63,419 nucleotides of DNA, filler included, from Choristocarpus tenellus KU-1152 (GCA_964200185.2; 8 parts of 8 records of this genome joined end to end with filler, not necessarily neighbours in it), one strand, 5' to 3'. Shown: positions 1 to 63,419, numbered from the whole stretch's first letter. Notes: generated by a model not told the origin, from the sequence alone. Made by a program: numbers and translations.

Positions 1-71
1 CCAAAAATCGTGACATAAAAAAATTCATCCCAAATGGACAGCAGCCACCCCCTCCCAGATACTTTGAGCCC
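1..71 (+). mobile_element. MITE family B, right end (partial)
   Basis: caaatggac...cccagatactttgagcc matches the terminus of the 2994-3169 element. Confidence 0.7.
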
Positions 72-1037
72 TGAGGAAATCATGATGTGGTGCATGGGAA
101 GTTTGACGTTAAGAACTTGTTTGCGGTAGTACTGGACTGCTAGAATCTTAGTCTTTGATTGTACCTACTTGGTTCCCCCTACTCCTGCAACAATGTCAAA
201 ACTACACTCGCGCCTTCCCACCATCTAACTATCTGCTTCTACAGTCCCACCACCTACTCAATCCTCTCTATGTACAGAATTCAGACGACTGTTCCCAAGC
301 TGTCTTGTCACACTTCTGAGTAGATGGCGCAACCGACCCTCTGGCCTACGGGGCTGAGAGGCGCTCAACTACATCATTTCCCATTCCCAACCCAGGCTCT
401 GTTCCTGCCAGTCAATAAATGGACAAGCATGTTGGAGGCTAGATTGAGTGTTTTTCTTCTCCGATCTTGACATTCCATCTGCCAGATCACTCTTCTTCTC
501 ATTAACGAGTTCTGCTGCAAATGACCGTTCCCCTGCTACTTCTATCTTCCCCCTTCTCATCAATCCCCCCGCCCTTTCATCTCTTGACCCCCCCACTCTT
601 ACCAACCAATGCACTGCAGACTTGGTGTCTCATCTCCATAATACTGGGTCCCTCTTCTTTATCCTTTCCCTTATCTTCAATACCACTAACCCTGTATTCA
701 CTATCCTACCCAACCATTTTAGTACAATGAATTGATATACTCCCCCCCTCTCCTTTCATCCCCATTCAATTGATATCTTTCTTCACGCACTCCAGGGCCT
801 CTTACCTCCATCACTTACCCATCTCCACGTTGTAACTTTCTACTTCTGTAAAGCACGCAGTTGAGTACCTTGCTGTCTCTGGTGGTGGTCTAACCACATA
901 TCTCATAACTGGAAACTCAAGTTCTCTCCTCTTTCAGCCAACCCTCGTCCTGCCACCCAACCCCACCCGTACAAGTCTTGCTTAATTTCCCTACCTATCC
1001 AGACCTCTCTTTTTCCTTTCCTCACCCCTGCACACTG

Positions 1038-1280
1038 GCCATGTTGAAAGGGTCAATGGTCATGGACTCAGTCATGTTCAAACTCGGTTATATACGTGTC
1101 CACGGTGGCCCCAGTCATGTTGAGTAAGTGATGGCCATGGACTTGCCATGTTGGTTGTACATGGACTGACAGTGGCCCAGGTCATGTTGAGTAAGTGATG
1201 GCCATGGACTTGCCATGTTGGTTGTACATGGACTGACAGTGGCCCAGGTCATGTTGAGTAAGTGATGATCATGGACTCAA
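1038..1280. repeat. 67-bp tandem repeat (~2.5 copies) with CATG/GGAC-rich subunits
   Basis: agtggcccaggtcatgttgagtaagtgatg recurs at 1171 and 1238, with a variant at ~1105. Confidence 0.85.
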
Positions 1281-1309
1281 CCTTCTTAGAAAACCTTACT
1301 GATTGTAGG

Positions 1310-1760
1310 CAAGGTGATCTATTTTTGCACTCTTTGTGGAAATCACGTTTGTCTGTTGTTATACCGTTTTGCCTTATGCCATATACCATTATACCGTTGC
1401 ACCAATTGAGGTTCCTCGTCAAGCATCCATGATTCCACTGGTGGATCGTCCGTCAGAATGAAACCATGAAATCTATTCACGAGACCAATCCCACAGACTT
1501 GGGACTGCTCCTCATTCAGAATTGTCACACATGAAGGATTCACTTTGTTCTCACGTCTTGACTCATGGTGATGAAGCCCCCTCTCCGAAGTTGCTCATCA
1601 CTCCTCAATTTTCCCTGCAAGTCCTTGCAGTCTTGTCCAACCTTAACCTCGTACTCCTGGTTACGGTTCGTCTTGGTTCGTTTGGTCCGTCTTGCCCAGT
1701 GATTCTCTTCGCCATCCTTACCTGAGTGAACTCCGCCGCAACAGAATCACACGATTCAAA
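1310..1760 (+). mobile_element. LTR-like dispersed repeat (related copies at ~2385-2500 and ~28520-28780)
   Basis: Shared tgtggaaa..gtttg.c..tt...ataccg...tatgccatatacc motif; TGTT...CAACA ends followed by cacacgattc. Confidence 0.55.
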
Positions 1761-2029
1761 TCTTGAATTACTGTATCCTCAATTTCGAATATCCACTGTA
1801 ACTAGTAAATAAATACATTATATATATCTTGATATTTCTGTATTATATTATGTATTATTAAGATGTTAAAATTGTTGATTTTGTGATAATCATCTTCGAA
1901 CTAAGGTATACCTTTAAGATGACCTACCTTTCCACCTGCTTAACAATTTAATACAAATATATTGCTGGGTACTGAGGTGATTTGTGATCGGTGTGTTTGT
2001 GAATGTCGCACGTTCACACTTGTATAGGG

Positions 2030-2320
2030 CGTAGTGGACATAGTCCAGACATGCCAGAAAAATCGAACTGATGGGCAGCCATGGTATGTACATGCAAAGA
2101 AAAAGTTTGACCGGTGGATATGGACCAATACAATACCCTGTGGACATGGTTCGGACATGTCAGAGAATGTCTGACCTGGTCTGACCAGTGGACATGGATC
2201 GGTTTGATATATGGACCAGGACACGTTAAATAAATGTTGGGCCGATCCAGACATGAAACGGACCTGTTCAATACCTAGTGGACATGGATTGGGACATGAT
2301 AAATAATTGTGGGACCAGTC
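2030..2320. repeat. Degenerate GTGGACATGG/GACC-rich repeat tract
   Basis: Repeated gtggacatgg...gacatg motifs; similar tracts at 1038-1280 and 16420-16640. Confidence 0.6.
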
Positions 2321-2993
2321 CGCCTGGTGGACTGGACTCTCTTAATTTGCTGGCCTGGTGAAAAGCCCTGCTATTTTTCTGCCTGAAATGTGGAAAGCAG
2401 GTTTGACTTTTATGATACCGTTATTGTCGTATGCCATATACCGTTTATACCGATTGAGGTTTCCTTGTCTGGAATCCCCTATTCCAGTGGAGGATCTTAC
2501 GAATAATTGAGGTGTGGAGGTTAAACCCCATCCCTGCCCAAGCTGCCCAGAGTCACTCTCCCCGGACCATCAGGGCACCCTCCCTTGTGGTTACTCGCTC
2601 CACCCCATCTACATGCTTAGCCTCTATGATGATGCAAACCACCCTTCCATATGCCCCCACTGCGGAACACACTTGCCCGTTCCCACCCTCATCAACCAAA
2701 GACCTCACCCCTCCCTAGTGAGCTTATAGCCCGTTAAAATAATGGCACCACAGCTGAAATCCACCTTTTCTCACCAGACAACATCACAGGCCAGAACTTA
2801 CATCTCCAACGGGGCAAGTGTTCTCCTATTACAGTCCAGAGTCCCAGGGACAGAAAAGACTTTCAGGTTACTGATTCCAAGCACCCAAACTAGAACCTAT
2901 ATGAGCTTAGGCAAGTCATAATGGAAGGAAAAGATAGGTTGAAAAGGGGTACTGGGTCTAGGGAGCAACAGTATTGCCCCCCTGAGGGGGAGC

Positions 2994-3169
2994 GGCTCAA
3001 AGTATCTGGGGGTGGGTGGTGGCTGTCCATTTGGGGTCCATTTTTTCATGTCACGATTTTTGGTTGATTGGGTTGCATACGGCAGATGGATAATGTACAT
3101 GCACTTTCCTTATTTTGGTCCAAATGTACAACCTGGTGGAGACCCCCCCCCCCCCAGATACTTTGTGTC
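2994..3169. mobile_element. MITE family B (~175 bp), PIF/Harbinger Tourist-like
   Basis: TIR ggctcaaagtatctggggg ... cccccagatactttgtgtc; flanks agc/agt; partial copies at 1-71, 20549-20729 and 37762-37785. Confidence 0.75.
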
Positions 3170-3489
3170 AGTACACCCCTGTGCAGAATAAGATATGGAT
3201 TATGGTCATATATAACCAAAAAGCATTCGGGACAATGGTTCATGCTTTAGTGGGTTAGTTATTAACAAGTGATAGATTGAAAGACCACATGTTCGGGACA
3301 TTTTTCTATATAGTGATGAGTTTTCCGGGAACGTTGCAAGTGCTTCCTATATGAGTTTTCTAGAAACAACAGGTGCTAAACTTAGCCCCATCTATAATAG
3401 CATCACTCTTCTTTTCAACCATCCCATCAACTTTCTGCAAAAGGGAATCGTGTGAGGCTCCCATCTCCTTCTCTTTTCTTTAATGCTAA

Positions 3490-3756
3490 GAGTCAAAGCA
3501 TTGAAGGGGTACGGTCGCGTCTATTCAGAGTCATAAATCCAATTTTTCGATTTTGATGAATTTTGGCTATCGTATTTGTTATCGAGTGCCAGAATCCTTC
3601 CTCTGTATACACCTTTCATAGTCCTATGCATTTTGCCTACTCTGAAATCCGAAACGCTCACACAGAAAACCGAAAAAGGGTATAAAAAAACGTGGGAAAG
3701 CCAAGTCCTGAACGGACAAGCGAGGAAAACTCCTACCTTCTTAGATGCTTTGGGTC
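3490..3756 (+). mobile_element. MITE family A (subfamily A2)
   Basis: TIR gagtcaaagca...tgctttgggtc; internal sequence matches copies at 30035 and 57892. Confidence 0.85.
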
Positions 3757-3759
3757 TGA

Positions 3760-4021
3760 GAGTGAAAGTATCTTAGAGGATAAGAGTTTTTCCCTGTTTG
3801 TCCATTTGGGGCTTGGCTTCCCACCAGTTTTTAATGACATTTTTCCTACTCCAAAATGTTTTGGAGCAGGTAAAAAAGTGTACATATTATGAAAAGGTGT
3901 GTCCAGAACAAGGATGTTGACATCTCCTAACAAACATGATTGTCAAAATCACATCAAAAATGCATCATTGGATTTTGACCCCCAAATGGACACAGCTCTA
4001 CCCTATAAGATACTTTGACTC
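3760..4021 (-). mobile_element. MITE family A (subfamily A1), inverted
   Basis: TIR gagtgaaagtatctta ... taagatactttgactc; 3-bp TSD TGA. Confidence 0.9.
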
Positions 4022-4055
4022 TGACACAAACAGCACTATATATCTGCACAGGTAA

Positions 4056-7000
4056 TGATCCTCAATGGCATGAACAAGATGAAGAAGTTGCCCATCTTGA
4101 CTGAAGCACCACAACGGTCAGTGGAGACTTGGACAACATAGAGATTATCTGTGCCAGTGGAAAGGGTCTGTACGACGTTCTGCAGTGAAAATATACGTGG
4201 TCCCTGAACCCATGGAGACACCAATGGGACAGGAACAAATAGCGTGCGAAAACTACAAGAAGAACAACAGACTTCTGTGGTTTCTGCTCGTCCAAGCAAC
4301 AAGGGAGTCCGCGGCAGCAATCGTGGAGCAATTCAAGAACATTGAGAACCCAGACGGCAGAGGAGCATGGATGGAATTAGAATGAGTCTACGGAGGCCGT
4401 GCATATTATCACCCTGGAAGCACACCTCCGGGAGCTACAGTGGTCCTTGACTATGGACAGTACAGATTTCATAGTCAAACTCAAACGGATATTTGCAGAG
4501 TTCGAGCAGCTAAAGGAAAGGAAGTCAGAAACATCAAGAAGGCTTCAATCCTGTCAAGCATCAAGGATGCCATGCCCAACATCTTTGCACGGCTGATCAC
4601 AAGACCCGATATAAGCTATGAGGAGCTGAAGCGGGCAATCGTCTCATCATCATCATAATTACATTTGGACCAGGACAGGAACAGAAACGTAATGGCCCTA
4701 CAAAGCACAACAAGGGACAACTGTTGGACAATCACGGGGGGTCATCGAGGTATCCCAATCCTGACCAATGTGCTTTCTGTCTCAAATGGGGTCATTGATG
4801 GAGAGAATGCCACTTGTATTTGCTGGACTAATCACCAGCAGAATGACCAAGAGGTATGGTGCCTGCACTATGCAATTTCCTCCACCTGGAGCTACATCGA
4901 CACTCAGTCAAAGAGGACATCAAAAGAGAAGGGGTGGTAACAGGAATCAAGCACAGTCATTCTCAACCTTCAAGGTAACGGCCAGCAAAGAGCATGAATT
5001 ATTGATGCTTAGCTCATTGTGAGGCAAAGAGATCGAGCTCCTATGCAACTCTGGAGTGAACGTGCATCTCATGTCATGCGGAGAGGATCTGGCGAACACA
5101 TGAGCAAGAAAGCAGACATGCACCTTCAGCAACAATGGGAAGCTGGAGGCTAAGGAGACAGGGGATACGACTATAGACAACGAGCAAGAACAGGGAGTCA
5201 AGGGTGATACTTCAGGATGTACTTTGGGTACCTGGTATGACATGCCGAATATTGAGCACTGGGACCCTACAGCGAGAAGGCAGAAAATTTATGGACTCGG
5301 GATCAAAAACAGGCTACCTTAGAACTTCATGGAACGGTCTGAAGACAAAATTGGAGAAATCGGGGAATTTTTGCCCTTGAAGGAGAATCGTGTGAGGCTC
5401 ATAACCTGTTGAACCTGATTTCGTATGAGTTGTGTGTTGTTGTGGTGTGTCTGGTTTGTGAAGAAGGAGGTCATAGCGCAACAAAGCACTGATGAATTTG
5501 TTCTGGTAGGTCTGATGACATGTATTCAGTCAGTGTTCGATGTGAAGGTATGTTTGGTTGTGCTGTGATTAACACGGTTAGAGGCAAGTGTGTGTCATAG
5601 TGCAACAAGACCCCTGTGGGTTTGGGTAGATGTGTCTGAAGGGATGTCTTACTCAATCAAACTTTGGTTGAAGTGAGATGGGTACTGGTGTGTCTGTGAC
5701 ATATATTACTCAAGCAGACGGTGATTGATAGAAACTATGTGGTGAGACATTCAAATCCATCCTCTGTGAAGAGGGTTGCCACCTTGGCAGAGAAGGGTTT
5801 TGAAGGAGGGTTTTAACTCTGTTGTATTGCATCTGGTGTGCGTCTTATACGTGTTGCAGAGTGATGGCACGTCTTATTGAGGGGGCTGTCAGTGAAGTAA
5901 AAAGTAACACAGGAAGAAAGAAGAAGCCAAGGTTGGATCCATATATAGCGTAACTACTGCCATACATCTTTTGAGTGGGTTGTGATGATGAGCTAATGAG
6001 CTAATGATGAAAATGGGAATAGCGACCGTTGCAATGGACAAATCAACGTTCATTATGGACTGACGATGCTGTATCGTATCAAAGCAAATCGAATGAGTAG
6101 CCTATGTTTTAACAGAGAGGGACGTTGGAAGAAAAATGTATTAACACAAATGCATCATTTGCCAGGAAGAGACAGAAACCTACACTTCATGACTGGTACT
6201 ACATACTGGACCACATCAACTCATCAGTCATCGAATACCTTGAAAATCGTGGATTAGTGGAGATCATAGACACTACAATGGCTTCCGAGATGAGATTCAA
6301 GACGTCCAAGGGATGCAAAGCAGAAAAGCTCAGCTACCAGAGGGGAGGTCAAAACCCCAAACAGCCTGGTGAGGTGATACACATGGATCTGGCGGGTCCC
6401 TTCCAACCAGACGTTATGGGACGTAAGTACTTCCAAGTAATTATTTCAGACAAGAGGAGCAGGGACAAGCGATTTTACGACTTGAAGACAAGAGATGCAG
6501 CGACAGACACCATCACTGCCTATGTCGACAAAATAGCCAGAGAAGCTGTGGTTGCGAAGTGCATCAGTAGGGATTGTGCTGGGGAACTTGGGAAATCAGT
6601 TTGATCCCAACGTATGCTAGCCAACAACGGGATTCGATGGAGAAAGTTGCCATCACGTATGCCCCAGAGCAACAGGATCACGGAACGGTCCATCAAGCAA
6701 CTGACGGAGGCTGCAAGGAACCAGCTGGTGAAAGTGGGACTGGGCAACGGGTACTGGCTGGTTCTTTGCCATAACGGACTTGGCATTCAGAACTGGAGGG
6801 ATGCCAAACAAGCACCTGAGTGGAGAGACACCTTGCAACCGACTCACAGGAAAGCCATTAAACTATGACAGGTTGAGGGTCGTACACCGGACCAAGCAGT
6901 AGCGTGGAACTGCATCAAAGTTTCATTCCTATGCCAAGAGAGGACTGCTAATGGGACAAGATCGCACATCACTATGCTAGCATGTATGGCTTCCTCAGCA

Positions 7001-7400
7001 AGGCAAGCTAGTCACTTCAGCACATGTAACCTTCAAAGCAGAGGAGTGCATGCACCATCGACTTTGTTGGGGAACAGGATATCCCTCTGACCGAGTACAA
7101 GGGACAAGACAAGAAGCTGATAGAAGAATCCATAGATACTGTGTTTCTAAGATGAATGTACTGTGTGAGAGTTGAAGCAATCTGTGTTCTTTTACTTTCA
7201 CTCTCATACAGGAGTAGTGTGCACAATAAGATATGAATGATGGTAACTGTGAAACAGATAGAAACAAACCGACAAGTTCTTTGTATTCTTCGTACTGAAG
7301 GAGAGCGGGAAGACCCATAGGAGGCAAGGAAAAGGAGAGAGACAAGACAAGAGGGTGAGCAATCCCTCAGAACATCGCTGAGGAAAAGAGTGAACAAGTT
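4056..7400 (+). mobile_element. Degenerate Ty1/Copia LTR retrotransposon (gag, protease, integrase; RT not seen)
   Basis: Zinc knuckle CAFCLKWGH*WREC (~4769-4810); protease-like LCNSGVNVH (~5040-5070); GAG-pre-integrase-like DWYYILDH; integrase PGEVIHMDLAGPF...SRDCAGEL and PQSNRITER; many stops and frameshifts. Confidence 0.85.
5384..5909 (-). mobile_element. LTR plus half-tRNA-iMet PBS nested antisense within the Copia relic
   Basis: Minus strand reads TGTTAC...TCAACA then GGTTATGAGCC (5396-5406), complementary to the iMet tRNA anticodon arm; same LTR-end/PBS motif at ~28750-28780. Confidence 0.6.
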
Positions 7401-8161
7401 GTAAGTGAATGAGGGGGGTTTGCAAGGTCCCCTCAAACCACCCTGTATTTACTTCAAGCAGATGTTACCTTCAACATGCAAAAAAAAATGCCATATGAAT
7501 ATCAGATTCTTCAATATAGGCTACCTTCAAGGTAGACCTTTTAAGATGACTCTTATATAATATGTAACCAAAAAGCATTCACGTTGAAATTTGATTACAA
7601 GTTAGTCTATTTTCTATTTCCAATATGAACTGATTTTGAGATTCGACTAAAAGACAGAAGAAATGATTTTTGATTTGTTGGTTTCTTCAATCAAAATCTC
7701 TCAAAACAGAACATATCATCTGAATTGTTGTATACTACTTATCCGTAGTGTTTTGAATTCGTTCAAGGTGAGAAATCAGGTGGATATGATCCAATTGGTG
7801 TGGGACGGGCAAACCCTACAATTCACAAACCCTTGTGAATTTGTCACTGTCTCTAAACCAATCTACCTCAGTTCCCTAGAAGTATGAATTGCCGTTACTT
7901 GAAGAGCCGGGCTTACTTCTCGGGAACCGACACACCCCATTCCCTAGTTGCCTACTCACCCCTTGGTGCAGGTATAGAAGTAGCTGACAGTTTGCCCAGA
8001 AGCTATTCAAGTGCTGACTTGCCGAAGCAGCCATCGTTTCCAGAAGAGGTAGAAGGTGGATGATGGAGCAGAAGGGTTCGACTTTTCCTCGCGCACAGTG
8101 CAGAGTGTTGGGATACAGGGATTGGGTGAACAAGAATAGTTGACATGTTGTGAGGAAGGCA

Positions 8162-8211
8162 AGCCCCAAATGGACAGTGTAAGACTCGTACCCTCTAAGA
8201 TACTTTCATTC
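8162..8211 (+). mobile_element. MITE family A right end (partial)
   Basis: aagccccaaatggac...cgtaccctctaagatactttcattc. Confidence 0.75.
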
Positions 8212-8519
8212 CGAATCTTTTTGGAACTCTTGGTATAATCACCTGAGGTAACAAATACATGCTACTGCAGCACGATTGAGGTGATAGACGGTTTCTTTGT
8301 CTCAACCTAAGATAATTTCCTGTGATGATGGTAAAACATGTGTACCTAGTACACACTGGGAGGCATGTGACAGGCAATGAGCGTATGTATCGCTCTACCC
8401 ATGCTTTATTCAGCGCAAGCAGGAAGTATGCTAACAGACCGCCCAATAGGGAAAGGTTTGAAGACCTCTTATAGCTATATTGTAAAGTTTGTACCTTGAG
8501 GGAAAAAACGGAGTGTTTA

Positions 8520-8940
8520 GAGTCAGTTGAACGCTACAGGGCGATGACCAAGAATCTGACAGACCCCTTCTTGCTCATCTGTTTGGTGTCTCCAGCTTGA
8601 AGCGCATGGCAACTCTCGAGAGATTCACCTTTGTAGTGACAGACACTACTCGTTGTAAGCGGCATTTAACAGTCCCTTTCCTGCTATAACTTCCCACTCC
8701 ATTGCATGTGTAGCCAACTCATCAGGAAAACCTTCTGCTTGCTTTCCGAGGCGCCCAAAACTTTCCGCCGAGAAGGTGTTGAGTTGAAAAATACGAGGGT
8801 CAAAAGAACTCTCGTAGTGGGTGCCCTTTCGCGCCCCAGCTGCAGCACCAGCTATACCATCGTTGGTGGATGTGTGTGGAAGATAGGATACAAACGCAAC
8901 ACCCACGAGGAGGCGTTCACCTTATGGAACCAATCCAACT
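8520..8940 (-). mobile_element. Non-LTR retrotransposon 3' relic (CRE-like restriction-like endonuclease region)
   Basis: AAAGARKGTHY...FSAESFGRLGKQAEGFPDELA resembles the K..Y / E..G..G..A RLE tail of CRE-clade elements. Confidence 0.55.
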
Positions 8941-10426
8941 TTCCTCATAGTTTTGGTTGATTTTTCTGGTGAAGGTTTCTTCTTACTATTCTTTTATAAT
9001 CTTTTTTCTTCCGCCCTTTTGTTTTATATTATGGTCGTTGTTCCCTTTTCTCAAGTAGTGTGATATATTTGTCTTTCAACTACCTTTTTGACCAGGGGTG
9101 TGGGATCTCTCACGTTAATATTACGTTTTAATACTAATGTGATGATGATCAATAGTGATGACAATAACAGTCAGTCACTTTACTGTTTATAATAACAATA
9201 ACACCAACAACACTAACGTACAGTCATGCTATATTATTGTTAACCATCCACTTTTCTACACAAAATATATATTTGTAAGTAACAATTTCAGTGATCACAA
9301 CAACAATAGCTTTTCCTCAACACATCTACAAAATGTTAGAGGGTAAACTAACATAAAATAGAAACAAATTTAAATTAGAAAGAACCATACTGAAGTCACT
9401 CAATCTTTCAACCCTCTACTTTCTCCACATAACTCTATAATAATACTCCTTCTGTAGAATATAATTATATTTTCCAGATGTGTGTTTATTCAAAGATCAA
9501 GGATATGTAGTGGTGGTGTGAAGGGGTGAATACTTACGACTATCATCAACACCCCGCCCTAAACTTATTAGTAGTATATGTCGGATGGTTGTGATATTGG
9601 TTGTCCTTAATCCTAACACACTTGCAATATATATTAATATTATTATGGCTCTAACATTTTGTACATGTGTCAGAGGAAAAACCATTAAAAAGGCAATAAT
9701 AGTCTTCTATCTTAGAATAGGAAAAAGTCCAACTTCGTGTATTTAATGGTATAATGAATAAAATATATATTTTATTGAACATATGTAGAAAAATAATACT
9801 TGTAAATCAATTCTTAGCGGTATGTTATGATGCATACCGTGTATTTCGGGTATTTCCAAAAATCCTAGAACTGTTTTATTATCCTAGAACTATTTTATTA
9901 TCCTAGAACGATTGTAGGAATTTCAGTTCACACCTGGTTCACATATTATCCATGGATTGTCATTCAAGGCTCTTTTGGAAATAATCTCAAGAGGTTCTGT
10001 CAGGGCTAGAATTTTCTGTTTCGAAAACATCTCCTACAGGTCCCCATAAGAGGTGTTCCAAGGAATGATCTTTCAGAAGGACGACTTCACTGTTTATTCT
10101 CTTGACCAACTAAGAACTACAATCCATGTTTGATTACAACTACAATAATCAACTCAACACCCTCTGTTTTGCAGCATCACTTATGTTATCGTACACTTGA
10201 CTGAAACAAGCTGAGGAATTGGTAACCAAGGAAACGGGTCGGGTAGAGGAGACGACAAGCGCATTCGTTCCGCGGTGGTTGAATGTCCGTCGGCATTGCT
10301 AAAAGTCCAATAGGACTGTTCGGTGGAAATAAACAATTTGAACAAGAAGGTGCAACAGAAGTCGTTGACAAGGGCCTGCAGGCAGTAGGCCTGCTCACCG
10401 CTGTGGATTGCGTTTTCGGAGCCTAC

Positions 10427-12403
10427 ATGAGCTCTGACCAACATCCTAGGCGTCCAATCGCACGATCAACCCGATCTTCCACCTGGGCGGTTGACACCCC
10501 GACCACCCAATCAATGGGCTACCCACAAGGTTCTAGAGATGCTTCTCCCGGTGCCACGGATGTTCGCTCATCGTACTATCGCCGCAGCACCTCCCCGGTA
10601 CGAGCCGTTGACCAACCATAACAGGCGTGTGATTCTTTCCCCTCCTAGTAGGGGACAATAGGAACCATGTAGTCATCATCCTGACAACCTCGTCCTTCTA
10701 CTTCGCTGATCTCAACAGGTGGATTCTGATTCTGTTCAGATGAGGAAGAGCTGCGATTATTGCGTGCGCATGAAGCGTGCTTGTGATGGGAAAACTCCCT
10801 GTCAACTTTGTACTCGGCGTAACAAGAAGTGCACGAGAAGTGCGAAGAAGAAAAGCGGTCCTGCGAAGGGATCCAAGTACGCGACAAGGCGCAAGCGCGA
10901 TATGGAGGAGGCTGGAATGAGCCCATGTTTGCTGGAGTCTTCGTCGGTGAAACTGGTCGGGGCCGGGCAATTACAAGATCCCCAAAGAGATCTGGCAATG
11001 GGTGGTGGGACATATCTAAGAGGCTTAGATCACCTCGGGCACGAAGAGCGACATCAGAGGACTGTAGACATTTTGGCTGCGGCGGCGGTGGCTGCAGTCC
11101 AGAATTCTGCCCCCAGCTCGGCTGCGCTTCAGTTGTTGGGGGGTGTGAAGAGCGAGAGCGAGAGTCAGGCGCTCATCACGGCCTTTCCCGGCGTCCTTCA
11201 GGTACTTATTGAAGTGTTGAGCACGCCATTAATAATCTTATTTCATCACTTGTTTGGTTATGCCGTTCATTGACAGCTCGGTTTAAAGCAGAAATGTCTT
11301 CAGTGGCTCATAAGGAACTCCAGTACATTTACATATCTATTCCTCCTCCCTCCAATTAATGTGGTAGATCAGTTGGTTATGATTTCTACCACCCATGCAT
11401 CTATCGCCCCACTCTATAGTACATTTCTTAACCCTGATTCAAGAGATTACTCAGTGCGGTAGGTTCTTGATTTCCGTTTGGTAGTGTGTCTGCAGGGAGT
11501 GCTGTAGGCAGTAGGGAGAGACCCCATTCGCATGCATGATCCTAACTCTATTCCTCTTGTTCCTCCATATTACACGCTCAGGATCCCGCTGCCTGGAGTC
11601 ACCCCTCAGCAGAGGAACTTCAGATTGTAGAAGGAATGGAGTACCACCCAGTGACTCAGTACTCTGACTTGGTGATGCGCACCACCTTAGCAGGGGCAGT
11701 GGGCGGGGGAATAATGGCACCAACTACCTCTTCCATGGCGGCTCCAGTAATGCGTACCACTTGGCAGCCTGCTCCATCTACCCATCAGCTGCCTTTTGAT
11801 CGATCTGGGTCCCATTCTGCTCGGCCCTTCAGTCAATATGTTCGCCGTGAAGATGTGGTGCACAGTGGAGGGGGAGGAGGTGGGATCGAGGCCAGGTCTG
11901 AGGCTGGGGCCAGAGCAAGGATGGGACTGGATGTGTCCATTGCTTCCTCTTCTCCTGTGAATTCGTCATCCTTCCCCCGTAACAGACATGGATCCTTTGC
12001 TGAATCTCACAACACTTTTCCTTTCCAGCAGCAGCTGACATTACCCCTGCAGTCGCAGCTGCCACAGTCGCAAGTACATCGGAATCCTTCCTCTTCTCCT
12101 CAATTTCACCATCACCATGCTGGAAGGGGCAGAAGCTTCGAGTCGTTGGACTTCCCCACATCAAGTGGCTTGATTGGGGGAGCAGAGGGGCAGGCACAAG
12201 GGGGTGCAGCAGGTGGCTCTGCTGCAATAGGCAGTTTTTCTGCAATGAAGGGGGATACCCTGGCCGAGGAAGTGAGTGCTGCCACAGGTGGGTGGGAAGC
12301 AAGGTGGAAGCAGGAGGAAGAGGACAGGCATAATCAGAGAGGAAGTATAAGGCAGCATCACCCTCGCAAATTGGGCCGAGGAGAAATGCAGCGAGATCAC
12401 TAG
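10427..12403 (+). CDS. Zn(II)2Cys6 binuclear-cluster transcription factor; exons 10427(or 10283)-10597, 10719-11201, 11582-12403
   Basis: CDYC-x6-C-x5-CQLC-x6-C plus basic tail KKKSGPAKGSK; both introns GT-AG and phase 0, giving a continuous frame; low-complexity S/Q/G C-terminus. Confidence 0.85.
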
Positions 12404-13230
12404 AGCAGTAAGATTAGATAATCTGATCAAATATGTCCATTGAGCATACTCCATGTGCCTGAATTGTGTAGAGAATGGATGCAGTTGTCTTATGGAAAGG
12501 CTGGCTCAACAAATGATGCTCTTGAGCAGGAGCAACTTTTGAACTGTTTTTTAGGTGCAAGGGAGAAAGTGAGTTCCCGTTGATGGTAGTCAATGCTGCA
12601 GCCTGCTGGGCACCCCCCGCAGTTGGTCCTCTGCAAAGAATGTGTCTATGTTGTTCATGACAATTTGTCTTTCATGTGGATTATTGTGCTCACCCTCTTA
12701 TAAATACTGAGGCCACTTTATGCCACCAAGTTCACCATAACTTGTCTAGTTATCCATTGAGTAAATACTGAAGCTACCACATGCCATCTTTTTCACCTTA
12801 AACTTGTCTAGTTGTGTTTGCATTTTTTTTCCTTTTGATATTTTTATTTTGATATTTGATGCGCCCCTCATTTAAACCCCTTTGGTAGGAGGCAAAGGTA
12901 AAAGCTTCCGCTGAAGTTTAGACCCATGTCAAGGTACGTCATTAGCAAAAACTTCCATTTAAAACCCCCATACTGTTGGCGAATTGGTGCACCAATGTGA
13001 TTTGCATTTTTTTTCATTCTGAAGGTTGCCATTCCTGTACAGAGGTTATCCATAGTTTTTGGAATCGTTGATGGTTTTTGTACAGGCTGCTTGTCACATA
13101 CACTTTGCATGAATGGCACAGAGTAACTGTAGCTGGGTGGTTAGCATTTTTTTGTTGCGTATCTTTGCATGATGTTCAATCACAAAACGACAAAACACAT
13201 ATCTTGCAAGAGCATGTTCAACTATGGTCA

Positions 13231-13479
13231 GAGCCAAAGCATCTTGGAGGGTAGGACCGCGTCCATTTGGGGCCCAAAGTCCAATGTTGCGATTTTGATT
13301 TAATTTTGGCTGTCTGTTAGGAAGTGTCAGTATCCTTGTCCTGGACACACCTTTTCATAACATTTACATTTGACCTACTCCGAAACATTTTGGAGTGGGA
13401 AAATATCATTAAAAAAAAACACGGGAAGCCAAACCCCAAATGGATAAACAGGGCAAAACTCATACCCATACTTTCATTC
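13231..13479 (+). mobile_element. MITE family A1
   Basis: TIRs and TSD TCA/TCA. Confidence 0.9.
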
Positions 13480-15643
13480 TCAAGCATATTATGAGACCTA
13501 GAAAATGTAGTGCGTGTGTACTTGTTGGTACAATGCTCAAAAGTTGGCTACACCAGGAAACATTTAGTCAAAATCTTCCATTATATATAATTACATGCCC
13601 CTTTGAGTCAGTTGAGTGACTAGCAGCTTGGCTCCACCTCGATTCAGAGTTGGGCTGTGATAAAGCTAAGGCTGCACTGGGACCTGTTTACTTGCAGAGC
13701 CCATGTGCTATCAAGATTATTGACCAACAGCTCTAGTCTACAATACGTTTTTTCTAGCTATTTGTGTCAAGCTATTTTCTTCCACCCTTGGTTTTCCTTG
13801 TCCAACACTGTCAATTTTCTACTATTACGACATTTGTGGCCAATTGCTGTTATGGTCGGTGCACCTAACAACACAGTGTATTGTTGTAAGAAGATGAGAC
13901 TTTGTGTTGCAAATGAGAACCGATTGTATTCGGTATGTTACATATATTTGACTCTAATATTTTAGTTGTTGTATCCGTTACAACCTCATGTCTGATACTG
14001 TCTGTTACTACATTTTAAATTAAAATTAGGCAGTCAACTACCCATTGATTCGAGCCTTCAAATAAATGCTGCACTTTTTCATTGTGTTGTAATTCTGTTG
14101 TGAAGTTTCAGAAGATTAACATTTTGTTTTCTTTACACTCTCTTTTTGTTCATTGTGTGTATCGTGTATAGTATGTAGTACGAAGTAAAGGTTACAGAGA
14201 ACATTTTTTGTTTTCTAGAGGAGAAGTGGAGGTTGGTCGAACTGGAAGAACTGTGGTGTGTAACGCTTAAATTTCGAAACCAAAAACATGGAAAAAGTAC
14301 AACACAATGTTTTGCACCCACCTATGGGATTTACCAGGAGAGAAAAAGTGACCCTCTCGCGCTCTTCTTCTAGTCTTACATGTTATTGTCATACACCCTT
14401 CGAGAAAAATGTTTTAGATGTGGTGAGGGGGGAGACGAAGATGCATAAATGAGCTTTTTCTAAGCGGTTCACTGCTTGAATCAGAGGCTACAGACCTCAC
14501 AGCGGAGAGAAACGTCATTAGTACATACGAGTATCAGTGTTGAGAGACTTATTACCGTGTTTTTGTATTCCCAACCTGTACCATACCATAACTTTTTCTA
14601 GAAGGATGGTGCACGAGACCCTCCAGACCATAGACCAGATGAACCACTACTAGGGATCTTGCAACCCTGATGGCCTTACCCTCCTTCAAGCCGTTTATTT
14701 TTGATGTTGAATATTTTGTTTATCTATCCGCAGGTGCTTCCCGCGTCTTTGGGTGTTTATTGGTCGTTAATACTATGTTGTAGAGTTGGCTGAGCGGGAT
14801 TATTTTATTGACCTGTATTTTCTTTGTCAACTTGAAATTTGCACTTTGTGTATCATTGTTGTCCTTGACCACTCATAAGACTCCCTCTTCGAGAATACCT
14901 CTGCCTTGTGTTAAGCACATTTTGCTGCCCTTGTGTACAGAGATATGAGCTGCCTTGTTCGTGATGCTGACTGCGCATTAACCATTGATGATAGCATGTT
15001 TTTCGTGGTGTTCAAGGGGGATTCGGCCATAAATAACTCCTTACCTTTCATGGTTATCTTCATGGAGCAATTTATTTCAGTTTCTACTATCAATATCCTA
15101 TCGATGGTAGAGTATCGTCATTTACACAAAGTCCTTGGGATATGGTTGACTAGGTCCACAAACTTGACAGTAGACCGGAACAGCCAAAGCTCTCTATCCA
15201 AGTTATTTTTCTCAACAGGGGCATCTGTAGGTCGCACCCAATATGGAGGTAAAAAGTCGTTCCTAAAAAGGAGTTATGTCATTATAACCACTAAATGCTC
15301 CACACACCCCTATAACTGATATGCTGTAAAACCACCCAATGTAATCTTCTAAAATATTACGTCAAATAGGCCACGATATGGACAAAGATAAGGTTGGTGG
15401 ATCCCTTCAAAGAAGGGAGGGGGGTACTTGATTAACACTTCCATGAGGAATCCCATTATCACCATCCCAACCACAAAATGATCTAGTCTGTGGAATAAGT
15501 TCTTTGAGTCATCTAAGCAAAGCGGCGCAAACAATATGAAATATGAAAAATGCAACCTTCTGCGCAAATATTCACTCCCAATCTGAATATATTTTTAAAA
15601 TATTATACGAGAGGCAGAATACAGGTGTTGTTCAGGGTGCTGT

Positions 15644-15879
15644 GAGTCAAAGTATGTTAGAGGGTAGAGCCGTGTCCATTTGGGGGCCAAAATCCAATGT
15701 TGCGATTTTGATGTAATTTTGGGTATTATTGTGTTTGTTAGGAAGTGTCAATACCTTGCTCCGGACACACCTTTTCATGACGTGTATGCATTTTTACCTA
15801 CTCCGAAATTATTTCGGAGTAGGTAAAATGTCAGAAAAACCCGTGCGAAGCCAAGCTCCGAACGGACAAACATGGCAAA
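15644..15879 (+). mobile_element. MITE family A1 lacking right TIR
   Basis: gagtcaaagtatgttagagggtagagccgtgtccatttggggg... Confidence 0.85.
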
Positions 15880-16419
15880 CGTTATTGATTCATAGCATAT
15901 GCTTCTTGTTTTCCTCGGATATTAGCACACTCACGTCGAGACAGAAAGGGAACGCATGCAGTTGAATGGGCATTATATCCCTTGCACCCTGCAGGATGAG
16001 AGTCTCTTCGCCGCCAACTGGAAAATCCATGTGGATGCGATGTTCCATGCTGGGACGCTGTTCAGTTCAGATGCTGTTCCTTGCTGGGAAAGGACCTCCT
16101 GGATGTGGTCTTTGCAGAGATCCAGCCTGACTGTCACCTGCAGTCATCTACATCCAACAATGATGGGACCTGAACAACTCTTGGGGTTCTTCCCTCGTTT
16201 CTAGACAGCCTTAAAAGCACCAACCTAACATTACCTTCAACTAGCCAGTCATAAAATAATATGCTTGTTGCCTTCAGAGAGATACCACTAATACGATAAC
16301 TTACACATATATGTTGATCTTTCCTCCTCTATCACAACATCATCGCATCAGGCATAAAGCAGTAATTCAGGGTCAGCAGAAAAGGTAAAGAAAACAAGGG
16401 CTATTAGTCAGTCCGGGAA

Positions 16420-16640
16420 GTTGGCATGACCAGGGCCGAGACCATGGTTGTGGACCAACTGGTGACCAGGACATGTTGAAACAGTTGACAGTTATGGATC
16501 GACCCTGTTAGAACATACCGATATCATACCGACCTGGATCCGAACATGTTAAAAAAGCTGACGAGCATTGACCAGTCCTCGTAAATCATACATGTAAAGG
16601 GCCAGTTTGTCATGATGAAATAGTTGATGACCATTGATAT
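16420..16640. repeat. Degenerate CATG/GACC-rich repeat tract
   Basis: Recurrent gacc...catgtt.aaa.agttga motifs like those at 1038-1280 and 2030-2320. Confidence 0.5.
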
Positions 16641-17851
16641 ATTTTAAAGAATAATAAACCTGTTGGGAGTATGGTCGAGATGAGTCCTCCTGGTTCATTC
16701 AAAATATGTCCCATTTAATCTCAAATATACGTAGGAAGAGACGCCACTTATCCATAAACTTCTTGAGGTTTCGAGAATAATTATTGGTGATGCTCGACAT
16801 GGTTGTTCTTTTGCGGTCAACAAAAAGTAGGATGTGGAAAATGTTGGATGGAAAGGTTCTATTTTTCTGTATATTTAGCACGGACATGTCAGAAAATATT
16901 GAAACGTATGGGGCTCGCGGACTGGTCCCTTCACATTTTACCTTCCTCACATTAAGAGCCCTGAAGAAAACAAGTTCGCTTGGTCAGGAAACGCAGGGCC
17001 AATGGACTCCTGTGCCCACCAGTTGCGGAAAAGCTGTGGGGTCTCCGACAATGGACCTACGGAAGATGAGACGCCATGAAAGATCCCGTGTAACATGAGC
17101 TGTGCAACAGTCGTTGGAACAACCGACAAAAATGCCTAGAAAAACTGGGTAATGTTGGAATGCCAGATACAGATATATGCCAATCACATCACCCCCCTCC
17201 AATTTGATCTGAGTGTATGAGGGATTGTAAATGCCTATTAATGGNNNNNNNNNNNNNNNNNNNNNNNNNNNNNNNNNNNNNNNNNNNNTTAATTAATTAA
17301 NNNNNNNNNNNNNNNNNNNNNNNNNNNNNNNNNNNNNNNNNNNNAATTTAATTTTAATAGGGAAGGATATCTTATTATTCTGAAAATTAGTTATTAAAAA
17401 AATATATATATATTTTAAAAAGAAAGGGTTGTTTGTGAACTCCGGCGATGGAATCACCTCGGTTTTAAATAATTGATGATCGGTTTTAAATCGATCTCAT
17501 AAAAAAAAAATCTATTTTGAGGGCGGATCAAGAGATCCACGTACATGAGGCCCTCCTGCTGACCATGGGGTCTGAAGGTGGTACAAGACTTGGACTTCAT
17601 AGTGCTAGTAGTCTGGAGGTGGTACAGGGTGTATAATTTGTTCCTTTTGTCACTTCGTTAACACTTGTTGTCATGAAACACCTACTGTACCAAGTACGTC
17701 AAACATAAGTACGCCTCAGGTCCTTGTTTGTACAAGCAGACTCCGTTGTTGGTCACGGTGTTGGTTGTACATGTTCCCTTGTGTGTAACCTTCTGTACTC
17801 TAATGGTGCCCCCTCTCCCTCTCAAGAACTATGGTGGGCGTTCAGTAGTGC

Positions 17852-17928
17852 TGTAAAGGTTGTAAAGGTTGTAAAGGTTGTAAAGTTTGTAATGGTTGTA
17901 AAGTTTGTAAAGGTTGTAAAGGTTGTAT
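17852..17928. repeat. 9-bp minisatellite (TGTAAAGGT)n
   Basis: About 8 near-identical units. Confidence 0.9.
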
Positions 17929-18378
17929 AGTTGATCTAATGAGAAATAGGGTTGTAAGAAGACTTCACAGGGCCCTCAAAGCGAAGAACTAGCTTCAGTA
18001 TCTCTTGGGCATATCGTGATCAATAACATGTGCCAGATGTTAGAGGAGATGGTGCTTTTGTTACTGTAAAATGATGTCAATTATGAGTGTTTAGGTCAAT
18101 GCCTTTGCCCCTTCGATGGAGTCCCTCACCTACCGGGGGGTCTTTTTCCCCTGTAGGTAGGTAGAGTGATGTGAATCATCAAATCATATATCGAATTTTA
18201 AAAGGAGAGTCGATTCAACCGCAATTTTCGTGAGTTATTTTTTTGATTCCCCGGTTGAGGCTTTTAAAGTTGAAGTTGAAGTTGAAGTTGAATCGATACG
18301 TCGAATACTTCCAAACGTGTTTTTGTCAAACACCTACTGCTCGTGGTGTTGGAGTTGGGGTTGGCATTGGCGTTGGCA

Positions 18379-18640
18379 GGGTTAGGGTTAGGGTTAGACA
18401 CACATGGGTGCAGCAGGAGGACTGGACTTTTGCTTTCATGCTCAACGCTCATCCAGAAATGTGACCCGACCCTAATCCTAATGAGACTGAACCGAGTTCT
18501 GCCTGAGATTCGTCAGCCCTGACTATCTGCCCCTCCTGACAGTTAGGTCTACCAACCTACCCTATCCCTATCCCTAACCCTAACCCTGACTATCTGCCCC
18601 TCCCGTCAGTTAGATCTACCACAACCTACCCTAACCCTAC
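18379..18640. repeat. Interstitial telomere-like (TTAGGG/CCCTAA) repeats with a short local duplication
   Basis: gggttagggttagggttag at 18379; ccctaa runs at 18470-18640; ccctgactatctgcccctcc...gttag.tctacc duplicated. Confidence 0.75.
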
Positions 18641-18695
18641 CCGCCCATCATGATGCTTTTTTTTTTCTTCGATGGCGCAATAAAAAAAATAATAG

Positions 18696-19704
18696 TGGGA
18701 AGGTGTTTTCATCCCCGTTGTCCCAAACAAGCTCTTGGATGTCTTGGAGTGTCCCGTTCCGGCATTGGTTGGAGTGCAGTCGCCATTTGACCCCGTGGAC
18801 TACCCTGGCGTGGTTGTATTGGACCTCGATGCCGGCAGTACCTTGGTAACTAAAAACCCTTACCCTGGTGATACTAAATAGTGTTGTGGCAGGCTGGAAG
18901 AAGGCACTCATTAGTGTCACTGTTTCTTCTGTTTAAATTGTGTTGATAGCAATTTCTTCATGTTTTTGGTAGTTGCACGCTTGAGTTCTGGGATTTGTAG
19001 GCTTGCCTTGATTGAAAATTTTGTGGTGAAGAATTCAGGGCTAGTGTCATTTATGCTGTAGATTTTTTACAGTAATATACTTAACCAACTTGAACCATGG
19101 TACTGAAAAATGTACTGAAAAAAGTACTCTAATCCTTAAATCTCTAAAATATCTCAATATGTAAATTGAAATATATATATTTATTTGTGTGTGTGCCTTA
19201 TTCCCAACCCTATATGTGTACCCTGCACATACATGTTGCTCACCCCTAACTCTATTTACTTGCATATCTCAATTATTTAAATACACACACACACATACAT
19301 ACATACATACATACATACATACATACATACATACATACATACATACATACATACATACACACGTGAAGTGTTTTTTCTTATGTGATATTGCTTGCATAAT
19401 TTATAATCCCACCTCATTCTTCATGTAACATACACTCTGGTGTAAACCCGTTCCAATATGTGTGTGCCTGCACTCACGCACACCTATGCTATCAATTATA
19501 TACATACATACTATGTTGTCTATTTATATATATACATATATATATGCCCTACAGACCCAGTTTCACATGGGTGGCATGAAAGAGAAGGTGCAGGTGCCAG
19601 AAGTGCTTCAACATGCACTGGAGGCAACAAACATACTCCAGGGGAGGGGGAGGAGGGGGCAGGAAGATAGTCCCTGGAAGACTGGGAGCAATGAGAATTC
19701 TGCG
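18696..19704 (+). CDS. DENN-domain protein (Rab GEF family), internal exons 18696-18845 and 19555-19704
   Basis: Exon reads WEGVFIPVVPNKLLDVLECPVPALVGVQSPFDPVDYPGVVVLDLD, the core DENN signature; AG/GT borders; both exons 150 nt, phase 0; first exon absent from the ORF track. Confidence 0.8.
19294..19358. repeat. (ACAT)n microsatellite in DENN intron
   Basis: Perfect tetranucleotide run. Confidence 0.95.
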
Positions 19705-20548
19705 GTGAGAGAGATCTTCACCTCCTTGTGGATACCACGGGCTCTGTGGTCATAGAGATTGGTTGCTGTGATTGGTGTGGTAGGTATAATGGTCGCTAGT
19801 AGTCTCGATAGTGAGGTGTGATGTTTTTGTTTGTGATCATTTGAGGTTATCTTGATAATCAGAGTGGTTGTTGTGATTATCGGAGCGGTTGTTGTGACCA
19901 TCAGAGTGGTTGCTGTGATCGTCCGGAGTGACTGTCTTGATTGGTCTGGAGTCTTGAGCATGCTGACTGTTTGCAGCGTCACTGGTGATGTTCAGAGTTA
20001 ACAGGGTGCTGATTTTGTTTGATGGTAGAAACCGTTGAAGGTATTGTTTGGGGTATACCGTACACCGTCATAGAGTTCCAACTTTCCCATTGAACCTCTG
20101 CTGTCTTGTTCGTATCTTGGTGGAAATCACAGGTTTCTAGAACTAGACTTTAAATACTTGGTTTGTTGTTCACTTTGTAGGTATTTGGTGCAAGTGCATT
20201 TAGTGGGATGGGTAGGTTTGGTGTGTGCATTGCAATGGCGAATGTATTCACTGTTTTGACTGGTTTGTTGATGTAGTGGTTACTGTAGGTGCTGTTAAGT
20301 GATTGGTGTGTCACTTTGGCTGTTGCCGCAGCACTTGTGCCTAGTGTTTTGATGTGATTGTCGTCCTAACCCTAACTCTAGTGCTTATCATCTCCATTTA
20401 CTTACCCAAAACCCTACCCTAACCCCAGTGGCCAACTGCACCTTGCATNNNNNNNNNNNNNNNNNNNNNNNNNNNNNNNNNNNNNNNNNNNNTTAATTAA
20501 TTAANNNNNNNNNNNNNNNNNNNNNNNNNNNNNNNNNNNNNNNNNNNN

Positions 20549-20729
20549 GGAGAGGGGGGGGTGTGGAGGGGGGGGGGGGGGTTGTGAGGGGGCATCCATT
20601 TAGGTCAAAAAACTCTTTTTTTTGCTGACATTTCATATCCGACACGTGCAACCAAATCATACCAAACAAGTGAAAATCGAAAAAAGGGTGAAAAACGGAC
20701 GCCGAGACCCCCCCCCAGATACTTTGACC
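20549..20729 (+). mobile_element. MITE family B-related copy, truncated by gap
   Basis: catccatttaggtcaaaa ... gaccccccccagatactttgacc. Confidence 0.7.
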
Positions 20730-21731
20730 CAGAAGATCAATCTCCCCGTCATCTTTCAACTGCCAAAACTCAATCTTGAAGCGGTGGTGTCGATAGTCTC
20801 ATTCATTGTAACTAAGATGGAGTGCGGAGAGAGGGAAATGGCACCCACAGTTTTCCTGTTGACGAATGGTGATTTGGAAGAAGTACACCCACAACCCACA
20901 ACCGATGACCACAAACCAGAAAAAGTACTTCAGTCAGAAGGTGTACCAGAATAGCTTTGGATATCAACAAGAGTTGCGAGTCTTTTTCCTACGTGAGATA
21001 TATCATACGAAAACGCTTGCAAATCACTTGTTTTTATCAAGTCATAATTTATTATATTGTGATGGATAAATATGAAGGTCAATCAAATTGTAGGAATACA
21101 GTGTGCATTCTGTGTTGAGACCAGAAGGAGCTGGAGACCAACGGCATTTTGGTGAGTATAAAGAGGTATTGGGGGGAGCGGGGAAGGACCGAACAAGGGA
21201 GGTGAGATTCCGCCGAGTGAGGAGAGTATTTAGATGTTTTAAGGGAAGTGAGGGTATCGAGAGGATACAAGCCCAAAGATGTTTGGCGTCTTTTTTATCC
21301 TAACAAATTTGCTACTCTATAGTTTTTGGTTGAGAGTGTGCAACGCTTACCAACTCTGGACATAAAACACAGAGTATATAATATAGTACTTCGAAGCACT
21401 AAGATATATTACATAGAAAGGGCGACCTCTGGCCTGGGCGCATATATGTATGGGGACAACAACTGCATTCATAATTTCACTGATAATCGCTCTACTTGGT
21501 TCAGTAACACAAGTTGACCCGATTTCAAATTCAATCTCATATAGAGAGCCCAGCTTCTTGGAGAAAGCGTGCACTGAACACTTTGATGTCTACCCAATCT
21601 GTACTAGTCCTCCCTGCCCCTGTAATGGTCTCCTCACACCCATCCCTTACATTTGTTCCCCTTTTCAGGTCCAACATAGCAGGAGATAACTTTGGTATCC
21701 TTTTTCTGGTGCATGCCCCTACTTCACCTAC

Positions 21732-22924
21732 CTTGGGCATTCGAGTTTGTCCAACTTGTGGACATATTCCTCCTCGGCCCTCTGAAGCTCTATTTTCCTT
21801 CTGCTGTGTGCAGTGTGAGCATCTACTCGTCTCAGGAACCCCTTTGTGCCCTCAGATTCGCCTACACCTGCCCCTCTGTCTTCTCTGACAAAGTCGTATC
21901 CACATGCTGGGTCCCGCATTGCTGCTTCTGCCTTGCGTGAGCGTTTCCATGTGAAGGTTTCCACTTCACCCTTACTTAGAGAGCTAGGACTAGTACCTCC
22001 TTCCACGCCATGCACCCGTATAGGTCGGGACAGATCTTCCATGCGTGACCTGGAGAAGACACACCTGTTTGGTTCACGACCTGGGGAGGATGTCCGCGCC
22101 CTAAGGACACTAGAGAGGAGAGCAGCATTTCCCTCGACCTCACCTGTAGCCGATGTAAATTCTGGAGGCTGGAGTCCTGGCAGCCCAAATAGTTTGGCTT
22201 GAGAGTAAGTGAGACTTACCCCCTTGACCTTGATATAAGGTGGTTCCTTTGGTCGTCGGCGTGAGGGTGTGTTCGATGTTGACTCCTTCGTCGCTTGAAA
22301 GGGCTGAAACAATTTACTACCCTTGCCTACTTGGTATGTTATGACACTAGCTGGCTCGTTCGATGCGATGAACTGCTTTAAGGTGGGATCATGTTCTGGG
22401 GTGGACATGGTGAGTGTCCCCTCAACCAGCCCTTCACTTGATCTTGATATGGCCTGTTCGTGAGGTCCACCATCCTTCTCTTGTATTAGTCGCCCCTGCT
22501 TACGGAGAATATCGTCAATTTCTTCGAGTCCCTGGTCAATTAACTCCAGCGCCTCGTCGTCGTGATCAACGTCCGACCCCCTGCGCACCCACCCCCGCGA
22601 AGTATAGAAAGGGACAGACAGATGCACCGATGAACTAGGGAACTTGAATCCCAGTGGTTCGGCAAACCAGATGCGTTCCTACTGACACAGTTGTGACAGA
22701 CTTTACGAAAGGTAAAATCGATCATTCGAATATTTGGGGCACCTTGAGCTGATGACTTCACCAAACGCAGATGTTAACAACGCCAGATCTGAGTTTTTAT
22801 CACCCTTCTCGTCTGTCAACGCAGAACCTGAATCGTCCAGGTCGGCATCAAATATACTGTCGGGATCATCATCGGCCTCGTCTCCAGCTGCAGATTCTCC
22901 TGGTGACTCTTGAAGATCATTCAT
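21732..22924 (-). CDS. Hypothetical protein, acidic N-terminus; exons 22924-22743 and 22634-21732; 3' exons not identified
   Basis: ATG-start exon, GT-AG intron in phase with a 299-codon ORF ending at a GTAGGT donor after ...KLDKLECPR. Confidence 0.7.
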
Positions 22925-23141
22925 GGTGAAGATTAATATGTATGTGTGCGTATCTGTCTTGCTATTACTAGATCTATCGCTGAAAAGTCCATAATTGTTG
23001 TTGATCGAAAGATCGAGAGGACTAAGGAAGGAGAGGTGCGAAACGTCTTTTTTGTACTATCGCTTCATAATTGAAATATTATAGTGTTTGGTTTTGATCT
23101 GTCACTTCCACTACAAGAGGAACAGAGTTAACTAAGCGAAG

Positions 23142-25304
23142 ATGGGAAAGAAAGCAAAGGGAAAGAAAAACTCGAGTTATGTCAAAGATGTGAGATCCCC
23201 AATACATTTGTTGTCCTTGGATGGAGAAGAGGATAGGCAGTGTGCATAACAATGCAACTGCATTTTTGTCCTTGGGTGGACAGGAGCAGGCAGCGTGCAT
23301 AACACTAGCGAGCAACTTCAGATGGCTTTAAGTTTTCCCTACAAACATTTCACTTTTGTGCCCATATCAACACCTAACGAGGTGCGGCATTGATGGCTGT
23401 GCCACTGGTAGGCGAGGGAAGTGACACATCAACGCAACAATAGCTCAATCCTATCCACCACTCTATCTTCCTTCAGCCTCCTCCTGACAAGCCAGAGGGA
23501 GGAATACTCCAACACCCCTTGGCGCTTATGCCAGACAACGAGAGATGGGTCACCCTCGACCTCAAGGTCCGCCGTAGTTGTTCCCCTCTTTGATGAGGCA
23601 TAGGAGGAACGAAGCTGCCCTAAACTTGGACATGCTGTGCACCCATGCATCCTTTTATTGGTTGATACCTGGCATCCTCATGTTGTGGTGCCCCCATTTC
23701 CTACCGCAGCTCCTGAATTGGAAGTACCTGGACTTCAAGCATCGTGTTAAAACGTCGACGCACATTTTTACAGTCAAGGTAACCACTGTTTGGCCTTTAG
23801 TAATCGGTGGATACCGTCCTGGTGACCTAGATCTCCAGTGGTCTGTCCAGGTTACACGAATAATATTCGTTCTCTAGATTGGAGTTCGTTCACCATACCT
23901 CCACCATCCAACTTTTTGACCTCCCAGTCGCAACAGTGGTAGGTACCCAGCACAAATAAGTGCATCTTTATGCATGCCCTGCACTCCCACGTAAGGGCAT
24001 CGACACCTCATTGAGCCAAAGTATCTTAGACGGTAGAGCCGCGACCATTTGGGGGCCAATATCCAATGTTGCGATTTCGTTGCAATTTTGGCCATCATAT
24101 TTGTTAGGAAGTGTCAATATCCTTGTTCCAGACACACCGTTTCATAACGTATACATTTTACCTACTCTGAAATATTTTGGAGTAGGACAATGTCATTCAT
24201 AAAAACCCTGAGGAAAGTCAAGCCCCAAATGGACAAACAGGGCAAAACTCGTACCCTCTAAGATACTTTCACTCATTGAGGAGTAGAAGAGACACTCAAA
24301 TGTTGCTTGATGGAGTAGACTGTTTCATTGCATGAAGGATAGAGGCATAGCATGTTGCCAATGCTCCAAACGCTAAGTGCTTATAGGTGTCATCATGAGA
24401 GGTGTAGAGAATTTCTTATCTCTGATCTTTTCACATTTAAAACTCATACTAGTACTATGGTTGCACCGTGTACACACTAGTGATCTCTCATATATGGATG
24501 GTTGAAAGAAGAGTCTATAAGAACATCTCGGTCCTTCAGAAGTCTATCTATGAAGTATTTTCATTGGCGCAGTCTCTCTTAATCAACCCCGTGAAATACC
24601 TTTGCCCAAGAAATTGTAATCACTTGCCCCATCAAAACCTAATCTATGCAAAGTCCAACGTAATGATTGAGGTGATTACGATACAGTCTACCATGTGCAA
24701 CCACTGCACCAAAATTCTACAACAATAAATTGTTCACCCATGGCAAATGGAATGAAACACGTTGCTGGACCTGTGTATTGTCACAATAGATATCTCTAGT
24801 ATACCAATTCCCCTACAGATAAAAAGAAGTTTACCCTCAATACAGGCAAATAATTCCGGTGCATGACTTAAAGACGAGACCGAGCTATTCCTCAGCTTAG
24901 CTGAATTCTGATGACAGAAAACAACAAATTCATTCACAGGAAGACCACAAAGAAAAGTCACTCCCAATACCCCCAGTCCTCCCTCCCTCCCTCCCTCCCC
25001 CCATACATGCATATATTCGCATGTGCTCATATTTCACAAGAAAATGCTCATGGAGAGGCACGGTCGAGTGACAGACCTAGTGCTTTGCAAAGGCGCCTTC
25101 ACAGAAGCAAATGAGCTATCTGATGAAATGCTCACTTTGGAGGGGTACGGTGTGAGAGGAGCTCACAAGGATGCAGACCCCCCTGTCTCAGTCCCTCTGT
25201 TCTACGATTTCAAGCCAGTCAGCTACAATGAGCCACTGCTCCTGGTAAGGGAAGGGCTAATGGGAAATGAAGATGAAGGAGGTCATGGGAGTATTGAATG
25301 TTAG
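23142..25304 (+). CDS. Small hypothetical protein (~156 aa), possibly ubiquitin-like fold; exons 23142-23189, 23477-23566, 23710-23778, 25041-25304
   Basis: All introns GT-AG and phase 0: MGKKAKGKK...WVTLDLK|LLNWKYLDFKHRVKTSTHIFTVK|KMLMERHG...LFYDFKP...EPLLL. Confidence 0.8.
24013..24274 (+). mobile_element. MITE family A1 (intronic)
   Basis: Full TIRs, TSD ATT. Confidence 0.9.
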
Positions 25305-27149
25305 GTGGGAAGGTGGAAAGAGTGGAGATGCATTTCTGGTGTGTGCAAAGTATGCGAGGAAGAATGTTGAAAAGCACTGTAAGGATAGTGCTGCTTACCG
25401 CTCTGTGCAAATATGTGAAAGTCCAACCATCCCTCGAAGGCAATCACCCTACCAAAGACTACAGATGTACAGAAGATGGTGAAGTAGATATGAACTGACT
25501 GCATGGGGTTCTGCTCCCTTGCCATGGATCGATTAAAGAGTACCTCCTGACATGTATGCAATACACTATTGTCTTCACTAATATGTGCATCACCCACCAA
25601 AGTGAACCGTTTAAAATCAAAGTTGCCCTAACTTGAAGCAAGAGCTTGTACTTTTCCAAGCAACCACAACACGTTTTGGATACACACGGATTGAGTGTGA
25701 AGGGTTCCAAATATTGTCCTTCACAAATGAAGTAAAGAGTCAAAGCATCCTTGAGGGGGGTAGGTTTTAGCCTATGTGAGCCATGTTGCTGTGCCTGTGG
25801 CAGATGAGACTCTCTGAATCGAGGTATTGTCATAGGTTTGAGAGTGGAGAGATGTACAAGCAATTGAAAACACGAAAACAAGACTATCTCAAAGATTCCT
25901 ATGATTCAACCAGACCTCCCTCCAGGATGCTTCGGCACTATGTCATGGTATAATGTATATGATTCTCAGTGCAGGGGATCCATCCTCCTTGGAACATACT
26001 CCAACCCTTAGCACTAGTTGTACTAGCCGCACCTACATGCTTTTGTGCCTGAAAGATGGAACAATTGCTAGAAAAAGATGATTTCTGTGACGCTTCCACT
26101 CCCTTACCCCATCCAAAAATAAATAGATCACAGCACCTGCTTATTGGAAGGCGTGTGACAATCCAGCACATGACAATCAAACCCTAACAACTTCCTGCAG
26201 TCTGCTTCCTCATCTGCCTCCATAAGACAATAGCAGCAGGGGTTATAAAAGCATGCTGCCAAGAACCACTTTCTTGTTGAAACATGAACTAGTGAGAGTG
26301 CACACTTGCTTGCAGCTTGCTGAACCCAACTCCCAAGGACTGACTCACTGTTGATCTCGAGACAAATTAATATCAACTGTGTTCATAACAGTGCTGACCG
26401 ACTGCTCTCTTGCAAATTGACTGCATTATTGTTGATGTTTCGGAAGGTAGAAAAAGAAATCAATTGGTGATTATCATGTATTGTGACGGTCTGATCGGCC
26501 AAATTGTTGCACATGCAAGGTTCTCTCTCCGTCATAGTGTCCTCTGAAGTGCTCCATGTATATATACATATACATATCATACTGTTAACACAACAAGTGC
26601 TTGTATACAAGCAGCTATGTTTGCTTTCTTCATTACTTCTATTTTTGATTTTTGATTTTTGACCTTCTCATTGTCCGTCTTCATTGTGTGTGTTGTTGTT
26701 GAGGTGTTGATGTAGGCGTTACTGTTCTATTGATAGTTACTTCTTTGAACTCAGTTTTGCCATATGGTGGTGCTATAATGATGATACTATTTTACTATCC
26801 TATTCGCGGGAGCAGTATTTAGCACTAGATTTCAAAGTTTAAAATACAACAAATTACCCACAGTATAACTTAATCTTGGGCATGTTACAATGTGTACATT
26901 GGCACATCTGGCACAGTACTATGCACAATAAGTAGACCTGGTCAGTGATATTAATACCACTTCAAGGCCAAGAACAGCAACAGTAGTAATAGTAGTAGTA
27001 ATAATGGGTCAATGTGACACACTCTCAATTAATCTAAACTATTGGAGGTGTGGATCCTGCCTCCTACACCACACCTTCTAGCGCCTTCCTAATGTACAGA
27101 ATGGTAAGAACTCCAGTGGGCAATAAATTCTTACTAGCACAGCATTATT

Positions 27150-27650
27150 GTCTCGGTCATTGTGTGACTTCTACCACATCTCTCTACAGGGCAACCTTAC
27201 CCCAACATACACCATCCCCGACCTCCCTACAGGTCTGGAACAAGTGACAATTTCACCAGTAATCGACGACACCAACTACGCCATGGAAAAGCATTCGGAG
27301 AGCAGAACTGGTCTGTATATCTACATTGGTGATTTCACTATTCCTAATGCTGCGTACATCTCCACTTTGTCGCTTTTGTATAACAAGAGAAGAGGTGGCT
27401 GTAATCATAGGCTGCAGGAGTAAAATAACTTTGTCCCCAGCAGGCAGGATGCCTAGGATGTTTTAGTATGAGATTATCACTGGCAGCCTCTGGGGCAAGA
27501 GGCTTGACTGGGATGGGAGGAGAAGGTTCAAAGCACATAACAAAACAAGAATATTCTACAGAGGTGACAAAGTGGATGTGTAAGTCGATCGATTCTACCA
27601 CCGTTCAGTTTGGTAAACCCAAATGCAGAATGACGAGGTGTGGTTAATTG
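27150..27650 (+). mobile_element. Copia-type RT/RNase H relic
   Basis: DDTNYAMEKHSESRTGLYIYIG resembles the Copia RNase H D.DYA....SRTG motif; KHI motif downstream. Confidence 0.45.
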
Positions 27651-28051
27651 ATCAAACCATGTTGCACCTTTCTAGGGGTTTTTCATCTTCTCAACAACTT
27701 GTATGCAAAGGGCTAGTGTAAAAAAAATCGTATGACCCTACTTGACACCACTTGATATGTGTGTTTCGGAGTACATGTACTACTATAGTGCACAGGAAGT
27801 CATTTCTATTCTGTACTTTTTTTTATAGGAGAGGGGAGGTGAAAAAGTACTCGTGAGGTGTCAGACTAGCCCTTCGATTATTTTTTATTCTCCCCAGTTA
27901 CTTGGAGTTCAAGATAAGAGGCATCTTTCTGCACTTTCTCGGGATCCTTAAAATGCAACCCCGCCTATACCTCAGTTTTGCCTTAGAAAGAGTGTCTACT
28001 GAATTGTAGTGTCAATTTATGTGTGGAAAGGGGGAATAACAATATTGCACA

Positions 28052-28146
28052 TAAAGTAATGTAATAGAGTGCATTACACAGGGTAAGAAATATAGCTTGG
28101 GATGCAAAAGGGTCCAAACATATCTTCCTCTCAATTGGTTTGGCTC
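28052..28146 (+). repeat. Short dispersed repeat family C (~95 bp); other copies 30861-30948, 39886-39981, 57303-57400(-)
   Basis: Shared aatagagtg.att.cacagggtaagaaa...tgcaaaag...caaacct.cctacctctcaattg.tttgg. Confidence 0.8.
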
Positions 28147-28519
28147 AGCCCCATGATCGAAGCACTTCATAACATGCTGTACACACGAGCAGCATGTTCG
28201 GTGTTCTGCTACACTACATCGTTTTCCTCGTATGTTCAGGGACAAATTCACCTTGCTTAGTAGTTGACACAGTATTATACTTAGCTATGTGGAACCTCCA
28301 ACCCCCAACACCAGAGAGAGAACATCACCCCATCATGCCCCTCTTTCAGCAGGAAATAGCGACCAAAAACAGGTAGGTGCCCTAAAAAAAGTTGCTTCCC
28401 ATGGGAACCCGCAACAAACGGGGACCTTTTATCGTGTCCTTCAAGTGCAGGACGGACTCATTCCAAGAATCAATGGGCCTGTCGCCCATCCCGTTGATGC
28501 TGACGATTTTATATTTGGT

Positions 28520-28780
28520 ACCATTGTGGAAAGCATGTTTGTCTGTTACAATACCGTATTGCCGTATGCCATATACCGTTATACNNNNNNNNNNNNNNNN
28601 NNNNNNNNNNNNNNNNNNNNNNNNNNNNTTAATTAATTAANNNNNNNNNNNNNNNNNNNNNNNNNNNNNNNNNNNNNNNNNNNNACCATGATTCCTCATC
28701 GCTAGTAGTCTACGCATTTTACCTACATGTACGATGCATTCGATTCAGGTTTCAACAGGTTATCAGCCTCACACGATTCC
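28520..28780 (+). mobile_element. LTR-like repeat spanning a gap, followed by PBS-like GGTTATCAGCC
   Basis: tgttacaataccg... before the gap; ...ttcaacaggttatcagcctcacacgattc after it. Confidence 0.55.
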
Positions 28781-30034
28781 ACTTCCTACATGGACAGAGT
28801 AGAGGAGTGTCTCAAGATTTTGCTTGTCCACGTGTGGGAATAAGATTCGAAGTGTGCGGATTGAGTTGATTTGAAGTTGGGATTTAATTTTGGGCTGATT
28901 TGATTCTCACTGCATAGTCAGATCAGAAAAGTGTGTAAAGATTGTGCTGGGCCATTTGTGATAATAGATTCGAAGTAGTATTTTATATACGCACAGACGA
29001 TGATGCGGGACATTAAAATATATTGAGGTGGGGTATTTGACCAGAAGCAATTGGCGGAATGTTAGCGTAGGAGTGTATCTGACGTGTGCAAGAGAACTGT
29101 TGAGCCTTTTGGTATTCTGAGTAATTTACTGTAAGCCAGCCCCATCTACTGATGGTGTCTCACTCTATTCTCAATTGTGATACAAGCTAGCAAACAATAA
29201 TATATCTGGTGTGGGACAACAGATCGTCAAGGACAGCTTAACATCCACCAGTGAAATCATCCAAACATTTTTGACGTCCACAGTCACATAAATTTCGTGG
29301 TGTGGAAATTGCGAGGTTAGGGTTCAGTCCCTACTCTATCTCAACTGTTCGCCAGAGAACCCATACTGGACAGAGTGGAGGTCCGAGGGGGAAGAACTAA
29401 GGTCAGACCCAGACACAAGATGCAAGATAGGCTGTCATGACTCTCTTTCATGCCTACCTCTTCAGTCTTTGATAGCAGTGCTTTGACTCCTTCTGACTAC
29501 CCCTCAAGTACGTTGAAGACATAAATGTAATATTATTTATTTAGGAAAGATGACACTGTATTGTAGATAGCTTTGAAAAAAGCATTGGATATAGTGATAA
29601 CAAAGCAAGAGCTCCATTAGGTATCAGGGTTGTCTACTAACTCATTATCATCAGTCATGTATAAGATTGATGTATTCTCGTTTCTAACAAGGTAATAATT
29701 ATGATCCTCATTGAAATATCGTATTGACCTTGCTTCCTTCTACGGTCAGTCCAATGCTGTTGCCTTTGACTTCGAAGTATCATACAACTTATACTATCTC
29801 AACTCCATTCCTAAGCTAAGGGCTTACTGAAAGTATGATGTAGCCCAATATCACCTGAATAATCAATGAGTAAAATTAAGTTACACTCTTCATTTATTTG
29901 TGGTATTGTATGTTATAAGGCATTGTTAATTAAATCTGAGGGAATTCACGGATGCTCTAGTACGGAAGGAGTGAATTATAGTCTGCACTATATTTTATGC
30001 ATTATTCTTTGTAGGTCATTGGATTTCGGAATGA

Positions 30035-30291
30035 GACCCAAAGCACTTAGGAGGGTAGGGCCGCGTCCGTTCGGTATCATAAATCCAATGTTGCGACTTT
30101 GATGGATTCTGACTATCGTGTATGTTAAGAAGTGTCAATATCCTTGCTCCGGACACACTTTTCATAGTCGTACACATTTTAGGTAACTATGTTAACACAG
30201 AAAAACGAAAAAGGCCCTAAAAAATCGTGGGAAGCCAAGCCCTGAACGGACAAACAGGGCAAAGCTCCTACCCTCTTAAATGCTTTGGGTC
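30035..30291 (+). mobile_element. MITE family A2
   Basis: TIR gacccaaagca...tgctttgggtc, TSD TGA. Confidence 0.9.
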
Positions 30292-30439
30292 TGAAGCACC
30301 ATGCTCAAACATAATTTCAACCGAGAACCTCACCACACAGATGACACCTCACCTGATGTTTATGGTGATAAATTGCCAAACCTACAGACTTGTTGCCACC
30401 AGCAAAACATTCGACTCAATCCCTCGGCTTCTTGTATAG

Positions 30440-33400
30440 CACTCCCAGAACCGAGCAGATCGAACGTCTTCGAGCACTTCTACTAAAAAGTGTCATGAAC
30501 GAGGGGGGTGAACATGATGTTGAGAGGGAAACAGAGGATCATGGAGGTAAGGGGTGCAGAGGTCGTGGTGATGTAAATCAAGAGTTGCTGAAGATATATA
30601 TGCACACATAGGATACGAGTCAGCATTGGGTAATATGCATGCTCTTTGTAGGTTTCCTTTGCCGTTCCAACGGTGTTAAAATATTAAGAGTGAAACCAAC
30701 TGAGAGGTAGGCAAGGTAGCATCTCGAGGATCCCGAAAAAGGGAAAAAATACGTCATTTTGTACAATTTCCAGATAGAGCCTCTGCCGAATTGTGGCGTC
30801 ACGTTATGTGTAGAAAGAGGGGTTATCAACTTCACGTACACGATTGTGGAGGTAAAGGGAATAGATGAAGTGCATTGCACAGGATAAGAAAGACGTCTTC
30901 AAATGTGCAACGGTTCAAACCTACCTACCTCTCAATTGATTTGGTTCTTAAGTAATCAATTCTAGAACTTTAATTGAAAATATAGGAGAAGAGGGGATGG
31001 TTTTCTAAACAAAATTCCCGAAATTATTGTTAGAGTTAAAATATTTTAACCCCAGCATGGTAATTTGACGTGGGTCGTAGTGACAATGCGATAACTTCAG
31101 TTCTGAAAGCAGTAGTAGTCAAGGGATCTGTATGAATCACTGATGGTCACACACTGCTTAATCTACCTGTCTTAGCATCGCATGGACCTTAAAATGAAAA
31201 CAGCAATAATTACAGCTCAAGCCAAACAAATTTACAAAAATGCATTACCATAGACATGAGAGCTTGGTTACATCAGCGTGTTATTGAGTACCACTAGTAA
31301 ATAACATAGAAATCCTTGCGATACATGTTGTAGTTTGTAACATTTTTCGCGTGATAATACTATTGATCAGGATATAATTGAGAGGAATGGGAGTCCATAA
31401 ATGTTCCTTGTACTGAATGGTATCATATTTTATACTATGTCCCCTACTTCCTACAATCGTGGGAAGTACGAATTTATATTTTCTTGTTCGTATACACCTG
31501 TTGAAAACACCTGAAGTATATACATTGTAGTTGAAACATCTTGCCGATCGAAACAGATCACAGAAACAAAACCCAGTTGATGATTCAGATTAAGGAAACC
31601 TGGAGAAGGATAGTTGTAAGTTAGAATAGGTTCATATACATGGTTGCATCAACCTACCTTTAGTGCCGTATATTTATTCTTATATGAAAGAATCCTTGCC
31701 CGGAGAAGGTGTGTGTTATCTGCCCCCCACCGGTATCCTTGTTAAGAAAGTGGTGTCAGAGGAGGAAAGAGAGGAAACTCGATACTCAGATCATGTAACT
31801 GGAGAGAAGAACAAACAAGAGTGAAACTTGCATATAATTTCGGTCTCTGGGAGCAGTGAACAAGACGACACTTGGGATGTCAAAAGGGGATGGGAAAGGT
31901 TGTCGTGACAGGATCAGCAGGATAATGGTTTTACTGTTGTGAACGGGTACCTGAGCGAGAAGGACAATGAGTAGTAGCCTACTGGATTGGTTATGAAAAG
32001 GGGGGCGTCTTTAGTGATACCCCCTTTCCTTTGTTCGTGTGATCTGAGTTTCTTATCAAGGGCCTTTTTTGGTTTCTCTTTGTTTACTACTGTTGAGGGA
32101 AAGGTTTATCTCTATGATAGTACCCTCTATCTGGTTGGTCAATATAAATTGTTCGATTTAAGTTTTGTTTGTGCTCGCTTCATGGCAGCCTATTCTTGTA
32201 TTGTATCGTTGTGTATCGCATCCAATCACACGTGTTCTTGTCCCTTCATCTAATATATATATATTTTTTCATTGTTCATTTTTATGTTCCACGAGAAAGG
32301 TGAGTGAGTTGTTTTTCACTTGGAGCGTCAAGTTAAATGCAGAGTGAGTACCGCGAGGTACAAGTGTTCCGCTGGCATATCCATCGACAAGGAACAGCGG
32401 ATCAAGGTAATGGCGGATGGATCATTTCATGGAGGATGGATTTTTCCCAAAATGGTGCGCGGAAAGTGCCCATATGTTTTTTTTGTAAATGTCACAAAGC
32501 TTTTTGAGGACCCCTTTTTGAATGGGAATCCATGCCGAAGGTGGTAGTAGGACATACTTAATTGATGATAATTACAGTACCTACCCCGATTTTGTGNNNN
32601 NNNNNNNNNNNNNNNNNNNNNNNNNNNNNNNNNNNNNNNNTTAATTAATTAANNNNNNNNNNNNNNNNNNNNNNNNNNNNNNNNNNNNNNNNNNNNTCTT
32701 AAACAAAACATGGGAATCCAAGCCCCAAATGGACAAACAGGGGAAAACTCGTACCCTCTAAGATAATTTCACTCTTCAGCGCTTTGTCGAGATCACCTCC
32801 CCGCCTTGTCCGAACAAACAGTATCACCTAATTTCTTTTTTGTTGTCCTTAGATGTTGAATTCGCTTCGTTTCACGAAATTCTGGTTAATCTAATTACTT
32901 CAACAAATACCTTTTCAGATATCTGAAGGACTCTGGGAGGAGGGGTCCCTACTATTGTCAAGTGACTCACGTAAGCACCTGGTACAAGGGTGGGAATGCC
33001 TTGGCATGGCTCTCAGTTCACAATGACTCAAATACAACTACACTGTGCGAATTGAAATACCTTGCAAAGCTTTGTGATTAGGGTAGGCGATCCAAGTGCT
33101 GTGACCAAAAGTGCTTGATTGATTTCAGATATCATTAACAGACATGATACTAGTTTGATAGGTCCCACGTGTGCTGCAAATGGTGGACAGCAATCACAGC
33201 AAAGAAGGAAGCTCAAACAATTTGTTGAGTGAAGTAACCCCTCATTCCAAAAGGTTGACGGAAGCTTTCATGGGGTGGGTTGTGTATAACGTCCATCATT
33301 TGTGATCCACTCCATACTCCGTCCCCAAAGCCCTTTACTGTGGACGTTCGATTCAATTACACCTAAATTATGTGCTGAAGCCTTTGCTTAGCATGACTGT

Positions 33401-34280
33401 ACAAAACAAAATTTAACATGAGAGGGATAGGTAAATCTAAAATATAAAGAAGGGTAGATAGATAGGCACCACAACTATTTTCAGTTAAATGAAAAAGAGC
33501 CGAATTTGAGATTTGAACTCAAGACCTACTCCTTACGAAGGAGCCGCTCTAACCCCTGAGCTAATCCGGCACTGTAACATATGAGGGGATAATAAATATA
33601 CTTTGTAGCTGTGGTTACTTTTTGTACTCTGGTATACTTCAAAATCAATCATGAGGCATGACACTATATAGCGAAGAATATATTACTATATGTTCATGCC
33701 TCAATCGTACATGTGTGCAAGTGCTGTATTTATCTAGATTCATAAGCACACACCAACATGGATATGATTATCGATAAAAGCTTTGTATACATAAAAAGGA
33801 GGAACTAACTAGACTACACGTGCACTACCCCACCAATGAAGGCTCAGCCATCAGGCAGATGTACCCATCTATTCCAGAAAGACCACCACAAGCACCAATG
33901 AGGTCAAATTCCTAGGAAAATAGTTTATCCAAGTTCCACTCAAAGGGCGTCAACTCACCAACTCATCAACTTGTGGATACAACTTGGGAACACAACAATA
34001 ATGAAGGAAATACATACACTATATGGGTGATGTAGTAGTATATATATTGAGAAGGCAAGGTGTATACAGACATCTATCACTCTGCTACTACTACAACTAC
34101 AGTACACTTGCCAGCACTGCCGACTACTATGAATGACGTGTGGACATGGCAAGTTTCGTGTAATAATAATCTCAACAAGAGGTGCTTTGACTTCCACCCC
34201 GATGCATATATTTGCATGTGTGATGTTGTTGAACCACTCTCCGTATGAACTCCTCTCCAGCTGTCTCCAGTCTCGAGTAA
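30440..34280 (+). CDS. 3' part of an unknown multi-exon gene (exons ~30440-30546, ~31691-31820, 32343-32406, 32919-32970, 34261-34280)
   Basis: AG/GT-bounded, phase-compatible exons (TPRTEQIERLRALLLK..., GVCYLPPTGILVKKVV..., ARYKCSAGISIDKEQRIK, ISEGLWEEG...); no recognised domain. Confidence 0.5.
32697..32774 (+). mobile_element. MITE family A right end after gap
   Basis: caagccccaaatggacaaacagg...taccctctaagataatttcactc. Confidence 0.85.
33498..33570 (-). tRNA. tRNA-Thr(CGT)
   Basis: Minus strand folds to a cloverleaf: GCCGGAT acceptor, GCTC/GAGC D-arm, loop TT-CGT-AA, TTGAG-TTCAAAT-CTCAA T-arm; T5 Pol III terminator just downstream. Confidence 0.95.
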
Positions 34281-34866
34281 ACTACAACAACAGTAGTATC
34301 GGTGAAGGCAGTTATTTGAATACTACAAATCGAAAGCACAGCATCAAACCTTCTACTTTATTTAGTCTACTTCAATCACCCTCTCACTCCAAACATAAAT
34401 CTTCCTAGACAAGGGAGGGCTCATCCGCTACCAATTTGTTGTGTGTATGGAGTGACTCAGTCAGGTATACGGCCTGCTGGGGATTGACGCAATGAGTGAA
34501 ATCATTGAAGACGGGGGTCGATATTGACCCTTTCGGTTTTCAACGCATTTTTTTACCTTCTACAATACCTACACTCTACCGCCCACACCTGTCTTATTTT
34601 TCAGCCAACTAGTTGCGTTCACCCTGCACTCTCCTCTTCGCTTTCGGATTTATTGTTCCATGAAAACAGATATGGTTGGTTGGTCCATATTTATATGGAA
34701 CTGGGTAAGTCATCTCTAAAGGAGTAACAAAATCAGACTAACACAGAACCTGTCAATCGAGTAGGTTGGAGGGGTTGAAGGTTGAATCTGGACTTATGTT
34801 GAGTTCTAAATAGGCTAAGGAACGTACCTCCAGGTAGTAAGTGCATTCTTGTTTGCATCACCCGCA

Positions 34867-35068
34867 CCTGCAATGGTGGAGCATACTATGTTCGAACCTT
34901 CAACAATGAATGGTAGATGATACACATGCTATGTAGTAGGTTACAACTACTGCTATAATAAGATGCTGGGCACCTGCAATACTATAGCATACTAAGTTAG
35001 AACCTTCAACAATGGTAGATGATGCATATGCTATGTAGTAGGTTACTACCACTACTATTATAAGATGC
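34867..35068. repeat. ~105-bp imperfect tandem duplication
   Basis: gcatacta.gtt.gaaccttcaacaatg...gctatgtagtaggtta...ataagatgc occurs twice. Confidence 0.75.
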
Positions 35069-37983
35069 CGAGTAATAGTAGCCATGATAATGACTGCATT
35101 ATTTGTTCTTGGTGCACATTTCTTCCATCACTTTCCTCTGATTGACGACCTCTGACCTGACCCCAAAAATATTGTGAGATATTATTTACCGTTACAATCT
35201 TGAACAATATTTTTAGAGGTAAACCAGTACTATTAACTTCAGTCAATGAGACATGATGACAGAATAGTCCGAGGCTTACGCATTGTCCGTCAAAATATCA
35301 GTTAACATTTAATCCCATCAGTAAATTCTTCAGAATACTCCGTCTTCATAGTCATGGCGACTGAATCAAATAATGTGAGTGGCAGTGTTAAATTTAACCC
35401 ATCATGAACGAATCTACAGATCATGCGCTACTACACATACTTCAGGACTTCCTTATTCCTTCGTGGTAGAAAAAGTATCACAATCACTGAACAATTGAAG
35501 ACTGCAAAATATGCCCAATCATAAAAATATCTGGTAGACATTCCAGCATCATGTGCTCCTGATACACCTCATCATAGTATCTTGTGTCTCTCATTCTCTC
35601 AGCAAAATTCAGTCCCTATTCGTTATATCACGATCACTACAGAAAAAAGAGGAAATCAGATACGATACTAACAATTTTGAAGATATGTTGATAAATGTTG
35701 ATTTATAATGCCCATTATTTTATTTTATCGTTCGGACAATGTATTGCTTCGGACCTGCAACACCGTCTTCCATGCAGATAGATCACTCGCACCATGGATG
35801 CTCACCAAAAGAATAATACGTGTGAGTCACGATTCCACTGTTCGAAATACTTGCCTATTTCCCAAGTAGTTGGCAGCCTGCTCCCGAAAAGGTCCCTCCA
35901 TAAAAACTTGATTTTGATATGGAGAGTAGTCATTAACTCAATACCAGGTCTGACCAATCCACTATTGATTCAACTACTCTGCATTTGTCTATTAACATAC
36001 TGTCTGACTTTAATTGGGTTGAACACCCTGTTTCTGCCTCCCACAGCAGGTGTACCCCCAAGTAGCCAAAAACAAGCGTACAACACCTGTTCCAAGCCCA
36101 GTAAGTGCGCTTTGGCTTCTTAATAATAACTCGCAACTTCTCAAAATTCCAAACAAACTCAAACCCTATTCCGCCCATGTTCTCGGAAGACACAAGATAC
36201 AAGAAAGCACCCCATCCAGAACACAAGACCATGCACGATTTGTGCAGTCTCTAGTGTCTGCCATGCTTGACAGGGTGGAAACAATCGAAATCAAGTCCCA
36301 ACAGTCAGACATACAATACCATCTTTACGATCTCTTCTCTTTTGCACTATCAGGTCTCTCTCCTGTTCTACCCTTATGCCCATCAGTTCTAACGGACTCC
36401 CCAGCTGCAGCAAAGAAAGCTGCACTGGCTATATAGAAAGCCGGAACTGTCCAGAAGAGCACTGACTGCAGCTCCAGACCGCCCTTCTGCATCACAGCCC
36501 CGATGAACGGTGGAGCGAGGGTGCCGAAGGCTGACAGAGTGCTGAAGGTGAAGGAGGGAATGAGTTGGGGGAGGGAGGAAGGGAAAGTCTCAGGTGGAGA
36601 AACCTAAAGGTTTGTTTTGGTGTGCTATGGGGATCATTAAAAGGCACAATAGAATGCTTGGTTCCATGCACTGTCAAGGTAAAATAGAAATGTCCACACT
36701 GCATTGCTAGACAGGGGAACGAAGATGATGGGAGGGAGGTGGACAGTTGGAGCAGGGTTAGAAAAGCAACAGGGTGTATGCCATCTTGATAGCAGTGTGC
36801 GGTTGTTTGGTCTAAGAGTCGCATGGTTTGGTCTTTGAATCTCAGGTTGAAGGAGGTGTGAAAAAAAAGGGTCAAATAACGCCTGCTCTCTATTTCGTTG
36901 AGAGTGTGTCCCGTGGGTGGGGCTCAACATCTCAAAGCGACTCTACCAATTGTCGATCACTAAAACATCGCATTACTAAGGGAAGGACTACTAAGGGAAG
37001 GATTACTAAGGGAAGGACACTCGGAACTAGCCTGCACATTCTCCAAACATTCAAACTCATGCACGCATTCGTAGTAAAGGGAAGCAATAGTTGAGAGTAG
37101 ACAAAAATAGGACTAAATGGAGTTGAGGGAATGAGGGGAAGGCGGGACACTGGGTAGGGCGAAGAGGGTAGTATCAATACTTCAAAGTACTACATACTTT
37201 TCCTTCAGAGACAGCCTGAGCCTCGGTGAAGGAGCTGCAGTGCGTGTGGCTTTGGTGTGGAGTCAAGATGCATGTGACAGCGGATTGCAGGCCCAGTATT
37301 CACATGTACCTTTATTACACACTTATAGACTAGGTAATCTGGTGGAATACTAAAAAGGTACTTCTGAGTATCTCGTCAGGTTTGTGAAAAGGGGGATTAG
37401 TAAATGTAAAACCAGTGTATCCACCAAAATGCACGCAGGCAAGCTACATAGTACGCAGCAAAACAAAACTTCAACATAGACAAACAAAAAAATAACAGAC
37501 GCCAAACACAGACAATCACACATACACACATCATGAGACATCAAGAGACATCAATACGCATGTCCAACAAGAGCAGGCGCAGAGAGGTAAAGGAAAGGGA
37601 GTGCATTGCATGGAAGCCTTAAACGGCAAAGCAATCCTAAGGGGGGGGGAGGAGGGACAAAANNNNNNNNNNNNNNNNNNNNNNNNNNNNNNNNNNNNNN
37701 NNNNNNTTAATTAATTAANNNNNNNNNNNNNNNNNNNNNNNNNNNNNNNNNNNNNNNNNNNNCCCCCCCCCAGATACTTTGACCCTTGTACAGGAGGAAT
37801 ATGTGGAATTCTGTATGCACAAGACCTCAAAGCACAGTTTACGCATTGGCAGAGGATATTTTCAATTTGAGGATTAAAGAGATATAGGACCCTGCTGTTT
37901 TGCTGACTATACATTTTTCTTCATCATTATCTTATCTCATATCTTCAACTTGGAAAGTCATTGTCCATCCTTCCTTCCTCCAG

Positions 37984-40848
37984 CCAAGGCCAGTCGGTTC
38001 ATGGTTGGAATCAGAAGGCAAGCGGCCAAGCATGTGGACAGTGAGAAGGCAGCTCAAGCCTCTACTGTTGTTGATCTGAGGTAAGCACATGCCTTGTTTG
38101 GTGTATTCTCCATCTATGTTTGACTAGCACGCTTTGAGACGCCAGACATGATGATGTGGTGGATTTTTCAGTTCAAAGGATTGCGGGCGAAGACTTGTTT
38201 TATAGTCGACTCTCTCGTAGTGCCATAATGTTGACTCTACCCTTCTCACAACCCAAAATGATTTGAGGAAGCAATCCGTATTCCAGCCGAAGTGCTTTGA
38301 AGTCCGAAATACACTGCTGTTGTGTTTCCACACCTAAGTCAACGCAAAAAACGTGCACAATAGAGAATTTGATAATGAGATGGCTCCGGCATCTCTCATC
38401 TGGGTCCCGTTAGGAGTTTCAGTTTACTCCTTTTTGTTTATGACCTGATTATGTTTAACAGATACTAAGTCATGCCCTGAAGCATGAGTAGGAGCCTATA
38501 TCCATATATATATACTACTAGAGTAGATGACGTAGAATGGGTGTGCACCACACCTTGAACAAGGTTCCGTCCAGTCCCATGGATATGGTTTAATTACAGG
38601 ATATAGTGTAGATATATATTATCAAACCATGTACTGTATCTTACTTGGCCTTGGTTGTGTTTGACACTCCCTAAGCTGTTGCAGAACCTCTCCAATATTT
38701 TGCATTTCTGCCTCCTCAGAAATACAACTTGCATAATTTCATAAAATCCGTGGTATGTTATGTCATAATCTCAGTAATGTTGTGTAGTTACTTCTGCCTA
38801 TTTGGATGAGGTATTAGTTTTTCTTTTTGTGCTTGTATCAGAGTCGTTTTCAGAGAGGTTGCACACTACAGTTGTACATGGCGCTATCGTCCTCCTACTG
38901 ATATGACCCTACCAGTCCTTGTACTTGAAAAATGGCGTATAAATTCCTCTCTGTTAGGTAATACGAATCTTGCTCCATGATTATATGTTTCTATCAAGTT
39001 ATAACCAATGCCTTATCTTCCTAGAGTGCACGCCCTATATTGTGTTCTGATACGCACACATTTACTTAGCACAATAGGGTGTGATACAGTACATTTTCCT
39101 AGGGAGTAATATTTAAATCTGCATGCTTTTACCAATATTTCACTCATTGTCAACATTTTCTGTGATGTTTCACATGTTCTGTCATGCAGGAGCAAACTGG
39201 ATATCCTCTGCGTGAGCGTCAAGGAAGAGCTTGACCGTAGTGAGGGACTTGTAAAGGACCAGAATGATGCCATGAAGGTTGCTGTCGACACTCTCACACA
39301 GGTCTTCACTGCTCTCTTCTCATTTAGCCAGAAGCCTTTCCAATTTTTGCTCTACAACTCTGTACCGGCTCCCCTCCTCCCTAGACGCCTCCTTATGCAT
39401 AACTTGTGCACTCCATGTCCGCGAAATGTTTGTTCGTGTTCTTCAATTTTTTGGAAACCTTCACGTTGGTTAAAGTCAAACCAACAGAGAGGTAGGCAGC
39501 ATTTGCATTTTATGGATCCCGATAAAGGGAAAAAATATTAAATTCTGGACAGTTGCAGAAAGAACCTTTGCTGAATTGTGGTGTCACTTTGGGTATAGAA
39601 AGTGGAAATCAATTTTTCGTATGAGCCAAAGTATCCTAGAGGGTAGAGTCGCACCCATTTGAGGGATCCAATGTTGCGATTTCGATGTAATTTTGACTAT
39701 CGTATTTGTTAGGAAGTGTTACTGTCTTTGTTCCTGTCACAGCTTTTCATAGCGTATACATTGTACCTACTCCGAAAAAAATTGGAGTAGGAAAATGTCA
39801 TAAAAAAACCCCATGGGAAGCCAAGCCTCAAACAGACAAAACTTCTACCCTCTAAGATACTTTCACTCGTATAATATTGAACCTATAGAGCAATGAAATA
39901 GAGTGTTTTGCACAGGGTAAGAAAAATGACATAGAATGCAAAAGGATCCAAACCTGCCTACCTCTCCCTTGATTTGTCTCTTATCACGGTACCATGCTGC
40001 ACACCTGTCTTCGGTTGTAGTATTTCCTTAGCTTCTCTGAACTTCTAACCTTCTAACCCTAGTAAGTAACAGAATGTGGCGAAATTGCTGTCTGGTGACT
40101 GTGAGTGTCATATTGCTTGGACCCCATAATTCCAGAGACACGATGAAGCTGTCCAAATTTGGAAGAAGCTTGCCCAGCTGGGAGAGAGCATAAAGCAGCA
40201 CTATGATGCTGTAGAGCAACACGTCAACACACAGATCGAGTTTAAGCTCTCTGAGACTGGTGAGTGAATTTTAAACTTACGTGGTCATGCCGCGAATTTA
40301 CTGCTATTACGTCTGTTAGACCCACTTGCTACTGAGTCATAGTATCTTAGGGGGAAGGGCTGCGTCCATTTGGGGGCCGAAATCCAATGTTGTGATTTTG
40401 ATGTAATGTTGGTTATCGTGTTTGTTAGGAAGTGTCAATATCCTTGTTCCAGACACACCTTTCCATAACGTATACATTTTACCTACTCCAACACATTTCG
40501 GAGTAGGTAAAATGTCATAAAAAACCCGTGGGAAGCCAAGCCCCAAACGGACAAACAGGGAAAAACTCTTACCCTCTAAGATACTTTCACTCACTCATCA
40601 TAGCGGATAATACAAGAGTAGGCTGTCATGGAAATGGCCTTGCAAGGAAGGATTACTACTCTAAAACCACCTCATACAAAATCTGAGCTCCCAGAATATA
40701 TTGCAGTATTGTGCTAATACTATTTTGCAATTACGTTGGTGTTACTGTGCTCCCTGTTTTTTACCACCATGCAGAGGAGGTGATCCAGAACATCCTAGAC
40801 CAACCAGACAACATGCTGAGCATATTTGGTAGTGCCACCAAGGCCTGA
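37984..40848 (+). CDS. 3' part of an unknown helical/coiled-coil protein; exons 37984-38080, 39190-39301, 40136-40259, 40775-40848
   Basis: Four AG/GT exons with compatible phases ending at TGA (...VSVKEELDRSEGLVKDQNDAMK...HDEAVQIWKKLAQLGE...NMLSIFGSATKA*). Confidence 0.7.
39623..39868 (+). mobile_element. MITE family A1 (intronic)
   Basis: TIRs; flanks GTAT/GTAT. Confidence 0.9.
40334..40592 (+). mobile_element. MITE family A1 (intronic)
   Basis: TIRs; TSD ACT. Confidence 0.9.
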
Positions 40849-41059
40849 GGGAGATGGTGGGGGAGCACAGGTTGCATGACACCAATATCTGTGTAGGGAT
40901 GCAATGAATTAATCACAAACAGCCGTTTCTGCTTAGCCGGGTTGGACCCATGGTGTGAATTGACAGCATACATCTAGACCTTCCAGAAGGCGACCAACAT
41001 AGAACCGTCACTCAAATTCCTAATTTCTTGTACTTGAAGATGTTATGAACAATAAATAT

Positions 41060-41300
41060 AATAGTACAAGATCCAGCCATTGCATCATGGTTTGAAAGCT
41101 ATCACACATGCCGACAAGGGGGATGGAGGAGGCAAAAAATGTATACTCCTTGCTGCATCCATGAAGCAGTACTTGTCCTCTGATTTCAATAGTTTTCTTG
41201 AAACACTGTCAATCAGTAATCACTATGGACTTACAAAAGCAAGCAACACACGTTTCGGTCCTTCTTGATTATGTGAACACAAACGGTTGGTTCTCAAGAA
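41060..41300 (+). mobile_element. Possible hAT transposase relic
   Basis: LHHGLK...LTKASNTRFGPS loosely resembles the hAT C..H.L / TRW.S region. Confidence 0.3.
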
Positions 41301-41648
41301 GCTCAAGTGCATATTACTTACACACAAACGTATATGGATATAGACATGCCGTGTATTGAGTCCATGCATTTCAGATAATTGTTGCACCTAATACATGCTA
41401 TTTGGGAAACCCCATTTCAACAGGGGAACCACGCAAACCAAACACTGGAATAATACCTAACGCCTAGAGCTATTGTTTGTATAATTAGAAATAAAATAGT
41501 TTTTTTACAGTTATCTTCAAAACTGTGATAATATCCTTGTGTAGTCAAATACTGGAGAGTATATACACATTTTGTGACAATAGTTGCATGGAGAGGGTCC
41601 AGTATGATAAGGATGCAACTTATCTTAGTCAGGGCGAAAGTAGCAGCA

Positions 41649-41883
41649 GAGTGAAAGTATCTTAGAGGGTACGAGTTTTGCCCTGTTGTTTGTCCATTTG
41701 GGACTTGGCTTCCCATGTTTTTTTAAATGACATTCTCCTACCCCAAAATGTTTAGGAGTAGCTAAAATGTATACATTATGAAGAGGTGTGTCCGGAACAT
41801 GGATATTGAAACTTCCTAACAAACAGGATAGCCAAAATTATATCAAAATCGCAACATCGGATTTTGACCCCCAAATGGACGCG
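41649..41883 (-). mobile_element. MITE family A1, inverted, cut by gap
   Basis: gagtgaaagtatcttagagggtacgag... Confidence 0.85.
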
Positions 41884-42389
41884 NNNNNNNNNNNNNNNNN
41901 NNNNNNNNNNNNNNNNNNNNNNNNNNNTTAATTAATTAANNNNNNNNNNNNNNNNNNNNNNNNNNNNNNNNNNNNNNNNNNNNGAAACCAATGAAAACTA
42001 TATACATATGTGTATATAAAATGTCCTAAACATAAGAATACTATAAGACAATGCGTGGTGTCGTCCTTATCTTCCCATCCACCTATTCCTGTGCCTCTGG
42101 GGCGTTGATATATAATTATATGTAAGGCTTTTATAATTTTTAGATAGTGAAATACATTTTGCGCAACCTCGCAAGAACGATTTGATTTATTTGTTGGTTC
42201 TTCTAAACAAACCAGTCTCCCTAAATTGCTTACTTGGTGTTGTACTTGACTTCATAGTTTTGGTGAACGAAGACCAAATATTCAGATTCACATAGACTTT
42301 CCATGCAAGGTTTGAGTTGTCAACTCGCTCTCAGATTTTCCTTCCTGGTTTCAGTGCCGTCGCTACTCCTCTCTACTCTATGAAACGCA

Positions 42390-45300
42390 ATGGACTCTCC
42401 AGAACAGGACATGAGGACCGTGGACTGGAATGATCTCGATAAGAAGAAATTGTGAGTTCTAATGGACTTGGGCGTGGGTGGTGGGTACTTAACGCTATCT
42501 GATCCTCGTGCAACATCTGTATCGGTGCCTTTGCTCACCTAACCCCTGATACAACTCAACTTTTATCCCTCCCATGTACAACTACAACAGTTACTCGTAT
42601 GGGATCACATTTTTTATGGGGGTGAGGTTGCTACTGCACCCTCCATTCTTGATCAAGACCAAGGTACAGGTAGATAGGACGAATAGTAGCTCTTCATCAT
42701 TTCAAGTCGTTCGAGAGACTGTCCGCAGCGAAGGCATCAGGGGGCTGTACAAGGTACCACCTTATCATTGGAGTGATCGAAATAGCAGTTCTATGACTCT
42801 CAAATCAGTGTGATCCATAGTTTGTTGCCTTACTCTTAGGTACACCGAGGGGAATTGAACCTAGCACTTCTTATTTCGCTCCCCCCCTCTATGGACATCG
42901 GGCCTGCCAAGTATGGTCCATGCCGACTTGCATCGGACATACGTTGGTTATCTGTCTTACGCCTACTTTACCATTTGCCGTGTGCCTGGGCGAAAGGGGT
43001 TCTGGATCAGCTCAGGAACTCTAATATTTCGCCAGGTATACTTCACCACATACGAGATCATCAGGCATCGCCTTGGGCCGGGGAGCGCGACGTACGAGCG
43101 TCTCGGGGAAAAAAGGGGGGAGGTTGTCCGGAACATGACGGCGGGAGCAGGGAGCTCATCCTTGATGCAAATATTCTCTGTGCCATTGGATATCATTTCA
43201 CAGGTTTGATAGAACCTCAGGACAGTGGGGTGGGGCATTGTGGGGCGAGGTGGGCGATGACACACGTTCGTGAACGATACTATTAATGGCGTACCATCTG
43301 TGTGTGTTCGCACATGACTGCTCATCGTCCGAAAATATGTACACTGGAAACTCTTTATTCCCCACATGTATGTAGGCATACAAATGCAACCATTCCCATG
43401 CCCTCTCCTTTTCTTCCTTATGTCCTCCCAACTAATCTTCCTCCTCTGATCAGCGTATGATGGTTCATCAAAAGGGAGCAACAGGAGGTCCAAGGGGAGA
43501 AGTGTCGTTGATGGCAGGAAATAACGTTTCCATTAGGCAAACGGTTTGGGAAGTGTACAAAGAGAGTGGTTTGGCTGGATTTTACCGGGGCTTTCACATC
43601 TCTGTCCTCCAGTTTGCACCGACTTCTGCGGTGAGAGGCATGTGATTTCTCCCTTGGCAGGGAGGGAGTCTGGGTGTTACTTTTTTTTGGAGTACAAGTA
43701 GTGCTAGTATTTTAAATCTAACGATGGTGGAGTGTATTGCTGAAAGTGCCAGTTTCGTATTTTTATGTTTCCATCAAAACAGATTCGCAAGGTGGTAGGA
43801 ACTAGCACAATGATATCCTCTACTTCTCGAGGGAAAAAAATTGTCAGAAAGCAGTGATGCTGTGTGTGACCATTCTTTGTTGCATTATTTGAAAGAAAAA
43901 TATTTTATTTATGGTGGTTGACCTGACCGGCAGAAGGGTTGTGGCAGGCTGAAAAGAATCCTGTGGACAGAAACTGGTAACTGTTATCTATTTAATTTTC
44001 TTCTCTGTCCTGGACTCGAACATCACTTTATGTGCCCTTCAACATAGACACTAGTTGCCACCGAACTGTGGCTAACTTTGGGAAGGTAACACTTTCCTCC
44101 GCTTTTGATCTCCCTCATGCTGGTCCTTCTGTCTGACGTGCTGTGAGTTACTTCATGGTAATGCTGTTGGTGTTTACTGTGTAAGAATTGGAGAGAATAG
44201 CAACCTTTTCCCCACTTGGTCATGTACACCCTCAGTTCCAATGCCCTCCAAAGATATTCCCACCCCCTGCCCACCACCACTTCCCCTACCCCCTGCACCT
44301 CTTCCGCTCCTTCTGTGGGATGTGTGATATTTGCTTTCTGACCCCTGAATCTAACAACCCTGTTGAAGAGAGAGAAGTGGTGAATTTGTCGGTGTAAAAT
44401 TACTTTTTTTCTTGTTTTTTTGCTCTGTCTTCCTGCCCCAGCACTTACCTCCTGCTGTTGAGCATAATCTACTATGATTGGTCATTGCCTTTGTCCCATT
44501 TTTCTACCCTTTCCCTGCCACCTCACTGCTTGCCTTTCCCACTGCATACTACTGCATCTGCCATTCATGTCTACAACCCCCCCCCCACCCCTTCCCTCGT
44601 GACAAGATTTGGTGGACAGCCTATGGACTTTATAGTGAAGCCATCGAAGATGTTGTGAAACACTTGCCTGGTACAGATCAGCTGTCAGTAGACCAGCGTC
44701 GAGTGGGCACACAGGCTGCAGCGGGGTTGTGCACGGGTACCACAACTGTGTTGCTAACAAACCCCTTGGATGTGTTGCGAACCAGACTTCAGGTGGAAGG
44801 GAGGCGAGGAGACAATCGCACCATCAGGTGCGCTGGAATGCGCTGGAATGGGAACTCGAGTAGAACAATCTTGGCGTATGTGTTTGGGGGGAGAATTAGG
44901 GGTAGGAGGTGATGGAAGGCTATGGTCATGTGCTTTCTAGTTTGTTTTTTTGTTGTGTTTTAAACCTGTATTGGTAGGGGGGATAAAGGCAGTGCTCACC
45001 ATGCTGGTTTGCAGTTTAGTTGATTGTTGCCATTCCTGCATGTTGGATGTTCATGGACAGACCAGTGTAATCCCGTGTCTTGAACAGTGTAATGTTTCGT
45101 TTTGGAGGCGCACTTGGCGTACGTTCCAGGGTTGGGAAGTAGTAGGACTGTAGTTCTGGAGCTGTATTATGATGTAGTCGTGCCATTTATAGAGCATTGC
45201 AATAGAGTTATTGGTTGTAGAGTATCAATCTCTCCTGATGATTTGCTTGACTGTTGTTTTGTATAGCCCCTCCCTCTATATTCAGCGTCACTACAGTTGA

Positions 45301-46221
45301 CTGACTGTGTTGTGGGAGGTTGACCTTTTCAACAAGGGTTAGTGACAAGGAGGTTGATGGGAAATACAGGAATATACCTGTTTTCTGTACAGAACCCACT
45401 GTAGGATCACTAAAACGAAAATTATGGACAACTCTTGGGGCAATCAGTAACGTACTTGAAACCTGGAACAGTTGCCACTTGGGAGTTGCCAAGACTATTT
45501 TTCTGTGTATTTTTCATGCACCGGTGGGGAACCCTCACCCTGAACAACTGCACATGTGATAGGTGCTATGCACATTCTACTCTGGTGTTGACATAAGCTA
45601 CTCTATTTTATTATATTAACCCTTTCCTGGTAACTGGTTGTGTACCCGATAACGTAAACTTATTGGTTGAAGTTCTGCATCTCTGCATTTTGCTGTGTGA
45701 ACGTGTTTGATGGAGGTCATTATCCATCATCGCCAATATTTGAGTGGTGCCTTCAAGGTCGGATTATTTCTGTCTTTCTGGAGGCGGAAGATATTTTGAA
45801 GGACAGGTTAACTATATCATCTGTCCTTTACAGGCATACAATATTGTGGTGTTGTGATAGAGAGGAGCCTATGCCCGTGCCTCTTGTTGGTTTCCTTCAC
45901 ACTGCAGAGGAACAGCAGGCCACACAATTGCCCCCTGAGATCCCTCTTACCTACCACCCCCTTACAATCAACCCCAGATCGGAATTCAGGACCCTGATGA
46001 AGGAGGATGGTCGTATGGGACTATTGCGAGGCATAGGCCCCCAACTTCTGGCCATGGCGCCTGCCTCTGTCCTCATTGTGACGATATATGAGCTCATCAA
46101 GCGACTCAGCAGGAAGAACCCATCAGAGATGGAGAGAATCCAAGGGGATCCACCTGGTCGGGAAGTGGAATTGGAGACAAGTGTGCACAGTGGAAGTGGA
46201 GTGGCAGGGGTGGTGAGATGA
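42390..46221 (+). CDS. Mitochondrial carrier (SLC25A44-like); exons 42390-42451, 42591-42753, 42997-43203, 43454-43630, 44607-44827, 45978-46221
   Basis: VDWNDLDKKKFY N-terminus typical of SLC25A44; three carrier repeats (PPFLIKTKVQ, PLDIISQRMM, PLDVLRTRLQ; G..GLYKG/GFYRG/GLLRG); all junctions GT-AG and in phase. Confidence 0.9.
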
Positions 46222-47023
46222 TCGGGGGATGGCCTTGGTGCTGAGTAGGGTAACCAGCAAAGCAGACAAGGGTGGGCAGTATAATTTTGTTTAGAGGGTG
46301 GCTAATTTAATTAGCAAGAACGTGCCGCTTTCATGAGGTGGTTACAGGAGGAGGGCAGGAATGGACTCGAGAAAATGTACAGATAAATTTTCTATTAGCT
46401 CAGACTTTCTGTAATCCCTGGAGAATTTAGGAGCATGTCTTGATTGCCTTAAGTTACCCCGAGGCAGGCTTGTGTAGATCTTCAGTGCAGTGTCTCTGTG
46501 GAGTTTTGGTGAGGGGTGGAGGAGAATAGGACACAATTTTGGCTATGCCACCATATACACATCGAATCATACACAGTTTCTCCTTTCTGAGGTCTTACAC
46601 GTGCATAGAGTGGAGTTCTCTCTCTCTATATATGTTTATCCTGGTTTGTGAACCCCAAAGACAGTACTTTGACGATAATTTTGCATTATGTACAGATTGT
46701 GGTTCTGACTGTAAGAATGTAGTTTAGTTCATAGACCTTTTTGCACCATAACCCACCCTTACATGCATCTCAACGGTCCGAAAGGGAAGATGGCTCAAGA
46801 AATGTGTTCAATTTATCCTCTAGAGCTTGGAGTTGGCACATTTCATCCTTACCCTTTTGCTTTTTTGTTGAAGTGTTTAGATTTTTTTTGTTTTCTTTGT
46901 GAATTCTGGAGGGACATAAGGTTTACAAAGATGTTGGACTGTGTGTGTGTTGGGGCAAAGCAGGCAATTGATTAAGCACCCTATGAGAGTCAATTTTGTC
47001 ACATTATATGCCTTGAAGTATAA

Positions 47024-47203
47024 TTAGATAATAGTTCTGTATTGGATTCGATAGCAATGGAACATATTCTGCTACAGAATAGAAAAATTTCACCTCTTTT
47101 AGAAGAGGATGGAAAAATCCAGTTTGAATCAAGAATATCCAGTGAGGAGTTAGGGTATGTATCAGATCATCGCATTTTTAATAAAAAAATATGTCCTGCC
47201 AGG
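47024..47203 (+). pseudogene. Bacterial type I PKS dehydratase domain N-terminal fragment
   Basis: EHILLQNRKISPLL...IQFESRISSEELGYVSDHRIFNKKICPA matches the HPLL start and the catalytic Hxxx(G/N)xxxxP motif. Confidence 0.7.
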
Positions 47204-47305
47204 CACCTTCTTACTATTCAACTCTATACAAATAACATCTTTTGCATTTTTTTCATTAAGACACTCTAATATAAAATCTTTTAGGATTGTTTCACTAATA
47301 TCCAC
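47201..47305 (-). pseudogene. rsfS: Ribosome silencing factor RsfS (Iojap) N-terminal fragment, Rickettsiales-like
   Basis: VDISETILKDFILECLNEKNAKDVICIELNSKKVP; GTG start overlaps the nadD stop. Confidence 0.75.
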
Positions 47306-47490
47306 ATTTATTGCTCATAGAGATGTTTCTAATTTGTGTAGAAGAATTACTACATAGTTTTCCTCTAACGACCATTACAGTATTTGTCTGAGTTTTATCA
47401 ACAGATGCTTTTAGTTTTAAACAAAAAATGCTGGATCCACTAGCCTTGAAGGAACAAGACGATAAAAATTATTATATCACACAATTCTTC
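47295..47490 (-). pseudogene. nadD: Nicotinate-nucleotide adenylyltransferase C-terminal fragment (2 frameshifts)
   Basis: ELCDIIIF(D)R....RGKLCSNSSTQIR carries the SST.IR motif; directly upstream of rsfS as in the conserved nadD-rsfS operon. Confidence 0.7.
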
Positions 47491-47544
47491 AGCGAACTTA
47501 CCTTCGAAACAACCAGCTGGTCTATTAAAAAAAACTTCAGACAT
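47488..47544 (-). pseudogene. Alphaproteobacterial alpha/beta hydrolase N-terminus
   Basis: MSEVFFNRPAGCFEGKF resembles the conserved M.EV.FNGPAGR.EGRY start. Confidence 0.6.
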
Positions 47545-47591
47545 TTTATTAGAAATTTATTTCATAATAAAATTTAGTCAAGCATTTTAGT

Positions 47592-47625
47592 ATTTTACTA
47601 AATAAAACTAAATATTTAGTAAAAT
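47592..47625. terminator. Perfect 13-bp hairpin between lpxL and hydrolase fragments
   Basis: attttactaaata-aaactaaa-tatttagtaaaat, about 30 nt downstream of the lpxL stop; terminator role is inference. Confidence 0.5.
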
Positions 47626-47653
47626 CGAAAGTGATACGTGAATTTGGAAAAAT

Positions 47654-47715
47654 CTATTTCCATCTATTATGAAACCAAAACCATTGAGTAGGATTTTGGC
47701 GTATCCAAATTTCTT
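47654..47715 (-). pseudogene. lpxL: Lipid A acyltransferase LpxL/HtrB C-terminal fragment
   Basis: WIRQNPTQWFWFHNRWK* is the P.QW.W.H.RWK terminal motif, in the Rickettsia-like form. Confidence 0.85.
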
Positions 47716-47964
47716 GGACCATTGATCAAATTTCTTACATAAAAATTAAGCATATTAGTAAGAAATAATAATAAATATTTCTTCTAAGTCTTGATCAAGT
47801 TTTTAAGAAGTATTAGCATGCACACTAAATTTGCACTATTATCGTTGGACTTAAGTTCAGTATAAATCTATAAACTCACACAGTAGTCAAGCATTTGCTA
47901 TAGCAAGTCTACGACTAAACAATTGCTTTTAAAGTTTTTTTTTTGTCCATTAGATAATCTACAA

Positions 47965-48290
47965 ATGTCAAAAATAGAATCAAGTCCTTTTAGAAATAAA
48001 ATTAGGAATGTTTTTTGGGCAATCCATAGGTCTGAACTTAGAAAGTTTATCTCTGTCTGGGTTAATGTTTTGTGTACTGCTCAATCAAAATATACTTCGT
48101 ATCTTAAAGGATAGAATTCTAATTGCAGAGGTAAGCGCATAAATTACTAGTTTTACAAAGGTATATTGTGTTACCCCTATAGTAGCAGCACTGTAGTCAT
48201 TTACGCAACGCTTGTAAATCATTCACCCTTTTGTAAGATATTTTATTACTTCATATTAATATTCACTGGATTTTATATACTTTTTTGCTT
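47965..48290 (+). pseudogene. tlc5: TLC/NTT nucleotide translocase N-terminal fragment, Rickettsia Tlc5-like (frameshifts and internal stop)
   Basis: MSKIESSPFRNKIRNVFWAIHRSELRKFI / GLMFCVLLNQNILRILKDRILIAEVSA*ITSFTKVYCVTP / VIYATLVNHSPFCKIFYYF...FYILF. Confidence 0.85.
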
Positions 48291-49576
48291 TCAGAAGTAC
48301 AAGGGATACACAATTGAGTACACATTATGTTACTTTTGACCATTACACAGGTTAATTTTGTTGACATTGTTTTAAGTCTCGCCTATGGCAGTATGGAAAA
48401 ATGGATATAGAAGTTTGAGTTTGACCTTTCTTTTTGTTTTTGTGGATACCTCCATGTAGTTGGGTGAGCTCACCATCTGTTTTTTCTCGACTCTGGTAGT
48501 ATTTTTCTTTGTTCTGGTTTCGTGTCATGTCCAATAAAGATGAAATATGCCTCTGAACCTTTTTAAGGTCAATAGTTGAAATGTCATGATTATAATGTAA
48601 CATTTCTTTTCCTTGTGCCATGAGTTGTAGAAGTAATGTAAAAATACTGCTCACTTTGCTGATGTACTTAAAACATTGTAAATCTTATTTTAGTTAGAGT
48701 AAGTATCTTGCTTACACATCGACTTTCTTACCATATACTGAACACATTCAATCATCACCTTTATAAAGTCTGTATTATTGTTGACTCTTACAGATAAGGT
48801 TCATTATCATGTTGGTTATGAAGGACTATGATATTAAGTGTATCCTTTCAATCCAAGGAAAACAAAAGAAAATGGCAGCACACAACACTAACTCCTCCCT
48901 AACATTGCTTGGTGATAAGGCCTTTGCCACTTTGTATTTATCTGACACTTTATGGTATAGTAGTAACAGATAGGATTACACTAGTCCATATCCCCAAACT
49001 CCTTACACAAAATTGGAAACATCTTGTCACTGTCATTGTAATATTTCCACTGGAAAATGATAGAAATTACTTCCATACGTTTGAGGAGATATTTTAGAAA
49101 TATAAATTAGATAAATTGGCTGAACAACAACAAATTCTGAACCAAAGGAGTAAATTGGAGGACACCCTCTAAGCATAAATACCATTGCAAAATCGACCTA
49201 TGTAGTGGTTCATTCTGTAGGATCCTACCCATTGAACTGGAAACAGGCATGAACAACAGAACTTCCTGGACAAAGATGTAAAGCACAAGATCACATTTCT
49301 CACATTCCACAAGAAGTAATAGGATACTTAAATTTAACAGGTGATAAAATGTAAGAAACGAGATGCAAACAATCTGAAACAGATGTCTGCAGTTGAAACA
49401 TGGTATTTTTTTTTCTTTTTTAGCCTCTCTGAAATGGGTGCACATTACACCTAGCGCAGTGCTACTGGTATCGACTGAACTCATTGAAGAAAACACCCAG
49501 TTGAAGTAGCAGACATTAGTCCTCCGAGGTAGTGCAGCTAATGGAGCGTGGCAGGGGTAAGACTACCTGAAAAAGC

Positions 49577-51712
<2,136 letters not shown>

Positions 51713-52117
51713 GGTGACGACTTTCCTCCCCACTCCGTGCTGCACCCTTCGACGAGAGAGGCTGTGGCAAGAAGGGTGTCCTCCACACGTCCAAAAATGT
51801 TTATAATTTTTCCCCACAACTTTTCGATAATAATCGCGCGCGTCCCACTTTTCGCGTGGATCATCTTTTGTAGGAGAACTACCACTGTGTATTTCATTGA
51901 GCTCCAAAATTCGTTTTTGAGACGCTGTCAAGTTGGTGGTGTGGTCGTTTCCCAAGCCTATACCCTGACCCTTGTCGTTTTGCAGATTTCTCTTCATGAG
52001 TCTGGCCGGTGGGTCCTTGAAGAAGCTCAAAAACAAGTTTCTTAACCCGAGGGGTTCGTTTCCGGGGTACGACTGAATTGACACACCCTTCCTACTCCCA
52101 ACCTTTGCGCGAGGAAC

Positions 52118-53569
52118 ATGGAGGAAGGAGATGGTGCCGGCATTTCTCAAATTATCTGGTGGATATGCGTAATCTTGGCCAGCTTGTGTACCTTTTGGTT
52201 CTTACTGTTTGACTTCGGCATGTACGCTCAGGAAGTCAAATCGTTTAGACGGGTCCACCTACTGAAGATGCTGGTTTTCTCATCCACCTGGATGCTGGGC
52301 AGCTTGATGTTCTCGATCACGACCATTCCATTGTACATCATCGGCCACAGAGACCAAGCAGCTGAGGTGGCGCACTACCTGGGGAACGTGATGGGGCAGT
52401 GGATGTTCCGTATCATTGCCCCACCTCCTGACGTTGTAGGACTGGAGAACCTACCTCCAGATGGGGAAAAAGGAATGGTTTATGTGTCTAACCACCAGTC
52501 AATGTTGGACATCGCTATGTTCTATTACATAGGTAGCCAGCGAAAATTCTCTTGGGTTAGCAAGAGCTCGGTCTTCCTTGTCCCTGGTGTAGGCTGCTTA
52601 ATGAAGTTAGCCAAATATGTCGCCCTGACCCGGGGCAACCGAAACAGTGTGCGTAAAATGTTCGATGACTGCACAGAGCGTATTGATGCAGGCTGGTCGG
52701 TGATGATATTCCCGCAGGGAACGAGACGTCGGCACAAGATCCTCGACTTCAAAGATGGCGCCTTCACCCTTGCTTTGGAGACGGGTGCTACAGTGGTGAG
52801 AGTTCAGATGGCGAGCGAACACAGCCCCACCGGAATAGGCCCCCACTCTTTCAAGAGAAATAATGATATTAATCTCCAGTCCGCGGGTGTTGTGATGCTT
52901 ACTGTATTGTATTGTCAGGTGACATCTTTCTGGGGCGGTTGATTGGGGACATTAAACACGTTCATCTCGTTCGTTCCTTCGAAAATAGATTTGTAACTTA
53001 GCAGAATGCAAAGGCGAAGGCGAGGAGCAATGAAATATTTAAATACTGTACTGAAGGGAAATTTCGTAGAGGCGTCTTGGACTGTGTTTGGCCTTGCACT
53101 TTAGTATCTTGTGACGCCCATTCCTTAGGGTGTGTTTTGAGAGTAGTGTTTAGCTGTACGTTTTGGCAGGGTGATGACACACGGGAGTACCATAAAAAGC
53201 TGCCTAGCACTCGCGTTCTTACTCCTCCCCTGCCAAATGTCCTCTTCCTCCAATTGTATATGCAAGGTACCATTTACACTGTACCTCCCTGAGGATATAT
53301 TTTTCTCATCCACAGAACGGGCCAAGGTAACAATTCATAAGCCTATCAGCCCTGGTGACCCAAAGTTCAAGGACCTAGTCACCCTCCGCAAGCACTGCTT
53401 TGACACAGTCATAGGGGCACTCCCATACAGCAAGGCTATGTTAGAGGAGCAGCAGGCAGCAAGAGCGGAAGCGGAGGAGGCAGAGGAAACCAAGTGTGAG
53501 AATGCGTCAGAGGCAGAAGTAACAGCACTGATTGGAGATGATGATGGTGGTTCCAAAAAGACAAACTGA
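52118..53569 (+). CDS. 1-acyl-sn-glycerol-3-phosphate acyltransferase (LPAAT/PlsC); exons 52118-52795, 53267-53569
   Basis: N-terminal TM segments, NHQSMLD and FPQGTR motifs, phase-0 GT-AG intron. Confidence 0.92.
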
Positions 53570-55766
53570 CTGTGAGGGTACATTTTCGCAATGATCTGCC
53601 TAAAGGTGATCTTTTGCTGGGAAAAATAGCCAATCTACTGTTACATGTAATTCTCCAGTTTTGGTTAGGTGAGGGTGAACACAGGTGATACAGTCTGGTT
53701 GGGGTTTCTGTGCTGTCCTAGGTTTTCGTGGCATATCCTGCAACTGGGGAGAAATATTCTGGGAGACTGAGGGGATGAATGCTGATGTTGAGAATGACTT
53801 TGACAAAGGAATGACACTCAATGAGCCTTTTTGGACAGTGGCATTGGTATGATGGGAAAAGAGATTTCCTGATTTCTACATGCAACGGCCAACCTATTTT
53901 GCTTTCATGGTAATTGTTGACAATATTGTAATGCAGGAGCTTGTCTCTCTTTAAATGTTCGGCAAAATGTTTGAGTGAAGTATGAGAGTTGGCCTGGGAC
54001 TTTCTTGAGTTCCCCCTCTCTCGCTACATGTTCCTCATTTGTTATCCTTTGACTGTGGGAGAGAGTATTGGCTGCTGTTGACCAGAGCAACTGTGTAATA
54101 TTTGGTTGTAGGATGTTGCAGGATGAGTGAGGAAAAAATAAGCTCGATGTGATGAATATACTTAGACGCAGGACATTGTTCTTGTTCTAGAGACCACACA
54201 CTACCGGACTGTCTGCAGCTATTTCAACAGCTGCTTTGTCACATGTAAGGAGTGCAGTTTGGGTCGAGTTCCATGGGTAACTGAGTACTGCTTGTGACTG
54301 GCTTGTGTCATCATGTGTGTTGATGACCAACTGTTCTGCATGAGGGCTTTTGTACAAATTTGGTTGGCTGTTGTATCCTTGTCTGTGTGCGAAGTACTTT
54401 GTGCGAAGTACTTTACGACCTACCAGTGACCGTCACTGAGTGGCAAAGATGCTACTGGGGTTTGTGGAGTTGTCATGCCCGACAAGATGTTGGTTCCTTA
54501 CATCTGTGTGGTGATTGGGCAGTGTGTTCCATATTTTCATCCTTCCCACAAATGTGTGGTAATCCACACCATGGCAGACACCTCTAGTTTAGAGGAGGTA
54601 TTGTAGCGGGTTTTTTGGGGGACTTTCATGGTACGAGAGAATGTTTTCCAGGTTACTTGAACATTTTTTTTGTTTGTCTTATCTTTGTAATCTGTCAACT
54701 GACGGAGCAAGTCCTCAATCCTGCTTTTGTAGGTACTGTGGCGCAGGTGGGGTGAATGAGGTCTGGGCGTTGGTTGGATTGCTATGCCAGTTGTGGAACC
54801 GGACTGATGTGGATATCATGTATTTCAAGAGTTGTCATCACATGGCTTCACGTGATACCACTGCAGAGTTGCAGATCAATACTGGGTAGATAAATCTCCT
54901 GGTCTCATTATTTACGTAAGTAGTAGATGGTTATCTTAGACTTTATCTAAAAAACACATATCATCAAAAAATGTCCCTCTAACCATCGATAGGAGCAGGA
55001 ACAGTGAAGGAAATCCTCTCCTAGACATGCAGTAAGAGTCATCGATACCTTTAGTTTCACTGACACACACCAATGGAGTGAAGCAGGAGTAGAAATCCCC
55101 CCATCCGCATCTCTCAAAATTTGAATCTTGCATGTAAATGAATGCATCTTTTTCTTTGCCATGTTCTGAAGATTCAATGTCTTTGTAATGCCTTCCATGT
55201 GGGTCTGCAGATGATGAGAATGCACAATCATTAAGAGTATGATATTGGCCTTTCCTCGATAGAGGGGTATGTGAGACAGATATTTCCCCATGAAGTGTAT
55301 TTCATAGTGGTTATATCTTCATCTATGACATCAGAGATTAGCAATATGTGACCTTGCTGGGGGGTCTGTCTCACCATGTGTACATATCGTACACTTCATT
55401 CCGTTTCTCATGGCATCCACCAACCCTCTGATGCCCGCACTCCTTGGTTGCAATGCTCCTCTCCTCTGTACTTCATATGGCCACTTCTTATGTGGATTTG
55501 TAGTCAAGTTGTGGAGTACTTCCTTGTTGGAAGAGTATTTGAAATTTTCCACACTTGCCCTGGAGCATCTAAAACAGTGTATGTCAGAAGGTGCTTGTTT
55601 TGACCCTGTTGAGTAGATTATTGAAGATCATGATGTTTGATACTCCTTTCCTAGAAGACACTGTGCACATGGTTTGTCTCTTGGGGCTAGGAGACTGTAA
55701 GCAATGCTCAGGGGTTTGCAACCCTTCTTTTTTCGCAAGGAGGCTTTCTTGTTGTCTCTTGAGTCA

Positions 55767-56039
55767 GATTCAAAGTATCTTAGAGGCTAGAGTCATGTCC
55801 ATTTGGGGGCCAAAACCAAATGTTGTGATTTTGATGTAATTTTGGCTACGTGTTGTTAGGAAGAATCAATATCCTTGTTCCAGGCACACCTTTTCATGAC
55901 ATACGCATTTTATCTACTCCGCATTTTATCTACTCCAAAACGTTTCAGAGTAGGTAAAATGTCATAAAAAGCCTGTGGAAAGCCAAGCCCAAAGCGGACA
56001 AACAGGGCAAAACTTGTACCCTCTAAGATACTTTCAATC
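55767..56039 (+). mobile_element. MITE family A1 with internal 17-bp duplication
   Basis: TIR gattcaaagtatc...gatactttcaatc; TSD TCA; gcattttatctactcc repeated. Confidence 0.9.
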
Positions 56040-56249
56040 TCAAGCTTGTGTGCAATATGAAGTGGAGATTCACACAGAAAGGAGCAAGTTGGTTTGCATG
56101 TTAGCAGATGACTTGCATATGCACAGCATCGAACACCTGCTACCGAGCAACTTATCTATTCAATGGGCAAGTTGGTTTGGGGTCCCTTTAAACTAATTCC
56201 AGTTATACCACCTGAAAAAAAAATGACCAGAACTAACACATATGCTCAC

Positions 56250-58650
56250 TGTAAGCGCTCAGCTCCACAACATAGATTGGGTTTATTGCTTGTTGTTAAC
56301 ATGAAGCTCCACAATAGGTTATTAGTGACCCCAGTTGCTCTTGTCTCTACTATCCTGAGGAACTGTACAACAGTCTGCCGTAGGCTCTATGCCTGGAGGA
56401 CTCCATCATTGATAACTGTCCCATTTTCCCCACCTACACTCTTCACTCCCCCACCATTATCTTGAAACAACCTACTGCTTTCCTCATTCACATGCAACAC
56501 CGTAAATATATGCCTTTGAAACATCATCCCCCTCTCTTTCTGTTCTCTGAATCTTATACGGGATTTTTCCCCTTCTCCATCAACATTAACCCTTAACAAT
56601 CTGTTCTTCTTTTCCCTTATCCTTTCCTGAGCATCCTAGTTGCTTCTCCATTTTCGCCAACTTCTTTCCACCCTACTGGCAGCATGAGAAGTATCTGGAG
56701 GGGAAACTGTGGAAATAGTTTCCTTGTCCTTCTGCAAACAATTCTGACACCCTCTCCTTGTAAAAGAAGCATGCCAATGTCCACCCCTGTCACACAATAT
56801 AGCCATTTATTTCTTATTTTCGCAGTAACTCCTTACCCTTCTTCTCTACTGTACCGCTTTCATTATCGAATGCCTCCTGGCCCTTACCTCTCCCTTCCAT
56901 ACGAGCATATTTCATTGAACATCTCCTTTTAAAGCTTGCACACAATATTGCCCCCCAGGCGACTCTCACCCCATTGTCATCTTGTGACTTCAATGCCTGC
57001 CAATTTTCAGTTCATGGACAACTCCACATTATTCACTTTGTCTCAGAAGGAAAAGGTCAAGAGGATCGAAAGTTTCCTTATAGTTGTGTCAACCCCATCT
57101 TCTACCAACAAAACAAAACCTTTCTTTCCCGAACTTCACCATGTCCCAGTCTCACTTGAAAGTCTCATCATGCTGCAGAACCCCTGCTCTGACCAGGACT
57201 CCCGAAAGATGACATAGACCACATCCATAAATATTCTGCTTCTCCCTTCCTACTTTTACGTTATGCCATGAAACCATACCACAAGCTTAGGTTGGAAGGT
57301 GTTAGTGCCAAACCAATTGAGAGGTAGGCAGGTTTGAAGCTTTTCATATTCTAAGGCATCTTTCTTACCTCGTGCAATACACTCTATTTCAATGCTGTAA
57401 GTGCACAATAGTGTAGGGAAAATATATATTCCCCTTTACACACAAAAAGTTGCACCACAATTTAGTAAAGGCGCTTCCTGGAGTTGTACAAAATTGCGTC
57501 TTTTTGCCCTTTCTCGAGATCCTTGAAATGCAACCCTGCTTACCTTTCTCGAGATCAAGTGCCCTCCTTTATGTCTCCCACCATTTACCTGATCTTCTTC
57601 CAGATTGAATCTGCTCCTGAGTCCACTCCTGTGGTCACCATCCACCATATCTGCACTTTTATACTCCTTTCTCCTACGACTGGCCCCCTATTCCCTAATT
57701 CCATTGATAATGGCAGGCGTTCAATTTTGCTTGAAACCAATTCAGGCACGGGAATGAAGTGTGAGGTAGAATGTTTTTTAGGCCCTCAACACTCAAAAGG
57801 GTCTAAACGAACCCCCTCAAATATAGGATCGCTCATTCATTCTCATTTCCTGCCTGCTCTGTGGCAGGTATTCCCTCTGGAAGGTGCTTCGGATCGAAAG
57901 CTTTTCAGAGGGTAGGGCTGTGTCCGTTCGGGGTCATAAATCCAATATTGCGATTTTGATGTAATATTACTACTGTGTTTGTTAGCAAGTGTCAATATCC
58001 TTGCTCTGGATACACCTTTCATAGTCGTGTACATTCTACCTACTCCAAAATGTTTCAGAGTGGGAAACCTTATTCACAGAAAACTGAAAAAAGGGCACAA
58101 AAACCCCGTGGGAAGCCAAGCCCTGAATGGACAAACAGTGCAAAACTCCTACCCTCTGAAATTCTTAGGATCTCCTGCTCAATGGTATTCCCCCTCACCT
58201 CATTTCCTGAACTGATCTCCTCCCCCATTGACAACCCTACAATGTTTTCCCTTTCGTTCATTGCTCCTTGGCAATCTCAGTTTTGACTCTTTACTGCCTT
58301 TCTCAACTACTCTGCAATAGTCAACCATTATCACACACGGTCCCTCCATACCTCACTTGACTATCCTGTACCTCTTGCTTCCTATAATCTTTCACCTCTT
58401 CACTTTCTCCTGACCTAGATTCAGCACAATAGCATAGTTTACTGTTCTCCAGATTTCCTCTCAAAAATCAGTTTGTTACGTAGTCTTCCCCTCTCAAGCT
58501 CTTCGATCATTTGTTTGTATGAATTCTTGCTCCATTATTTTATCCTTGAACAAATACACGACCCTAACCGATCTAATTCCTCTTGTTCATGTGTCCAATT
58601 AATTTTCCTGCGTCATCTCCTTTCAAGGGAGTGGCACATGGTGCTGTACC
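56250..58650 (-). mobile_element. Highly decayed LINE-like relic interrupted by family C and MITE A
   Basis: Strong purine skew on the minus strand and broken K/E/R-rich frames; no intact diagnostic motif. Confidence 0.3.
57892..58172 (+). mobile_element. MITE family A2 (diverged)
   Basis: Degenerate TIRs gatcgaaag...cttaggatc; internal match to the 30035 copy. Confidence 0.85.
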
Positions 58651-59073
58651 TGTGACGGCTCCTCTCCTCAAATGTCAAGTGGGGGGTGGGGTAAAAGATG
58701 GACATTCCTTCATCCTCTTCTGTAAAAACCGATGGTATGCTTCCTCCGTTTGGAATTAATGTAACATAACCGTGCGGCTCCCATGAAGAAGCAAGACATT
58801 TTTTCACATGTTCATATTATATGGGTGTATTGTGCAGACACTAAAAAGGTTGCCCACCAAACTTTAAACAAAATGGGGCAGCCTACACCTATCTATCGAT
58901 TCTGCCACCGAAGCCATCCAAAACTCCATTCCAGGAAGCTATTTCACCACATCCACCGGGGCATTCAGGGGAAGCTTGCCTGCCTTCTCAGCCTTTTCGT
59001 TGCTAAGATGGAGAATTCTGAAGACATTATCACCATTGGACTCCAGCACTTCACCGTAGACTGCAAAGAGGCT

Positions 59074-59335
59074 CTACCAGACGCACTCTAGTGTCTCCTG
59101 GGGGTACACATCGAATGCCTCAATTGTGGCCTCCACCCACTCCTCTGTGTTGGTCCTCCCCATGTTATCCCTCCATTGCTGGATTAAAAGAAATAATCTC
59201 ATATTGTTGATGTTGAGGTCAGGTGAGTTGGTTGACTTGGTCTCTATGACAATCTTGTCCCCACTGCCTCTTCGATTGCCTCCATGATCCACCCCTTGGT
59301 GTGTGGCTTTGCCCCATCGTACTACACGAGGATGT
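59074..59335 (-). mobile_element. Tc1/mariner (DD39D-like) transposase relic
   Basis: V*YDGAKPH ... STNSPDLNINNMRLFLLIQ matches QQD.A.PH and PNSPDLN..DLG.F..IQ. Confidence 0.7.
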
Positions 59336-59372
59336 GAGCCAAAGGATCTTAGAGAGTAGAGCCGCGTCCATT
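59336..59372 (+). mobile_element. MITE family A left end inserted in the mariner relic, cut by gap
   Basis: gagccaaaggatcttagagagtagagccgcgtccatt. Confidence 0.8.
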
Positions 59373-59512
59373 NNNNNNNNNNNNNNNNNNNNNNNNNNNN
59401 NNNNNNNNNNNNNNNNTTAATTAATTAANNNNNNNNNNNNNNNNNNNNNNNNNNNNNNNNNNNNNNNNNNNNCCCTCCCCCCCCCTACTGATTTTGATGT
59501 TTATGTGATCAG

Positions 59513-62500
59513 GTGAACACGCTGCACTGAAAAAGGTGATGGAGACAGTGAAGGAACAGTTTACAGAATATGAACGCAAGGACATAAAACGGATTGAGAA
59601 GGAAAAGTTCCTCAAAGAACAGGTAACGACCAAGGAGCAATCCACACTTGAAATTGTTGAAATTCAAGGATGAAGTTTGTAGGTTGAGGGTTGAAGGTTG
59701 ATTAGTGTCATGGTATGAGGTGAGAGTTAGGAGTTAAGGGTTATGAGTTGGGAGTTAAGGGTTATGAGTTGGGATTTAAGAGTTAAGAGTTGTTAGTTAA
59801 GGGTTATGAGTTGGGAGTAAAGAGTTAAGAGTTGAGAGTTGTAGTGGGAGAGATGACAGTCATACTTTTCTAGGGTTAGGGTTATGGTGTTGATTTACCT
59901 GGTACTGTCACGTGTAACTGCCATTGATGACTTTAAGATTAGGTTGGTGTACCTTCTTTAAGGTTAGGTTGGTATACCTTCTTCAAGGTTACATCCGTAT
60001 ACCTTCTTTTGACGAAAGGTTGTCAATCCGTGCAATTTTGGGCTGTGTTTAAATTGTTGTACTTTACAAAAAAACAGGTAGGTAGGCGAATAGATAGCCT
60101 AGCATGACAAGCAGGTGGAGTGGGTAAAGATAGTAACCTTTGAGGGCAGTTGAGGCGACCCAGTATGCTTTATGTGTACTCTACAGGGTTTGTAATGGCC
60201 AGTGAGTTTTGTAATAGCCAGTGAGTTCTGTATAAGAAAAAGAATAATGGAAAGGAAAGGTGAGTGGTATGACATGGTACTTGGTGATACATGTGGCTAC
60301 TGCGAAATGTTTGATGTTAGTGGATTTATACCATTGATGTTAGTGGACTTGCTTGCCTTATACCGTTAGTGGTATCTGCTCCAGGCAATTGCTTTGGAGT
60401 GGGTTGGTCGCTGTTGATACGTAATGAACCTCTTCCTGATTGGTTAATTGTTATATACGGTGTGGGTTACACCGTGTGGGTTGTTATGACACACAGATTA
60501 GGATTAGGGTTGGGAGTATGGTACATGATGACTGTTAGGGTTAGGGTTAGGGTTATGGTACACGATGACTGTTAGTGTTAGGGTTAGGGTTATGGTACAC
60601 GATGACTGTTAGGGTTAGTGTTAGGGTTATGGTACCCGATGACTGTCCTTTGAAGTGCTGTGTATGGTCTACTTCCTTGAGTTCTCACTCAGGATGTTAA
60701 TGCTAATTCATTTATACATTCAGTTGAATCTCAGAGAGTATTTTTGTGGGGGGGTTGTTTCTTTTTTTTCTTAATGATTTTTTTTATTATTATATTATTA
60801 TTATTATTATTTACTCTTCCTGTTCCTTACACCTAACCTAACACCTATCTGTGCCAATGATACCTGCTTTGTTTCCTTTCTTGCACAATGTCTATCACTA
60901 CTTTCTCATCCATCCATCCATCCATCCATCCATCTATCTATCTATCTATCAGTTATGCTTTAATTCCCCCTTCCCCACCCTTCCTGTCCTTCCCTCCTGT
61001 CATCCCTAATGAGTTAGATGCGTAAACTGGAGTCATCTATCAAGAGGGATCACAAAAAGGCCGAGGAAAGGTTAGTGCTGTCTTATTACCTCTATCAATT
61101 GGTATTTTTAGTGCTTGTGTGTCCTCTTTGTATCTATCCTCACTCTTTTGATTGGTTGATAAATATATATTTTTAATTATTTCAATGTGATATTTTACTT
61201 CAGGGACTAATCTTTCTGTAGAGAGATGATATGATATGATATGATATGATACGATAGGATAGGATAGGATCTGATCTGAGATGATCCCAGGTATTAGCAT
61301 TATTAGTATTGATGTCTACACTACGATTCCGTTCTTGTGCAAGAGTTGTGGAGATCCATTGTATATGTCTACATTGGGTGATGAAAATGGTTAATATCAT
61401 GTACCTTTGAAATGTGTATGTTTTTGTTTTTGCTCTATATATTTTTTATTAATATTTTACTAATAATTTGTTTTTATTTTATCAAGTTATTTTGTGTTAT
61501 CTTCCTCCAAGTGTTTTTGTTCTCAGCGCTTTCTTGTTGTTATGAAGTGATTTAAATTGTGTCCTTTGGAACGTTAACTTACTCTTGTTGTTATGAGGTG
61601 ATTTAAATTGTATTATTTGAAATATTAACTTATTCTTGTTGCTATGAAGTGATTTAAATTGTGTTCTTTGAAATGTTAACTTATTTTTGCATTTGCTTCA
61701 GTTTATCATAGAGTGATAACAGAGTGTTTTCTATTTTTTATTTATTTTCTCTTTGTTGAATCATTTTAAATGTGCTTTGATGTATTTTTTATATTTGTCA
61801 TACGAAAACTTAAAAGAGTTTTGCTGATTTTTAGAAGGAGAGTCAGTGAAGATGACCAGAAGGGAAGGATATCTATGGATGAATATATAAATATATATAT
61901 ATAGATAGATAGTTACAAAGAGCAATTCCTAATTTAGTATTTATTTTTTATCTATTTTACAGATAGAGAGATGGACAGACTTCAAGGTTGAGGACTGTGA
62001 AGTATTGCTGGCAGTCAGGTCATGTTATGATCATTTCATTTGTTAGGTCTCTTTGGTGATATAAGTAGTGATAGTATTGGTAGATTTGGGGTGAGAGGAG
62101 GGAGAAGGTAATTGGAGTTGAGGGTATGGGAGGCATTATGTGTCAAGAATCCCCTATTTGTAATATTGAAAATATTGTAGGGTTAGGACTGTTATTACCA
62201 TTAGTAGTATTGTAGTGATAGTTAGGGCAGTTAATGATTATTTATGGTACTACTAACGCATTTATTGTTTAGGTTAGGGTATTAGTGGGTGTGATATCTT
62301 TGTTTCCACTCTTATGTATTAATAGTGTTTGATAGAGATTGTTGATATTGATTAGTATTTCAGTGTTGGTATAGATTGTTGATAGAGATTTCTATTTTAG
62401 TGTTGGTATAGAGTGTTAATATAGATTACTATTTTGTCAGGGACAAGTAAACAGAGAAAAGGCTTTAAAGTGGTATTATTATTATTATTATTATTGAAGA

Positions 62501-63221
62501 CTATATTGCATGATTGACACTACTTCAAATAGCGAAAGGGTGTTGTCATAGGAATACAATACTAAGTACAATACTAATAATAGGAAAAGTCACCTAACCC
62601 CTGCTCCAAGAACAGTTGGTTCTTGTTTCCCTATACCTTTGCCAGTTCCAAAAAAGGTATACATGAGGTGTTTTAGTTTTTTTTAAAGATATTTTTTAAT
62701 ATTTGAATGCAGTATAAAAATAAAAAGAAATCTGTTGAGGGTATGTATATCATATTATGATATTTGATTTATATTATTATTCCATTTGGGGGATAAACGA
62801 AAGAGGGTATGTATATCATAATATGATATTTGATTTATATATTATTCCATTTGGGGGATAAACGAAAAATAATACTTGTCATTCAATTTCAAAGTTGAGA
62901 TAGGTCGTATCACTTTAATATTAATCTTCATCATAGTTATACCTGAAGTACACCTTTGACCTACCAAGTACTAACTATGCTTGTTATTGTTGCTGTTATT
63001 ACCTGTAAATACTTGATATTATTGTTATTGTTACTATTAATTTTATTGTGCTTGATGTTAATATCATTATCTATACTTGGTATTATTACCTGTATGCCCC
63101 CACTGCTCTGGGATGAAGTCTTAAGAGAGCAGAGGAGTTGGAGGGCGGTATGAAGGCGTTGGAGGCAGCAGTGACTCAGGCTGAGGCTCGGAAGAGATCA
63201 GAGGAGACTGCCTTGGAGGAG
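59513..63221 (+). CDS. Probable SMC4 (condensin) coiled-coil exons 59513-59622 and ~63133-63221; partial
   Basis: KEQFTEYERKDIKRIEKEKFLKEQ resembles the SMC4 F.E.ER.D.K.RE..K.LK segment; second coiled-coil exon ELEGGMKALE...SEETALEE; an intermediate exon is needed and was not resolved. Confidence 0.5.
60497..60646. repeat. 37-bp satellite containing TTAGGG units
   Basis: gttagggttagggttagggttatggtacacgatgact repeated about 4 times (gatgactg recurs at 60527, 60564, 60601, 60638). Confidence 0.9.
61532..61685. repeat. ~52-bp tandem repeat x3
   Basis: tcttgttgttatgaagtgatttaaattgt...ttaacttat repeated. Confidence 0.85.
62737..62867. repeat. ~67-bp tandem duplication
   Basis: gagggtatgtatatcatat...ccatttgggggataaacgaaa twice. 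Confidence 0.9.
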
Positions 63222-63419
63222 GTGTGCGTGCGATTTTTTAGTTTTTTCATTTATTTATTTTTGTACTAAGAACACTTCAAGGTCTCTATTTTATATTACT
63301 AATATATAGTATTTTGAAATTTGCAGTATTTATATATTTATATTTATATATATATCCCTGTGGAGCCCTTACTCTGATATGTATCTCTCCCCCTTAGTAC
63401 AATCTGTGAAAACACTTCC

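Follow-up and report, generated by a model that had tools for sequence, protein, structure and literature searches.

A patch of AT-rich DNA between two spliced genes of the brown alga Choristocarpus tenellus is very probably endosymbiont DNA of the Megaira group that was inserted into the nuclear genome and has decayed there. Its capture would have taken place at a break in the chromosome, behind a mitochondrial carrier gene and in the manner of a complex NUMT. The window, i.e. the whole stretch of DNA that was analysed (63,419 nucleotides, filler included), contains the patch within a 17.4-kb piece, contig CAXNAD020000679.1 of GCA_964200185.2. Choristocarpus is now placed in the early-branching Discosporangiales. 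In the NCBI taxonomy it stands under Sphacelariales. The exon at 52118-52798 is 100% identical to a C. tenellus protein. A preliminary description of this DNA had proposed a gap-free, AT-rich block of ~1.3 kb, made of shuffled Rickettsiaceae-type gene pieces, in a probable algal host. The host is indeed an alga, and the block is as described: the GC content is 29% in 47013-48293 vs 45% in the surrounding host genes and introns, and no N occurs across 41984-59372. Its left edge, previously put at 47024, had to be moved to ~47013.

The block has no gene call and sits between the convergent carrier and ubiquitin-RPS27A genes; the third gene call on the contig is an acyltransferase. The insert contains seven gene scraps, arranged in four blocks (A to D), and two bacterial non-coding spacers. 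The features are given below, where L and P numbers denote sequences used for comparison and X numbers denote sequencing runs.

42390-46221, plus strand: mitochondrial carrier gene (host, spliced; last exon 45978-46221), from the gene call and PF00153
46222-47210, plus strand: putative 3' UTR of the carrier mRNA, with the last ~200 nt bacterial (block A), from X3 contig 45975-47210
46991-47014, plus strand: left copy of a degenerate ~24-nt direct repeat, candidate target-site duplication, 19/25 identical to 48311-48335
47013-47203, plus strand: block A, bacterial type I PKS fragment, start of the dehydratase domain, with a stop at 47021-47023 (Pfam PF21089; P0052, P0053)
47204-47305, minus strand: block B, 5' third of rsfS (ribosome silencing factor), with the motif LKDFIL.CL..K.A....C.E common with RsfS of JAQXDF01 and NVVL01
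47295-47490, minus strand: block B, 3' end of nadD with two frameshifts, directly upstream of rsfS (L044, L048)
47491-47544, minus strand: block C, start (18 codons) of an Atu1826-type alpha/beta hydrolase, 12/18 identical to L051 from 6946 onward; weak match to PDB 2i3d
47545-47653, minus strand: block C, bacterial intergenic spacer between lpxL and hydrolase, aligning with the L051 and L050 spacers
47654-47712, minus strand: block C, 3' end of lpxL (~19 codons plus the stop; lipid A lauroyl acyltransferase; PF03279, PRK06628)
47713-47753, minus strand: block D, probable start of a PhbC-like alpha/beta hydrolase, divergent from tlc5, with one 1-nt gap (N-termini in L005, L016 and L015)
47754-47964, plus strand: block D, divergent promoter/leader region of tlc5 as in relatives, with an AAG-T10-GTC element at 47932-47947
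47965-48293, plus strand: block D, first ~110 codons of tlc5 (nucleotide translocase), Pfam TLC in three frames
Lesions in tlc5: -2 near 48053; stop at 48140-48142; -1 near 48191; +1 near 48283
48294-48310, no strand assigned: 17-nt filler between the tlc5 end and the right repeat, no match found on sequence inspection
48311-48335, plus strand: right copy of the candidate flanking repeat, where host DNA resumes; an X2 contig crosses this junction
49577-51517, minus strand: ubiquitin-RPS27A gene (host, spliced), convergent with the carrier gene, from the gene call and X3 spliced joints 49609/50092 and 50323/50699

Host proteins were searched exon by exon, with no joined spliced model; broken frames were translated with X at each break, and stop-to-stop pieces were searched separately against Pfam and NCBIfam. 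Three scraps (nadD, rsfS and hydrolase) are too short to give a match in these two databases and were identified instead by comparison with fetched Rickettsiaceae loci. Against 200 shuffles, the alignment scores of the four blocks reached z = 16.8, 20.9, 13.7 and 34.6. PDB searches were uninformative apart from the weak Atu1826 match, a plasmid blastn search gave no match, an Rfam scan of the piece found no family and no rRNA, and a promoter search found no excess. Elsewhere in the 17.4-kb piece, there was no further match to the ORFs of the fetched bacterial loci. The six gene pieces named in the preliminary description could all be verified by Pfam, protein and DNA alignments. They are not, however, six separate scraps: the arrangement is one of four blocks, with a probable seventh scrap and two spacers. 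The word "shuffled" is apt for the three internal joints only, since three of the four blocks retain native donor gene pairs, as found in Megaira-group Rickettsiaceae.

Block B is collinear at the DNA level with the nadD-rsfS locus of L044 (66% over 268 columns, E 4e-12). The rsfS scrap has 16/25 residues identical to Rickettsiaceae RsfS, and the nadD C-terminus 18/36. A first metagenome scan using the rsfS piece gave no match; the route to rsfS was a DNA-pattern scan (one useful locus of 12), which led to a Rickettsiaceae RsfS and from there to 74 homologues. Two of these, from the MAGs JAQXDF01 and NVVL01, have the distinctive residues found in the window, and in both nadD lies directly before rsfS. 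The same order, a Megaira-group trait, is seen in L044, L048 and L049, as in NVVL01, and the Rickettsia-like rsfS locus L035 has no nadD match at that place.

In block C, the lpxL tail is 17/19 identical to L050 (Pfam E 5e-6). The gene order is that of L051, where an alpha/beta hydrolase comes after lpxL; the start of this hydrolase matches 47544-47491, and the spacer before it aligns as well. In two other loci, lpxL has different neighbours. We also considered 47544-47500 as part of NadD, which begins at ~47490; this segment is the hydrolase start instead. The hydrolase start happens to be joined in frame to the nadD remnant (47544-47464, minus strand), for which the chance is one in three, and no expression was seen over this part (X3 depth 3.6).

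Block D has a DNA identity of 70% to L008 and 69% to L005 over tlc5. Upstream of it, 47713-47753 is the probable start of a PhbC-like hydrolase placed head-to-head with tlc5, an assignment in which we have moderate confidence from the alignments: the comparison with the N-termini in L005, L016 and L015 gives a shuffle p of 0.0004-0.0016 (post hoc), and the ATG-to-ATG spacer is 211 nt vs about 176-227 in relatives. A reading of 47713-47895 as further lpxL coding sequence scored lower, with z 1.0-1.8 vs 1.9-2.9 for PhbC start plus spacer against four Megaira-like loci, neither DNA score being strong alone. The AAG-T10-GTC element stands upstream of tlc5 in 20 of 25 Rickettsiaceae loci, and its extended form matches L005, L015 and L016. 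In most Rickettsiaceae, the run of about ten T between AAG and GTC is placed 14-23 nt ahead of the start of tlc5. A homopolymer kept so strictly may well be regulatory, for example through nucleotide-sensing reiterative transcription that controls the nucleotide transporter.

A scan of GTDB genomes with the tlc5 piece returned 26 loci, all from Rickettsiales/Rickettsiaceae. Trees were built from the first ~100 codons, as protein, as codon positions 1+2 and as DNA; L025 and L026 were omitted for their long branches from the set that also served for the AU tests. In all three, the insert groups with L005, L008, L015 and L016 (CAJQOD01, JANQTT01, JAYUJO01 and RXKF01, the last being L016), with support of 98/94, 99/95 and 93/96, respectively. 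In the protein tree, this group lies inside an eight-row clade with Ca. Megaera (97/92). AU tests rejected placement with Rickettsia (p 0.003) and with Tisiphia (p 0.004); grouping with the Ca. Megaera sp. clade was rejected less strongly (p 0.03). RXKF01 and NVVL01 are treated in PMC10132079 as new clades of Megaira. Ca. Penulousia, to which the GTDB placeholder genus GCA-2402195 (Megaera_A) corresponds, is a plausible candidate label for the genus of the donor. The alignments and trees thus support a Megaira-group Rickettsiaceae bacterium as the donor, with tlc5, nadD-rsfS and the other parts of blocks B-D in agreement. The Rickettsiaceae origin claimed earlier is upheld by the rsfS, nadD, lpxL and tlc5 matches together with the tlc5 trees, and is refined to the Megaira group rather than Rickettsia or Tisiphia; it applies to blocks B-D, no link to Rickettsiaceae having been found for the PKS piece. 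The closest known relative is only ~70% identical, which means that the donor itself is absent from the genomes searched and that the breakpoints carry an uncertainty of several bases. Two MAGs labelled "Rickettsia typhi" (L013, L024) fall outside Rickettsia in the tlc5 trees, one near Ca. Megaera and one in a distant clade; their labels look wrong.

Three runs of one study (X1, X2 and X3) hold the region, as contigs rather than raw reads; they possibly represent one strain, and X1 may be the source of the assembly. X2 looks like a DNA run because its depth is low and even over exon, intron and intergenic sequence, and X3 would be an RNA run because it has the spliced RPS27A and carrier joints at high depth. 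The right junction is crossed by an X2 contig (48178-48773), the left junction by an X3 contig running from the last carrier exon (45975-47210), and part of the interior is covered by another X2 contig (47215-47718), all with 0 differences. The insert is not spanned from end to end by any one contig, and X2 and X3 have no listed long piece over 47719-48177. The X2 depth, a coarse measure when taken from contigs, is 6.7 within the insert and 4-9 in the flanks. The position between two spliced host genes is therefore borne out by gene calls and junction-crossing contigs, and the joining to host DNA is seen outside the assembly, within the same study. In the three runs, no contig of at least 80% identity covers mid-tlc5, so that no intact symbiont copy was seen, contigs being a record of presence and not of absence. 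Short run matches of very high depth at 47226-47284 and 47589-47626 were discounted as due to chance in AT-rich sequence; one loose end reads like plastid ilvB. As to an empty site, the Discosporangium contig ends before it, Pylaiella has no insert match in the 4.4 kb behind RPS27A, though the region does not align, and the gene order in Tribonema differs.

The insert has lost coding constraint. There are three frameshifts and one stop in tlc5 and two frameshifts in nadD, every piece is cut short or interrupted, and no intact constrained frame, such as a functional transferred gene would have, was found. Near-invariant Tlc5 residues are changed at 7 of 45 sites, vs 0-3 in living members of the clade, and 5 of 84 conserved first and second codon positions differ, or about 6% (with a wide interval). 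The earlier argument that breaks in nadD and tlc speak against a living bacterium is confirmed, and the truncated rsfS and lpxL agree with it. A second PKS copy, found in X1 and X2 as a 621-nt contig matching 47030-47144, shows 12 differences and one gap in 114 nt, about 11%, which fits two copies each ~6% from a common source. This copy extends 487 nt further upstream and diverges at 47144, with an X2 depth of 6.6, like that of the host. A 2078-nt contig in X1 holds a diverged copy of 47520-47651, the lpxL-hydrolase spacer region. These extra diverged copies with different ends are probably further nuclear insertions from the same donor.

The most probable sequence of events is as follows. 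An ancestor of the Choristocarpus strain would have been infected by a Megaira-group Rickettsiaceae bacterium, whose DNA, freed in the cell, would have been captured at a double-strand break in the chromosome behind the carrier gene. The four stretches, from separate parts of the bacterial chromosome, would have come to lie end to end either by joining at capture or through later deletions. They have since decayed without coding constraint and without any bacterial protein being made. The only sign of use is a passive one: the 3' UTR of the carrier mRNA appears to extend over ~200 nt of the PKS scrap, as far as about 47210. Ligation of symbiont fragments into a double-strand break is the most likely route, by analogy with complex NUMTs and NUPTs. 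The neighbourhoods of the blocks differ in close relatives, which points to fragments from non-adjacent source loci. Judged against donor proxies of only ~70% identity, neighbouring blocks may overlap by 2-6 nt at the A/B joint and by as much as ~10 nt at the C/D joint; overlaps this short would fit end-joining. The flanking direct repeat of ~24 nt may tentatively be a target-site duplication, as 0.7% of random host window pairs score equally high, the windows having been picked post hoc.

A variant of this explanation, less likely but a live alternative, is that a single collinear insertion of tens to hundreds of kb was reduced to the four blocks by three internal deletions. Blocks B and C do read in the same direction, L014, from a distant Rickettsiaceae, has lpxL and tlc5 at a distance of 7 kb and likewise divergent, and the copies of blocks A and C with other ends suggest that much more donor DNA was once present. 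In closer relatives, however, no two blocks occur together within the ~10 kb flanks fetched, and three large deletions would be needed, each leaving only 190-580 nt. Multi-fragment organelle insertions, by comparison, are common (PMC6215612).

Block A may have come from the same donor as blocks B-D. It carries PKS_DH_N (Pfam E 3e-5) and is 60-64% identical to P0053/P0052, and among 1.8 billion representatives it has just two relatives, a 519-nt ENA contig and a 30-kb PKS cluster in assembly JAWVHC01. None of the matches found has a Rickettsiaceae label, and there is also a weak Nostoc plasmid match, so that the PKS scrap could come from a bacterium other than the Megaira-group donor of blocks B-D. 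We regard such a mixture of donors as improbable, since the PKS scrap is equally low in GC, its two copies are apart by an amount consistent with the decay of tlc5, and NRPS/PKS clusters are present in Megaira genomes (PMC10132079); the AT-rich JAWVHC01 cluster also adjoins a transposase 36% identical to those of a Rickettsia locus, which is weak support. The cluster itself (L029/L054; JAWVHC010002489.1, GCA_040384225.1) is an AT-rich bacterial type I PKS cluster of 30 kb in an assembly of many contigs. It encodes an acyl-CoA dehydrogenase, an AMP-binding protein, an ACP, three PKS, two thioesterases, an AprA-like methyltransferase and a PPTase, along with a transposase, an integrase and an intron maturase, and it possibly belongs to an unrecognised symbiont.

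The reading of the insert as a molecular fossil of a past intracellular symbiont is supported by its origin, nuclear position and decay, with the donor's lifestyle being inferred from its relatives. It is conceivable, though very unlikely, that the DNA is nuclear and that the donor never lived inside the alga, having been a symbiont of an epiphyte or parasite, or that a vector, for example a virus, brought the DNA in. The three runs showed no sequence of a live symbiont, and Megaira-group bacteria in brown algae are known only through co-occurring sequence data. But Rickettsiaceae are predominantly intracellular, there are several independent-looking copies, no viral or transposon hallmark stands beside the insert, and the two Discosporangiales genomes have been reported without viral regions. 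That the block is an assembly chimera or contamination from a living bacterium is barely credible: brown algal cultures hold many bacteria and the block is an AT-rich one on a short contig (17 kb), but both outer junctions are crossed without mismatch by contigs of other runs, one of them RNA-like and continuous with a host exon, and the broken tlc5 and nadD and truncated rsfS and lpxL are unlike a living genome.

The carrier mRNA appears to end within the insert, near 47210, with the RNA nature, strand and end all read from contigs. The X3 depth is 209 over 45975-47210, 9.8 in the preceding intron and 0-3.6 past 47210, and the loose end at 45975 matches the upstream carrier exon that ends at 44827. 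An AATAAA at 47180-47185 in the PKS scrap lies 25 nt before 47210, and the end adjoins the A/B joint. This hexamer is absent behind RPS27A and LPAAT, which makes it uncertain as a signal, and a literature search on AATAAA as a poly(A) signal in the host found nothing relevant. Host DNA has another AATAAA at 48533, which could be where the carrier mRNA formerly ended. On the other side of the locus, an X3 contig at 48722-49421 has a depth of 44 and reaches 700 nt past the main RPS27A 3' contig, which suggests a minor long 3' UTR isoform of that gene.

Among known systems, the nuwts of insects and nematodes are DNA of Rickettsiales (Wolbachia) in host chromosomes, mostly pseudogenised, that marks past infection. 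Wolbachia's family, the Anaplasmataceae, lacks lipid A genes. The Choristocarpus insert is likewise Rickettsiales DNA left in a host chromosome as a relic of infection, but nuwts concern animal hosts and Anaplasmataceae, whereas lpxL is present here. The ebo operon of eustigmatophytes is reportedly intact and located in the plastid genome. Yurchenko et al. (2018; PMC6092422) present it, with Ca. Phycorickettsia, as a transfer of DNA from Rickettsiaceae to ochrophytes; that case involves another bacterial genus, whereas ours consists of non-functional scraps in the nucleus.

The idea of transfer from a symbiont to an algal nucleus is already published for Volvox carteri, where a rickettsial insertion with a donor from the Megaira ("hydra") group was read in 2015 as endosymbiotic gene transfer (PMC4324946). 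Both cases have truncated genes that were brought together from separate donor loci (in V. carteri, 16S beside murB-ddlB-ftsQ), derive from the same broad bacterial group and come from hosts in which no symbiont was detected, for Choristocarpus in the contigs of the three runs. They differ in that V. carteri is a green alga and its donor belongs to a different subclade; its EVE copies are without frameshifts or stops, whereas the present insert is clearly decayed; and it has four gene-like pieces in ~9 kb with host repeats, whereas here four blocks lie in 1.3 kb and the insert is apparently transcribed as a host 3' UTR. Complex NUMTs and NUPTs, including mosaic "numins" (Portugez et al. 2018; PMC6215612), are alike in mechanism, being short, distant fragments of cytoplasmic genomes joined end to end in the nucleus and decaying there; the signatures at their junctions fade as they age. 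The insert behaves like a complex NUMT without being one: its source is a bacterial symbiont, neither mitochondrial nor plastid, as tlc5, lpxL, nadD, rsfS and PKS are not organelle genes.

Few professional endosymbionts are documented in ochrophytes, and those of brown algae rest on co-sequenced bacteria (bioRxiv 10.64898/2026.03.27.714854; PMC10132079). Examples are MegNdeciBESST from Nemacystus decipiens and Ca. Penulousia in Ectocarpus sp. 12. These share with our case the broad bacterial group and the host class, but they are separate bacterial sequences placed in the host by co-sequencing, whereas the Choristocarpus insert is joined to an algal chromosome. The Phaeoexplorer preprint does not mention Rickettsia, and in the literature searched, which left out most subscription papers, no nuclear Rickettsiales insertion is reported from a brown alga. 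Epiphytes in the culture flask cannot account for an insertion joined to host genes, which therefore strongly indicates that the heritable cell line of a brown alga was reached by a Megaira-group bacterium or, at the least, by its DNA. Other insertions may have been lost from view where filters remove sequence that looks bacterial, and a scan of the ~60 Phaeoexplorer genomes for such fossils would be a means of mapping and dating infections. Bacterial DNA that serves as the apparent 3' end of a host transcript is also a small example of transcript change without a protein.

As a tentative extension, this patch may be one of many, with a sizeable share of an unsequenced Megaira-group (Penulousia-like) genome, its PKS cluster included, scattered as decayed insertions through the C. 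tenellus genome, and with the bacterial DNA at this locus recruited as the 3' end of a housekeeping mRNA in place of an original end downstream. If true, the scattered insertions would prove, from the chromosomes themselves, that a brown algal lineage of early branching had a heritable symbiosis with an intracellular bacterium.

The host part of the contig has two further features. The head-to-head pair of RPS27A and acyltransferase genes (51690-52120) also occurs in Discosporangium, in Pylaiella and in the xanthophyte Tribonema, the last of which has a mitochondrial carrier gene on the opposite side of the pair. Beyond it, a repeat of ~280 nt with terminal inverted repeats of ~24 nt is found at 55766-56040 and 57889-58172, with a third copy starting at 59340 at the contig end; the two full copies are 70-85% alike, and the repeat looks like a MITE family.
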